DNA from: Ginglymostoma cirratum | Lineage: Eukaryota | Assembly (NCBI GenBank): GCA_024137785.1 | Contig: JAHRHZ010000022.1 | Span: 23,637,434 to 23,701,433, forward strand | Direction: 5' to 3' | DNA length: 64,000 nt | Shown here: positions 1 through 64,000 of the stretch, in pieces | Numbering within the stretch: position 1 is the stretch's first letter | Layout of the letters: every line of letters starts with the position of its first letter | Position numbers and translations under genes: made by a program | Notes under the pieces: model-generated | The model's database searches: none | Seen by the model: the letters and a program-made list of their open reading frames with translations, nothing else | What the model was told of the DNA's origin: nothing

Positions 1-67
1 AAACGTCAGCTTTCCTGCTCCTTGGCCTGCTGTGTTCATCCAGCTCTACACCTTGTTATCTCAGACT
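1..67 (+). mobile_element. Penelope-like element terminus fragment (family A), cut by the window edge
   Basis: AAACGTCAGCTTTCCTGCTC...GGCCTGCTGTGTTCATCCAGCTCTACACCTTGTTATCTC matches the copies at 19111-19203 and 45770-45835. Confidence 0.8.
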
Positions 68-2051
68 ATGTAAGCACCCTGATATTCTGCCCTGTCACAT
101 TTTGTGTGTCATCTTAGCTCTCATTGTATTCTTGCAGTCACATGTGTGTGGTCGTACATTAGAATCATAAGTGGTTAACAGATGGTCCTTGTCACCAGTA
201 ACCTTCCTCAGGTTTGTCCTGATGGCTAAGTTGCTGATGATATGGTGGACTGCTACAGCAAAAAAACCCATCATGACTGCATGACTCATGAAAGCATTAA
301 ACTAAATAATGCACTGTGATGGTAGCACACATTGAAGCGCATCTTTGAATGTATATCTAGCACCCACAAAGTGATGTGTGTGCAGCCAATGTAATCATAC
401 ACCTTGTGTATGAAGCTTGCTAGCCTGGTAAAACTGTGTGCTCACTTCTCTTAAGCCAGAAAGTAAAACATGTATTCTGTTCACTTCCTGTACACAGCTG
501 CAGTGTTTTCCCTCATCTGACAGTGGATCACAAACTGGGAGATATTGAAAACGTAGCACGTTTAAGCTAGAAGGAACTGGAAGCAAAAGAAAATCGAGGC
601 CGTAGCTACCTTTCAGAGTCATTGGCTGTGTCACGTCACCCTGCTTTGAGGCTTCAGATATATCTGCTCAACGCAGCATGTCTCACTAAGTACATGTCAC
701 TCAAATTTCACACACACTGTTCCTCACTGAGATTGAGCTCAGAGAAATGCTCTCTGGGCAGATATAGTCTCTGGCTTATCACTCTTCCTTCCTCCTCCCT
801 CTGAGCAGCTCATTTTCCTCAAAGTTGCCTCTGATCAGTTCCCCACCATGTCGCAGGCTTAGGGTGAGAGAAATTAGAGCACAGGAATGCTGTGAGAAGG
901 ACCCTAGAAGAGGGAACCTCCACCTTTTGCCACACCACTCCCTCTAGACTTCAACTTTAAGTAACAGTGCAAATCACCAAACACTATTACCCACTCAGCC
1001 ACAGGCTGTAGAAATCAATCAGCAAACATGGGCTAAACCAAGGTGTCTGTTGCAGCATTCACTTCAATAATATTTCTGTTCACATCATTATCTACTAATT
1101 TTGTCTTCTTCCACAGCACATTCCCAGGTACCATGTTGGCACTGGACAGGACTCACAATGCTAAGAAAACTGACATTACTCCAGCAGGATTTAGGCATTA
1201 GATATCAGTCATTAGACCAGATATCACACCATAACACATCACAACACATCCAGAATTCAAAGCATAGCCAACATCAGATAACATCCAGTATCACACCAGA
1301 TGTCACTTTTTTTTAAATTCAGAGATCAAACTGATATCCATATTGCATCTGATTAGTTATCACACTATTTAGCATATCATACACAGATATCACTACAGTT
1401 GTGATATTTGGTGTGTTACTCAGTGACTGTTGCTGTGATATACAGTTTGAGATCTTATTTTGATATAAGAAACAATAGCATTTAAGTGTGATCACCTGAT
1501 TGGATTTCTGCCAAACATTATTTTCTTTACCAATTCCACCATTTTCACAATGAATAACCAAAAGCATTGAAAAGATAAATAAGTGTTTAAAAGACTTTTC
1601 AGTGTTTTCCACTATCATGGAGATTAATCTCCAATTTTGGGAGATTTCAGTACTATCTTAGTTGGCTGACAACTATAGATGTGTGGTTCTGTGCCTCCCC
1701 GAGAAATGCATTGCACCAGGTTTCATCAGGGAGTTGATAGCCTATTCACTCACTAAATGTGGTTAGCCCCTTGACAACTTGGCAGCTAATGTTTTATCAA
1801 AAAAATGACAGAATGCCTAGAAGTGGCCTCCTGCTCTGGAAAGAATTGATGATGCCAACCAAAAATCCCTTTTAAAAGCCAATCAAGATAGTTGATCCAG
1901 CAATCCAGATTAATCAATTTAAATATGGACTGGCCCTTTAGAAATTGCACCACAGGCAGCTCACCATTCTCCATAACAATGGTCCAAGTTGATTGTAAAA
2001 GTTTACAATTTACAGTCAATGGAGATGTGGCCAACTACGGTCCTACCTTCA

Positions 2052-2397
2052 GGTAGTACGGTGGCTCAACAGTTAGTTCTGCTGCCTCACAGCAACAGGG
2101 TTCGATTCTACCCTCTGGCAACCATCTGTGTGGAGTTAGCACATTCTCCCCATTTCTGTGTGGGTTTCCTCCTGCTGCTCTGGTTTCCTCCCACAGTCCA
2201 AAGGTGTGCAGGTAAACTGGACTGGTCATGCTAAATTGCCCATAATATCCAGTGATGAGCAGACTAGGTGGATTAGCCATGGGAAATGCAGGCTTACAGG
2301 ATGAGGTGGGGGTGTTGTGGGTGGAATACTCTGAGGGGTAGGCATGGACTCAATGGACTGAATGGCCAATTTCCACATTGTAGAGTTTCGATGATTT
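2052..2397 (+). mobile_element. HE1-type V-SINE
   Basis: tRNA-like head (GTGGCTCAACAGTTAG...GGGTTCGATTC), V-domain (TGTGTGGAGTTAGCACATTCTCCCC...GGTTTCCTCCCACAGTCCAAAG) and CR1-like tail. Confidence 0.85.
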
Positions 2398-2399
2398 TA

Positions 2400-3340
2400 T
2401 GAAGATTAACAATCTAGCCATCTACATCAAGGAGTAGAACAGCTACAACTACATTGTCGTCTTCTGAAAAGTAGGTAAAGTTGATGGAATTTAGAAGACT
2501 GGGCACTTGCCTTTGATATCAATCATGCCTATGACATCAAACAACCACACATACCTCTTGTGAGAGACTGCTGATAGATTTTCATGTCACTTAAGACCCA
2601 GCCACAGCACTCAGATTCACTGAATGTACCTGGATGTCATCCTAGCCAGGATACTTACCCACTGGCAATACATTACCAGCACCAGCCAAACCATTTTTAA
2701 AAAAAAAAAATCAGCAAGTACCTGCTGTGGAAACTCCATGGAATGTCACAGCACAGCCAGAAAACCTCACCAAACCCTGTTGTAGTCAGCTGCAGAATTC
2801 AACTTTGCCTCATGTCTACTCCATTGCTTCATCAAGATCATGGATGTTCTGGGAGGCTCAAGTCTAAACCAACTGGCAGCTCTTGGTGCTGTTCTACATT
2901 ATCCATTCATGGTGCTCCAAGAGATGAGAATATTTGTGAACGACACCGCTTTTCAAAAGACTTTAAATATGCACCAAGCAACTGCTTAAATCACACCAGC
3001 CACTCTGAGAAATGGCAGTCATTATTCCCGCTAGTACTGACCCATGACCCTGATGGATGGAAGTAAAAGGCCATACACCATTCCAAAAACAAAACGTCAG
3101 TGACTCAACAGCAAAGATCCTGGTTCCTTGAAGATATGGATAGTGAATCTAATCCGTGCAGATCATGGACAATGAGGTCAACTGTTGCTCAAGTGGATGA
3201 TGAAGGATGAAGCAAAGTACAATTGGGGGCTGTGATTCCAGTCCATATGGACAGCATCACATTAAACTACCCAGTAAGATCTGTGTAGGAAGACTTCATC
3301 CTTCCACTCAGCATCTTAGGAAGTCACCACACAGATATTC
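2400..3340 (+). mobile_element. Decayed Ingi/Vingi-like (I-group) LINE, 3' part of the ORF
   Basis: Broken frames read YLDVILARILT (cf. YLGVxLDRTLT), LLWKLHG, LL*SAAEF and LIRADHGQ*GQLLLKW (cf. NRxRTGHGRC...KW before the CCHC motif). It may extend upstream of the HE1 insertion. Confidence 0.55.
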
Positions 3341-3360
3341 AAACCAGACAACATATTATC

Positions 3361-3441
3361 AGAGATAGTAGGAACTGCCGATGCTGGAGAATCGGAGATA
3401 AAACGTTGTGGAGCTGGATGAACACAGCAGGCCGAGCAGCT
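3361..3441 (-). mobile_element. Penelope-like terminus fragment (family A), truncated before the ribozyme core
   Basis: AGAGATAGTAGGAACTGCCGATGCTGGAGAATC...GAGCTGGATGAACACAGCAGGCC is shared with the other copies. Confidence 0.75.
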
Positions 3442-4659
3442 CGTTTTATAACATTATCAGCTTCCTTTTCCTATTGCACATAGGGGAAAGAGTTCGTCAG
3501 GCACTTTTCTTATTGGAACAGTTCAGAAACACAACTGAAAAGGGCACTAAGCTTTCCGGACAATACCACCGTGTCAGCACCAATGTGAGTCCGTAGTGAA
3601 TCTCCAGCTAGCTCAGGTATTTTCTCCAGCCAGCTCTGCAATGCTGCAGCATGTACTATATAGAGGAGCTGGTAAAGCTGCTAAAATTGGCTGCTAAGGG
3701 TTAAAGTGACAAAAGTCAGTTTGTTATGAAATCGAGGAGCGATTAACTGGACCAAATTGTACTTGAACTCGCACAGTTTAAGATACGGCTAGTGCTATTA
3801 ACATTTAAATTATTTGAACACTTGTGGATTTTACCAGTTCTTCAGTTTTTGTTTTGTCTTGAATGCTTCTGGTGGCTCCAACCTTTTTTTTAAAACAAAA
3901 ACACAAATCGAAACCAGCAGCACATTCGGCTCAAGCAGCAGGGAGTGAGTTCCAAGGCAACTTGTTCTAATAGGGTGATCTCCAGCAAACAGAAAGAAAT
4001 CAGCCCTGATCACAGAATAGTGCCTCAATAAACCTGACTCCCGCTGATTTGGAGGGGTGATGGAGAGGGGTCGGGGGGGGGGTTGCATTAATTAGTCGGT
4101 AGTCTTAGGTAGGAGAGTGGCAAGGAATCAATCGCTGTCTTAACACAGAATTTACCCTGATGCACTAGCCAATATTTATCCCTCAATCAACGTCACTAAA
4201 GCAGGTCATTATCACAATGCCGTGGGTTTTTTTTTAAAAGCATCAAATTTAAACATAGAAAGAGGCCACGAGACCCACTGCTCGTCTGTGCCGTGTCTCC
4301 TTCCTTGCTCTGCTTCATTTTCACCCTCACAGCAAATCCTGCTTAACCCCTTGTTATTTACAAACTAAGGCTGGGCCAAAGTGGCCTGTTTAAAAGTGCC
4401 TCAGCCGGCCCGGGTGAGAAGCCATCTGGTTGTGTTTCGCCGAGAGACTCTATGCCTGTGACAAACAGAGAGATAATGTCAGTGCAACCATCAACAGATA
4501 AAGCAACATCTGCTGCTCTTGACACCCACCATTGTCAGGCAAGTTTTATCTTTCCCTGTCCTCCCGTTAAACGCAGACAAACAGCTCCCTATATTGTATT
4601 TTGCCACGCAATTAGCACGCTTTCCTATCCACCCCAGACCTTCCCCCCCAACCCCTGAC

Positions 4660-4985
4660 CAACCCTCCCCGGAAATAAAAGCGGAACAATTCGCCTTTAA
4701 TAGCATCAGCTGCGGGAAAGAGTGGCACCGGTTGGTGTAACGGGGCTGTCAGTATTGAGCAGGAAGCAGGACACTTTCCACCAATAGTCATTGGCCAAGC
4801 GTGTAGAAGCCAATCGGCGGCTGTTTTCGCCTTCCGATAGGGACATCGCTGTTTTCCCGACAGTTCAGTGAGGCAGCGTGGCGGAAAATTGAGTCCAGAT
4901 TCATTAGGTTTCTTCAGTGCGCTGCTCAAGTCAGTTTAAATTGATACATTTCCTAACAAAATTGAAGTGCTTTCCGCGGTGCCAA
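4660..4985. promoter_or_regulatory. CpG-rich promoter-like region with CCAAT boxes and E2F-like sites
   Basis: CCAAT at 4781, ATTGG at 4790 and AGCCAATCGG at 4808-4817. E2F-like GCGGGAAA at 4712-4719, TGGCGGAAAA at 4879-4888 and TTTCCGCGG at 4971-4979. CpGs are retained against a depleted background. Confidence 0.55.
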
Positions 4986-5086
4986 ACGGAAAGGATTCTG
5001 ACCCTGATCGCCCCACTGAGCAGTCAGAACGAGTTGATGGATCCATTAGGCTTGCTTAGGCTGCTTTTCCTCTCTCTCCATCTCAG

Positions 5087-5213
5087 GCTGACACTAAATC
5101 TGAACCAATTTCAAACTCTAATCATCATTACAAACCTCTCCACTGTTCATTTATTACCACAGCCATTCTACGACACACTGCAGATAGTTCAGAGCCTACT
5201 CCGAGATACCTTG
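5087..5213 (+). other. Candidate 127-nt exon, product unknown and possibly non-coding
   Basis: Acceptor CTTTTCCTCTCTCTCCATCTCAG| and donor TTG|GTAAGG, just downstream of the promoter-like patch. Confidence 0.3.
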
Positions 5214-6139
5214 GTAAGGTGGGCATTTTAACTTTTTACAAACCCAGTCAAATGCAAACAAGTATATAATGCCAGATTTTAAACTAAATTGTGCTCACGA
5301 AAGCATCTGTTACCCTCTGTGTTTTATCAGAATCCTCATAAGGTTGGTTCAACCCACATCAGGCACAACTGATAAGGTGTAAAGCAGACTGCATGCATTA
5401 GGTGAGATTGAAAGCTCTTTACCAATCAATACCTCCATTCAGATCAATGAGATGTCCCTTTCAAAAGGAGAGAGAACAAAGAAAGTGCACCCTCCCTGGA
5501 GTAACATGTTAACAACTCTCTCATTGCTTGCAAGCAGCACCTTCTGTGCCTTTAACCCAAAGGCTCCAGTCAAGTGCTTAACTTGTCTTTCGATGAGGGC
5601 CTGTTCACTGACTGAATGCAAAGATAAATTGGGAGACGTCTGTGCATCTGTGCTGAGTAGAATGGAGAATGCAGGAGAAAAATCTGTGGCTTTTTTCTGT
5701 CCCTTCTCTTTCTGTGCCGATCAGTTGAGTGCCTTGGAGACTGGAGGGGAGATACCCAGTGTCAATTGCAGTATTGTTACCGTTGCAGTATGTAGTTTTC
5801 AAACCCAACCACAATAACTTGCCTTTGTATAGCATCTTTAAAAGAACTCATCTGGGGAAGTTGTCGCATCCAAAACATTGCATGCTTTGCACATTTTATA
5901 ATGACTCAGATGCAACGATAGTTAGGTTGTGGGTGTAAAGCAGTTGTTTATTAGGATTTCTTTACCCCTTCTACACACAACATCAATTTCACCACGCAAA
6001 CCTCCCAGCACCACCTCTAGCCCTGCCTCCCCTGAACAACTGCACCACTCCACTCTGGGCAGGTTCACATTAACTCTTAGCTCAGAGTTATTGGTTCTGG
6101 ATTCAAGCCTCAGTTTAGGACCTTGACCAGACAGACATT

Positions 6140-6700
6140 ACAGTGCAATACTGGGGGAGAGTTCGAAGGAGACTTCCAACCAGTCTTCCAACTGCCCTCT
6201 CAGGTAGATCTGAAAGATTCCTGGCCCTATTTGAAGAAGAACAGGAGATCCTTGGTATTCTGGTCCATACTTATCCCTCACTGAAACATGTCTGTTTATT
6301 ATCTCATTGCCGTTTTTGGGATCTTTATGGTGTAAATTGGTTGTTTGATCTCCTACATTAGTACAGTAACTAACTTTAAAAGTATTTCCAAACCAAAAGA
6401 ATTGCGGATGCTGTAAATCAGGAAGAAAAACAAAGTTGCTGGAAAAGCCCAGCAGGTCTGGCAACATCTGTGAAGGAAAAATCAGAGTTAGTGTTTCGGG
6501 TCCGGTGACCCTTCCTCAGTTCTGAGGAAGGGTCACCGGACCCAAAACGTTAACTCTGTTTTTAACTTCACAGATGCTGCCAGACCTGCCGCGGTTTTCC
6601 AGCAACTTTGTTTTAGTTCAAAAGTATTTCATTGGCTTTGAAGTGCTTTGGGACATCTCAAGGCTGTGAAAGGCACTATATAAATGTAAGTTATTTCTTT
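6140..6700 (+). mobile_element. DeuSINE (SacSINE1/AmnSINE1-like) interrupted by a Penelope-like hairpin
   Basis: Deu domain and tail CCTACATTA...AAAAGTATTTC|ATTGGCTTTGAAGTGCTTTGGGACATC...GAAAGGCACTATATAAATGTAAG. Confidence 0.7.
6389..6619. mobile_element. Penelope-like inverted terminus pair (family B) with two decayed hammerhead motifs
   Basis: Inverted repeat centred at CTTCCTCAG-TT-CTGAGGAAG (6511-6530). TSD AAAAGTATTTC at 6378-6388 and 6620-6630. Confidence 0.85.
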
Positions 6701-7449
6701 ATTTAGACCCTGCCCTGCAGTTATGGGCACAGGAGACCAGCTGTCAATGAAATTCAGGCCAATTTCTATTTAACATATCTGAAATGTCAGTGCTCTTTCA
6801 CATGGTGCCCTGATTTCAGGAGGAATGAGCTGTCACAGAGGTCAAACTGAAAAATGCTGATTGGGCATTGACCCAAAATGAGGAAAGGGTGGAGAAGTGT
6901 TATCAGGCGCCTTCAGAACTGTCCTGGCCATCCCATACTACAGTGGCATTTTGACTTTTATGTTTCACCCTTCCTGGAAGAATCACTTGCCATGAGTCGG
7001 AAGATTATGGGTTCAAAGGAATTGGTAGATAAGAAAAATAGAAAGCATCTTGTGCTTCACTTCCATCGTAATGATCAATCTCTTATTAATTGATCCATCC
7101 CAGTGTAGGACATGTGGTGAGGAAAATCTCAATAGTTGAATAGTTGAGGAGCCTTGGTCCAAAGATATCTTTTTTTTTAACCTTCTCCCAATGTTCACCA
7201 CTTCTTATATGTTTAATTACCCATCGACTGATAATGTAAACTATTAAACAATACTCCCAGGATCTGAACGCATATTCTAGGCTGGCAATCTAGTACCGTA
7301 CTGTCAAAGGGCTCTGTGGGTGGATTAAACAATCCACTGCCTGATTTTGATGAAGGGAAAGGACAGCCGTTGTCCAACATTCTTCCCTTCAAAATCAACA
7401 GGAAATAATTCACAGAAAACAGCCAGCCTACACCCTACGGTATTGCACT

Positions 7450-7845
7450 GTAGCTAATGGCAGAGCTGGTAACACCCTCATCACTGACTCAAGGTCATGG
7501 ATTCAAGGACCGCTCCACAGACTTATGTACAAAATCTAGGCTGTCAATACCAGTGCAGGAGTGCTGCACTGTCAGAGGTGCTATTTCTCATATGACATAT
7601 TAAACCCAAGACCCTAACCTATTCAATCTCTTTACTCCAAAAAGAATAGGGCATTGGCCAAAAGCTACCTCTCAACCAACAATACTTAAAAAAAGAACAA
7701 ATTATGTAGTTGGAATTTCATTTGTTATTTGTGGGAACTTGCTCTACACAAATTTACTGTTGTGCTTCTTATACTATAACAGTAATTACATTTCCAAAAT
7801 GTAAGCCTTGGACATCCTAAGATTTTGCAAGGTGCATGTCTTTCC
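7450..7845 (+). mobile_element. DeuSINE, near full length
   Basis: tRNA-like head (GGATTCAAG..CCGCTCCACAGACTT), GTGCTGCACTGTCAGAGGTGC core and Deu domain (TTTGTGGGAACTTGCT...CAAATT). Confidence 0.7.
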
Positions 7846-8596
7846 TCTGTCAATCTCCCCCATCCCTTACCACCAAAAAAATGATGGAATAATTTCTTAG
7901 CGGGGTGGGGAGAGGGGATGTGGGGATTGGAGAAACATGGAGGTTTTGAGAAGAAAAACTAGGAAATGGCCCATTTTTCTCTCAGTTAATGAGCTGTCGA
8001 TGAAATTACGAGAACATGAGGTCTTGGAACTCCAGCCCTCCTCAATCCAATGAAGTCTACTATCAACAACGCTCACTTGATGGATTGAGCTGTGCCCAGC
8101 TGGTAGCCATAGTAACGCGGAGATTTGAATGTAATTTCTTTAAGGAGGACATAGCCCCTTATTGAAATATCCAGAGGCAAAACCAGTCCTGGGTTGATGA
8201 CTGGAATCATGCATTTGCTTCAAGTCAGGTGGTCAATCCTTTTGGATGGATTCCTGGAGATATCATCACATCATGCTCAAAACACACCACACACCACCCC
8301 CCAAACCACCCATATTTGTCCCATTGGTCACAATTGTCATTGTTCTGACTTCTCACAGCCAATCAGATAGATTCTTTAACAGAGGTGAATCAAGGGTTCG
8401 GGGAGATAAAGCAGGAAAGTGGACACAAGGAATGTCATGATCCTATTGAATGATAGAGCAAGCTTGAAGGGCTGAATGGGTGACTCCTGTTCCTATTTCT
8501 TGTGGTGTTATGGAGAGAAAGAAGTTTCCTTATTAATACAATACAGGAACGGGCCTGTTGGCCTACCAAACCTGGGCTGATTCATTTTTTTAATAT

Positions 8597-8940
8597 AGAA
8601 TCTCTACAGTGTGAAAATAGACCACTGGCTCAACAGGTTCACACTGACACCGAAGAACGCTCAGCCCAGACCCAACCCCTTATCCTTTCCCTGTAACCCT
8701 GCATTTCCCATGGCTAACATACCTGACCTACACATCCCTGAACACTTTGGGGCCATTTAGCAATCCACCTAACCTGCACATCTTTGGACTGTGGGAGGAA
8801 ACCAGAGCACCTTGTGGAAACCCACTCAAACACAGGAGAATGTACAAACTCCACACAGACAGTTGCCTAAGGGTGGGATCAAACTCAAGTCCCTGGTGCT
8901 GTGAAGTAGCAGTGCTAACCACTGAGCCACTGTGCTGCCC
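8597..8940 (-). mobile_element. HE1-type V-SINE
   Basis: Reverse complement of the HE1 head and V-domain (CTTTGGACTGTGGGAGGAAACC, CAAACTCCACACAGAC, GTGCTAACCACTGAGCCAC). Confidence 0.85.
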
Positions 8941-9279
8941 ATTCTAATCCTTATTTAGTGAGTTGGATGATTCTTGACTTTCAACTCCTTTATCCCCACA
9001 TCAAATATTTGTATTTGTAATTTGACAAAAACAAAACTTTAAAACAAAGCAAACACCTCTTTCTTTTAGTTGTTATTTTTTCCCCCCAGGAAACAGCATC
9101 CAGGAGGTTAATCTTTAACCCCTGAAAAATCTAGGACAATCCTAGTGGGTTGAAAATCTCTAATCATTTCATAGAACATAAGTGAATGTTCAGAAGGAAT
9201 TATGCAATTTAAAGAAAAGTCTTCTCTCTGGCTGTATAAATCGGTGCTTTTTTTCTAACTTGGACTTTTCTTGCATTTC

Positions 9280-9313
9280 AGTCCTGACAAGTACAAGATG
9301 AAAAGCTTCGACT
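9280..9313 (+). ncRNA. Decayed minimal hammerhead-like motif (family C)
   Basis: AGTC-CTGACAA-GTACAAGAT-GAAA-AGCTT-C-GACT gives helix I AGTC/GACT and palindromic helix III AAGCTT. The core has G8 changed to A. Confidence 0.45.
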
Positions 9314-9469
9314 TCATTTTTTTTTAAGCACAGAGCTGCATGGGCATTTTAGTTTAACTGTAGCACTGCATGGATATAGGGCATGAACAAATGGAGCAGC
9401 TCGTATAGATTAAAGATGAGTTTGAATTAGTGACAGAACAAAATTAGCAATTCTGGTTGACCAATGACT

Positions 9470-10050
9470 TGCATTTAAGTAGTGCCTTTAGTATAATTAT
9501 AACAGATCTCAAGGCACTTCACAGTAACCTTACCAGACGCAATTTAGTGCTGAGATACATAAGAAGCTAATAGGGCAATTTGATCAATGAAGTAGCCTTT
9601 AAGTAGTGCCTTAAAGGATTGTGGAGCAATAGGAAGGGAAAGAAGTTTAAGGATGGAATTTCAGAGCTTAAGATCTGGACATCTGAATGCTTCCCAATAG
9701 TAGAGTGATGAAAATGGAGATGGTCAAAGTCATCAGGGGCAGGTGGGAATGTAGGTTTGAAGTGACAATCAGATCAGCTGTGATCTTATTGAATGGTGGA
9801 GCAAGGGAGGGGTTGGAGTGGTGCTGAATGGCTCTTAATTAACATGTTTGTGTGTAGCTCAGAACTGGAGGACTGTAGCACTCTCAGAGGCTGAAGAATG
9901 TTATGGAGAGTGGGAGAAACAAGGACACTAAGACAAGAACTTGAGGCATTGCCAGATTGGGAGTCAGTGTTCGTCAGTGAGCACAGGAACTGATGTTTAA
10001 ATAGGACTTAATGGCAGGGCTACAAGCATGGAAATTTTGGATGGGCTGAA
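9470..10050 (-). mobile_element. L2-like LINE 3' end with a nested CR1 tail fragment (about 9735-9850)
   Basis: ACTTGCATTTAAGTAGTGCCTTTA...AAGGCACTTCACAG...GGAATTTCAGAGCTTA, related to 13670-13975, 27330-27612 and 33285-33520. Confidence 0.5.
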
Positions 10051-13000
10051 TTATAGGATTTCACAGATTTATATTGAAATACTGCTAAGTTAATGTAGCC
10101 TCCAGTTATTTGATTACTTTGCATTTTTAGATGCATCAAACCCAGCTTCCCAACTTCTAAAAGTGCTAATGCTTCCTAATTGATCTCGGAGTATATTTTG
10201 TTCCAATCCCTAACTCTGTTCAAAGTTGGTATACTTTTTTACTTGAGTCCTCCAGCCTCAAACCTCTTGTCCAAAGTTAGTATCTGTAGCTCTCATTATT
10301 TCAAAGAGCTGGATTATGTCCCACAAGGGGACATTGAAAATAAATTCAGTCACTGAGACTTTTCTTCCCAACTGAATCTCTTAAAGAGTGGCATCATTTA
10401 ATTCCCTCTTTGGGATGAAGGAAGAATCAGTCTTTTCTGAACAGTTTTGTTTTATTCCTTATTTGATCATGGACTAAATTTGATGTTACGGGTTCGTGAA
10501 TTCAGGAGCTGTCGGCATTGTGCTTTTATTAATAGTGTTAAACGTGAGTGTCCTGGTTTATAATTTTGTTTGAGTCCATGTCAGAATGAAACATTTTATT
10601 TTGTTCTACTTGCGTCATTTTGAGCTGGATACACTCCAGCGTGAGTCTCTGTCTGATCGTCCAACTTCATGTTTAATTGTATGTTTCAAATGCGATAGCA
10701 GCTGCTAACCTGATGCCATTGGAAATGTGGAAATCAAAGGGAAATACAATTTGTAAATGGGTAGATTTTAGTGCTTAGGAGAGAGCCCTGTGTACCCAGG
10801 ACAGTTTAATTACCTCTGGCAGTCCACTGCTTAATTCTTTTGTGTAAAATTCCTTTGTGTTAATGCAGTAGTTAACATGTTTGGGTTATGCACTGCATTG
10901 GACCAGTGCACAAAGGAATTGTTAAAGAACAAATTAAGCAGTGCGCTACCAGAGGTAATTATGTCCCTGGGGAAAGGGAGATGTAAAGAGGAAAAGAAAG
11001 CAAGTATTAATGGAGCCCCTTATCTCATTTTTGGGGTGTCCCAAGCTGTTTTGTCAACAGGGAATTGCTTTAAAGTAGAGATGGTATTGTAATGTAAGTA
11101 AGAACTATAGTCATTTCATATATAGCAAGATCTCATAAACTTCAATGAAGTAAATGTCAGGTAGGAAGAAAAAGAAAATACTCCTGTCCCATCTTTCACA
11201 CCACAAGAGTGTTCCAAAGTATCATATAGCCAAAAAGGCAATTTTGAGGTGCATTCAGATTTTTAGGTTTTGTTTTAAAAATATACCCAGAAGCTATCAT
11301 ATACAACTGACCAACTTTCCCACCACCAAATCACCGTGACTTTTTTTTAAACTACTAACTGCCACCAGTGATCAGCCATGTAGCCAATTAGATTGATGCA
11401 AACCATCGAAAGTGAAGGGGTGTTAGGGAGTGCAGGAAGGGGCTAAATCAAAATGGCATTGGAAGGAGAAATATTGCACTATATCCCCACGATGCCCACC
11501 TCTTTCTAAAGCCAACGACAGCATTAATGGACGTTGCATGCTCCCTTTCCAAGATACACCCAGGCACAAACATAACCGTGGAAGACGGCACACAGCAATT
11601 TTCAGGTTCTGTTCCCCTGTGTCCAAATTGAAATCACCTATGTGTACTGTAGTTATATTATTGGACTTCTGTTCCTTGGTTGGGATTAATACTCTAGAGA
11701 AGTTAAATCCACATCCAGACAAATTTTTTAAAAATCTACAAAGTAGTCAGTATCAATGAAAGTCACCAGAAAGCTGTTGGATTGTCATAAAAATCTAACA
11801 GGGTCACAAGTATCTTGCAGGGAAAAAGACCCATCATTCCAGCTCTATAATGTGACTCCACTCCCAAACTAAAGCAGTTGACTTCTAACTTTCTCCAAAT
11901 GGCCTAATGAAGCACTATTTTATTAGAATTATAGGCAGAAACATTGCATTTGCCAGAGATGCCTGGAACAACGAAAGTGGACTCAGTATTGTCTCAGTAC
12001 ACCAATTCCAAACCTCCCACTGTCTAGGCAACACTCATTAAGTCCAACTCTTCATTTTTAGTCCATTCCCCTGACTTCCCAGAGCCTGATCCCTTCTGTG
12101 CACTTTCTGATAGCTCAAGGTCTGACCAGAGGCTCTGCTTTGCTTTATCACTCTGAAAGATTTTGGCATGGTCTTTGCTGTATTTCTCCCTGAAACTCAT
12201 AGTCTAGTTCCTGGATCCAGCCCTGTTTGTAGCCAATGATCTAATCTTGGCATTACATTTCCAGGCCATCTATTATTGTAGGTTAGAGTGTTCAAGGTTG
12301 TGAGAGGCTGGTGGAGGGTGGCGAACCACAAAGGTGGTCAGCACACCTTAACAAGTTACATATTAAGCATTGGACAGCAAGATAGCAATTCATCCAGCCT
12401 TTCCTCCCGCCGTATGGAGTGAATTACAAGATAAGGTTTGAATACCATTTAGTGTCCTATTGAAACAGAAGCCTGTCACGGCCTTTCTTCCAGAGTCTGC
12501 TGGGGAACAGTTTATTATCCCTCTTCACACTTGGATGCATTTCACAATAAAACTTTTCATATCCTTTTAAAGAACTAGATTGGACTGTTATAAACATTTA
12601 CACCACGCTAACACATCATCTCCCTCACATCGGAATTTGTTAAATTCCCTTTCCAGATGAATATACCAGAGGAGATTACAAATATGATAGCTTTTCAGAT
12701 TGTTGGAGCTGAAGAAATTAGTTTAGTGAGCATTTACAGAGGCTAAATTGGAGCCATTAAATTGTGGATTAAATTGATGATACTTTCATTGTCTGGCCTT
12801 CAGTACCGCTGTAAAATCAATTAGCCATCACTACTCCATTCAGCTCAAAGTGTGATTGTCAGCAGTGGGCCCTGAGTGCTGGACCATCTAAGAAAGAAAA
12901 ATAACAGGAGTGTACAGGGGCTGGTGGCGGGAATATGAGCAAGGGAGGGGATCGCAGTTGTGGGAAAATATGAAGAGTGTAACACAATCCGTCCTTACCC

Positions 13001-13329
13001 CACTGTCCACCTCTACCAGCCTCTAAGTGGCAAAAGCAAAGATTGACAGCTTCACTTCACAAGATAAACAGCATTCCTGCTCACCCAGAGCAGATTTAGA
13101 ACCATAAAATCGTGCAGGACAGAAGGAGGCCATTTGGCCAATTATGCCTCTACTGTCCCTTTGTAAGAGTTCTCCAATTATTTCAATTCTCCCCTGATCT
13201 TTACCAACAGCCTTGCAAATTATCCTTTTGTTAAGTAAAGGTTCAAATCCCTTTTGAAAGGCATGAATCTGCTTCTGGCATCTTCTCAAGAAGTGTTGGA
13301 GAAAGAAAATTTGTGTTTCTACATGAGTG

Positions 13330-13620
13330 TTCATGACCTCAAAATTACTTTTTGAAATAGAGGCATTTTCTAAAGTAGAAAGATAGCAGGTAAATTCTCA
13401 CAAACAGCAACGTGATTTTGACCAGATAATCTGAATTTTTTCTTGTGCGTTATTGGTTAAGGAATTAATATTGGCCAGTGTATTAGGGAGAACTCCCAGT
13501 TTCTTGAAATAATTCAATGGGATCAATTCATCCACCTGTGAGTACATAGATATGGTCTTGCTTTAACATTTCATTTAAGAAATGGCACTTCTGAAAGTGT
13601 AGCCAAGATTTTGTTCCCAC
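13330..13620 (-). mobile_element. DeuSINE
   Basis: CACAAACAGCAACGTGAT...GACCAGATAATCTG...AATATTGGCCAG...GGGAGAACTCCC is the reverse of the Deu domain. Confidence 0.65.
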
Positions 13621-13669
13621 AAGACTGTTACAGTGCCCTGGAGTGATTTGTGTTTCCTTTTAGATAGAT

Positions 13670-13975
13670 TTAGATAAAATGCACAGATCTGTGCATTCGT
13701 CCAAATTCTGGCTTCTTGCACAGCCTCAATTTATACCATTTTTTTTGGTAGATATTCTTTCAGCTGCTTCAGCTCTGACTCTCAATTTATTAGATGTCGC
13801 TATCTTTTTACCTCTCTTTCATCCTTTAAAATACTCCTTAGATCATGCCCTTTTCATTATCCTAATATCACCTTAAGTGTCAAATTTTGATTGGTAATTG
13901 CTCCTGTGAAGCACCTTGGGAAATTTTATAATGCAGTAGTGTAGGTACTACATAAATACAACTTGATGTAGTTAT
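13670..13975 (+). mobile_element. L2-like LINE 3' end
   Basis: ...GCTCCTGTGAAGCACCTTGGG...TACATAAATACAACTTG tail. Confidence 0.5.
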
Positions 13976-14274
13976 CTTTTTATACAAGATTTATGATGGC
14001 GAATTTTGAATACTTTAAGTGAGTAGTCTATAAATCTGACCTCTATGGGATGTAGAGATCTAATGAACACTAACCCCAACTCTTCAATGAAGAACCAATC
14101 TTTGTTCACCAGGTTTATCTTTAAGACCTTATTAACAATGAGTCTCCCTAGGACACAGTGAACGTCAGTGTTCTTGATTTTTAAAAATTAAATAATTCTT
14201 AGTGTTTGATAACTAAATTGATGCTTATTCACTTACTTTATTAAATAGATGTCTTAAGCATGATGTACGCAGTA

Positions 14275-14390
14275 TAATTGACTGGTGGCTCATCAATAAC
14301 ACTTTTAAATAATTGACTGCTGGTTTATCAATAATGCTGCCTAATAATCGACAGGAGCTTTACAAATAAAATGCAGGCTAATTGGACTTT
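14275..14390. repeat. Degenerate ~35-bp tandem repeat, about 3.3 units
   Basis: Unit starts TAAT(T/C)G at 14275, 14310, 14345 and 14379; units contain ATCAATAA or CAAATAA. Confidence 0.6.
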
Positions 14391-14919
14391 TCCTCAGTAA
14401 GACAATGGATCATTTCCATAAAGCAATACTTCCTCACATGTATCCTCTATTTATTGATAAAGTGACAATAGGTTAGTAAATAGTGTCTTTGTGTAATATG
14501 TCATTTATTCATCAGCAGTATCATAGACCTACATGGTCAAAATCACAAGAGCTGGGTGCAGGGACAACTCAATGGAAGAATCCTGATCACATCATTAATG
14601 GCCCAAGCCTGTCAGCTCGGCACAATTACAACCTTCTCTCTACACTCTGTTGCTTTTCCAGCCCAAACCCTCTGTTTGCTACTATAGTTATTATTCCTTC
14701 AAAAGTTTCTCTGAACAGACCATCCCCTGCTACCTTTTTACACTTAAGCTTCCTTAAATCTACTGTCCAGGCCAACATCTATCTCTCCAGCTCCTAATGT
14801 AAGGCACAGTCGTCTTCCCATCCTTGTTTGTGGGAGTTTGCTGTACACAAATTGGCTGCTGAATTTCCTGGCACTAGGACGCTTCAGAACGTGCTTTATT
14901 GGCTGTAAAGTTTTCTTTT

Positions 14920-15270
14920 AAAACCTTTCACAGGATATGGGCTATCAATGGCACGGCCAGCATTTGTTGTTTGTGCTTAATTGCCCCGGAACTGAGTGAA
15001 AAGGGCAATATTGCTGTGGATCTGGAGTTACTTTCAGGCCACACCAAGAAGGACAGCAGATTTCCTTCCCTAAAGGAAGGAATATGAGGGAACCAGATGT
15101 GTTTTTATGACAATAGTTTCAGGATTACCTTTATTGAAACTAGCTCTCAATTCCCGATTTATTAATTGGATTTAAATTCAGGCAGCTGCGGTGGTGGGAT
15201 TTGAATGCACATCCCCAGAGCATTAATCTGGGTTTTTAGATCAAGCAACGTTACAACTACACCACTATGA
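14920..15270 (-). mobile_element. tRNA-derived SINE with CR1-like 3' tail, nested in a DeuSINE tail
   Basis: Reverse B-box-like GTGGGATTTGAA near 15195 and tail GGCCAGCATTTGTTG...AATTGCCC. Relatives at 29265-29585 and about 50790-51090. Confidence 0.55.
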
Positions 15271-16383
15271 TCCCAAAGCACTTTTCAATGTCTTGAGATT
15301 ATGAAAGGTGCTACGTAAAAGCAAATCTTTCTTTTTTTGAGAAATCAAGAGTCATTTTACCCCCTCCAACCCTGTCACATTCTTCAGCAGGTCGTTCAGA
15401 TCAAGAAATTCTTCATCTCCTCAGACTCCCTTGTCAGTACCAACAAGGTTGTGAAACTACACCTTTTCACTTCAAGATATTCTGTCACTGATCTCATGAT
15501 GCTATTGACCTATGCAATATTTTGGCTCTATAGGTCATTGTCCTTTCTACTTTAACTGATTAATGAAAAGCAACTGAAATAGGCTGACTTGAGTCCTTTG
15601 GACTGGATATTCATCCCAAAGGTGGCTAGCAGGAGTTGGCAATTTTTCTGACTTGATGTGCCTACCTTGGGAGAAAGTGTCTGCTCAAGCAGAATTTCTG
15701 TTCTGTACAGGTGGTAGTGGAGTGGGGGTAGGGGAGTTTGTGGCTGGGGGTGGGAGTGGAGCAGGGGTTGGTAGCTGGGGGAGGGGAGTAGGGTAGGTGT
15801 AGGATGATCACTGGAGTTGGGCCTGACACTCCTGGAAAGAGTTTAAAAGCAGCCACATGGGTTGTTGGGTGCCAAGACATTGTGTTAAGAAAGCCAGACA
15901 CATTGCTCTGGGGCTTTGTCCCATTTGTAATAATAACAGAAATTTGTAATAATTAAAAATAAGAGCCCTCTAGCCCTCACACCCCTACAACTGAGGTCAA
16001 TTCATGCTCCTGTCCACACCCCCATGGCTCCTCATACCAATTATAACAACCCACGTTTCTCATTCCCACCTCCTTCACACCATCTATACAAGCCTATATC
16101 CCTTCATGGCCCCTCATTCCCCGCATTCTCCAATTGTATGGTCCATCTACACCAACATATGGCACATCCATGCCCATTATCCCAATAAACATTCCACACA
16201 GAACCAATGAACTCTATTCTAACAATAACAGGAATGGAAAAGCTGTTAAAATCAGCTACTCATTTATAACAAGTTACAAACTTCATTATGCATTCTTGAC
16301 AATCTTTATTGTTTTAAAAGCTTTTAGGTCCTCTAAACCTGGCACATTTCACCTACCCAACCCAACCCACTCGCCAACTTCAA

Positions 16384-16780
16384 ATAAAAACCAAAAGAAC
16401 TGCCGATGCTGTAAATCAGGAACAAAAACAGAAGTTGCTGAAAAAGCTCAGCAGGTCTGGCAGCATCTGTGAAGAAAAAAATCAGAGTCAACGTTTCGGG
16501 TCTGGTGACCCTTCCTCAGAACTGCTTCCTCAGGCAGCAGTTTTGACATTTGAAACACTTCTGTTGTGCCAAAATTGATAATCTCATCAGAACTTTTCTT
16601 CTTTTCAGATCCTGCCAAGAGATGAGGAAGTCTAACCAAATCTCTGACCAGTTGTCCTTGACCAGATACTCGACCCAAAATGTTAACTCTCCACAGATGC
16701 TGCCAAAATGACTGAGCTTTTCCAGCAATTACCATTTTTGTTTCTGATTCATAGCATTTGCAGTTCTTTCAGTTTTTATG
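16384..16780. mobile_element. Two inverted Penelope-like family B termini with an intact hammerhead core on the minus strand (16486-16523)
   Basis: The minus strand reads AGTT-CTGAGGA-A-GGGTC-ACCA-GACCC-GAAAC-GTT-GACT. An older, more diverged opposite arm lies at about 16670-16780. Confidence 0.8.
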
Positions 16781-18400
16781 ACAACAGTTTGTCCCTGGAC
16801 CAGTTGTTCTCTGATTAGCCTCTCTGAATAAACTTGGTATAACTTGATTTCTCTTGGTCTGTTTGCAGTCTCTTGGAACTATTCAAGGACTTTCTGCTAG
16901 CTCAGTGATGTTTAATTCTAGACGTGCGAGCAGACACAGAAGTGAGAAATGTTGATTGTAAATCATAAAAACATTTTCTATGATCTGGCACTTTGTGTGA
17001 CGCAGTGTTGCTTAACACATACCATTAATCTTAAGAGTTATACCAACTGGACCTTTCAGTTTCATCTGTTTAAGATGCAAATTCTGTTCTCTCTGACATT
17101 GGGCGGCATGGTGGCACTGTGGTTTGCACAGCTACTTCACAGCACCAGGGACCCTGGTTCAATTCCAACCTCAGGTGACTGTCTGTGTGGAGTTTGCATA
17201 TTCTCCCCATGTCTATGTGGTTTTCCTCTAGTTGCTCTAGTTTCCTTCCGCAGCCCAAAGATGTTTGGGTTAGATGAATTGGCCATGCTAAATTACCTGT
17301 AGTGTTCAGAGATGTGCAGGCTAGGTGGATTAGACATGGGAAATGCAGGATTAGAGGGATTGGGTGGGATGCTCTTTGGAGGGTTGGTGTTAACTTGATG
17401 GGCTGAATGGCCTGCTTCCACACCATAGACATTCTATGATTCAATGTTATTCTATCTGAGAAGACAATGACATTCTCCCTTGCCTCAAGCTAAAAATTAA
17501 TCAGTTGTCCATCAACATAAACAGGTTCTGTTAAACTGGACTCAGCTGGATCACCTAATTTCACTAGAAATGCACTGGATATCTTTGTTAATACTTGTGG
17601 ATAGATCACTTTAACGTGTCTGTAAAAATAGGCATCTAACTTTGAAAAGGCATTGTATTTCTTCACATCTTCTGGAAATGACCTATAGTTTGACAGATGT
17701 AGCATTGTTTTATTCTGGCTGCACACTGCTTGTGTCTGTAGAGCTCTTTATTCCACAACACTGACACTGACTAATAGTATCTGCTTTTTGTCTCACCCTT
17801 TGTGTTGGCTTGTCCCATGCTTCTGCATTTTTTGTACTCTGTAAAATGAATAGGTTCAGCTCCTCTCTTGAGATAAGAATATATTTCATATTTCACGATT
17901 TGTCTGTCATTCTTTCTTGTCTCTAACTCCAGCACAATCTGAATTCCCCCAAAGTTGAATCTTCTTTGGACTGTAATACATCTGTTTTAGACTCTTTAAT
18001 AATCTTGAGAACCGTTCTACCTGTTTCAATTCTGATTTTAAAGCTCCATAGTCATAGATTTGCACTATTCTGTAAGAGATCATCAATTAAATTATCTATG
18101 GATTCTCCTGGATGCTGAATTCTTTGAATAAACATTGCTCTTTCAAGAATTTTATTTGATTTTGCATAAAAGTAATTGTCAAAAGCTTGCAGAACTGCAT
18201 CAAGAGTATCTGTGTTTTCATTTATGTTCTGATGATTTACAACATCATCAGCTATTGGTCTTGTATATGTATTTGTTCAGCTTTTGATTTATTATTTAGC
18301 TGTAAATCAATTCTGTACCTCAAGGACTATTTTCTCCAAGATGTCCAATCCTGTGTTTTATTTGGCCCATTTCTGATATAGAATACTTCAGGGAAGGCAA
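16780..18400 (-). mobile_element. Gypsy/Ty3 LTR-retrotransposon gag-protease fossil, interrupted by HE1
   Basis: Broken minus frames read WTSWRK*SLRYRI; VLQAFDNYFYAKSNKILERAMFIQRIQHPGESIDNLIDDL; YDYGALKSEL; zinc knuckle CAARIKQCYICQTIGHFQKM*; and a decayed protease region VYVDGQLINF*LEARENVIV (cf. FKLDTGADVTV). Confidence 0.85.
17101..17443 (+). mobile_element. HE1-type V-SINE
   Basis: GGGCGGCATGGTGGCACTGTGG...GGTTCAATTCC...TGTCTGTGTGGAGTTTGCATATTCTCCCC...GGGCTGAATGGCCTGCTTCC. Confidence 0.9.
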
Positions 18401-18551
18401 CGTTGAAATGGTATTAATGTTAGGTTACTAATCTAGAGACCCGGGTAAGGTTCTGGGGACAGAGGTTCAGCAGCACAGTCTCAGATGTAGCAGACACAGT
18501 TGGAATAACCTGGGAAATTGAAGCTTGCAAATGACAATTGCTTTGCATTTG

Positions 18552-19203
18552 TTTCAGAGATAGTAGGAACTGCAGATGCTGGAGAATCTGAGATAACAAG
18601 GTGTAGAGCTGGATGAACACAGCAGGCCAAGCAGCATCAGAGGAGCAGGAAGGCTGACGTTTCGGGCCTAGATCCTTCTTCTGAAGAAGGGTCTAGGCCC
18701 GAAACGTCAGNNNNNNNNNNNNNNNNNNNNNNNNNNNNNNNNNNNNNNNNNNNNNNNNNNNNNNNNNNNNNNNNNNNNNNNNNNNNNNNNNNNNNNNNNN
18801 NNNNNNNNNNNNNNNNNNNNNNNNNNNNNNNNNNNNNNNNNNNNNNNNNNNNNNNNNNNNNNNNNNNNNNNNNNNNNNNNNNNNNNNNNNNNNNNNNNNN
18901 NNNNNNNNNNNNNNNNNNNNNNNNNNNNNNNNNNNNNNNNNNNNNNNNNNNNNNNNNNNNNNNNNNNNNNNNNNNNNNNNNNNNNNNNNNNNNNNNNNNN
19001 NNNNNNNNNNNNNNNNNNNNNNNNNNNNNNNNNNNNNNNNNNNNNNNNNNNNNNNNNNNNNNNNNNNNNNNNNNNNNNNNNNNNNNNNNNNNNNNNNNNN
19101 NNNNNNNNNNTGAAGAAGGGTCTAGGCCCGAAACGTCAGCCTTTCTGCTCCTCTGATGCTACTTGGCCTGCTGTGTTCATCCAGCTCTACACCTTGTTAT
19201 CTC
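18552..19203. mobile_element. Penelope-like inverted terminus pair (family A) spanning an assembly gap, with an intact hammerhead core at 18681-18710
   Basis: TSD TGCTTTGCATTTG at 18539-18551 and 19204-19216. Core reads CTGAAGA-A-GGGTCTAGGCCC-GAAAC-GTC-AG. Confidence 0.85.
18711..19110. other. Assembly gap (400 N)
   Basis: Run of N. Confidence 1.
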
Positions 19204-19439
19204 TGCTTTGCATTTGGAGCTGAGATAATCCAACAAAAAGCAAAGAATTCAGAAGGTTCTGCTTTCATTAAACTTGGGGAAGACAGATAATTAAAAACCT
19301 AGTTCAACTCTTGGGTAATCTGACCCCAACTTATATCACATAGCCCTCCAAACACACCACCCTTGATTCCTTACGCCACCCAGGCCTCTCAGAGCCACAG
19401 CCTCCTCTGCATCAGACATCCCAGATCCCAGTAGATTTC

Positions 19440-19990
19440 CACTTATGCTGATAGCCGACATGCCATGCCCAGCACACTAGCCCCTGACAGCCAGTCTGAT
19501 TCCCTGGAACCTGGCATCTTCATTCCTGCCTCTGGAATGAATGCCTGACCTCAGACACATACCGTACAATGCCAGCCTGATGCCCCCTACCTGCTAGCTT
19601 GTACTTATGCCTGCTCCAATAACCCACTTGCCCAGTGGATTTAACCCATGCTGGCCCCGACATGCCATTGCCTGCTAGCTTGAACATTCTCCACCTAAAG
19701 TCTGACACACCCTCCCGCTGCCAGATGCAATGTCTCCCTTACCTGCCAGTCTGAATTTCTGCAAGTTCAGGTAGCCCCTTGCCCATTGGCTTGAGCCCCC
19801 AGGGCCCAAAATACCTTCCTGTTACCAGCACTGACATCTGCCTCACTCACTCTGCCAGCCCTGACAATTGCCCCTTCCTCAGGCCCAATAACTCCCCACC
19901 TCCCATTAGCAATACATATCCTAATACTAACCCTCTCCTGCCAGACCTGACACATCCTCTGACAGCCTCAAAACACACCCACACACCCAG
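19440..19990. repeat. C-rich degenerate repeat array of CCTGCCAGCCTGA-like motifs
   Basis: Variants include GCCAGCCTGA, CCTGCTAGCTTG (twice), CCTGCCAGTCTGA, TCTGCCAGCCCTGAC and CCTGCCAGACCTGAC at irregular spacing. Confidence 0.5.
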
Positions 19991-21754
19991 CCTACTCTAA
20001 GCCCTCCATCACTTAATTGGCGCTCATGACTCCACCTTGGCCCCCTAACACCCTAACCAACTGTGGCCTTAATCCCATTCTCTTTTATTCTTTCAGAGTA
20101 GCTAAGGTAAGTGTCACAGTATGTGGCTGCACTGCTGGGCATTTAAACTTCACAACACAGCACACTGACTGCTACAAAACACAATGCGGTTTGACTTCTG
20201 ACTACGCTGTAATAAAAGGAAACAGTGCAAGTTTCTGAAACAGCCAGGATCCAAATTTCCAGCTAGGGACTAGGACTGTAAGGAGCGTCAAGGATATAGG
20301 TCTGCGATCTGTGAGATCCGAGTTAAAATTCTGCCTTATCCCCATTCCAAGGCAATGGGACATCTTCAGATTGGATGGAGTTTAATTCCGTCTGCAACAT
20401 TAACCCTTTCAGAACTATTGCCTTATGCAACAATACCAACTTCCCAAATGCTTTTATTCAATGGTTGCAAGTTACAGCTTCTCAATTCTCAGTCTAAGTC
20501 GAGATGGTTGGATAATTCCCTCTGTCAATCAGATCTGGAAACTGTACAGCTTAATTGCTATTGCCTTTATCCTCCACTTGCTGCATTTTAGGGGAGAGAA
20601 AACTTTGCCATTAGTGGGTGATTTTAATAGTTTTGGTCATAAGCACTGTGTGCTGTTGTTTACAGGGGCTTTTATTTCAAGCAGACTCTGTTTGCTGAAT
20701 AAATTGTCCTTGTTTGCTGTGAAATAGACGATTGATCATAAGTCCTGAGGTAAATCATGCCTTGTCTCCAACTCCCTGGCTGTTATGACATTGGATCAAA
20801 GGACTCATTGCACTCCAATACAAGGTGCCTGCTGTTTTAATGTATACCAGAGTACTCTAAAATTGGATTATGCATTAAACTGAGGTCAGTTGAAGACACC
20901 AATTTAACATTTGATCCTGAACATAGCATCTCTTACATTGCAGCATGTCCTCTGAGCTACAGTGGAATGTCAGCCTGGATTACACACAGGGAGTTGGACT
21001 CAATTCTGAGGCCTTCCTGTGTCAGACAAAAGTGCTACCAGCTGAAACAAGCTAACTTCAAGGTACCCACTGTGTAATCCAGCATTACTGGAATATAAAT
21101 TCCTGTTTCAAGCATAAAATGCTCACCAATTATCTGCCACTTAATCCCCTGCAACACTAAATATAGTCACTCCACTGTCACATTTAACCTGGAGGCAACA
21201 GCACATTTAGATTCTTGAACATTTTATATAAAGTGTCTATTTCTGATACTGGTGTTTCTGTATTGAGTTGCTGAATGAATGATTCAACAAGCTGTGCGAC
21301 AAAAGATTTTCAAATGGAATGTTTTTATCCATGGTTTACAGAAATCCTGATGTAAATGTAATCCACTTCAGTTGTGTTTTTAAGCATAAAAATATCTTAG
21401 GCATTAGTCTTGCTGCACATACAATATATTTCATACTTTACAACATTTCATTGGGGTGAAACACTTATAAACATTCCAAAGTTGTGAAGCCTTGTTATAT
21501 ATCCAGGTTTTTTTTGACTTAAGTGGACATTTAAATGCTGGGTCACATGTTAAAGACAAGAAGCATCTGCTTCTTTGACTTTGGTTTATTGTTAATTAAA
21601 TCCCAGGGTTGGAGTTGGGCAGGTGGATTGACATGAGACTTCCCTCAATATGAAGTGCTCTACAACATTAAAATGCATTCATTCCTCTTGTGTCCTTTCT
21701 GTGCTGCAAAATCTGGCCGTTTATACACTCTCTCCTTTGTCTCTGGAGAAGGGA

Positions 21755-22195
21755 GACTTGCATTTGTATGGCAACTTTACCAGCCAATAGGACTCCAGGA
21801 TTCCTGATGCACTCCAGAGCCAAAAAAATACATTTTGAAGTGCAGTCGTTTTTAAGATGTTGAAAACGGGACAGTCGCTACACACACAGCAAGATTCTGC
21901 AAACAGAAATGTGCTACTGAGTGGACAATCTATTTTAGTAATGTTGATTCAGGGGTAAGCATTGACAAGGAAGAGCTCCCTGCTTTTCCTCAAAATAGTG
22001 GCATGGGATTGGCCGCTTCAGAAAGCACACAGGACCACCTTTTAAATATATTGTTGGAAAGACAGCACTTATCAACAATGCAACACACCCTTAGCACTGC
22101 AATAAAGTGGTCAGTCTAGATCCAGGACTCAACATTCTGGAGTGAGACTGAAAGCCACAGCCTTGTGTCTTAATGTAGAGTTGTGACTGATCCAT
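21755..22195 (-). mobile_element. DeuSINE, near full length
   Basis: Reverse tail GACTTGCATTTGTATGGC, Deu domain CACACAGCAAGATTC, and head TGGAGTGAGACTGAA. Confidence 0.65.
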
Positions 22196-22884
22196 GTTTG
22201 AAGTTGTATTTCAGCACACAATATTCAGCTCTTTTTCCCATTGCACAGACTCCCTCCCTGCTATCATTCTTCCATTCCCTGTGTAATCTCCAAGAATTTA
22301 AAACCAAAAACTTACCATCATTTTCCTAGTTTCTCCCCTGCAGTCTGTTTTTGGTCTTGGATGGTATCCTGAGCTAAAGTTTTGGCTGTTCACTAAGACA
22401 GCTATCGAATAAAACATTACAGAATGAAAGAAAGACATTACATTTATGTAGCACCTTTTAAGATCTCAGGATATCCAAAAGCACATTGTAACCAATGAAG
22501 TAGATCTGAAATGCAGTCATTACTGTAAACATCTGCCAGATGTTTCTTATTCATCAATATATAGATAAAACACTTCTCCTCTTATATCTATTAGTGTGAG
22601 GGACACAGAGTGAAGTTTTGTATCAGAGGAATCCTGAACACAGAAGGCTGACAGTGATATTGAGCTTAAATAGACCAAGCCCTAAGTTTCACAGTGTTGG
22701 TTCTGAACTAATTAGCAGTAAATGAATGATTTAACACACACTCTTCCTGCTTATCAGTTGACTGATGTCTCATCAATAATTAGATATCAAACATCAAGCA
22801 CTGCTGATTTATGGAAAAGACACTGCCTATTGCACACTGCCATGTGTCTGCTAAGTGGTTTCTAACACGAGTGGCTTATTAAAG

Positions 22885-23900
22885 TGGCAGCTTACCTCAG
22901 TTGGTAGCCCTCCTGCTTCTTAGTCTGGAGGTTGTGGGTTCAACATCCCACTTCATGCTCCTTGAGTACATAATCCAGGGTGATACTAACTGCGGTACTG
23001 AGGGAGTGAACCACTGTCAGAAGTGCCATCTTTTGGATGCAATGTTAAGTTGAAGTCCTGTCTGGCTGTTCAAGCAATTACAAATAATCCCTTGGATACT
23101 ATTTCAAAACAGGGCAGGTCTGTCTTACTTACTTAGACTTTGTTCCACCAATCCCATGTGGTTCAATGGGCAGCAAGAGTCTGCCAATGGCCTTTGTCCA
23201 TTGCGATCTCTTTTACTTCCATCCTGGTACTGTCCTGCTTCTGAAGCTGCTCGTTAAATATACTTTGCCAGGCGTTATCTGACCAGCCCTATCTCCTTTT
23301 TCCAACTAGCTGTGTCCATTCAATTGCTGTGCTGGCTAGGTATACCTCTGGGGTATCTGTATGTGTCCTGCCAATCTCAGTCTCCTCTCCATCATAATGT
23401 TGTCAGGCACCTCAGCTATGTCCTGCATCGTACTTCCTTGTTGGTGAAGCTGTCTCACCAAGTGATGTCCCAGATTTTATGTTGCCAATTTTGGTATTGA
23501 CATCCAATTACCTAACACCTTTGCTATTCACTTCTGTGTTGAACTGGTACAATTCTGGACATGTAGAGTCAGAGTTTCCTGGCCATATTGATGTTGTAGG
23601 ATGCATAAATTGTGTGGAGGCTCTGGAAGACCAGTGTTGCTTTGCTGATTCTTAAGTACCCTCAAATTAATCATCAATCACCTTGGCAATGTTACTTACT
23701 AGATAGGGGAAGCGGTCAACATCCTCAGTCTTCTGTTGCCTGATTGTGATCAGTGGGCCTTTACTGTCCATTTGTCCTTGGTAATTTGGCCAACATTCAT
23801 CCCTCTAACAACGTTATTGGAAGAGACGATGTGTTATTGTCACATTGCTACTTGAGGGAACTCATTTTGGCTGCTGTATTTTTTACATCACAATAGTGAC
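22885..23900 (+). mobile_element. DeuSINE split by an RTE insertion
   Basis: Head CTCAGTTGGTAGC...GTGGGTTCAA and GTACTGAGGGAGTG; the element resumes at about 23780 with TGGCCAACATTCATCCCTC. Confidence 0.7.
23124..23765 (-). mobile_element. RTE-clade LINE 3' fragment
   Basis: Minus frames read EDVDRFPYL, ITW*DSFTNKEV, ERRLRLAGHI and EWTQLVGKRR*G. It ends in a (TAAG)n-type tail. Confidence 0.75.
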
Positions 23901-25116
23901 CGGTGGAAAAGAAAGATGTGTCTCAGTAATAAACAGAGAAGGGTAGGAATGGGAGAAAACCTGAAGAGTTGTGTAGCTGTCAAGATGATAGCATGAAAAC
24001 TAGACAGAGGTTGGTCTTCTCTTGTCTATCTGTCTTTGTTCTCTGATCTGAGACCACAAGCAGATTAGCCAAGATCTTACCACATGGTGGAGCAGGTACA
24101 AAGAAGTGAATACTCCTGCTCCAAAGTCCTATGTTCCTTTGGAGAGTTTGGTCGCTGGTCCATAATCAATTCTGTTTCCAAAGAAGCCGAGAGTCTCATA
24201 CCCTTCAAATAAAAAAACAGACTATTAACATGTGAATCTTTCTCTATGATCCTATAAAGTATATTGGGCTGATCTTAAACCTTTTTTGTGCTTGTACCCT
24301 GCCTTTTGGGATTTTTTGACGCATTTATCACTCCAAAGAAGTTCTTACGTGTTGTAAATATATATTTTGTCAAATCCTATCTATGACTTTATGCCTCTCT
24401 ACACATGAGCGTTCAGTACTTAGTCAATTAACAATGGATACAAGCTTTAAAAGCTTAGGTCAAAGAAAGGATAAATTCACTGAATCACACTCATAGACAA
24501 TACTCATGTGAGTGATTAACACTTAAATCAGTAGCTATATAATGATGGTAGTCATTGGTTTCTGTGCTAATTTCACCTAGCTACTCTCAGCTTTTCAATA
24601 AGTGGCATTTTATTTGGCTTATTGTATGCCACAGGAGCTCATACACTTATTGACATCCAATGTGTTGCATTTATACTTGCAAAAAAAAACACTTGTATTG
24701 ACAGCCTCTTGCTTCATGGATTGTCAACTATGACTCTTTCCCTCTGATCAGAAGATTAGGGCTTAGAATCCGGAGCACAAAATTTAAGGCTGACACTCCA
24801 GTGACATTCCTTAAGGAGTAGACATATGTTCTGTTTTATGAGTCTCCCCACCACAGACCTGGGGAAGAGTCTCGTGCTTGGGGTTATGAACCAATGGCAG
24901 AACCAACAAAGTTTCAGTAGTGGTTGCAAAAGAACAAGTGAAGAGAACTTTTGCTTCCTTTCATCACACATGGGAAAGGTAACGGTAAACTTCCCATGAT
25001 TTTGAACTTGTACAAGACACTTGTTAGACCTCAGCTGGATATTATGTGCTATTGTAGACACTACATTATAGGCAAGATGTTAATGTGTTGGAGAGAGTGC
25101 AGAATTGATTTACAAA

Positions 25117-25738
25117 CGTTATGGACCAGACCAGACACCTTCAAAATATTATAAGAAGGTGGCCTAGACCCTAACTTTTCCTTATTTTAAAGGTAAACGT
25201 AAAGTGCCTATTCCAGATGTAATGTGAGTGGTCAAATTACTCAACATTAAGAAAAGCACAATTTATTTAAACACTAGTTAAAATACAACCAAAGAAAGAG
25301 GAACCTAGAATAACTAAATTCAACTGGAAAACTTAACAGATACAGTAACTATTAGTTATTAACTGTTCCAATATAGTAAGATCCCCTAAACACACCCCTT
25401 GGCAAAAATGGAAAATTCAGACACAGATTCTCACATGCAGTTATCCCATCTAGGACGGAAAAAAAAACGAGAGAAAATTCAGAGAGAGTAGCAGCCAGGA
25501 GGCATTCGCTGAAGCTTCCAACTCTGTTGAGACCTCAATAGCTTCTGATGCTTCTGAAACCCAAATCCTAATATGTGATAGCTGGCTGCACCCATTCAAA
25601 CTGTATTAAAAAAAACCCAAGGGCTTCCAAGCTGTTTGCTCAAGTGGTCTTCAGTAGCCAGCTCGGTGCCTCTCGTTCAATCTCTCTCTTTAAAGAAACC
25701 AGGACAAAATAATGTCTTAAAGCTACAGCATTGTCACA
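25117..25738 (-). mobile_element. Solo LTR
   Basis: Ends (C/T)GTTATG...TGTCACA, cleanly interrupts CR1, and is the reverse-complement relative of 25988-26584. Confidence 0.7.
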
Positions 25739-25987
25739 GAAGAATGGTTCCAAGGATGAGAAACTTCAGATATGAAGATAGATTGAAGAAGTTGGGACTG
25801 TGTTCTGTTGAGAGAAGAGGGCTAAGATGAGATTTGATCAGGTTTTCAAAATCATGAATGGGCTGAATCAAGTGGATAGGGAGAAGCTGTTCCTACTCAT
25901 ACAAGAAGCAAGAACTAGAGGGCATAGATTCAAAGTGACATGGAAATGAATCAAGAGTGATGTGAGAAAAAAAATTACAAAACAAGT

Positions 25988-26584
25988 TGTGACAATACTA
26001 TGCCTTCAAGAGATGTATTTTGTCCTGTCTTTTATGAAGAAAATTTGAGTCAGGGGTGCCGAGTGATCTGCTCAAAGCCAATAAAGCAAACAGCTTAAGA
26101 GACCTTTTCTTTTAAAGATGGAACAATAGAAGCACACTACATGGGTGGTGTCAAGTTCCTACAGAACCAGAATTTTTAGTTTTAGCATTCAGCAGTTGCT
26201 GGGATCTTGAAGCTGTATGTGGAAGATCTTATTCCTCTCTGTTATAGCTAAAACCTGGAGGTCTTTTCCTATTGCTAGAATTGCATGTGTGACAATCCAT
26301 TTTACTGAATTTGCCTTTGCCAAGGGTGTGTTTATGGGATGTTACTATATTGGAACAGTTAATTAGTGGTAATTAATATATGTGTTAATTTGTTAAGCAT
26401 TTGGAAAGTTATAGTTAAGCCAATTCTTGGTTTTTTTTGTCTGTATTTTAACTGTAGTTCAAAAGTATGTTTTGTTTAAAGTCAAGTAGTTTGGCCAATT
26501 GGATTGCATCTGGAATGGAATGCCTTTAAAATAAGAAAAACTTAGAATCTAAACTACTTCTTAAATATATTTTTGGGCATAACA
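25988..26584 (+). mobile_element. Solo LTR (same family, opposite orientation)
   Basis: TGTGACA...CATAACA termini with an imperfect 4-bp TSD AAGT/GAGT. Shares GTTACTATATTGGAACAGTTAA with the inverted first copy. Confidence 0.7.
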
Positions 26585-27329
26585 GAGTAGATGGGGTATG
26601 GAATGCACTGCCTGGAAACATGGTGAAGGTAGGTTCAAATTGAAGCATTCACGGACCTGTTGGATGATTATTTGGAAAAAAATATCTGCAAGGATATTAA
26701 GAGAAACCAGGAGATTGGCACTGGGTAATGCTGCTCATTTGAAGACTTAGTGAGGGTACAATTGGCCAAATGACATCCTTCTATACTGCAACCTTCTGTG
26801 ATCCCATGTTTCTTTTTCCCTACACATATTGCTTATTGCCAATTGAAGTTAAAAAGTGGGAGGTTCTTACGAGGAACTAAAGGAGAAAGGACAGCACTGT
26901 GAAGTGTGGAGAAATGAGCAGGGGAGTTATTCTTGAGCAGATTACTACTACACACTCCTGTGCAATGCTGAGAAAGTATTGCACTATTCCACACCTAACC
27001 TTCAGCTGCAAAGTGAAGGTATCAGTTGCCATCTCAGGATGTCATAAGAGATCCCATGCCATTATTTTGAAGAAGAGCGAAGAAGCCATTCCTCAGTGCT
27101 CTGTACAATATTTATTCCTCAGCCAACATCTGAGAGTGCACTTAGTCCAAACTACCATCCAGTAATTCGATGCAGTCCCATTGTGATACACTTTTCATTA
27201 GCGTCCATAAGGTAACGCTGCAGTTCAACTACAAACTCATTGAATAAATTCTCGGATAATGAAAATCCACTCAGGTAGCAATAGACCTTGTCCAGCCCTC
27301 CTCTAGCATTTCTGCTGTGGCTGCTCCAG

Positions 27330-27612
27330 CTCTAGCGTTGTAAGCATCCCCAATCTTAAGTCCCATGTATTGGCAGCCATGTCTCCAGCTGCCTGGGATC
27401 TAGGTAATGGAATTCCTCCCTCACCCTCTCCTTGTGCTTCTCCCTCTCCTCCTTCATGACTCTCATTACAATCTAGGTCTTTAATCAAACCTTTGGTTGT
27501 GTGTCTTAAATTCTTCTTCATTAGCTTGACATCAATTTACATCTTATAATATTCCTGACAAATGTCTTAGAAAGTGCTACATTAAATGCTATGTAAATGC
27601 ACATTATTGTTG
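27330..27612 (+). mobile_element. L2-like LINE 3' end
   Basis: TTGGCAGCCATGTCTCCAGCTGCC...TGGAATTCCTCCC...ATGCTATGTAAATGCAC. Confidence 0.5.
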
Positions 27613-28214
27613 ACACTGTATTTTTCTACCTCTGTCTTACTCTTACTTGCTCTGCTCCTGAACTCAGGTGATTGTTGAATTCTGTGCTCAATGGTGCAAT
27701 ACAGCTGTCAGGCTTTGTGAGAGGCAGGCTAACATCCCATGAGGCGATCATTATTCTTATCTAATTCTAATTTTGTAACAAGATCTGAGTGAGGATTGCT
27801 GTCTTGGTCTCAGTGTAGTCAGAGTTTATTTGTCTTCTGTATGCTATATTTTGAGTTATAAGTTGAACTGAAGCTTTAACATTGGATTTGTACTGAGTTC
27901 TGAGGCTACATTTTCTGGTGGAGACAAACTGCCCAAACAGAGGTTCTGGATATATCAGATCAATGGGCTGATAAGGATGGGCACTGCTCAGGCAAGTTGG
28001 CAAATGTGGAGGTGTGCCAGTATGGAGGTACCTCAGGATGCCTGCATTGCTGTTTTAAACTAAAGAGGCACTGGGGTGAAGGTGAAACTTTTTGGGGGTT
28101 GGGGATGCTGTGAACTTTGGCTCAAGGGATCATTGGGTCTAACACCAAGAGATCACCTGAATTAAGATGGCAGCCTTTGCATTGGGCTGAGACTATTCTG
28201 GCATTGATGATCCT

Positions 28215-28465
28215 TTCTTTTTCTATTCGTATGTGGGATGTGGGCATCGCTAGCTGGCCAGCATTTTTTGCCCATCCCTAGTTGCCCTTCAGAAGGTGGT
28301 GGTGAGCTGCCTTCTTGAACCACTGCAGTCCTCCTGCTGTGGGTTGACCCACAATGCCCTTAGGGAGGGAATTCCAGGATTTTGACCCAGCAACAGCAGA
28401 GGAATGGCAATATATTTCCAAGTCACAATGGTGAGTGGCTTGGAGGGGAACTTGAAGGTCTTCCC
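28215..28465 (-). mobile_element. CR1-group LINE 3' end
   Basis: Minus frame GSKSWNSLPKGIVG...LQWFKKAAHHHLLKGN, a typical non-LTR ORF2 C-terminus. Confidence 0.75.
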
Positions 28466-28765
28466 TGGCTGATTTTAATCTATTTATGGACTGGGCAAAC
28501 CAAGTTTGCAATAGTATTGTGGTTGATAAATTCCTGGAGTAGGTACAAGATGGTTTCTTAGACAGTACATTGAGGAACCAAATAGGGAACAGGCTATCCT
28601 AGATTTGGTTTTGTGTAATAAGAAGGAGTTTATTAATAATTTTGTTGTGTGAGATCTTTTAGGGGAAAATTGACCATAACATGATAGACAGGGAATTAAT
28701 TCAATCTGAAACTTGGGTCCTAAATCTAGTCAAAGGAAATTATGAAAGTATGAGGGATGAGTTAG

Positions 28766-29080
28766 GGCAGCACAGTGGCTCAGTGGTTAGCACTGCTACG
28801 TCATACTGTCACGACCCAGGTTCAATTCCACCCTCAGGTGACTGCATGTTCTCCCCATGTCTGAGTGGGTTTTCTCTGGGTGCTCTGGTTTCTGTCCAAA
28901 GATGACCAGGTTAAGTAGATTTGCTATGCTATGTTGCCCATAGTATGTAGGATGGGTAGATTAGCCATGGGAAATGTAGGGATAGGGTGGTGGCTTGAAT
29001 CTACGTGGGATGTCCTTTGGAGAGTCAGAGTGGACACAATGGGCCAAATGGCCTGCTTCCACACTGTAGGAATTCTATGA
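28766..29080 (+). mobile_element. HE1-type V-SINE nested in CR1
   Basis: GGGCAGCACAGTGGCTCAGTGGTTAGCACTGC...GGTTCAATTCC...GGGCCAAATGGCCTGCTTCCACACTGTAG. Confidence 0.85.
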
Positions 29081-29264
29081 GATGGTTGGAATACACTGGG
29101 TAAATTCATTAAAAGGCAAGACATAGGACAGGTAATGGTTAACATTTAAGGAACAAATGCATGCGCAGCAGCAGTTATACATTCCTTTCACTTGAAAGGA
29201 CACTACAGAAAAAAAGTGTCTCAACCATGGCTGACAAAAGAAATTAGGGATTGTCCTTTTTTAA

Positions 29265-29585
29265 AATTTGCTCACAGGATGTTGCATCACTGGCTGGGCC
29301 AGCATTTATTGTTTATCCGTAATTGCCCAGAAGGCAGTTAAGGATCAACCGTATTTCCATGGGTTTGGAGTCACATGGAGGCCAGACCAGGTAAGGACAG
29401 CACTGAAGCAGATGGACTTTTCCCCAACGATTGACAGTGGTTTCATGGTTGGCATTAGACTAGCTTTTTATTCCAGGTTGTATTGAATCCAAATTTCACC
29501 ATCTGCCATGGAGGGATTCAAACCCAGGTCCCCAAAACATTGACCTGCGATTCTGGATTGCTAGTCTATAGCACTTCTGCCTCCA
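29265..29585 (-). mobile_element. tRNA-derived SINE with CR1-like tail, nested in CR1
   Basis: Same family as 14920-15270; reverse B-box GGGATTCAAACCC at about 29513-29525. Confidence 0.6.
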
Positions 29586-30019
29586 TTAAATCCAGAGAGG
29601 CAAGACTGAGGATTAGGAACAAATTAGAACTCAGCAAAGGAAAACCAAGAGATTGATTAAGAGAAGAAAAGTAGAATACGAGAGTAAACTTGCAAGGAAC
29701 ATAAAGGTGGTCTGTAAGAGCTTTCATAAGCATGGAAAAAGAAAAGGATCAGTGCGGACTATGTAAATCCTTTACAATCTGAAATGGGAGAATTGATAAT
29801 GGAGAACAAGGAAAAGCAGAAAAATGCACAACTATTTTAATTCTGTCCTCATAGAAGAAAACACACTAACTTCTTAGGAATGTTTAGAAAGTAAGGCTCT
29901 ACTGGAAGGAGGCATTGAAAAAAATGATAAATTAGTATTGGTACAAAAAGTGCTGCTGGAGAAATCAATGATGCTGAAAGCAGGAAATCCTCAAAGCCTG
30001 ATAATCTACATCCCCTGTA

Positions 30020-30272
30020 CCATTATCAACTTTCCTTTCTCTCTGGCATACTATCATCTATCCTTTTGTCTGTCTAACTGTTGTTCTCCCTCTGTCTGGG
30101 CTCCATCTCCTATCTACTCCTTCCCACCCCTGTCTTCAGCATATGTGCCACCTTTTCCTAGCTACAATCAGCTCTGAAGGATGGTCAAGGGACTTGAAAT
30201 GTTTAATCTGTTTTCTCTCCACAGGTGCTGCCAGATTTGCTGAGTTTCTACAGAAATTTCTGTTTTTATTTC
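30020..30272 (+). mobile_element. Penelope-like 3' end (family B) with a decayed hammerhead
   Basis: A pyrimidine-rich UTR followed by CAGCTCTGAAGGATGGTCAAGGGACTTGAAATGTT...CACAGGTGCTGCCAGATTTGCTGAGTTT. Confidence 0.65.
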
Positions 30273-31989
30273 CAAAGGCAGTGGCCACAGAAATAGTGGA
30301 GAGTCCAAAATCCTGTTCATTTGGGAAGTGTCCTGGTAGATCGGAAGGTAGCAGATGTAATCTCACTATTTAAAAGGAAAGGATGGAGAAAACCAGGAGT
30401 TATATACCAATGAGCAGAACATCCATCGGAAGGAAAACTGGAGTTTAATATTAAAGAGGTAGTAACAGAATATTTAAAAAATATCAACAGATTTACACAA
30501 AGTCAACATCAATTTATGAAAGGGATATTGTCTTTGACAAAGCTACTGGAGTTTTTTGAGGATGTATCTAGTCGAATAAATAATGGAGAACCAAGAAGTG
30601 TGGCATTGATTTGTGAGGAGGATATAAAGAGGCTTCAAAGTGATTTAAAATGAGTGGGCAAATGCATGGCAGATGCAGTCATGCTGTCCACTTTGGTAGG
30701 AAAAACAAAATGCTGCTATATTATTTTAATGAAAGTAATTTGGGGAAAATTGATATAAAAGTGGCCTTGGGTGTCCTTGTGCAGTAGTCCCGGAAAGCAA
30801 GCAGTAAGGTATGTTGGCCTTCACTGCAGGACAATTTGAATACAAGGAGGTTTTATTCCATCTGTATAGGGCCTTGATGAGACCACATCTGGAGTTTTGT
30901 GTGCAGTTTTGGTCTCATTACTTAAGGAAAGACATCCTTGCTACAGAAGGAGTGCAGTGAAGGTTCACCAGACTGATTCCTGAATAGAAGACTTCACATA
31001 CAAGGAGAGTTTAGGTTGACTGGGTTTGTATTCATTGTAGTTTAGAAGAACAAGAGGGAATCACATTGAGATGCATCATGTGCTGACAGGGCTGTATGGG
31101 ACTGGATACAGAAATGCTGTTTCCCTTACCCAGGGATGGAGAGGGTGAGAGGAATAGGACTTCTACAAAGGTGTCATAGTCTCTCAAGCTATGTTGTAGG
31201 ACTGAGATGAGGATCACTTTCTTCCCTCAGAGGGTGGTGAATCTATGGAATTCTCTACCACAGAATGCTGTGGAGATGAAGACACGGAATACATTGAAGA
31301 AATAAATAAATACATTTCTAGAAGCTAAATATGTGAAGGGGCCTGATGAAAGCAGGCGTATGGCATTAAGGATAACAAGCATGGGGCTGGATGAACACAG
31401 CAGGTCAAGCATTAATGGTAAAGCAGGCTCGATGAGCTGAAAGGCCTATTCCTGCTTCTGTTTTCTTTATTTCCATGTCAGTAAAATACAAGCTGTGGGG
31501 CAAAAGGGCCTTTAAATGTGACCTAACCCACAAACTACCCCATATGGAGTAGGTAACTAATCCAGTTCCAGCTCAGTTCCAGGGATATCCCTTAGAAATG
31601 GTAATGAATCAAGAGCCATTGCTCCCAGCTAGACCCCTAACTTTAGCTCTCCCCTGCATCTGGCAATTTTGGTTTTGCACTATCACAAAGTATCAAATAT
31701 GATGCAACATGATCTGATGTGTCCCTGGGTGAAATGGTGTTTTCCAGTTGTAGAGGGTCACTTTGGGGAATTAGTGCAAAGGAAATCTCACACTCCTCTG
31801 GCTTAAACCAGATGAGACTTTTAGAAGCTCTTAGTGTCTCTAAGGATATTAAAATGCACACAACTGTGATTAGTATTTTAAGCTGGCTAGTCTGTGTTTC
31901 TTTTGAATACATCAATTGCTTCATGTGGACTATCTGACGGCTCATCATCCTGAAATTTCTTTATTGCTGTTCTTTCAGTGTTTGCTTTA

Positions 31990-33165
31990 GAAAAGCCAGT
32001 CATTTTGAATACAGGAGTAACATTGTCTTGCTGCAGTTGTTGAGGGCCGTGGTGACTGCTACTGGAGTGTTGTGTGTAGTGTTGGTCACTTTATCTAAGG
32101 AAGGATAAGGGTGTGGCAATGTTCCTCTCTCCAAACCAGGAGGTCACAGTTCAAGTCTCATTTGCTCCAGAAATGTGTTATAATATTGGTCTGCTTGGCT
32201 GAGACGCACACCGATACAAACATTGAATGCTCCTGGAGGACCATCAACTTGGTGAAGGATGCTCTTTGGTCTGCTTGAAATTTGCTGGTCTTCCAGTGCA
32301 AGGAATTGACCTCGACTGAGTGTTGCAGCCTGGCACATTCCAAGGTCTAGGACTATGTGCTGAAGGATGCACTGAATCTTGGGGCAGCTGCCGCCAAGGC
32401 ATACTGGGGAAAGACCACTGTCTGAGGTCTTGCTGCAAAAGTTAAATGGGGGTCCATTCAGTTGTCAGACCTCCCCAGTGCCTCAAATGTATGTAAATAT
32501 AATCTTGTACAAGTAAGAGATGTCTTTGTTTTGTTTGCTGGATAGAGTCAAACTCCGATATTTGTTTGTTTTCTTAATATACTACAGTACAGAACTGAAC
32601 TGATTTTGTGACTATGTATGCATATAAAGATATTTTATGAATAGAGTATATTTTCGAAATTAAAAAGTCTCTGAACAAGTTGATTAGAAAGTATCTATAC
32701 TTTCCATTACAACAGAGCTTTACTTGGTTAATCCATCAGATGGTGGAATTAGCATATAAGTAGAAGATGAGGAAACTAGGTGTGTATTCTCCATATTTTT
32801 GAAGAAGGGTGGGTAACTTTATTCAAATTTAAAAAGCTCTTAAGAGTGGATGTGGATAACATGTTTCCCCTGGCTGACAAGTCTAGAAGCAGGAGTCAAA
32901 CTCTCAAAATTAAAGGTAAGCCGTTTAAGACTGAGATAAGGGGGAAATTCTTCACTCAGAAGGTAGTAACTCTTAGGAATTTTCAACCATGGAGAGCTGT
33001 GGAAGCTCAATCATTAAGCAGGTTCAAGACAGGAATTAATAGATTTCTGGAGACTAACCAAGGGAAAAGGAGATAGTGTGAGGAAGTGGAACTAAGGTAG
33101 ATGATTAGAGATGAATGACAAACAGACTCAATGGGCTGAACAGCCTATCTCTCTTCCTACTGTCT
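31990..33165 (+). mobile_element. CR1 3' fragment hosting a short SINE and a Tx1 insertion
   Basis: CR1 sequence before 32110, resuming at about 32700 (IKGKPFKTEIRGKFFTQKVV). Confidence 0.7.
32188..32666 (+). mobile_element. Tx1-clade LINE 3' fragment
   Basis: THTDTNIECSWRTINLVKDALWSA*NLLVFQCKELTSTECCSLAHSKV*DYVLKDALNLGAAAAKAYWGKTTV*, followed by a 3' UTR and A-rich end. Confidence 0.75.
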
Positions 33166-33284
33166 TGCTACTTGCTGGGTTGTTCCCTGTTGGTTAACAC
33201 TGAATTCATCTCTGGCTGTGTCTCTATCCATTGAGCTAAGAGTACCTCTCCAGACAGCTGACTGGATAAATTCATCCAGTGTAA

Positions 33285-33750
33285 ATCATCTAATTTATAT
33301 TTATACAGCACCTTTAATGTAATCAATAATGTTGCAAAGCACTTTACAGGAGTAATTATCAAATAATATTTGTCACTGAGCCACATGAGGATATAGTAAA
33401 ATAAGCAACCCAAAAACTTGGTTGAAGAGATAAGTTTCAAGGAGTATTTTACAGGGATAAGGAGAAAGTTCCAAGATACAATTTCCAATAGTGGAACCAT
33501 TAAAATCGGATTGTGCATAAGGGCAGAATTAACTCCCCTGCTGTTCTTCAAAACAGAAGCATGGGATTTTTTTACATCCACCTGTAAGAGCCTCCGTTTA
33601 ACATCTGATTTGAAAGACAGCACCTCCAATAGGGCAGCACTCCCTCAAATGCGGAGTTTCAGCCTAGATACCCTTTTGTGCTCACGTTTTTTGGAGTGGC
33701 ACTTCAGCTCTCTATCCTTTGTCTCAGAGCTGAAACTGCTACTCACTGTA
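33285..33750 (-). mobile_element. L2-like tail (about 33285-33520) abutting a DeuSINE 5' part (about 33520-33750)
   Basis: TATACAGCACCTTTAATG...AAAGCACTTTACAGGAG, then GAAAGACAGCACCTCC...GCAGCACTCCCTCA. Confidence 0.6.
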
Positions 33751-33839
33751 CCACCGAAAATTGAAGCAACAGTGGACTCATTCCTTTCAAGTGTCTTAGT
33801 AACATGGTTATCCAGTAGGCTGGCCATTCCACTATAGCG

Positions 33840-34430
33840 GCATCACAGCCAAGCCCTGGTTCTCACAAATGCATCCAGATGTGCCCAATGTGTCCCTGGG
33901 TAGTGATTAGGACCCCAGTGCAGTAAACAGTGTCCACCGTAAAATACTAAAAAAAAACTTTTATCAGTAATGGGCTCACAAGGGTGGGCCGAAAGCAAAG
34001 CCGAGCATCTGGACGACACTTGTGTCTGGCTCCTTGAACGGCTTCTCCACATCATCAGTCAACCCGAGTAGCCGAAGACAGTCTGGGAATCACTTTCCAA
34101 CACAACACCACCATCCCCCCCCGAGACTCCCTCCGCACCCAAACCTACCGTCACAATCCGAAACATGACAGGTCAGCCAGGTTCATGAGAATCGGAGACT
34201 AGCAGCCTTCTCACCTTCTAGTGAACGGCACCAACAAACAGTCTCAAAGCAAAAGTGAACAAAACAAAGTGAGAGAGTCCGGCATTCGGAGAAGTCTCAT
34301 GTGGGAACCTGGCATCACGTTACATCCAGGCCTGTGTCTGCACTCAAACAACCGGCAAATAAATAATAAGGTGCAACAACAAATCAGGCAGCAGGTCCCG
34401 GACGAATCATATACTTTAAAACAAAGTTAA
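33840..34430. promoter_or_regulatory. CpG-retaining non-repetitive island, candidate promoter or enhancer
   Basis: Visibly more CpG than the flanks, with no recognisable repeat or protein frame. Confidence 0.3.
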
Positions 34431-34469
34431 AACTTCGGTTAAATAGTCAATTACAGATAGTTGGCACAT

Positions 34470-35215
34470 TTAAAGGTTGGAATCTAATCGATTGTTTGAG
34501 TGGTTTACGTATATATTTATACATATAGAAAAGTGGATGCCCACATATACTTTGAAAGCAGAAGACTAACCAAAGTATGCGTTAGGTGGCTTATATACAG
34601 AAAAGATGATGCTCAGGAGTGAGTTCCAATCTGGAATTTTAGTGAGATGCTTAGATGGTTTATATATAGAACAGCAGATACCCAGGAGTCAGGTACAGGC
34701 TGGAAGCAGACTGAAGGATTTTGGTGGTTTGTACAGAGAACAACAGATACCTGTGAATGAGTTACAGGTCAGGGTCTAATTGAGGGATTCCGGTCAGTTA
34801 TATTATTTAGAAAATGGATATCTGGGAAGATTTACAGGTTGTATCTAATCCAGCAGGTATAATAACTTATACTTCTGGGCTAATTTTCCAAGTGCAAGCT
34901 CCCAGCATAGAGTCTTGGCTGGCAGGAACACATATGGAGGACTCAAAATTCACTCTGCCTGGTTTCCCAGTTTGAACTTCTGACAGGAGCAGCTCTGTTT
35001 GTGCTGCACGGTCAGAAAATCAACACATGCTGGAGAACAACAATGGATGTCCCAGGAGTGAGCTACAGGCTGCATTCTAATTGAAGGGGATGGATAGCCT
35101 CTGTGTAGAATAATGGATACCAGGAAATCCAGGCTGGAATCTGATTGAGGGTTTCTGATGGCTTCCATATGGAATAAAAGTGGGTGCTGGGGAGTGAATT
35201 ACAAGCTGGGATTTA
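34470..35215. repeat. Degenerate ~69-bp satellite array in two blocks
   Basis: Unit approximately GGAGTGAGTTACAGGCTGGAATCTAATTGAGGG...GGTTTATATATAGAA..CAGATACCCA. CAGGAGT at 34614 and 34683 gives a period of 69. Confidence 0.75.
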
Positions 35216-35239
35216 ACTTGTAGTGCTCATTTTCAATAA

Positions 35240-35530
35240 TGTAAACCAAGGCCCCATTAGCTCTCAATGAATGTAAAAGATCATATGGTGCTATGAAGAG
35301 GAGTCAGAACATTTGCCCTTGTGCAGTGGCCAATATTTATCCTCAACCAACATCATTAAAAAGCAGATTTTCTGGTTATGATCATTTTGGTGTTTATAGG
35401 AACTTCCTGACCACATATTGACCATGTTTCATACATAACAACAGTGACTGTGATTTTTAAAAAATGAATGACTGTAAATTGCTTTGAGCCATCCTGAAGT
35501 TGTGTAAGGCACAAGCTCTTTTCTTTCTTT
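35240..35530 (+). mobile_element. DeuSINE 3' part
   Basis: GGCCAATATTTATCCTCAACCAACATC...ACAACAGTGACT...CATCCTGAAGTTGTG. Confidence 0.65.
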
Positions 35531-36569
35531 ATAAAAGCATCAGAAGGTGGGGGGTGTGGGGCTCAAGTTCACTCTGGTTATTTCATCTACAAAGCACCTT
35601 ACAGTGAATCATCTTTGTATTATGCAGTTTACAATATTCCTGTCTTTTGGTAAACACTCTAGTTCTCTGGTTGGAAGAAAAATTCCAGACAAAATGGTAC
35701 TGTTCCTCCAAGAGTGTCCAGAAATTTTAATTTCCATAACACTGCTGCTGTCAAATCTGGGAGAAAAATCGTTTGGTGGATTAAAGAAAAGTGCTTCCTT
35801 TTAATTTCCTTTGAAAGTTCACATTTATTAGTTGCAAAAATATTAGACTTGGGAAAAAATTCTGTTGGAATGAAAACCATGAATCACCAAATCAGTTATA
35901 AGGCATCTTACTGCTTTCTAATTAGCCATGTGATAACGTAACCAATGGCTAAAGAGTATGGACAGAGTGGTTTGAGGTCATGTGATGAAATCTTTAGGGC
36001 ATGCCTGAACAGTGTTGGCAACTCCGGCAAACAGTGATTTCCAATATAAATGCTCAGTGGAGACCACTGAGTGAAACTCTGTTGTACTGTCAGCTCTGCA
36101 GTCACTGTCATTTCCTTTCTGTTATTAAAAAGTACCTTGAGAGATGTGTTAACCTCTTAGGAGCTGCTGCTGCAGTACTGTGATCAAATTAACTTAAATA
36201 ATAATGGATTGTGCAAGGGAATTGTATATAAGCAGATCTCAGTCATTTAACTGTCCTCACTGCCCTGCTATTACGCAAGGGGAGTCCATCACCTCTGCAC
36301 CATTATTGTCCATGCCACCCTTTGCCTTTTTAGCTCTGTGCAGTTATGCAGGAGTCTGCTATCACGAACAAGGTAGCTGGCATGTGTTAGGTAAAACTGA
36401 GTTCATCACTGACATCACCATATTACTTCTTCAGCTGAGAAACCTTGGAATGAGCAGGAGCTGAGACCATTCTGAACAAAGAGCTGCAGCTTGCATTATA
36501 ACAATTTGAACAAAGGGGAAAGATGTTAAAGGAGATGTGTCTAAGATAAAATCACCCAGAAACACAGCT

Positions 36570-37425
36570 AACATTTGTGGAGAGGCTATAGGTCAATTGG
36601 AGACATGGGCAGAAAAACGGCAGTTGGAGTTTAATCTGGACAAATGAAGGGTGGTGAATTTTGGAAGGTCAAGTGCGGGTGAAAATTATGCAGTGAATGG
36701 CAGAACCCACAGAGTATTGATATGCAGAGGGATCCGTGTGCAGGTCTGCAGATCACTGAAGGTAGCAGCACAGGTAGATAAGGTAGTTAAAAAAGGCTTA
36801 GAGCATGCTTGCATTCATTGGAAGGGGCATTGAGTATAAGGATAGGCAAGTTATGCTGCAGCTTTATTGAACTTTAGTTAGGCCACACTTGGAATATTGC
36901 GTACAGTTCTGGTCACCACACTACTTGAAGGATGTGGATGCTTTGGAAAGGGCACAGAAAAGGTTTACCAGGATGTTGCCTAGTAAAGAGGATTTTAGCT
37001 ATGAAGAAAGGTTGGATAGGCTGCGTTTGTTTTCACTGGAATGCAGGATATTGAGGGGTGACCTAATAGAAGCTTATAAGATTGTGAATGGCATAGAGTG
37101 AAAAGTATGAGGCTTTTTTCCAGGGTGGAGGGGTCAATTATTAGGGGACACAGGTTCAAGGTGCGAGAGGGGAAGTTTAAAAGAGATGTGTGAGGCATGT
37201 TTTTCACACAAAGGCTGGTGAGTGCCTGGAACATGTTGCCAGAGGAGGTGGTGGAAGCAGACCAATAGCAGCATTCAAGAACCACCTCAACGAAACATGA
37301 ATAGGAAGGGATCAGAGGGATACGGATCCTGTAAGTGAAAATAGTTTTAGTATGGAAGGGCAAATTGTGGCAGCGCAGGCTTGGAGGGTTGAAGGGCCTG
37401 TTCCAGTGCTGTATCGTTCTTTGCT
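36570..37425 (+). mobile_element. CR1/HER1 LINE 3' fragment, relatively young
   Basis: TLVRPHLEYCVQFWSPHYLKDVDALERAQKRFTRMLP...RGDLIEAYKI, and the tail GAAGGGCCTGTTCC. Confidence 0.9.
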
Positions 37426-38312
37426 CTAGGTGTGCTAAGTTGACATTTCAGGTGTAAACTTGACTATCTCATCTTTATGTATGTGTTTAGCCAGGTCACG
37501 GTGACCAGATTTAAGTACAGATTTTCTTGCTTGCTCCTGACAAGTATGCACTCTGTAGGTGGTATAATCAAATAGTCCTCTGTTTACAGGGATTGCTGAA
37601 CAAGTACTATTGTCGACAAGCATTACCTTGATTCCACAGGCTTGAGAGATTTTCTCTGAATTTTGTTTTCCCGGACAGAAAGTCTTGTCTACATGTAATG
37701 ACCCAGATCAGGCTGAAATGGGACATCTTGCCCCATTTGTCAGTCTTTTTTGCTCATTCCTCTGTTTACAAATATTTCACCCTGCAGGTTTCTGGAAGTT
37801 CGAGGTGATTACAGGGCATCAGGGATATTAATGAACATCTATCTGTCTCCTTGGCCTGTAAAATTGAACATAAAGAATGAAAGCGAGAAACAACAGATAA
37901 GAAAATAAGGTGAATTTGAGACAAACCAGGTTCAGCAATAAAAATAGTGAGAGAAAATAAGGCTAATGAGAGACATAACAAACAAACAGAAACAAAAGAA
38001 AAATAAAATCTAAGTATTTCATTTCTTTTTAAATCACTAAGAACAATTACCTACCTTGAAAAATGGGACTCCATAGTTTGAATTGTTACCTTTCTGAGCT
38101 AGGGAGGTCGTGGCACTAGAACAACTTAACTATCCTCATCAAAAACACACGTCAACTGGGCTATTAGACTAAGTTTATGTGGTGAGTTTACCAGTTAACT
38201 CGTGCAAAAATAGCAATTTCATGATACAAGGAGGTTAAGGATAAGCTGCTGTTTGCACTAGGCTCAAGTGATGCAGAAACCTTGTGGTGATCATGCCCCC
38301 TCACATTTATGT

Positions 38313-38490
38313 TCTAATCCTTAATGTACACAACAAACAGCAACAGTGCCAGCACTGAACCCTGCAGAACACCACTGAAAACAGACTTCCAGTCACAGAG
38401 ACATCCCGCTATAACTACCCTCAGTTCCATGCCTCTCAGCCAATTTTGAATCCAATGTTCCATTTTGCCATGTGTCCCTTCATTATAGCC
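38313..38490 (-). mobile_element. CR1 RT fragment
   Basis: WIQNWLRG...WKSVFSGVLQGSVLALLLFVVYIKD (cf. SGVPQGSVLGP). Confidence 0.85.
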
Positions 38491-39554
38491 ATTTCCTCTC
38501 TTCACAGATGCTGCCAGACCTGCTGGATTTCTCCAGCATCCTCTGCATTTGTCCCATGGTTACAGTTCTGTCTTTGTTCAATACTCGGCCAAGTGCTTTA
38601 CTAAATACTGCTGTGTTTCTTTTTATTGAAACATTTTAAAACATCACAAACCTGAGATATTTGTTTAACATCCATCATGATGTGTTGGCATTGGCCCTTA
38701 GTGCCCTTCCACATTTCTGGGAAGACTTTGTCCAAAAACTAGATTCTGGCAAAGTGAGTTTGGAATTCTTATTGTGTTAAAGCCCCTTGTTTTTATACTG
38801 CAAGAGCAAGTGCAGGATCCCATCTAATTGAACAGACTCCTAAATCTTCTTCAAGATCTGTGTCTGACCTCTTGTCTGCATGGCAGCAGAAGCAAGCCTT
38901 TTAAACAGTGGCAGTCATCTTTTATATACATTCAGAAATGTATTAACAATTAATGCTGAGGTTCCATTTATAATCACAGGCTCCAATCTGGTTTCTGTAA
39001 TTAGCCTTTTCCTAATATTTGCCCACAGAACAGATTAATAGCTTCCTCCTGTCCAGCTCCCTCCCCAGAGGGTTTTGCAAAATCATTTTGAAATGGTGCG
39101 TTTGATAGTTCTGGAGTTGCCATACAGCTAATAGAATCAGATTTAAATTTTTACAGCAGTCTCCAGAATGGCAGGCCAGCTTTCTCTTCCAGAGATTCAA
39201 GCACCTATTGAGGGTATGCTGCTTTGCCAGAGATGCCATCTTTCAGATGCATTATGACACTGATGCCCCGTTTTCCCTGTCAAGTGGGCTTTAAAAAGCC
39301 CAGAAAGTGTTTCAAAGGAAAACAATGGGGTTTTCTCCAATGTTTATCCCTCAACCGATGCCTAAAACAGATTATCTTGTCATTATCCTATTACCAACTC
39401 ATTTTCGAGGCTACAATAGTGTCTACAACTCAGTAATATGTTATTGGTTCTAAAGGGCTTTGGAACGTCTTGCGATCATGAGAATAGTAACTCCAATAGT
39501 AACTCCAAGCCCCTTTACTGCATGACTCTTATTCCTATTTTCTCTGATTATCCC

Positions 39555-41100
39555 ATTGTTAAAAAAAGGGATAGATCAGGAATTCACAAGCCTGTCAGTC
39601 TAACTCCAGTGGTTGGGAGGCTACTACAAATAATTCTGAGGAACAAGATATGCCTGCATTTGGAGAAACAAATTAATAAAGAATAATCTGTGAAACAACT
39701 CCACAGAGGCCAGTATGCCGTCAACAAGTTATCCTTTATTTACATGCGTGTAGTACTTGACACTGCTCCGGCTTCCTCAGAACCAGCCCTCAGAGTGAAC
39801 AGAACCTCTGACACTCTTGTTTATAGCTCCAATCAGGGAACTCATATTCTATGGGATCCACCTGGCTGAACCCATTATAATCAATACAGACCATGTTGAT
39901 TTGTTAAGGGAAGGTTGTGTTTGATAAATTTGATCAAGTTTTTGGGGAGGTAATTGGAGTGTTCATGAGCGTAATGCATTTGATGTTTCTTTCGTGAACC
40001 TTAAGAAAGGCTTATAATAAGGAATCTCATGGAAGATTGGCCAAGAAAGTAAGAGCCCTTTGGATCCAAGACAACATGACATGTTGTATCCAAAACTGGC
40101 TGAGAGGCAGGAAGCAGAGAATGACAGTAGAGGAATGTTTCAGTAACTTGAAGTTTGTTTCCAGTGGGGTTCTGCAGGCTTCAGTGCCGGGGCGCTTCTG
40201 TTTGTGGTGATGATTTGCACTTAAATGTAGTGGCTATGATCATGAGGCACACGCATGAATCAAAATTTGGCAGGGTGGTAAGTACTGAGGAGGATACCCA
40301 TAAACTGCAGGATATCAACAGACTGCTTAGATGAGCAGAGCAGTGACAAAGGGGAGTCAGCACAGAAGAGTGTGAGGTAATGCACTTGGAGAGGGCAGGA
40401 GGATCACACCATGATCATTCTGGATATCACTGAAGATCAAAGGGACCTTGGAGTGCAGATCCATGAAGGTAGCAGGGTAAGTAGATAAGGTGGTTGAGAA
40501 AGCTTATGGAATTCTTGCCTTTATCAGACAAGGCACAGAACACAAGAGCAGGAATGTAATGCTGAAACTGTTTAAAATGCTGGTTAAGTCACAAGTGGAA
40601 AACTGTGTGTACTTATGGGGACTACATTATAGGACGTATATGATTGCATGAGAGAGGGTGTAGAGGAGATTCACCAGGATGCTGCCTGGCCTTAAGTGTT
40701 TAAACTATGAGAAGAGATTGGATAGGCTGGGATTTTCCTTGGAGCAACGATGGTTGAGCGTGCACCCGCTTAAGTACGTAACATTATGAGGGGCATTGAT
40801 AGTGTGGATAGGAAGAACATAGGTTTAATGTGAGAGGTAGAAAGCTAAAAGGGGAGTTGAGTTTTTTTTTTTACCTAGCGGGTAGTGGAAGTGTGAAACT
40901 CATTGCCTGAAAGTGTGGTTGAATCAGAAATTCTCATAACCTTTAAGCTTGTTGGATATTCACTTGCATGTCCATGGCCTCCGGGACGACGGGCCAAAAG
41001 GTGAAAAATGGGATGAGTGTTGTCGGATCTTCGTTGACTGGCACAGACACGATGGGCTGAATGTTCTAGCTCTGTGCTGTAAATGCCTATGAGTCTACGG
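39555..41100 (+). mobile_element. CR1 LINE RT to 3' end with a solo LTR insertion
   Basis: KPVSLTPVVGRLL and IQNWLRGRKQR, followed by the 3' tail GATGGGCTGAATG. Confidence 0.85.
39689..39888 (-). mobile_element. Short solo LTR (200 bp), Gypsy-like
   Basis: TG...CA termini, AATAAA on the minus strand, and it interrupts a continuous CR1 sequence. Confidence 0.55.
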
Positions 41101-41199
41101 GTATGCTCACCTAAACACAGAACAACAACAAATGATAAAGTAAATACTGAATAAAAGAAAGCAAGAGAAACATTCGTCTGTGTCCCTTTTTAAATCGTT

Positions 41200-42300
41200 G
41201 ATCATCTAAATGCAAACAAAAACTTGGTGTTGATTTTAAACGACCTTCCTCGTTTTCTTTGCTAGTTAACCACGTAATAGTGCATCAAGCGACTTCCTCT
41301 ATGTTTTACTAGCTGCAGCCTCGGCAGAATTTCTTCATTTCACGTGTTATTGCAGTGTGGGATTCCCTCTCCTGTTAACGCTTCCAGGCAGGAGCCATAT
41401 TAAAACAGCTGGCAGCTGAGAAATATCAATAAGCCTGACCAAACAGGCAAAGCTGACAGACTGAATGGAACCAGGGCCTCCCTTCCCCATCACGGGCAAT
41501 TGGTCATGGCAAAGGAAGTCAGCGGGATACGGCTATGGCACAAAAGGCACATAAAACAGACAGCTGGCAGCAGCTAAGAAGCCAGGTCTTGTTTTTTGCC
41601 TGCTGCTCGTACAGATACCAACTGTTGTTCCCCCTGCCACGGATAATCTTGAGATCGTTGCGATGAAACTGACTGCACACTCTGCACTCAATTGACACAT
41701 GCTTAGTGCATGCTTGGTGCATGCTTGACACATGCTTACTAAAAACACGGCACATGTGTCGCCGTTCACTCTCATATTTTAATAAAAACAGCAAGTGAAT
41801 AAACTGAAGCCTGCTGTGCTGAAGAATCTGGATTCGAACCAGGATCTGCCAGCGGGAGTTTTATTCCACACAAGTACTGTCTTCTCAAACATCCCACTGC
41901 CAAATCTCTGTGTAATATCAACTTTTAGCAATTACCATCTTTATTAGTACTTTTGCAACATTCTGTTACACCGAGGGCAGTTTTCCCCCTCCTAAATGTA
42001 ATTGTCTTTGACTCCCCCCTCCCTCTTTCTCTCTCGCTCTTTTCTCTCTCTCTCTGCCTATCTCTCTCTCTCCCTCTCTCTCTCAGTCAGCCCCCAGGGA
42101 AAAGATAGAAATGAATTAAAGTACCAGCCAAGTTCATCTGCAGACAGAATAAGGACAGGCAGGGGTTGAGGCAGTGAATAATGAGATTCGGTATCATTGC
42201 CTTTGTAAAAGGATTGTGCTGTGATGTTGCCTGATTTAGATCAAATACATTCTGTTCATTTTTATTTTAATTAAAAGGGACATTTTCAGCTCCCCAAGTG
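41200..42300. promoter_or_regulatory. Transposon-free, motif-dense block; candidate conserved non-coding element or enhancer
   Basis: CAGCTG E-boxes at 41406, 41413 and 41561, GGGATTCCC at 41359-41367, a CATGCTT array, an isolated B-box and retained CpGs. Confidence 0.35.
42024..42084. repeat. Imperfect (CT)n microsatellite
   Basis: Direct observation. Confidence 0.9.
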
Positions 42301-42509
42301 GGTAAAGACAACAATATTCATTGCTATCCACTGACCTCTGCTGGAAAGCATTTGTGAATTGGTCCGATAGGGACAAGGTGGGTATGGCTGGCTTGTGATG
42401 CCTCCTACGTTTAAATAGTCAAACAACACTTGGCTGAGTCTCTCGAATGAAGAACTGGCAGCTTGGCACATTGTGCGCATGGACATTGACATGTTTGCGT
42501 ACATGCGGG

Positions 42510-43165
42510 GATATGTGTGTACACGTGTGTGTGGGTGTTTGTGTACAGTGGTATGTGTATGAGGGGCTGGGTGTGGGGCGTATAGTGTGTGCGTGCGTGG
42601 ATGGGTGAGTATGCACCTTTGTTGTACGTGTTGTGCGTGTGAATGTGTTTGTGCCTGCAGACCTGTACGTATAGATGAGCGTGTGTGGCTGTATGTAATC
42701 ACAGATGTTTGTGCAGATGTTTATATGCAAGTGTGTGTGTAGATATGTGTGTGAATGTGTGGATGTGGATGTGTGTGTGCAGATGTTTTTGTGTGCAAAT
42801 CTGTGTGCGTGGATTTGTGTATGTCGATATACGTGCGGACTAGTGTGTGCAGATGTGTATGTGTGGAAATTTTATGTGGATATGTGTGCGTTTGTGTGTG
42901 TGTGGGTGCAGATGTGTGTATGTGTATGTATGCATAAGTGTATTACGCAGATGTATGTGCGGATGTCAGTGCGTAGATCTGTGCGTACCAATGCGTGTAT
43001 GTGCGGATGTCAGTGTATAGATCTGTGCGTACCAATGCGTGTATGTGNNNNNNNNNNGTGCGGATGTCAGTGTATAGATCTGTGCGTACCAATGCGTGTA
43101 TGTGTGGATGTCGGTGTATAGATCTGTGCGTACCAATGCGTGTATGTGTGGATGTCTGTGTGTGC
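42510..43165. repeat. TG-rich low-complexity tract ending in a 44-bp minisatellite (about 42950-43155) with a 10-N gap
   Basis: Unit GTATGTGCGGATGTCAGTGTATAGATCTGTGCGTACCAATGCGT. GATCT occurs at 42976, 43020, 43077 and 43121; N at 43048-43057. Confidence 0.9.
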
Positions 43166-44972
43166 CCCTGTGTTTTCCTAATGTGAATTGCTTCACCATA
43201 GTCAGTGCCTGTCAACAGAGTTTTGGGATACTTTACAACATTAAAGGTGCTGTGTGAAGTGCAAGTCGTATTGTATGACCATTTTAAAGAAACCTTTTTT
43301 TTCCTATTTTTAACGTCTGGAAGTGTTACCACATACCACCGAACGGCTTTCCCAACATCGTGACTTTTTGACAATATTTTTATCGATCAGTTACCACCAG
43401 TAGGACACCCGGTTGAATATTTACCCACAAAGCCCATTATGAACAATGCAAGCTATTAAAAGTGAGGGAGGGGCATGGAGAATGGGAAGGGGCTAAGTCA
43501 AAATAAAGTCGGGGGAAGAAAACGCACTGTATTCCCTGCGGCATCCATTTCTCTGTAAAGGCATCGAGAGCATTGGTGGACATCGAGTGCTTCCTGCCCA
43601 ATGACACATGGGCACGAATGTAACTGTGGTAGCAAGGCAGCAGATATGAGCCCACTCCACGGCCTGCTGCCAGGACCTGATTGTAGTCAGTCTGGCCAGG
43701 CCCATGAGCAGTGAAGAGACCTGTTAAAGAAATGACAAACAGGCTTGGTGCTGTGGGGCTTAAATACAAACGCTTCTGTCTTTCTGAATCCAGTGCTCTA
43801 ACAGATTTTAACCATTGATTGGTTAGTTAACATGTAGATTAGCAAGATAGCAATTGGACAATATATGACAATCCCAGAATACAAAATAGTAACATTACCA
43901 AGGTGCTGAGCATCATTAGACAGATCATAGACTTCATTGAGGGTCATTGTCTTGAAGGGTTGATTGGGATAAAAGAAAATTCAATGGGTTCACATAGCGA
44001 TTATTGAGGTTCACATTGCGATGTTGAGAATATGTCCGGGACATCATTCATCTGATTTCAACCCCAATCTGGAGTGGGATGAATTGATTATACAGTCACC
44101 AATAAGCTCATGGTTCATAAACTGTCCTCTGATTCCTCCATGCTTCTGGGCAAACTCTCATGCAACAGAACTGGATCTGCATAAGGAGTAAGACCTGGCT
44201 TTAGATGCTACCATGTGTATTACTGAGGTTTGGCTCCTCCCAGTTCTCCAGATAGTGAGTTCCTAATCTGAGTTTGATATCACTATTTGGTAGCAGAATG
44301 GGTGCCAACAGATATAGATTTTTACAGATACAGATGCTGACCTGGGCTTTCATGAGAGATCTCCCAGTTTCTGGTTTCAGCCTGTGATTGAAGGGCACTG
44401 GGTAAAACATTGCCTATTCAGTTTACGCATTGAAAGCATTGTGGCTTCGAAAGGGAAACTCATGAAGAGCAATGGCTGACACAAACAGAATACACAAAGG
44501 CTAGCTGTAGACTTTGAACTCCATAATTCTTCCACTGCCTTGCATCTTCACTTCAATGACATTGATGCTTATCAGAGTATCTACACTCTTCCTCAGGAGC
44601 GGAAACAGAAGCCTTCTGTTCATTCACCCAAGCTTCATACAACTAATAGCTGCTTCTATGCGCAGTTCAGATCTCATTATCTAAATGGAGAGGGTCACAC
44701 TAGGACAACATAAATCTTCAAATGCCAAATCCCAAGCTCAGTCTCTCCTCAGCTGTGAGTATGGAATCTATCCCCATTTTACCAGATCCCCTCCTTTCAG
44801 CTATGATGTCTTCCTGGCCATTGGGGTTGGTCCTTCATCAGTTTTTCTAATTTCTTTAAAATGCCCAGTTAAAGATGCAAGGCAGTAGACAATGAGGCCC
44901 CTGTTAGTATGCAGTGCCAGGAGAAATCCCATTTTCAAGCTCAAGACCTTTAAAAAGGGGCTGTGTCATTTC

Positions 44973-45093
44973 TGAGAGAAGTAAGAACTGCAGATGCTGG
45001 AGTCAGAGATAACACAGTGTGGATCTAGAGGGACACAGCAGACCAGGCAGCATCAGAAAAGTTGACGTTTCAGGTCAGGACCTTTCTTCAGAA
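44973..45093 (-). mobile_element. Penelope-like terminus (family A variant) with a decayed hammerhead
   Basis: The minus strand reads TTCTGAAGAAAGGTCCTGACCTGAAACGTCAAC. Confidence 0.7.
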
Positions 45094-45625
45094 GATTTTG
45101 AAAGAAATCATTCTAGGGTTGTGTGCATGGTGGGGAGGGGAGGAGCCAGGATGGTTGAGACAACTAAAGGAGAGAGTAAAAGGCTGCCAGTTCCTCAGGT
45201 AGGCCAGGTGGAAAGCCTGACTCAGGGCTTCAGAACTGTATTCAAAGTTTAACAATAAAGATTAAACTATTAAATGCCACCCTTTACTCTTCCATCTCCA
45301 TGCCAAACCACTTATTATCCAACATGGATATAACTTTGGAGGCAAACTGACAGAAAAAAAAATCAGTCTCTTGGTGATGTCACTATTGAAAGAAGCACAT
45401 TCTCATTGATACAAAACTCAGCCAATTCAGTAAAATTGCTTCAATTAATCCCTCGTATAAATGAATAATTTCACTTAAGTGCTTGATCTGTTATGCCAAC
45501 AAATATTTTCATTCAATAAGCAGTTGCTGCTGTCCATCAATAGGCATCTCATTATGAAAATGATATTTTCATTAATATATCATTCAGTACAGGCACACTT
45601 CCACAGTTAACAATCTTAACAGGGA

Positions 45626-45835
45626 TAGTAGGAATTGCAGATGCTGGAGAATCTGAGATAACAAAGCACAGAGCTGGATGAACACAGCAGGCCAAGCAGC
45701 ATCAGAGAAACAGGAAGGCTGACGTTTTGGGCCTAGACCCTTCTTCAGAAAATAAGGATTTAGGCCCGAAACATCAGCCTTCCTGCTCCTCTGATGCTGC
45801 TTGGCCTGCTGTGTTCATCCAGCTCTACACCTTGT
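45626..45835. mobile_element. Penelope-like inverted terminus pair (family A)
   Basis: TSD AATCTTAACAGGGA at 45612-45625 and 45836-45849; the arms are inverted around about 45755. Confidence 0.85.
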
Positions 45836-46165
45836 AATCTTAACAGGGACTCTTGAACCCCACACCCCAGCAAAAGGAATCCCTGATAGTCACTTCCAAA
45901 GGATAGCTGAGACCTCCCCAGTTGATTCCTGACTCCCATTTCTGAGTTGCTCTGTGTCCATACCTGTACGGTTACCTCAGCTCACCAAAGCAGTATTCTG
46001 TCACATACAATGGAAATGTACTCACACTGGTCTAATGTGTTCACATCAGATTCCAAACACCAAACTCTGATTTTAGTGGAGGGGGAATGGGATGCTACCT
46101 CTCAGAAACTTATATACACAAATCTTGGCCCACTCCACATCCCATCCCTGCAGAAATGAGAAATC

Positions 46166-46297
46166 AGAGATAAAAGGTACTGCAGATGCTGGAGAATCCA
46201 AGATAACAAGGCGTGGGGCTGGATGGACACAGCGGGTCAAGCAGCATCATAGGAGCAGGAAAACTTGATGTTTCGGGCCTAGACCCTTCATCAGAAA
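46166..46297 (-). mobile_element. Penelope-like terminus (family A) with a CUGAUGA hammerhead core
   Basis: The minus strand reads TTT-CTGATGA-A-GGGTCTAGGCCC-GAAAC-ATC-AAG. Confidence 0.8.
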
Positions 46298-46419
46298 TCC
46301 AAGTTTGGGAGCAGGACTCTGGGATTCCTGACTTCTTCTGAATTTTCTTTACTACATTGGAGGTTCTTTCTGTTCATGTTGAAAATCATGGATTGAGTTT
46401 ATCCAAAACATCAGAAATA

Positions 46420-47240
46420 AGCATGTAGGCATTTAGAGGAGTCCATTTAACCCCATGTGCCTGTAACCATTCAATGAGATGATGGTTGATCCAGGATCTA
46501 ACTCCATGTTCCACTGAAGCTGCTTTTTGTTAATGCTTTTAATTGACAAAAATCTGTCAATCTCAAGTTTAAAATGAATAATTGATCTGGTATTATTGAT
46601 TTGATCTGTGTGCAAGAGAATTTCACCCTCCTACCATTTATTGTACAAAGAAATATTTTGTAATTCCATTGCTAATAGATCAGGCTCTGTACCTATTCAT
46701 AACATTTTAATGTGATTATAGCTGAACATCAAGTCTCTTTGGGCTTCCAGTTTCTAGCTGTTCACCCTTTAGATACTATCCTGTCACAGTCTTTTTTAGG
46801 TCTAAAATACACGAACTTATGTTTGTCTACATTGAAATCGATGTACTGTGGCTTTGTCCATTCACTTAATCAATTACTTTCTCTTCATAGTTTTATACTT
46901 CTGTCTACATCTTTGACCATCAGAATGCATGGCATTTAATTTCACTGTTTAAGCCATGAATAAATATAATCAACTTTTGCAGATTCTTGTGGATCACCAG
47001 CCACCACATCCTGCCAATGAAAGTAACTGTTATCCCTAATTGGCAACTCAGCCAATTTCCTCATCAATCCATGACTTTCAACTTTAACTAACAGTCATTT
47101 GGTAGTGATTTTATGAACTGTCTTCTGGAGATCCACTCAAATAACATTTAACACCTAATATAATATTACCTTGTCGATCAGCTACATGAGGCATTAGCTG
47201 ACCTGTTCTAATCCATTCTGAATCGTCCTAGTCGTCTGGA
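46420..47240 (-). mobile_element. Old CR1 LINE fragment
   Basis: Reverse CR1 tail (CCATTCAATGAGATGATGGTTGATC) and decayed RT-region sequence. Confidence 0.5.
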
Positions 47241-47543
47241 CATTTTCAATTTTCATTTCTGGATGAATAGAAAGGGGAAGCCAGTTCATCCCTCTTCAGC
47301 CTGAAGCTTGATAATTTAGGGTATCATATCCGGCACTGTAATAACACGGGGAACCTAGATCAGGGTCTGGGCCTAACTGTAGGGCATCTACAATGTTTTT
47401 CTCACTTCCTTTAAAACTGGAATGAAGGCTATCTGGTGCTGAGGATAATGGGCGGATCCTTTCTGCTAAGAACAAAGTAACCAAGACATGGCTGTGGAGC
47501 AGTGTTGAGCAGGGAATGTTTGCTAATTTACCCGCTCCTCCAC

Positions 47544-47870
47544 ATTGTCCAAGGCTCCAAACACAGCCTCCAGGTGAAGCAGCATTTTGCTTGTACTTCT
47601 TTCAATCAAGTTTACTGTATTCCCTGCTCACGATGCAATTGCCTTTACATTGGTAACATCCAGATGGAGTGACTGCTTTATGGAACACTTTCACTCCTTC
47701 GTAGGAATAATGCTGACCTTCCAGTTGCTAGCCATTTCAATAAATCACCTTGCTCTCATACTAATGTTTCAATCCTGGGCCTCTGTAATGTTCCAACGAA
47801 GCAACAATGAGGACAAGCAACTCATTTTCTGCTGAGGTACTTTACAGTCATGCATCCAGGCATTCAATAT
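47544..47870 (+). mobile_element. Penelope-like GIY-YIG endonuclease remnant
   Basis: IVQGSKHSLQVKQHFACTSFNQVYCIPCSRCNCLYIG...DCFMEHFHS...ADLPVASHFNKSPCSHTNVSILGL...QLIFC*GTLQ, with frameshifts. Shows the VY..CxxC..YIG signature. Confidence 0.85.
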
Positions 47871-47879
47871 CAGGACCTA

Positions 47880-48103
47880 TAGACAGTAAATTGCTGCATA
47901 ATCCTTGCATGCTGTTCTCTGCACAATTGGAGCAGGTAATGAGGGGTTTCTGGATACTGAAGAGCTAGGAAAGCAGCTGCAATCTTCTGGGGAGGAAGAT
48001 GAAGACATTGAGCAGGAAGGATATCAATATTATCACGATAGTGTGGTGCAGCATTGGGCACAACAAGTCAGGAATGACTGAATTGAAATCTGCTTCCAAT
48101 TGA
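47880..48103 (+). mobile_element. PIF/Harbinger transposase C-terminal remnant
   Basis: CIILACCSLHNW (cf. IIxACCxLHN), an acidic stretch EEDEDIEQE, and the end VRND*IEICF. Confidence 0.7.
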
Positions 48104-48108
48104 TCGAA

Positions 48109-48315
48109 GATAACAAGGTGTGGAGCTGGATGAACACAGCAGGCCAAGCAGCATCATAGGAGCAGGAAAGCTTGACGTTTCGGGCCCAAAACCCTCAGGG
48201 TCTAAGCCCAAAATGTCAAGCTTTCCTGCTCCTCTGATGCGGCTTGGCCTGCTGTGTTCATCCAGCTCCACACCTTGTTATCTCGGATTCTCCAGCATCT
48301 GCAGTACCTATTATC
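48109..48315. mobile_element. Penelope-like inverted terminus pair (family A)
   Basis: TSD TCCAAT(T/A)GATCGAA at 48095-48108 and 48316-48329. The near-identical ORFs on the two strands reflect the palindrome. Confidence 0.85.
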
Positions 48316-51099
48316 TCCAATAGATCGAAACTGGGTTAAGTTATTATTTGTTGACTATAAATCTGTTGCTGCTTCAACCACTGTTTAATCCCAAAAGCAA
48401 GCACTTTTTTTTATTGCTGCTTCTTTACTTTTCCAAAGTTAACAATTGTTGAAAGGCCTCACAACTTCTGATGCTCAGATACAGAGAAAGTGTAGCACTC
48501 CTTCAGCAAAGGATTTAACATCACATGGTGCTCTAAACAGTAGCTGCTGTCCCTTGAATCTTCATCCTTCAGCTAAAATGACAGACAATCAGGCAAGTGA
48601 TGATTTAAATTGCAAATGTATTTGCATATCTAATAATCTATTTATAATGAATGTCAGCCATGGTGCTCTCAGAAGGTTTCTTATTCCCTTTTCCTCCCAC
48701 TGTGTCCAGGTGCACTCCCAGAGACCACAGTTTTGGTGGAGTGATCTTGTCCAATAGTGGATCCTGTTTGCCTTGAAGGGTCACTGGACTTGACATGCAA
48801 ACTCTGGTTTTCTCTCCACGTAGCCTTTATGTCTTTCTCGCTCATCCAGCTTCCTCTTAAATGCTTCAAAGCTATCCCTCTCAATAATTCTTCGTTGTCA
48901 AAAGTTCCACATACTAACTACTCTCAGCAATTTCTAACTCATATTCAGTAAGCACACTGATATCCTTTTCCTTTTCATCCACTTATTCACCTGTTCTGCA
49001 TTCCTGATTACTTCAACAGTGTGCTGCCTTTAGCCAAACAGTAAACATGTTCCATGTTACAGAACAGGGTGAAAAAGCAGGAGATTTTCCATTGACTGCT
49101 GAGAATCAGAAATAATTGTCCATCCAATTTAATATCTGTGCTGAACATCTATAAAACCAAGGAACAAGAAAGACTGAGTTATCAGGAATACAGGCAAGAA
49201 AGGAAATAAAATTAATTTTGCAACACTTTGATGTTTGGCATCATGATAGAGGGTTGAAATTTGAATATGCTGCAGACACCTTGAAAATGTTCAATCAGGA
49301 GAAGGAGTGATGCTTAGAGACTGACAGGCTGAGGCAGTGTGTCACGGCGAATGAAAATCTATTTCCCTACAAGGAAACATGAAGATTGTTTCATTACAAG
49401 CCTTTTACAAAGTGAATGTATATTGAAGTTTTGTGAGGTCTGTCGGTTTTAGGTCTTTGTGACTGACTGACTACCCAGAACTATTTGGATCTTGACAGAC
49501 ACCAGAACACAGGCACTGCAAATTGATCCTTCTATTCAACCCTGAGATTTCATTTACAACCATGATCTCGTGTGTCATAATGTGTTTCTCTGACACAAGG
49601 AAAGCATCTAATAAAATAGTTTTTGGACAATACAGGAGTCACTTCTTTTTTAACTATATGTTAGACATCATAGCAAATGGGTCAAAAAGCAACTTTAACT
49701 TCAATAGAGAGGGTGAGCAATACTCTTCTTACTGAGATCTTTCTATTCTTTCCTAACGGTCTCCAAGTAAGAAAGTGAGAGGACGATTGATCCCATGCTT
49801 CTGCCAATGGCACGCTAAGCATCGCAGTCTCTCAGCGCTGCAATCTCTAGTATCACAGTCTCTTGCCATTCTTTTATGCTGCTGCAAAGCTTCCTCCCAC
49901 TTTATTTAATTCTATTAGCATATCCTTGTCACATTTTCTCCATTATGCAAAATCTATCCCCGCCTTAAATTGATCAGTGCCAATTGACTCAACTGCTCCA
50001 AGTGGTAACAATTCCACAGGATAACCACTCCCTGGATAACAGGATCTGAATGAAGGAAAGCTATCACAGTGGAAGTGATCAAGAGCCTTTGGTTTAATAG
50101 GGGAGTTTATCATCTGATCCTTTGGCATGTTACTCACTATACCCACCTGCTGAGTCAGTAGGTGCAGGGTTTGAACTCCTTCCCCACACAGACCTGCAAA
50201 TACAGACTGGAACTCCAGTTCTCAATCCCTGGCTGACACCCGGACACTTTGATCTGATTGTGGGTTGCCATCCCCACCTTCAGCAAAAGGATTGTGAGAG
50301 TCCCTAAAAACATTCTGTGGGTCTCACTATTAGAGTAGAAATATGGCTTTGACCATTGTAAACTGTGTCCAAATGCATGGGAGAGGTGGCCTGTTTCAGA
50401 TTGTACAGAAAGGACTATTTTAGAAAGTGGCATCAGAACATGAGTAGGCCAATCAGCCCCTTCAAGGTTATTCTGCCCTTCAATCAGATCATGCTCAATT
50501 TGTACCTAACTTTATTGACTTGGCTATTACACACTTTTCCCCTTACCCAACAAAAAGAAGGATAATTTATGTCTTATGCATCTAACATGGAAAGAAACAT
50601 AAAAGGAATAGTGGCACATAATTGTAAGTTAGACTATGACATCATTGGTCACTTGCTGAGAGTCAGCTTCACATAGATTCAGAGGTAGATTTTGTTATTT
50701 TCCTTCGGACAACGTTGATGAGCAGGGGAGAACTGGTCTTGGTCAAACCAACCGAGTGGCTAAATAAATGCAACTATTTAAATTGGAATAAATAATTCTC
50801 AGGGTGTGGCCTTCATTGGCTAGCCTTTGCTCTGCTGAGGAGATAGTGTTGCACTTTGTACTTTAATTGCAGGTAGTGGTTCTGATATTACTCAGTAGCT
50901 CATTGGGCCATTTCAAGAAGAAGCTGAGGGTTAACCATGTTGGTGTGAGGCTAGAATCAGATACAAGCTCAGATCGGGTAAACCCTCCTTCCCGTAAATA
51001 GACATTTATCAACACAGTCTTATATGATTCACACCCACTGATAATGGGAATTTTATTTCCATATTGTTTATTATCGGGATGATGAATCACAATGCCAAA

Positions 51100-52020
51100 G
51101 AACTAAAGACATTTCTTTTTCTACTTTTAATTCTAAAATGTGTTTTTTAAAAGACAACTGCTCCAGACAAAGAAAGACTGTGGATGTAAATTGCCAGGGA
51201 AACAGAAAGAGAGAGAGAGAGATACATGATAGGAAGAGATAATGAGAGGTTTAACTATTCCCTACCACCTCCCCACCTCTTCAGCAGAAAGCTACTTTTT
51301 ACCAACGTGATTTGTCTTTCCAGGAATACATATAAAGGGTGTTAAAAGCCAAATGCATCCCTGGTCTGTCTGTGCTAGAGGAAGAAGGTATGCAAGCGGA
51401 AGAAGTCGTACTGGCCTGGGTGCGAGTGCTCGTGTTCTGCGAAAGTCACAATCGCAAAACCATTCAGTAATCCCCCTACACTTCAGGTAAAAGCAATCTC
51501 TTGCACTGCTTGCTTGAAGCCCACTAGCAATCAAGTTAAGAAGAAACAGAGCAACTGATGGATTCTCTTCTCTGAGTGCTGCCACACTACCACCATGAAA
51601 GGGAACAAAACAAAAGGATTTCAACTAACTAGAAAAGCTAAGAATTCCAAAATCAATGCTCAACTATCAACATTCCATAATCTACTCTTCACAAGCCATG
51701 CAGAAATACTGATCCATATACCTTTTGTATAACTGTTTGTTTTGGACTAATTTCTTATTTTTAATCTGTATGTGTGCTGCATCCTCCTTTCATTATCTAA
51801 CAAATGTACTCTTGATAATGAAGAAAGCCTGGTTAACTTGAGTCCTTTTATAACAAAAAAACATCTGATCTGGAAGAAAGACATCATAATGGGGGAATGG
51901 TTTTGTAAACTAATCTTTCTGTGACCGACTAAGAGGGTGGGTAACTTTTAAATAATGGGAGTCAGTTCATCTCTCCTCACGCAGGAGATCAACAATTTGG
52001 AGTATCCCTCTGTAACCATA
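51100..52020 (+). mobile_element. Possible decayed solo LTR
   Basis: General LTR-like organisation only; termini and TSD were not verified. Confidence 0.3.
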
Positions 52021-53484
52021 TTCGCTTCAACAATCTCGCCCAAGGTGTGGCTAAAATTTATCTCAAATTCAAATTCTAAAGTTGTCATGGTGGGACATGA
52101 ACTCACTAATATTGGCTTATTAGTTCGGGGTCTCTGGTTCAGTCAAATTACTTTCAATAATCCTCAGAATCTGACAATTCTTTGTTCATAATCCCATTCC
52201 AGAGGCGTGCACACACAATCTAGGCTTGGCATTTCATAGAAGCTTACATTTCCTCACACTTTTCGACAATTGGGTTTTCTAAGGGTTAACAAATGTTCTC
52301 TTTTTATGATTGAGATAGCACATCAGTCTGACTGATTTTTGTCTGCAGTGAATCAACAAAGCAGTCACATGACCTCTGGGAACATTTTCTAAAATATCAT
52401 GTTCCTTCTAAAAACTCAGATCAGCTTCTTCGCAAAATTTATATTATAATTACACAGTCATGCCAACAGTCTATTCCATCTTTCCCATTAATTATAACCT
52501 CTCAGTTCCGGCCTCTTCAGTATGACATGCACCTTTTCAGGGACTATGGGTCTTGCAGGAAGCTGATCTCACATGTGCATTGATCATGTGTTGGTGGGGC
52601 CGCTGACCTAATCAGGATTGGAGCAAAAACAGAAAAATGTTGGGATTATAGATGAGGACATGAAATCTCCCCATGTAGATCCTTCTTCATGTAATGACCC
52701 ACTGAGTCCATCTGAATCTGGGCTTTCCTCCTACTCCTACTACTCTCTGCCCCCTACCTTTCACTTTCCTGCCCATGTGCACTAAGGAGTTTTGGAAAGC
52801 TTTTCACTCAGCCTCTAATTGATTAACTGACAGTGTGGGCGTTTTTTTGCTGATCTTGTGCAATTACACTCCAAACATAACTATGTACGAGACTTCACAG
52901 TAAACATCCCTGGTGCAATCAGTCCTCTGCTGTCAGCTGTCTTTTCCTTCACTGCCTCCTTCTGTTTGTATTAGCCCAGCCTTTGAAGGTGTTTTCATAT
53001 ACTCATTAGGAACATTAAATCCTTGTCAACCAGGTAAAATACACCAGTAAACTGACAGCAAGCACTGGGCTTGGAAGGCTTTTTGTAGCAATAATCAAGG
53101 CAAGTCAGCACAGTTTCATAAAGTGAAACATTAAGCATTTATTATATTAACTTTCAATCTTATCCTGAGATTTCTGGTCAGACCTTTGCTCAAGTCCATA
53201 ATTACCCACAGTGACCTCCAATTGCGTCTCTAGTGTAGCTCCAAATCTTCAAGAACGCCCTCATCATGGACCTTAACTCCAGTCTCCGAGAATTTAACAC
53301 TCCTTGTGGCACCAAAGTCGAGCCTTGCAGTTCTGCAGCACCTTTTACAATATCGAGACAATCTAAAGCACTACACAGCCAAGGAAGGTCTTTTTGAAGT
53401 GAGTCATCTGTTGGAATGTAGGAATGGCAGCAGCCATCTGATCCCTCAGCAAACTCTCACAAGCAGCAATCAATTAAATGATTT

Positions 53485-54012
53485 GGAATACTGCATGCAG
53501 TTATAGTCACCCCACTGTAGAAAGGACATTATTAAACTAGAAAGAGTGCAGAAAACATTTACTGGGATGCTACCTGGACTGGAAGGTTTGAATTATAAGA
53601 AGAGTTTGGATAGGCTGGGACTTTTTTCCCTGGAGTGCAGAAGACTGGGGGGGTGACCTTATAGAGGCCTATAAAATCATGAGAGACACAGATAAGGCAG
53701 ATAGCCAACAGCTTTTCCCCATGGTAGGTAAGTCTAAAAATAGAGTGCATAGATTTAAGATGTGAGGGGAGAGATAGGGGGGCAATTTTTTACATTCAGG
53801 GAGGTCAGTGTCTGGAATGGGCTGCCAGAGGTAGTGGTGGAGGTGACTACAATTTCATCATTTGAGAAACATTTAGACAGGTACATGAATGGGATAGTAT
53901 GGAGGGATATGGCCCAAATGCAGGCAAATGGAACTAGTTTAATTGTGAAAACTGGGTGGCATGGGAAAGTTGGGCTGAAGGGCCTGTTTCAATGCTGTAG
54001 ACCTCCATGACT
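53485..54012 (+). mobile_element. CR1/HER1 3' fragment inserted in a minus-strand DeuSINE (about 53330-54220)
   Basis: LEYCMQL*SPHCRKDIIKLERVQKTFT...WNGLPEVVVE...; DeuSINE sequence flanks both sides. Confidence 0.85.
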
Positions 54013-54890
54013 GTACTTTTAACTGATGTTGGTTGAGCAGTAATGATGGCCAGGACACCAGTGAATATTCCTTTGCTCTGCTTCAAACAGTGTCCAGAAG
54101 GGTAGATGTAGCACGTTCAATGGGCAGTACTTCCGACAGGGCAGCACTCCCTCATTATTGCACTGGAGTGCCAGCTACGATTCTCTTCTCAAGTCTCTGG
54201 AACACAACCTCCTGACTCAAGAAGATAGACTTCATGCAACAGTTATGCTTAAAAATGCTCCTAATTTGTAAACAGAAACTCTTAGGTACTGTCTCTTATG
54301 GGCAAAATCTCCTCAGCCCCTCAACAGCATGGGTTATGGTGAGAAATCTGGGAAAATTAGGTGTGATGTCAAGCAAGGCCCTTCTCAACGTTGGGACCAA
54401 AAAATCACATTTTCCAACCAGGTTCTGGACACCAAGATGACATTCTCACCAGTGAGCAGGAAGAGGCTGATTAACAGGAATTTGCGGTTCATTATCCTTC
54501 ATCATTATGTAAAGCTCAAATTATTAATATGGTGCTCTCCCATCCTCCCACCATCTGAATAGAAACTGAAGACTGAGAATTTCTGTCATGAAGTCCCTAG
54601 CAACTCTAGCTCACCGCTTCCTCCTCCAGACCATCATCTTGGGTACCAGTCAGTAGTATCTCGGGGCATGCTCTACAGGCAGTGCCATTAGTATCTCTTG
54701 TCCATAGATGTTAGCATCTGACACAAACCAACCTCACTGCAGCATGATGACACATTGCCAATCTACAGTATACTTCTCCACTTCAGGTCTGTACATTTGA
54801 GTGCACTGGCAACTCTCATTGCAATGCTGCTGCAAGGATATTGTGTGTATTTGGACAGTGCACAGACTGGACCAGGTTGTATCTCAGGGT

Positions 54891-55022
54891 TTCTGAAGAA
54901 GGGTCCTGACCCAAAACATCAACCTCCCTGCTCATCTGATGCTGCCTGGCCTGCTGTATTCTTCCAGCTCCATACTGTGGTATCTCCAACTCTAGCATCG
55001 GCAGTTCTTACTATCACGCTCT
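54891..55022 (+). mobile_element. Penelope-like terminus (family A variant) with a decayed hammerhead
   Basis: TTCTGAAGAAGGGTCCTGACCCAAAACATCAAC..., with G12 changed to A. Confidence 0.75.
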
Positions 55023-55351
55023 CAGTGTTCATTCACTTTATGTCTAGCTGGATGCTCACTTGGCTTTTTGTGCTTTATGCCCTCAGCCTGATCTTAAAGA
55101 CTCACAGTATTCTGTCTTGCCTTGCTAATTAGTGTAGACACAAAACTCATCAGCAGTTATCAGTCAATGGATGGACATGTTGCTGTATGACACAGTGCCA
55201 TGTCAATCTCACAGCCCTACCATGAGCCAGCCATGTATTTGTCAGACACACTGCATGTGCTGCAAGCAAATGGACCTCGTCTCAAAGTCTAAGGGGAGGG
55301 GTCCTCAGTGAAGTCAAGGGAGACACTCTTCAGGCAAGGGGTTACAGCAAA

Positions 55352-55410
55352 AGGGTTAGGGTTAGTTAGGATTAGGATTAGTTAAGGTTAGTGTTAGAGT
55401 TAAAGTTAGG
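55352..55410 (+). repeat. Degenerate TTAGG(G)-like repeat
   Basis: AGGGTTAGGGTTAGTTAGGATTAGGATTAGTTAAGGTTAGTGTTAGAGTTAAAGTTAGG. Confidence 0.6.
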
Positions 55411-56246
55411 TAAGTCAAAGACAGTCTTCAATATCAGTCCAGAGGCTTGGCCACAGCCAGTCAACCATTCAAGATGTCCAGGTTTGGTGGGCAGGGTGGT
55501 GGAGTCCATATCATTACAGTCTGGGGAGAGGGTCATAGTCACCCCATGGGTCTTGTGCATCCAGCCCAAGCCGTTGCTGTACAGGTGGGAGGCTGTACAG
55601 GTATCAATCTGGATCTGTGCACTCACTGCTCAGGGCTGCCTGGCTAAGTCACTCCATGGGGTGGGCCATTGTCAGTACTGCAGGCCAAAAGTCAAGAGGG
55701 CTGGTTACCAGGGGCCAGTTACTGGAGGAAGCTGAGGAATTTAATTGTGGGGATTAGAGTCAGACAGCTAGGATGCAGAGGGGTTATAACTGTGAAGTTG
55801 TCTGAAGTGGTCAAAGGAGGAATGTATAAGAAGGGTTGATGAGGGGGTTGTGCGAGGTAGTGTAAGGGATGGTGTGGGGGTGTCATTGCCTGTAAACAGC
55901 ACCCTGCCTTCCATCGGGAACAGTGGGATACTAGATCTGTAATGTTGATTTGCTATGCCTGGGGCTAGGAAGTAAAGATGAAGATTTAGATTAATAGGCT
56001 GGGTGGAGACTAGGGGTAATTCATAGTCTATGGGGTTAACAGGAAGGAGCTACCATGAAGGGAATGTGTCCGTTTAAGTATTGCTCAGCAGCAGTGAGAA
56101 TCTGAGGCTGAGATTGGCTGTTTGTGGAGCAGGTGCTTTTGCCTTCCATCAGCTGTGAAGAACAATCACAATGGAGATGAACAGGGGTAACAAGCATGGG
56201 GCTGGATGAACACAGCAGGTCAAGCAGCATCACAGGAGCAGGAAAA

Positions 56247-56280
56247 CTTGACGTTTCGGGCCTAAACCCTTCATCAGAAA
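56247..56280 (-). ncRNA. Minimal type I hammerhead ribozyme motif with an intact core, in a Penelope-like terminus (about 56185-56280)
   Basis: The minus strand reads UUU-CUGAUGA-A-GGG-UUUAGG-CCC-GAAAC-GUC-AAG. Helix I is UUU/AAG and helix III is the palindromic ACGU. Confidence 0.7.
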
Positions 56281-56707
56281 TGAAAATGGCTGCTTCCCCG
56301 AAATGGGGATGGGGAAGATGTTTCCTTCTGTGGGGGGGGGGGGGGTTCAGTTTGAGGTATGTGAGGCCCTTTCAGAGGACAACAGCATTATACAGACATC
56401 CACAGTGAGTACTGCATGTTTTATGAACCTTAGGCATGAGCCACCTGTGTAGACTACAAATCCCTGTCCCAAACACTCTGTGTACCTTAAAGAAACGTTG
56501 GGGGTGGGTGGGTGGTGGGGAAAGGCAGGATTTGTCTGTGTTGCCTCCTCCCACTGGGTGCCTACTGTTTCCACCCAGACTCCTTGTGAGGAACAGGCAC
56601 CTGGAATGAGGTCAGGGTCCCTTGTCCCACGGTACCCTTGCTGTTGATGCTGAATTCTAATGGCTGGAATGACGTGATGGAGTGTGGGTCCATGCGCATA
56701 TCCAGCT

Positions 56708-56829
56708 AAGGGTCTAGGCCCGAAATGTCAGCTTTCCTGCTCTTCTGATGCTGCTTGGCCTGCTGCGTTCATCCAGCTCTACACCTTGTTGTCTCAGATT
56801 CTCCAGCATCGGCAGTTCCTATTATCTCT
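56708..56829 (+). mobile_element. Penelope-like terminus (family A) truncated inside the ribozyme
   Basis: AAGGGTCTAGGCCCGAAATGTCAGC...CTCCAGCATCGGCAGTTCCTATTATCTCT. Confidence 0.8.
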
Positions 56830-57509
56830 GATACAATTTTAACCCTACTGCAAAGCCTCTTCTAAGGATGCCTGACTCTGAAACTGCCTGACCTGGTTGT
56901 CCATGGCAGCCACTAATCTCTGTCCATTTAGGCAGCCGGAGACTCACATGTCAAAGGCACCCAGTTGGGTTGCTGCAGCCTGTGTCAGGTAGTCCTTGGG
57001 AAACCTCCCTGCTTCTCCTGTGTCTCCTGGGGCATTTGTATGGGGTCCTCTCATACTCGGGGCTGAGTAGGTAGCTCCTCCCTGTTAACCCCATAGACAA
57101 TGAATTACCCCTAGTCTCCACCTAGCCTAGTAATCTAAATCTTCATCTTTACTTCCTAGCCCCAGGCATATCAAATGAACATTACAGATCCCTGCATTGC
57201 TCTGAGCTGATGTCCTGGGGGTGGGGTTCTTCCTCAGCCAGCTGCAGAGGTGTGGCAGCGAAGTGCTCACCAGTAGGTACTCCTGGCTCCCATCTAGCCA
57301 ACACCCCGGATCGAGGGAGTCAGTATTTGAGCTGGTGGAGCGTACAGGAGGCAGCTTTGTCAGCGCTTCCCCTGAGGGATCCGCGCTGTCTTCCCCAGAG
57401 GAAGAGGAGGCCATGTCTTGTGGCATTGCCCTCCCAATCACAGGGATTGTGCTCATGCTGCTGATACTGCAAGGAGACAAGAGAGAGAGAATGAGTCATG
57501 AAGAATTGT

Positions 57510-57625
57510 AGATATAACAAAGCGTCGAGCTGGAGGAACACAGCAGGCCAGGCAGCGTCAAAGGAGCAGGAAAGCTGACGTTTCACACTATGTTATCTCT
57601 GACTCCAGCATCGGCAGTTCTTACA
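57510..57625. mobile_element. Short Penelope-like inverted fragments
   Basis: ATAACAAAGCGTCGAGCTGGAGGAACACAGCAGGCC...GCTGACGTTTC, then TGTTATCTCTGACTCCAGCATCGGCAGTTC. Confidence 0.7.
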
Positions 57626-58028
57626 ATGACTGAGCAAGAATTGCAGCGTGGTAATAATACGCTCACTGTGGGCGAAATAGGAAAGTCGTGCAGCAATGAG
57701 CAATGCTTCCTCCTTGATTGCCAGGATTTTAGGTATCTCAGCATCACCACATTCCTGCTCCCGGTCTTCCAGACAGGGTCAATATCCTCCCCTTGTAGGG
57801 GAGCCCACTGTTGAGTCAATACAGTTGCTTTCCCCTGGAATGAGGGGAGAGATTGAGTGAGGTGACAGTGAATGGATGACACGATACTTGGTGCAGGTGT
57901 AGGTGGAGGAAGGGTGGTAACGTGTCCCTAGTGACAGAAAAGGCATTGCCGGTTTAGTAGGGTTGGAGTAGGTGAGTAGCAGAAACAGGGTGAGTGTGAG
58001 TGAGCAGGGATACAATGGTGGTAGATAC

Positions 58029-58235
58029 CCTTGCAGAGCACAGAAGGTCATTGACCCTCTTGCGGCGTAGTTGGCTGTTCCTCCAGACTATGGAGACTGC
58101 ACTGAGGGAAACCTCAGACCAAGCTGGCAGGATCTGGGTGTCGTGGCCACCTATGCTGCTGGAGGGGCAAGAGGACACCCTCCTGTGTACCCCTCCTTCC
58201 CACCTCCAAATGCCTGTCCGCAAAGTGGGGCGGAC
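58029..58235 (-). pseudogene. Myb/SANT-like (trihelix, NAIF1/MSANTD-type) DNA-binding domain exon of a Harbinger element, frameshifted
   Basis: PHFADRHLEV in one frame, then PAWSEVSLSAVSIVWRNSQLRRKRVNDLLCSAR, ending at an AGG|GT donor. Confidence 0.75.
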
Positions 58236-59399
58236 AATTTCCCTTTGTCCCCCTACCACAAGTCTCCAACGGTGCAAGGTAGCAGTAGATGGCCAGCTCT
58301 TGGCTAGGTATGTCCAATGGCCTTTTTGGGTTTGTACCCGCACCAGGGATCCCAAGATATCCCAGCAGTGGTGAGTATTTACGTGAGGGAGATTTGAGGC
58401 AAGTAGAGGACCACAGGGGTGCCACAGGGACAGGCTGAGGTAATTGATGAGGCGGCTTTGTAACGGTGTCGCGAGAAAACAAGCTCAGCCTCGCCGAGAG
58501 AAATCCTCGTGAAACTCAATGAAATTGACACTTCAGCTGATTTTTGGTCTCTATCCCTTTGCTTTCATTAATTTCTCCTTCAGACATCTTGTAGATAGTT
58601 TTCAACCTTGTTGATATCTGATATGTACCTTGACTTCCCACCCCCCACCTGCTGCAGAGCCAGTCAACTCTCTCCCATCATCAGCCACTGACAGTCTTCC
58701 CATGTAGCAATCACAGTTAAACCGTGAGATTGCATGCATCAAAATGAGAAAGAGACCTTTCATCTTTGAGGGCTGAAGACAGGTGTCGCGCTGTTTTCAC
58801 AATCCTGCCTGTTGGAGGTCCCCCGGACATACTGGAACCACAGAGACTAGCTGAGTTTGCTGATGAGCTTTTAAAAATAACTATTCACTTGTATAAATGT
58901 CCCAGTTACATAATCACTCCAGCCCCATGGCTGGATTAATATAAACCTCACACACAGAAACATGTAGGCACACACATACAAATGCCTGCAGAAATATGTG
59001 CATACAGTCATATGTATGCGCACACGTAGAGACACACGTACATAAACGCACATAGACATACATGCACATGCTGACAAGGCAAGGAGATCAAAGGTTACCA
59101 GGGGTAGGTGGGAATGTGGAATTTGAAATACAAATTGATCAGCCATGATCTTATTGAATGGCACAGCAGGTTCGACTATCTACTCCGGCTCCTATTTCAG
59201 ACGCATGTTCATACAAGCCCTGACATAATGAGGCAATTCAGGCCATTGTGCCTGTTGAATGTGCAATCCAATTAGTCCCACTCCAATATACTTCCCCTTT
59301 CGCACTCAAAACATCTCCCTTTTGAATGTTATTAACGCACCTGCTTTTACAGTCACTGTATTTATTTTGCTGAATCAATTAAGCTTCTCATCAATGATA

Positions 59400-60525
59400 A
59401 CTCCCAAATGTTGGAATTGGTGGATTCAGTGATGGTAAATATTGAAATATCAAGGGAAGATGGTTAGACTCTCTTATGTTGAAAATGGCCATCACCTGGC
59501 ACTTTTATGTTACATGAATCATGGACTCCCTGCAGTGTGGAACAAGGCTATTCGGTCCGTTACATCCACACTGACTCCCAAAACAGCACCCCAACCAGAC
59601 CTAGCCTCTGGCCCTATCCCTGCATTTACCTATCCTCTGAAGAACATTCCACCCACAGACACCCCATCCCTGTGACCCTTCATTTCCCATTGCCAATCCA
59701 CCTAACCTGCACATCTTTAGACTGTGGGAGGAAAACCACACAGATATGGGGAGAATGGGCAAGTTCCACTCAGATAGTGCCCAAGGCTGCGATTTGAACC
59801 TGGGTTCCTAGCATTGTGAGGCAGCAGTGCTAACCACTAAGATTCTGTGTCACTCCCCCCTTCACTTGGCACGAATGTCACGTGCCACTTGTCAACCCAA
59901 ACCCGATTGCTGTCTGGGTCTTGTTGTTTGTGGGTATGGACTGCTTCAGCGTCTAAAATTTGTGAATTTTACTAAAGATTGTGCAATCATCCCCACTTCT
60001 GAGCTTGTGATGGAGGGAGGATGGCTGAGTCAAGGACATTACCCTGAGGAACACTGACCATGATGCTTGGGCACTAAGATGATTGGCCTCCAATAATCAC
60101 AACCATCATTTTTATATAGAGCTTCCCCCTTGCTCCCCACTGACTTCAACTTTTCTGGGGCTGGTTTCTATACCTAGTCAAATGCTGCCTAGACTTCAGA
60201 AGGAGTCACTCTCACTGCACCTCAGAGGTTGAGCTCTGTTGTTTGAACCATGATTGTCATAAGGTCTGAAGCAGAGTGGTCCTGGCAAAACCCAACTGAA
60301 CACCTGAGATGATGATGTTATTAATGTGTAAGTCCACTTGGTAGCATTGTCAACCATACTTTTAGTCACTTTGCTGATGATCAAGAGTAGACTGATGATG
60401 CAACATTTGGCCAGATTGGAACTGACCCATTTTTTGTTGATCTGGACAAACCTGGGCAAGTTTCCTTCTTATTGGGGAAATGCCAGTCCTGTGGTTGTAT
60501 TGGAACAGTTTGGCAAAGGATGCAG
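59400..60525 (-). mobile_element. CR1-group RT fragment interrupted by HE1
   Basis: Minus frame LLIISKVTKSMVD...QVFSWVLPGP, plus SVPQGNVL at about 60030-60055. Confidence 0.6.
59520..59850 (-). mobile_element. HE1-type V-SINE
   Basis: CCACCTAACCTGCACATCTTTAGACTGTGGGAGGAAA...GTGAGGCAGCAGTGCTAACCACT. Confidence 0.85.
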
Positions 60526-61139
60526 TTAGCTCTTTAGTTTGCCCCTAAAGCAAATTGTTGGGGTAGGGGGAGGTCAGATCACAAACAATTCAACACTTCA
60601 CCTTGCTGGCAACGAGTAGACTGCATGTTGTTTGGGGAGAACCACAAGCTCTTGTACATAGTACAGATATAAATACTAACAGCAGTTGGTGAGGGCAGCA
60701 GTCAAGTGCTGACCTGAGGGGCGTTTGCAGAGGACACTGACAATTTGCTTCCACATGAGGTAACAAATCTCCTGTAATTCATTGAAATAGCAGGGTAGCA
60801 CGACAATACTGTGCTGCTGCTGCACTTTATATCTGTCTCCTGCACCCCGAGGTACAAGTGCACCTCACAATCATGATAGGCTGTCCATTAGCATTAATAA
60901 TATGAGGTGAATTTTACGGGCTAGTTTGATTCTGGTTGGCTTTACTTTTCTGTTCTAATTCCTTTCCATTTGTTAGTTTTTTTTTATGTAGGGACCAACC
61001 AGCCAGAATGTAGTAAACAAAGCCTGGTGTAATGGTGTTATTAACAAACTATTACCTGAATTCGATACACTCTGTATGTATCACAATACTCCAGTCTGAT
61101 CAGGTTATGTAGTGGTCATGGTGCAGCCAATTTGAAAAG

Positions 61140-61425
61140 AAGAACATGCATTTCTATAGTGCCTTCCATGGCCTTGAAGTGTTCTTTTTTTCAGCGCAGC
61201 CACAGTTGTCAATGGAGGAGTCACAACTGCCAATTATGGACACCAAGGACCCACAAACAGCAAAGTGAAAAAGAAAAGATTATTTGTCTTTTAGTGACAT
61301 TAGTTGACAGATAAATACTAGTTGGACACAGGGTGGATGCCCTAGTCCTTCTTCCAAATAGTGCTGCGGGGTCTTTTCTGATGGTAGATGAGGGCTCGGT
61401 TTGACATAACCTTGGAAAGATGGTG
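61140..61425 (-). mobile_element. DeuSINE 3' part
   Basis: ACATGCATTTCTATAGTGCCTT...CCCACAAACAGCAA...CTTCCAAATAGTGC. Confidence 0.6.
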
Positions 61426-63189
61426 GAGGAGGGGAAGACAATGGAACAATTCAATTTTCAAATCCAACATGAAAGGGACACTCAGGCACCCGATGAGTTC
61501 AACTGGTTGTGGGAACAGAGGAATTAAGTGACAACCAGGTACCGCCTCTAGTCCTAACCAACTCCACCCCCCACCCACCTCAGTCCATCGGATCCCCTCT
61601 GTACACATTACATTGAAGGTCAGTTGTGGAGCCCCCGCTCTCAAGTTTAAGTCATCCCTGATAATATCAATCAAGTGCAGGCAAGGTATCAGATGCTCGG
61701 TACATCCAGATCAAGTGAAACCCAATCCCATCTCAATCTAACGGTCATCCATCATGTTAGGAGACCACACCATAAAGAATTCCCTTTCTTGTAGGACTTT
61801 GCCTTGTTACCTGTTAGTTTGCTTAATACTGGAGTACTGGCTGGGTTATTTGCAATCAAGAGTTCAAAATGCTTCTTATCAGTCACGTAAAATTGAGTAT
61901 AGTCAAAAGAATTTTCACGCTTTCTAACTTTCTTCTTATTTTGTTGTTCTTTTTCTTTGTTATTTATATTAATGGATGTCAGGGGAGCTTTGGAGGGAGG
62001 CCTGACCAACATTCCACCCTTAATTAATGGCAACGATTGTTTCCTAGTCTGTGTAAAAATGGGAGTTGAACTAGATATCACTTGCACATTGGCTGCAGTG
62101 TGTAAAATAGCCACTTCTTTTGCTCATAAGCCTGTAATTATTATTTCAATATATATGCACTATCTTAAACATGTTTCAAAATCATTTGTTGTGTGCAATA
62201 CATTTAGACATTTCAGAGATGCAAGCAAAATGCTCAGTCATTCCGTTTCCTGTAAAAATGTAATTATATTTACTGTTGAAGGAAGAGTGAGATAAATACT
62301 TGAAAAAATTTGCAGATCTCTGTGGAAAGGAGAGAGGAATGGAATCAACTAGACAACTGCTTCTGGGAACTAGTGCATATACAGTAGGCTGAATGGTCTC
62401 CTTCCATATTGTATGTACTATGTTTCTGTTCTGCATGAACTTGACAAAATCTCTTTTCGATAACTATTTTCTGCACATCCCACCACACACACATATACAC
62501 ATGCCACTAAAAAGCATACTCGTGTACATGCATGCACATATCCATGTACACAATCACATGTGCACGTGCCCCCAACATACGTGTACACACAAACACAATG
62601 AGTTTGTACTTGAAGTCCAGCAGCAGGGGTTTAGAAGTGGCCCCAGTGACTATTAAAACAGTTCTCTAAAAGTCATCAATCTGAAAGCTAATATTGCCTT
62701 ATATCCCAGCCTCTATTTGCCACAATTGGCAATGAAAACCATGATAATTATCAGAAGACAATCAGTAAAGTGTCCCTGACTTCCAGCTTGACATTGTAAA
62801 TCACCTTTTTCTTGGTACTGAAAAGTTAGGTTCCACTGTTTAATGTGACAAAGACCTTTGCCTATAGGGAGCACGTTGCCTGGTCAGCTTGTTAACTGTC
62901 TAGTCACAGGTTAAAGCTACCATAGATTTACAAAGAGAAGCTCATGACCTATTCTAGAACCTGCTCCATTGTGTCCTCCAGTACCTGACCTTCACCTGTA
63001 TGGACCATACTTAATTCATAAGGGGTTCAATCTTGGCTGGCCTGGGTGGCAAATTTGGTCTGCCTGTTTCAGTCCTTACTTGTCATAGGTACCCAGGTAC
63101 TCTCCTGAGTGAGCAATCAGAACAAGAAGCCTATTGATGTTTGTGCCCTTGAGCTCAGAATTACAGAGAAAGAACTGACGTTATTTTCA

Positions 63190-63680
63190 CAACCTCTGGA
63201 ATTTGTAAAATGCTTCATGGCCAATAGAGTGCTATTGTGTACCCTGTGTTGTAATATCAGAAACAAGTAGTCAATTTGCGCAGAGCAAGGTCCCATAAAT
63301 GACAACAAAATAGTTTTCCAGATAATCAGCTTTTTAGTGATGATGTTTGTGTTTTTACATTAGATGCGATGCTATGCTGTCCTTTGAAATATTGCCTTGG
63401 GATCTTTTAATGTTTACTTGAGAGGGGAGGTGGAACGTCAGTTTAAAGTATCATATGCAAATCAGCAACGCCCAGGCACTCCCTCAGGACTAGGTGAATG
63501 ATGATGACGGGTCTAGGCCCGAAACGTCAAGTTTTCCTGCTCCTATGATGCTGCTTGACCTGCTGTGTTCATCCAGCCCCACGCTTGTTATCTCGGATTC
63601 TCCTGCATCTGCAGTACCTTTTATCTCCCTCAGGACTGCACTGTATGCTCAGGTTTCTGGAATGTGACTGGAATTCACAA
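63190..63680 (-). mobile_element. DeuSINE interrupted by a Penelope-like terminus
   Basis: GCAAGGTCCCATAAATGAC...CAGATAATC...GCACTCCCTCAGGACT|...|GCACTG. Confidence 0.65.
63492..63624 (+). mobile_element. Penelope-like terminus (family A) with a near-intact hammerhead
   Basis: ATGATGA-C-GGGTCTAGGCCC-GAAAC-GTC-AAG, lacking C3. TSD CTCCCTCAGGACT at 63479-63491 and 63625-63637. Confidence 0.85.
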
Positions 63681-64000
63681 CATTGACTCGTGGACAACTG
63701 ACAATAATGACAATTGCAGTTGCTGTGCCTTGTTGTATGACTTTATGACTGGGATCAATGTGCTTAGTATGATCCTTCCTGATCAGTGAGTCTGAGTCTC
63801 ACACAGGGATGTGCATTCACCCCATGAGCCACCAGTTTTTAAGCCTGTTTTCTCACACATTCCGTCTATAATTTATCCATTAATAGATTGCCTTCCAGAT
63901 GAAGAGGAGAAAGCCCATGTGAGATGCTGTACTTAGACTTCCAAATGAGCCTTCCTCCCGAAAGACTGTGACTGAGAGCAGTGATTATACTTCAGAAGAA

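Follow-up and report, generated by a model that had tools for sequence, protein, structure and literature searches.

Minimal hammerhead motifs in truncated Penelope-like elements of Ginglymostoma cirratum and a recurrent 5' boundary at their front edge

Hammerhead motifs in the window

The window, the whole 64,000-nt stretch of Ginglymostoma cirratum DNA analysed here, carries on its minus strand (56277-56250) a minimal type I hammerhead composed of CUGAUGA, an extra A, a 4-bp helix II, GAAA and CGUC; hammerhead positions follow the conventional numbering. A first-pass annotation had reported a complete core at 56247-56280, with CUGAUGA and GUC, which was confirmed on this strand. The motif lies in the 3' terminus of a Penelope-like element (PLE), one of many such termini in the window (Table 1; family names are our labels).

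A profile search of the window, with profiles made from intact seeds, detected 25 termini in 20 units, or one unit per 3.2 kb, near the previously proposed density of about one Penelope-like terminus per 4 kb. Only four of the 25 are intact, that is, with the core, the closing pair of helix II and the helix III palindrome: 56277(-), 16519(-), 18681(+) and 45091(-). All ten positions named in the first-pass annotation belong to family members, and the complete cores claimed at 18681-18710 and 16486-16523 are intact, but the copy at 45065-45093, which had been called decayed, has an intact core, its closing pair being A-U. Helix II does differ between families and still pair, as had been stated; the loop quoted for 16486-16523 was off by one base, and is the loop of the copies at 6491-6550.

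Table 1. Hammerhead and PLE features of the window (positions counted from the first letter of the window)
Feature	Position	Strand	Remarks
Minimal type I hammerhead	56246..56281	-	predicted cut 56250/56249
Helix I of this hammerhead	56281-56278 with 56249-56246	-	4 bp
CUGAUGA of this hammerhead	56277-56271	-
Extra A of this hammerhead	56270	-
Helix II of this hammerhead	56269-56258	-	GGGU/GCCC
GAAA of this hammerhead	56257-56254	-
CGUC of this hammerhead	56253-56250	-
5'-truncated 3' terminus, young PLE subfamily A1	56188..56282	-	hammerhead plus ~62 nt to short fixed 3' end; 5' break at -5 from C3
Terminus without core	1..75	+
Terminus without core	3362-3440	-
Fold-back unit, head-to-head, family B	6403..6625	both	each core with one mutation; predicted 93-bp hairpin
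Family B terminus, intact core	16400..16523	-	GUU triplet, 4-bp helix I
Opposite arm, without core, of 16400..16523 terminus	16668-16763	+
Fold-back unit, family A2	18557..18710	both	core intact on plus arm (18681), broken on minus arm
Continuation of 18557..18710 fold-back past N gap 18711-19110	19111-19212	+
Old family B terminus	30170..30273	+	core broken
Terminus without core	31363-31411	-
Terminus without core	38497-38566	+
Family C terminus, core intact	44980..45093	-	closing pair A-U; helix I of only 2 bp
Fold-back unit, family A2	45624..45845	both	tail on one arm; ~11-13 bp flanking direct repeat (target-site duplication); predicted 84-bp hairpin
Family A1 terminus with tail	46167..46298	-	core intact; CG-to-CA change breaks helix III palindrome
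Fold-back unit, family A1	48087..48315	both	both arms truncated within core; predicted 87-bp hairpin
Terminus without core	48775-48819	+
Family C terminus with tail	54889..55016	+	G12 mutated
Family A2 terminus	56708..56828	+	truncated within core
Fold-back unit without cores	57504..57627	both
Family A1 terminus with tail	63502..63625	+	truncated at C3

The 400-N gap at 18711-19110 sits within a PLE fold-back, and many of the young fold-backs sampled adjoin N runs, so the assembly likely undercounts them. Other repeats in the window include a 121-nt inverted repeat (55934-56054 and 57070-57190, 95% complementary, 1015 nt apart) that encloses two PLE termini, a degenerate short telomere-like array of period 16 (55354-55410) and a 44-bp/CA-rich minisatellite containing a gap of 10 N (42700-43160).

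The window holds eight occurrences of the pattern CUGANGA-N8-30-GAAAC, where shuffled sequences gave 1.0 +/- 1.0 (none of 100 shuffles reached eight), and a fuzzy family motif matched 12 times, with no match in each of 10 random controls. The motifs share with the minimal hammerheads of PLEs (PMC4209133) the type I conserved core CUGANGA...GAAA with a UH cut site, the extra base after A9 (between 9 and 10.1), the G10.1-C11.1 pair, the palindromic 15.2-16.2 (CG in most families, GC in family F) without a loop III, the short helix I, the presence of several families per genome, and an arrangement mostly as solos or close together on opposite strands. They differ from them in helix II, which is 4-5 bp here. 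Among 16 motifs, hand-picked from intact ones in a choice that favours helix II pairing, the core was invariant, 87.5% of 112 cells were paired and 22 changes affected both sides, while none of 500 shuffles was as high and slid controls for helix pairing reached at most 53%. The compensation in helices I and II across families suggests that the fold was maintained in master elements.

It is extremely improbable that the motifs are chance matches, or that they are non-functional as hammerheads even in master elements, since the core is invariant while helix I and II pairs compensate across distinct families, reversed-pattern controls gave no matches, and the terminal-repeat location matches that in other PLEs; this has to be set against folding z-scores near zero, a helix I that in families A2 and C measures only 2-3 bp, and an Rfam scan of the window that returned no hammerhead family at E <= 1, which we attribute to motifs too minimal for the Rfam models. 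Weak Rfam matches of the fold-backs to miRNA precursors, under the gathering scores, were dismissed as hairpin artefacts.

The parent element, its abundance and insertion anatomy

The genome from which the window comes (4.36 Gb) was searched, and near-identical copies of the A1 terminus were found. A set of 29 copies besides the window's own, chosen by likeness to the query, showed one common 3' end and staggered 5' ends, and the longest copies extend into coding sequence for a reverse transcriptase (RT) and a GIY-YIG domain. At locus L031 (4355-6634) there is an open frame of 760 aa, counted as open frame with the native start codon not located, that contains RVT_1 (E 3.8e-07) and GIY-YIG (E 2.6e-05) matches, both above the Pfam cut-offs, and a C-x4-C-x2-C linker. 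The hammerhead lies ~260 nt downstream of the stop codon in the ORF that encodes RT and GIY-YIG, and the Penelope-like origin assigned in the first-pass annotation therefore stands, the motif being located in the 3' ends of copies that reach this ORF. In families A2, C and B, too, the longest copies run upstream into similar terminal-repeat and ORF-like sequence. Related tandem copies with 80-85% identity were found at L031 and an inverted 5'-truncated copy at L033, and among the four extended loci there was no complete single-subfamily pLTR-ORF-pLTR copy.

A CX2-5CxxC linker between RT and endonuclease (EN) marks the Neptune and Nematis PLEs (Craig et al. 2021, PMC8557442), and only Neptune and Poseidon have been reported among vertebrate PLEs (Li, Clavereau, Pollet 2026, 10.64898/2026.07.22.740005). 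On its linker motif, and not on a tree, the element is likely to belong to the Neptune clade. It resembles the Neptune EN+ PLEs (PMC8557442; Arkhipova et al. 2013, PMC3846280) in the RT, the linker and the C-terminal GIY-YIG, as well as in the heavy 5' truncation, adjacent inverted copy, tail of 30-40 bp at one end and short target-site duplication (TSD). The motifs are very probably minimal type I hammerheads in the 3' ends of 5'-truncated EN-bearing PLEs, likely Neptune, and likely inert in host RNA.

Further hammerhead families were found in the sample (E, F, G and H). In family F (L119:7425-7466, L139:5867-5908, L058:8064-8105) the helix III palindrome changed from CG to GC and the helix I strands are compensated. 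Family G (L068, L071, L102, L170, L173) has a distinct hammerhead with a longer helix II and a GC-rich helix I, and in L170 it lies near a PLE frame of another type, possibly a Poseidon-type element.

Exact genome-wide counts gave 55,274 A1 cores and 95,868 matches to a degenerate intact-core descriptor, with none for the reversed controls. By this one descriptor there is one intact core per 45 kb, or about one per 90 kb per strand. Termini of any state were counted in a sample of multi-exon genes found by laminin-G and spectrin domain matches (17 inferred genes, with bounds set by the domain matches and not by an annotation), which holds 381 termini in 1.32 Mb between exon matches, or one per 3.5 kb; a further 64 were found in 188 kb beside the window. 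Intact cores are therefore about ten times sparser than termini, and extrapolation from the gene sample gives roughly a million termini in the genome. For comparison, ~4,000 PLE hammerheads were reported in coelacanth and ~9,000 in Xenopus (PMC4209133), although the descriptors differ from ours and the genome is larger here; supplementary file 2 of that paper contains no shark terms. Literature searches, at the level of titles, returned no paper on shark PLE hammerheads or on their intronic strand bias. The element class, the motif and the fold-back architecture were already known, and what this genome adds is the scale and the regularity of the 5' ends.

Within the gene sample, 74 pairs of termini (148 of the 381) are arranged head-to-head within 60 nt, against four tail-to-tail and seven direct pairs, while a SINE control gave two head-to-head and one tail-to-tail among 151 copies. 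Among solo A copies, 11 of 35 are flanked by direct repeats of at least 7 nt, as are 15 of the 61 fold-backs, against ~0.8 after shuffling, and the TSDs measure ~7-17 bp. The 3' ends form two groups ~35 nt apart, one near +92-98 and the other at or beyond +120-125, and fold-backs often carry the longer 3' end (the tail) on one arm only. Truncation, inverted truncated copy, tail of 30-40 bp and short TSD are thus all present, in agreement with the insertion pattern described for EN+ PLEs (PMC8557442, PMC3846280), and the two 3'-end groups fit two internal starts of reverse transcription, as in the Anolis Poseidon element PAc (Frangieh et al. 2024, PMC11167929). Other points in common with PAc are an uncut template and the lack of RNA-seq ends at the cut site; PAc belongs to another clade, and was studied by assay where our data are a sequence analysis.

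The 5' boundary at the front edge of the hammerhead

Termini were aligned to long references, and 303 5' ends within 60 nt of C3 were retained, window copies included and N-adjacent ends dropped. Of these, 138 fall at -6 to -1, just before CUGA, against 15 expected under a uniform distribution, which is a crude null, and chance matches blur the ends by 1-2 nt. The excess was found in families A (49/113), B (70/149) and C (19/41); the B and C references diverge upstream, which may inflate their peaks, but the A peak is secure, since long copies of this family align to -320. Solos alone gave 11/35, 34/70 and 6/16 for A, B and C, respectively, and an independent sample beside the window placed 19 of 46 5' ends at the boundary. 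Contig C1 followed the same pattern: of its first 30 intact cores, 12 end at -8 to -1 (two of them beside N), none at -9 to -91, and 18 run further. Upstream of the break, the copies listed showed either unrelated host DNA or the inverted arm.

Definition of these ends by ribozyme cleavage was rejected because the cut site holds 13 of the 303 where 15 were expected, with no excess. A splice-acceptor origin was considered as well: B copies and some of the C copies have an AG in front of helix I, which A copies lack. The avoidance of the cut site together with the accumulation at the front edge supports uncut RNA as the template in vivo. Candidate causes of the boundary are a template RNA that ends at the foot of helix I, a polymerase that stops at a small predicted upstream hairpin (in A) or at a pyrimidine tract, and an endonuclease that might cut AT-rich sequence there, the Anolis enzyme having a preference for ATT (PMC11167929). 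In the full-length RNA, the first part of the core is predicted to base-pair with a 6-8 nt inverted match lying ~25 nt upstream (L031:6860-6900); this match is missing from short copies and could be an off-switch or a polymerase stop.

We tentatively propose, as a possibility that is rather less probable than its negation, that insert length is set by the fold of the hammerhead rather than by its cut, through a template end, or a stop of the RT or endonuclease, at the foot of helix I. If so, a length set by the fold would mass-produce ribozyme-bearing stubs of 100-130 nt and fold-backs, and would give the PLE hammerhead, whose role has been described as unclear (PMC8557442), a non-catalytic one; the estimated million genomic ends would then be a read-out of PLE reverse transcription. 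A boundary at the hammerhead edge was not found in the literature searched, although the supplements (PMC11167929 Fig. S2, which may show a 5' drop in PAc; PMC4209133 file 1; the 2026 preprint) may cover it. The descriptions of the Neptune EN+ PLEs consulted (PMC8557442, PMC3846280) do not mention a sharp end of this kind, and the inserts here differ from these in being mostly of 100-130 nt per arm. The boundary is a specific feature to be explained in the existing in vitro system (PMC11167929).

The short inserts might also constitute a separate non-autonomous family, similar to SINEs or retrozymes and amplified from its own short masters. Lengths are bimodal (53 short, 42 long and 5 other among 100 core-bearing A copies, pooled), the TSDs around short units are clean, and PLE-derived non-LTR retrozymes with type I hammerheads have been described, also in one chondrichthyan (10.64898/2026.07.22.740005). 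Against this, each of the six common sequence types is represented among short copies as well as long ones, suggesting that short copies are likely made repeatedly from ordinary masters, and in three of five multi-copy groups the bodies of short and long copies are identical; moreover, the 5' ends are scattered over several nt. Retrozymes consist of direct tandem repeats with a hammerhead per unit, whereas the termini here are dispersed solos and inverted pairs: no such array was found in the window, and close direct pairs are rare in the gene sample (7, against 74 head-to-head). A separate short family is thus quite unlikely.

Under the preferred reading, in which the short copies derive from ordinary PLE masters, the protein of the element would nick host DNA and reverse transcription would begin downstream of the ribozyme, at either of two internal sites. 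The uncut ribozyme would be copied through, with about half of the core-bearing copies ending 1-6 nt upstream of CUGA, and the product would be inserted singly or as a fold-back. In masters, the fold likely helps to process tandem element RNA, aided by the element protein, and after insertion the cores would decay like the neighbouring sequence.

Hammerheads in host RNA

The first-pass annotation had also proposed that same-strand copies in long introns could dimerise via the palindromic helix III and cleave pre-mRNA, which, if frequent enough, would be a layer of host RNA processing little studied in sharks. The abundance of intact cores is in favour of this proposal, as is the finding that three of the 140 sampled stretches (10 kb) hold at least two intact sense termini. 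However, the average distance between intact neighbours on one strand is tens of kb, and the predicted dimer helix, an ACGU duplex of 4 bp, has an energy of -1.7 kcal/mol. In the predicted monomer the active helices (-4.0 kcal/mol) compete with an inactive fold (-9.3 kcal/mol), which is preferred by 5.3 kcal/mol, and the predicted fold-back hairpins of 84-93 bp bury the motif.

Termini are abundant in polyA RNA, where 41,734 reads mapped on the element, with a depth of ~10,000 in the hammerhead bin, but there was no site at which many molecules begin or end. This was established from a single polyA run, labelled with the species of the best-matching genome, with no strand signal, at a threshold of one fifth of the local depth, and is blind to nascent and short RNA; a second RNA run, which gave only 19 reads, and two contig runs, which cannot show ends, were left out. 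Reads that cross fold-back centres do exist, and the many fold-backs would, by prediction, supply transcripts with a large amount of 80-90 bp double-stranded RNA. Lunse et al. reportedly observed dimer cleavage of PLE hammerheads. Published activities include weak cutting even as dimers (PMC4209133), cleavage of one of nine Xenopus dimers (10.64898/2026.07.22.740005), and, in Anolis, cleavage only with the PLE protein, dispensable for insertion in vitro, and no RNA-seq ends at the cut site (PMC11167929).

A strand test was based on the 140 stretches between same-strand exon matches of the 17 inferred genes (1.319 Mb without N). All termini were divided into 196 sense and 185 antisense, and 360 of them (families A1, A2, B and C) were classified. 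The depletion of intact cores from the sense strand that had been predicted was not observed, with 29 sense and 23 antisense (95% CI of the sense share 0.41-0.70; intact against the rest, p 0.55), and the sense:antisense counts were 28:28 for intact cores with flawed helices, 45:50 for broken cores and 83:74 for core-less termini. Intact termini that have at least 3 bp in helix I and lie outside a tight fold-back, the most competent class, showed 19:7 for sense (p 0.03, uncorrected; 11:5 at a 4-bp helix I), which could be read as retention, but this is one of many slices, runs opposite to purging and is not relied on. The controls were also unbiased, with 163:133 for a CR1-like LINE and 59:64 for a SINE, so that the test lacks a positive control and its power, with 52 intact termini, is modest; weak selection could hide rare cutting. 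Xenopus hammerheads are depleted from introns, in a study where strand was not examined (10.64898/2026.07.22.740005).

Decay of the cores points in the same direction, since the A2 core mismatch rate (22/490, ~0.045) is close to the background measured downstream (137/2841, ~0.048). A1 cores showed 0/370 mismatches at non-CpG core positions against ~4% downstream, a difference that may come from alignment anchoring and subfamily mixing. With sparse intact cores, no sense depletion, a short dimer helix and no accumulation of read ends, we regard a pre-mRNA-cutting layer as highly unlikely. With so many copies, a test across the whole genome could settle whether vertebrate pre-mRNA tolerates minimal hammerheads, and this pilot indicates tolerance.

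A search for host genes gave no Pfam match, and thereby no host exon, in 178 of the 184 stop-to-stop frames of at least 70 aa in the window, nor in 130 of the 137 unmasked frames of at least 85 aa in the 100 kb on each side (six and seven simple-repeat frames, respectively, were omitted); short exons are missed by such a frame search, and the window was therefore not placed in an intron. The region at 4300-5000 is CpG-rich, looks non-repetitive and may be a regulatory element. On the minus strand, a decayed frame at 57957-58484, without Pfam match, resembles the gene for the Myb/SANT-like protein of PIF/Harbinger DNA transposons, and a possible exon lies at 57127-57465 (-), with a strong-looking splice acceptor near 57465. 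The repeat at 17100-17440 (+), with a tRNA-like head and presumably a SINE, had 151 matches in the gene sample and served as the strand control.
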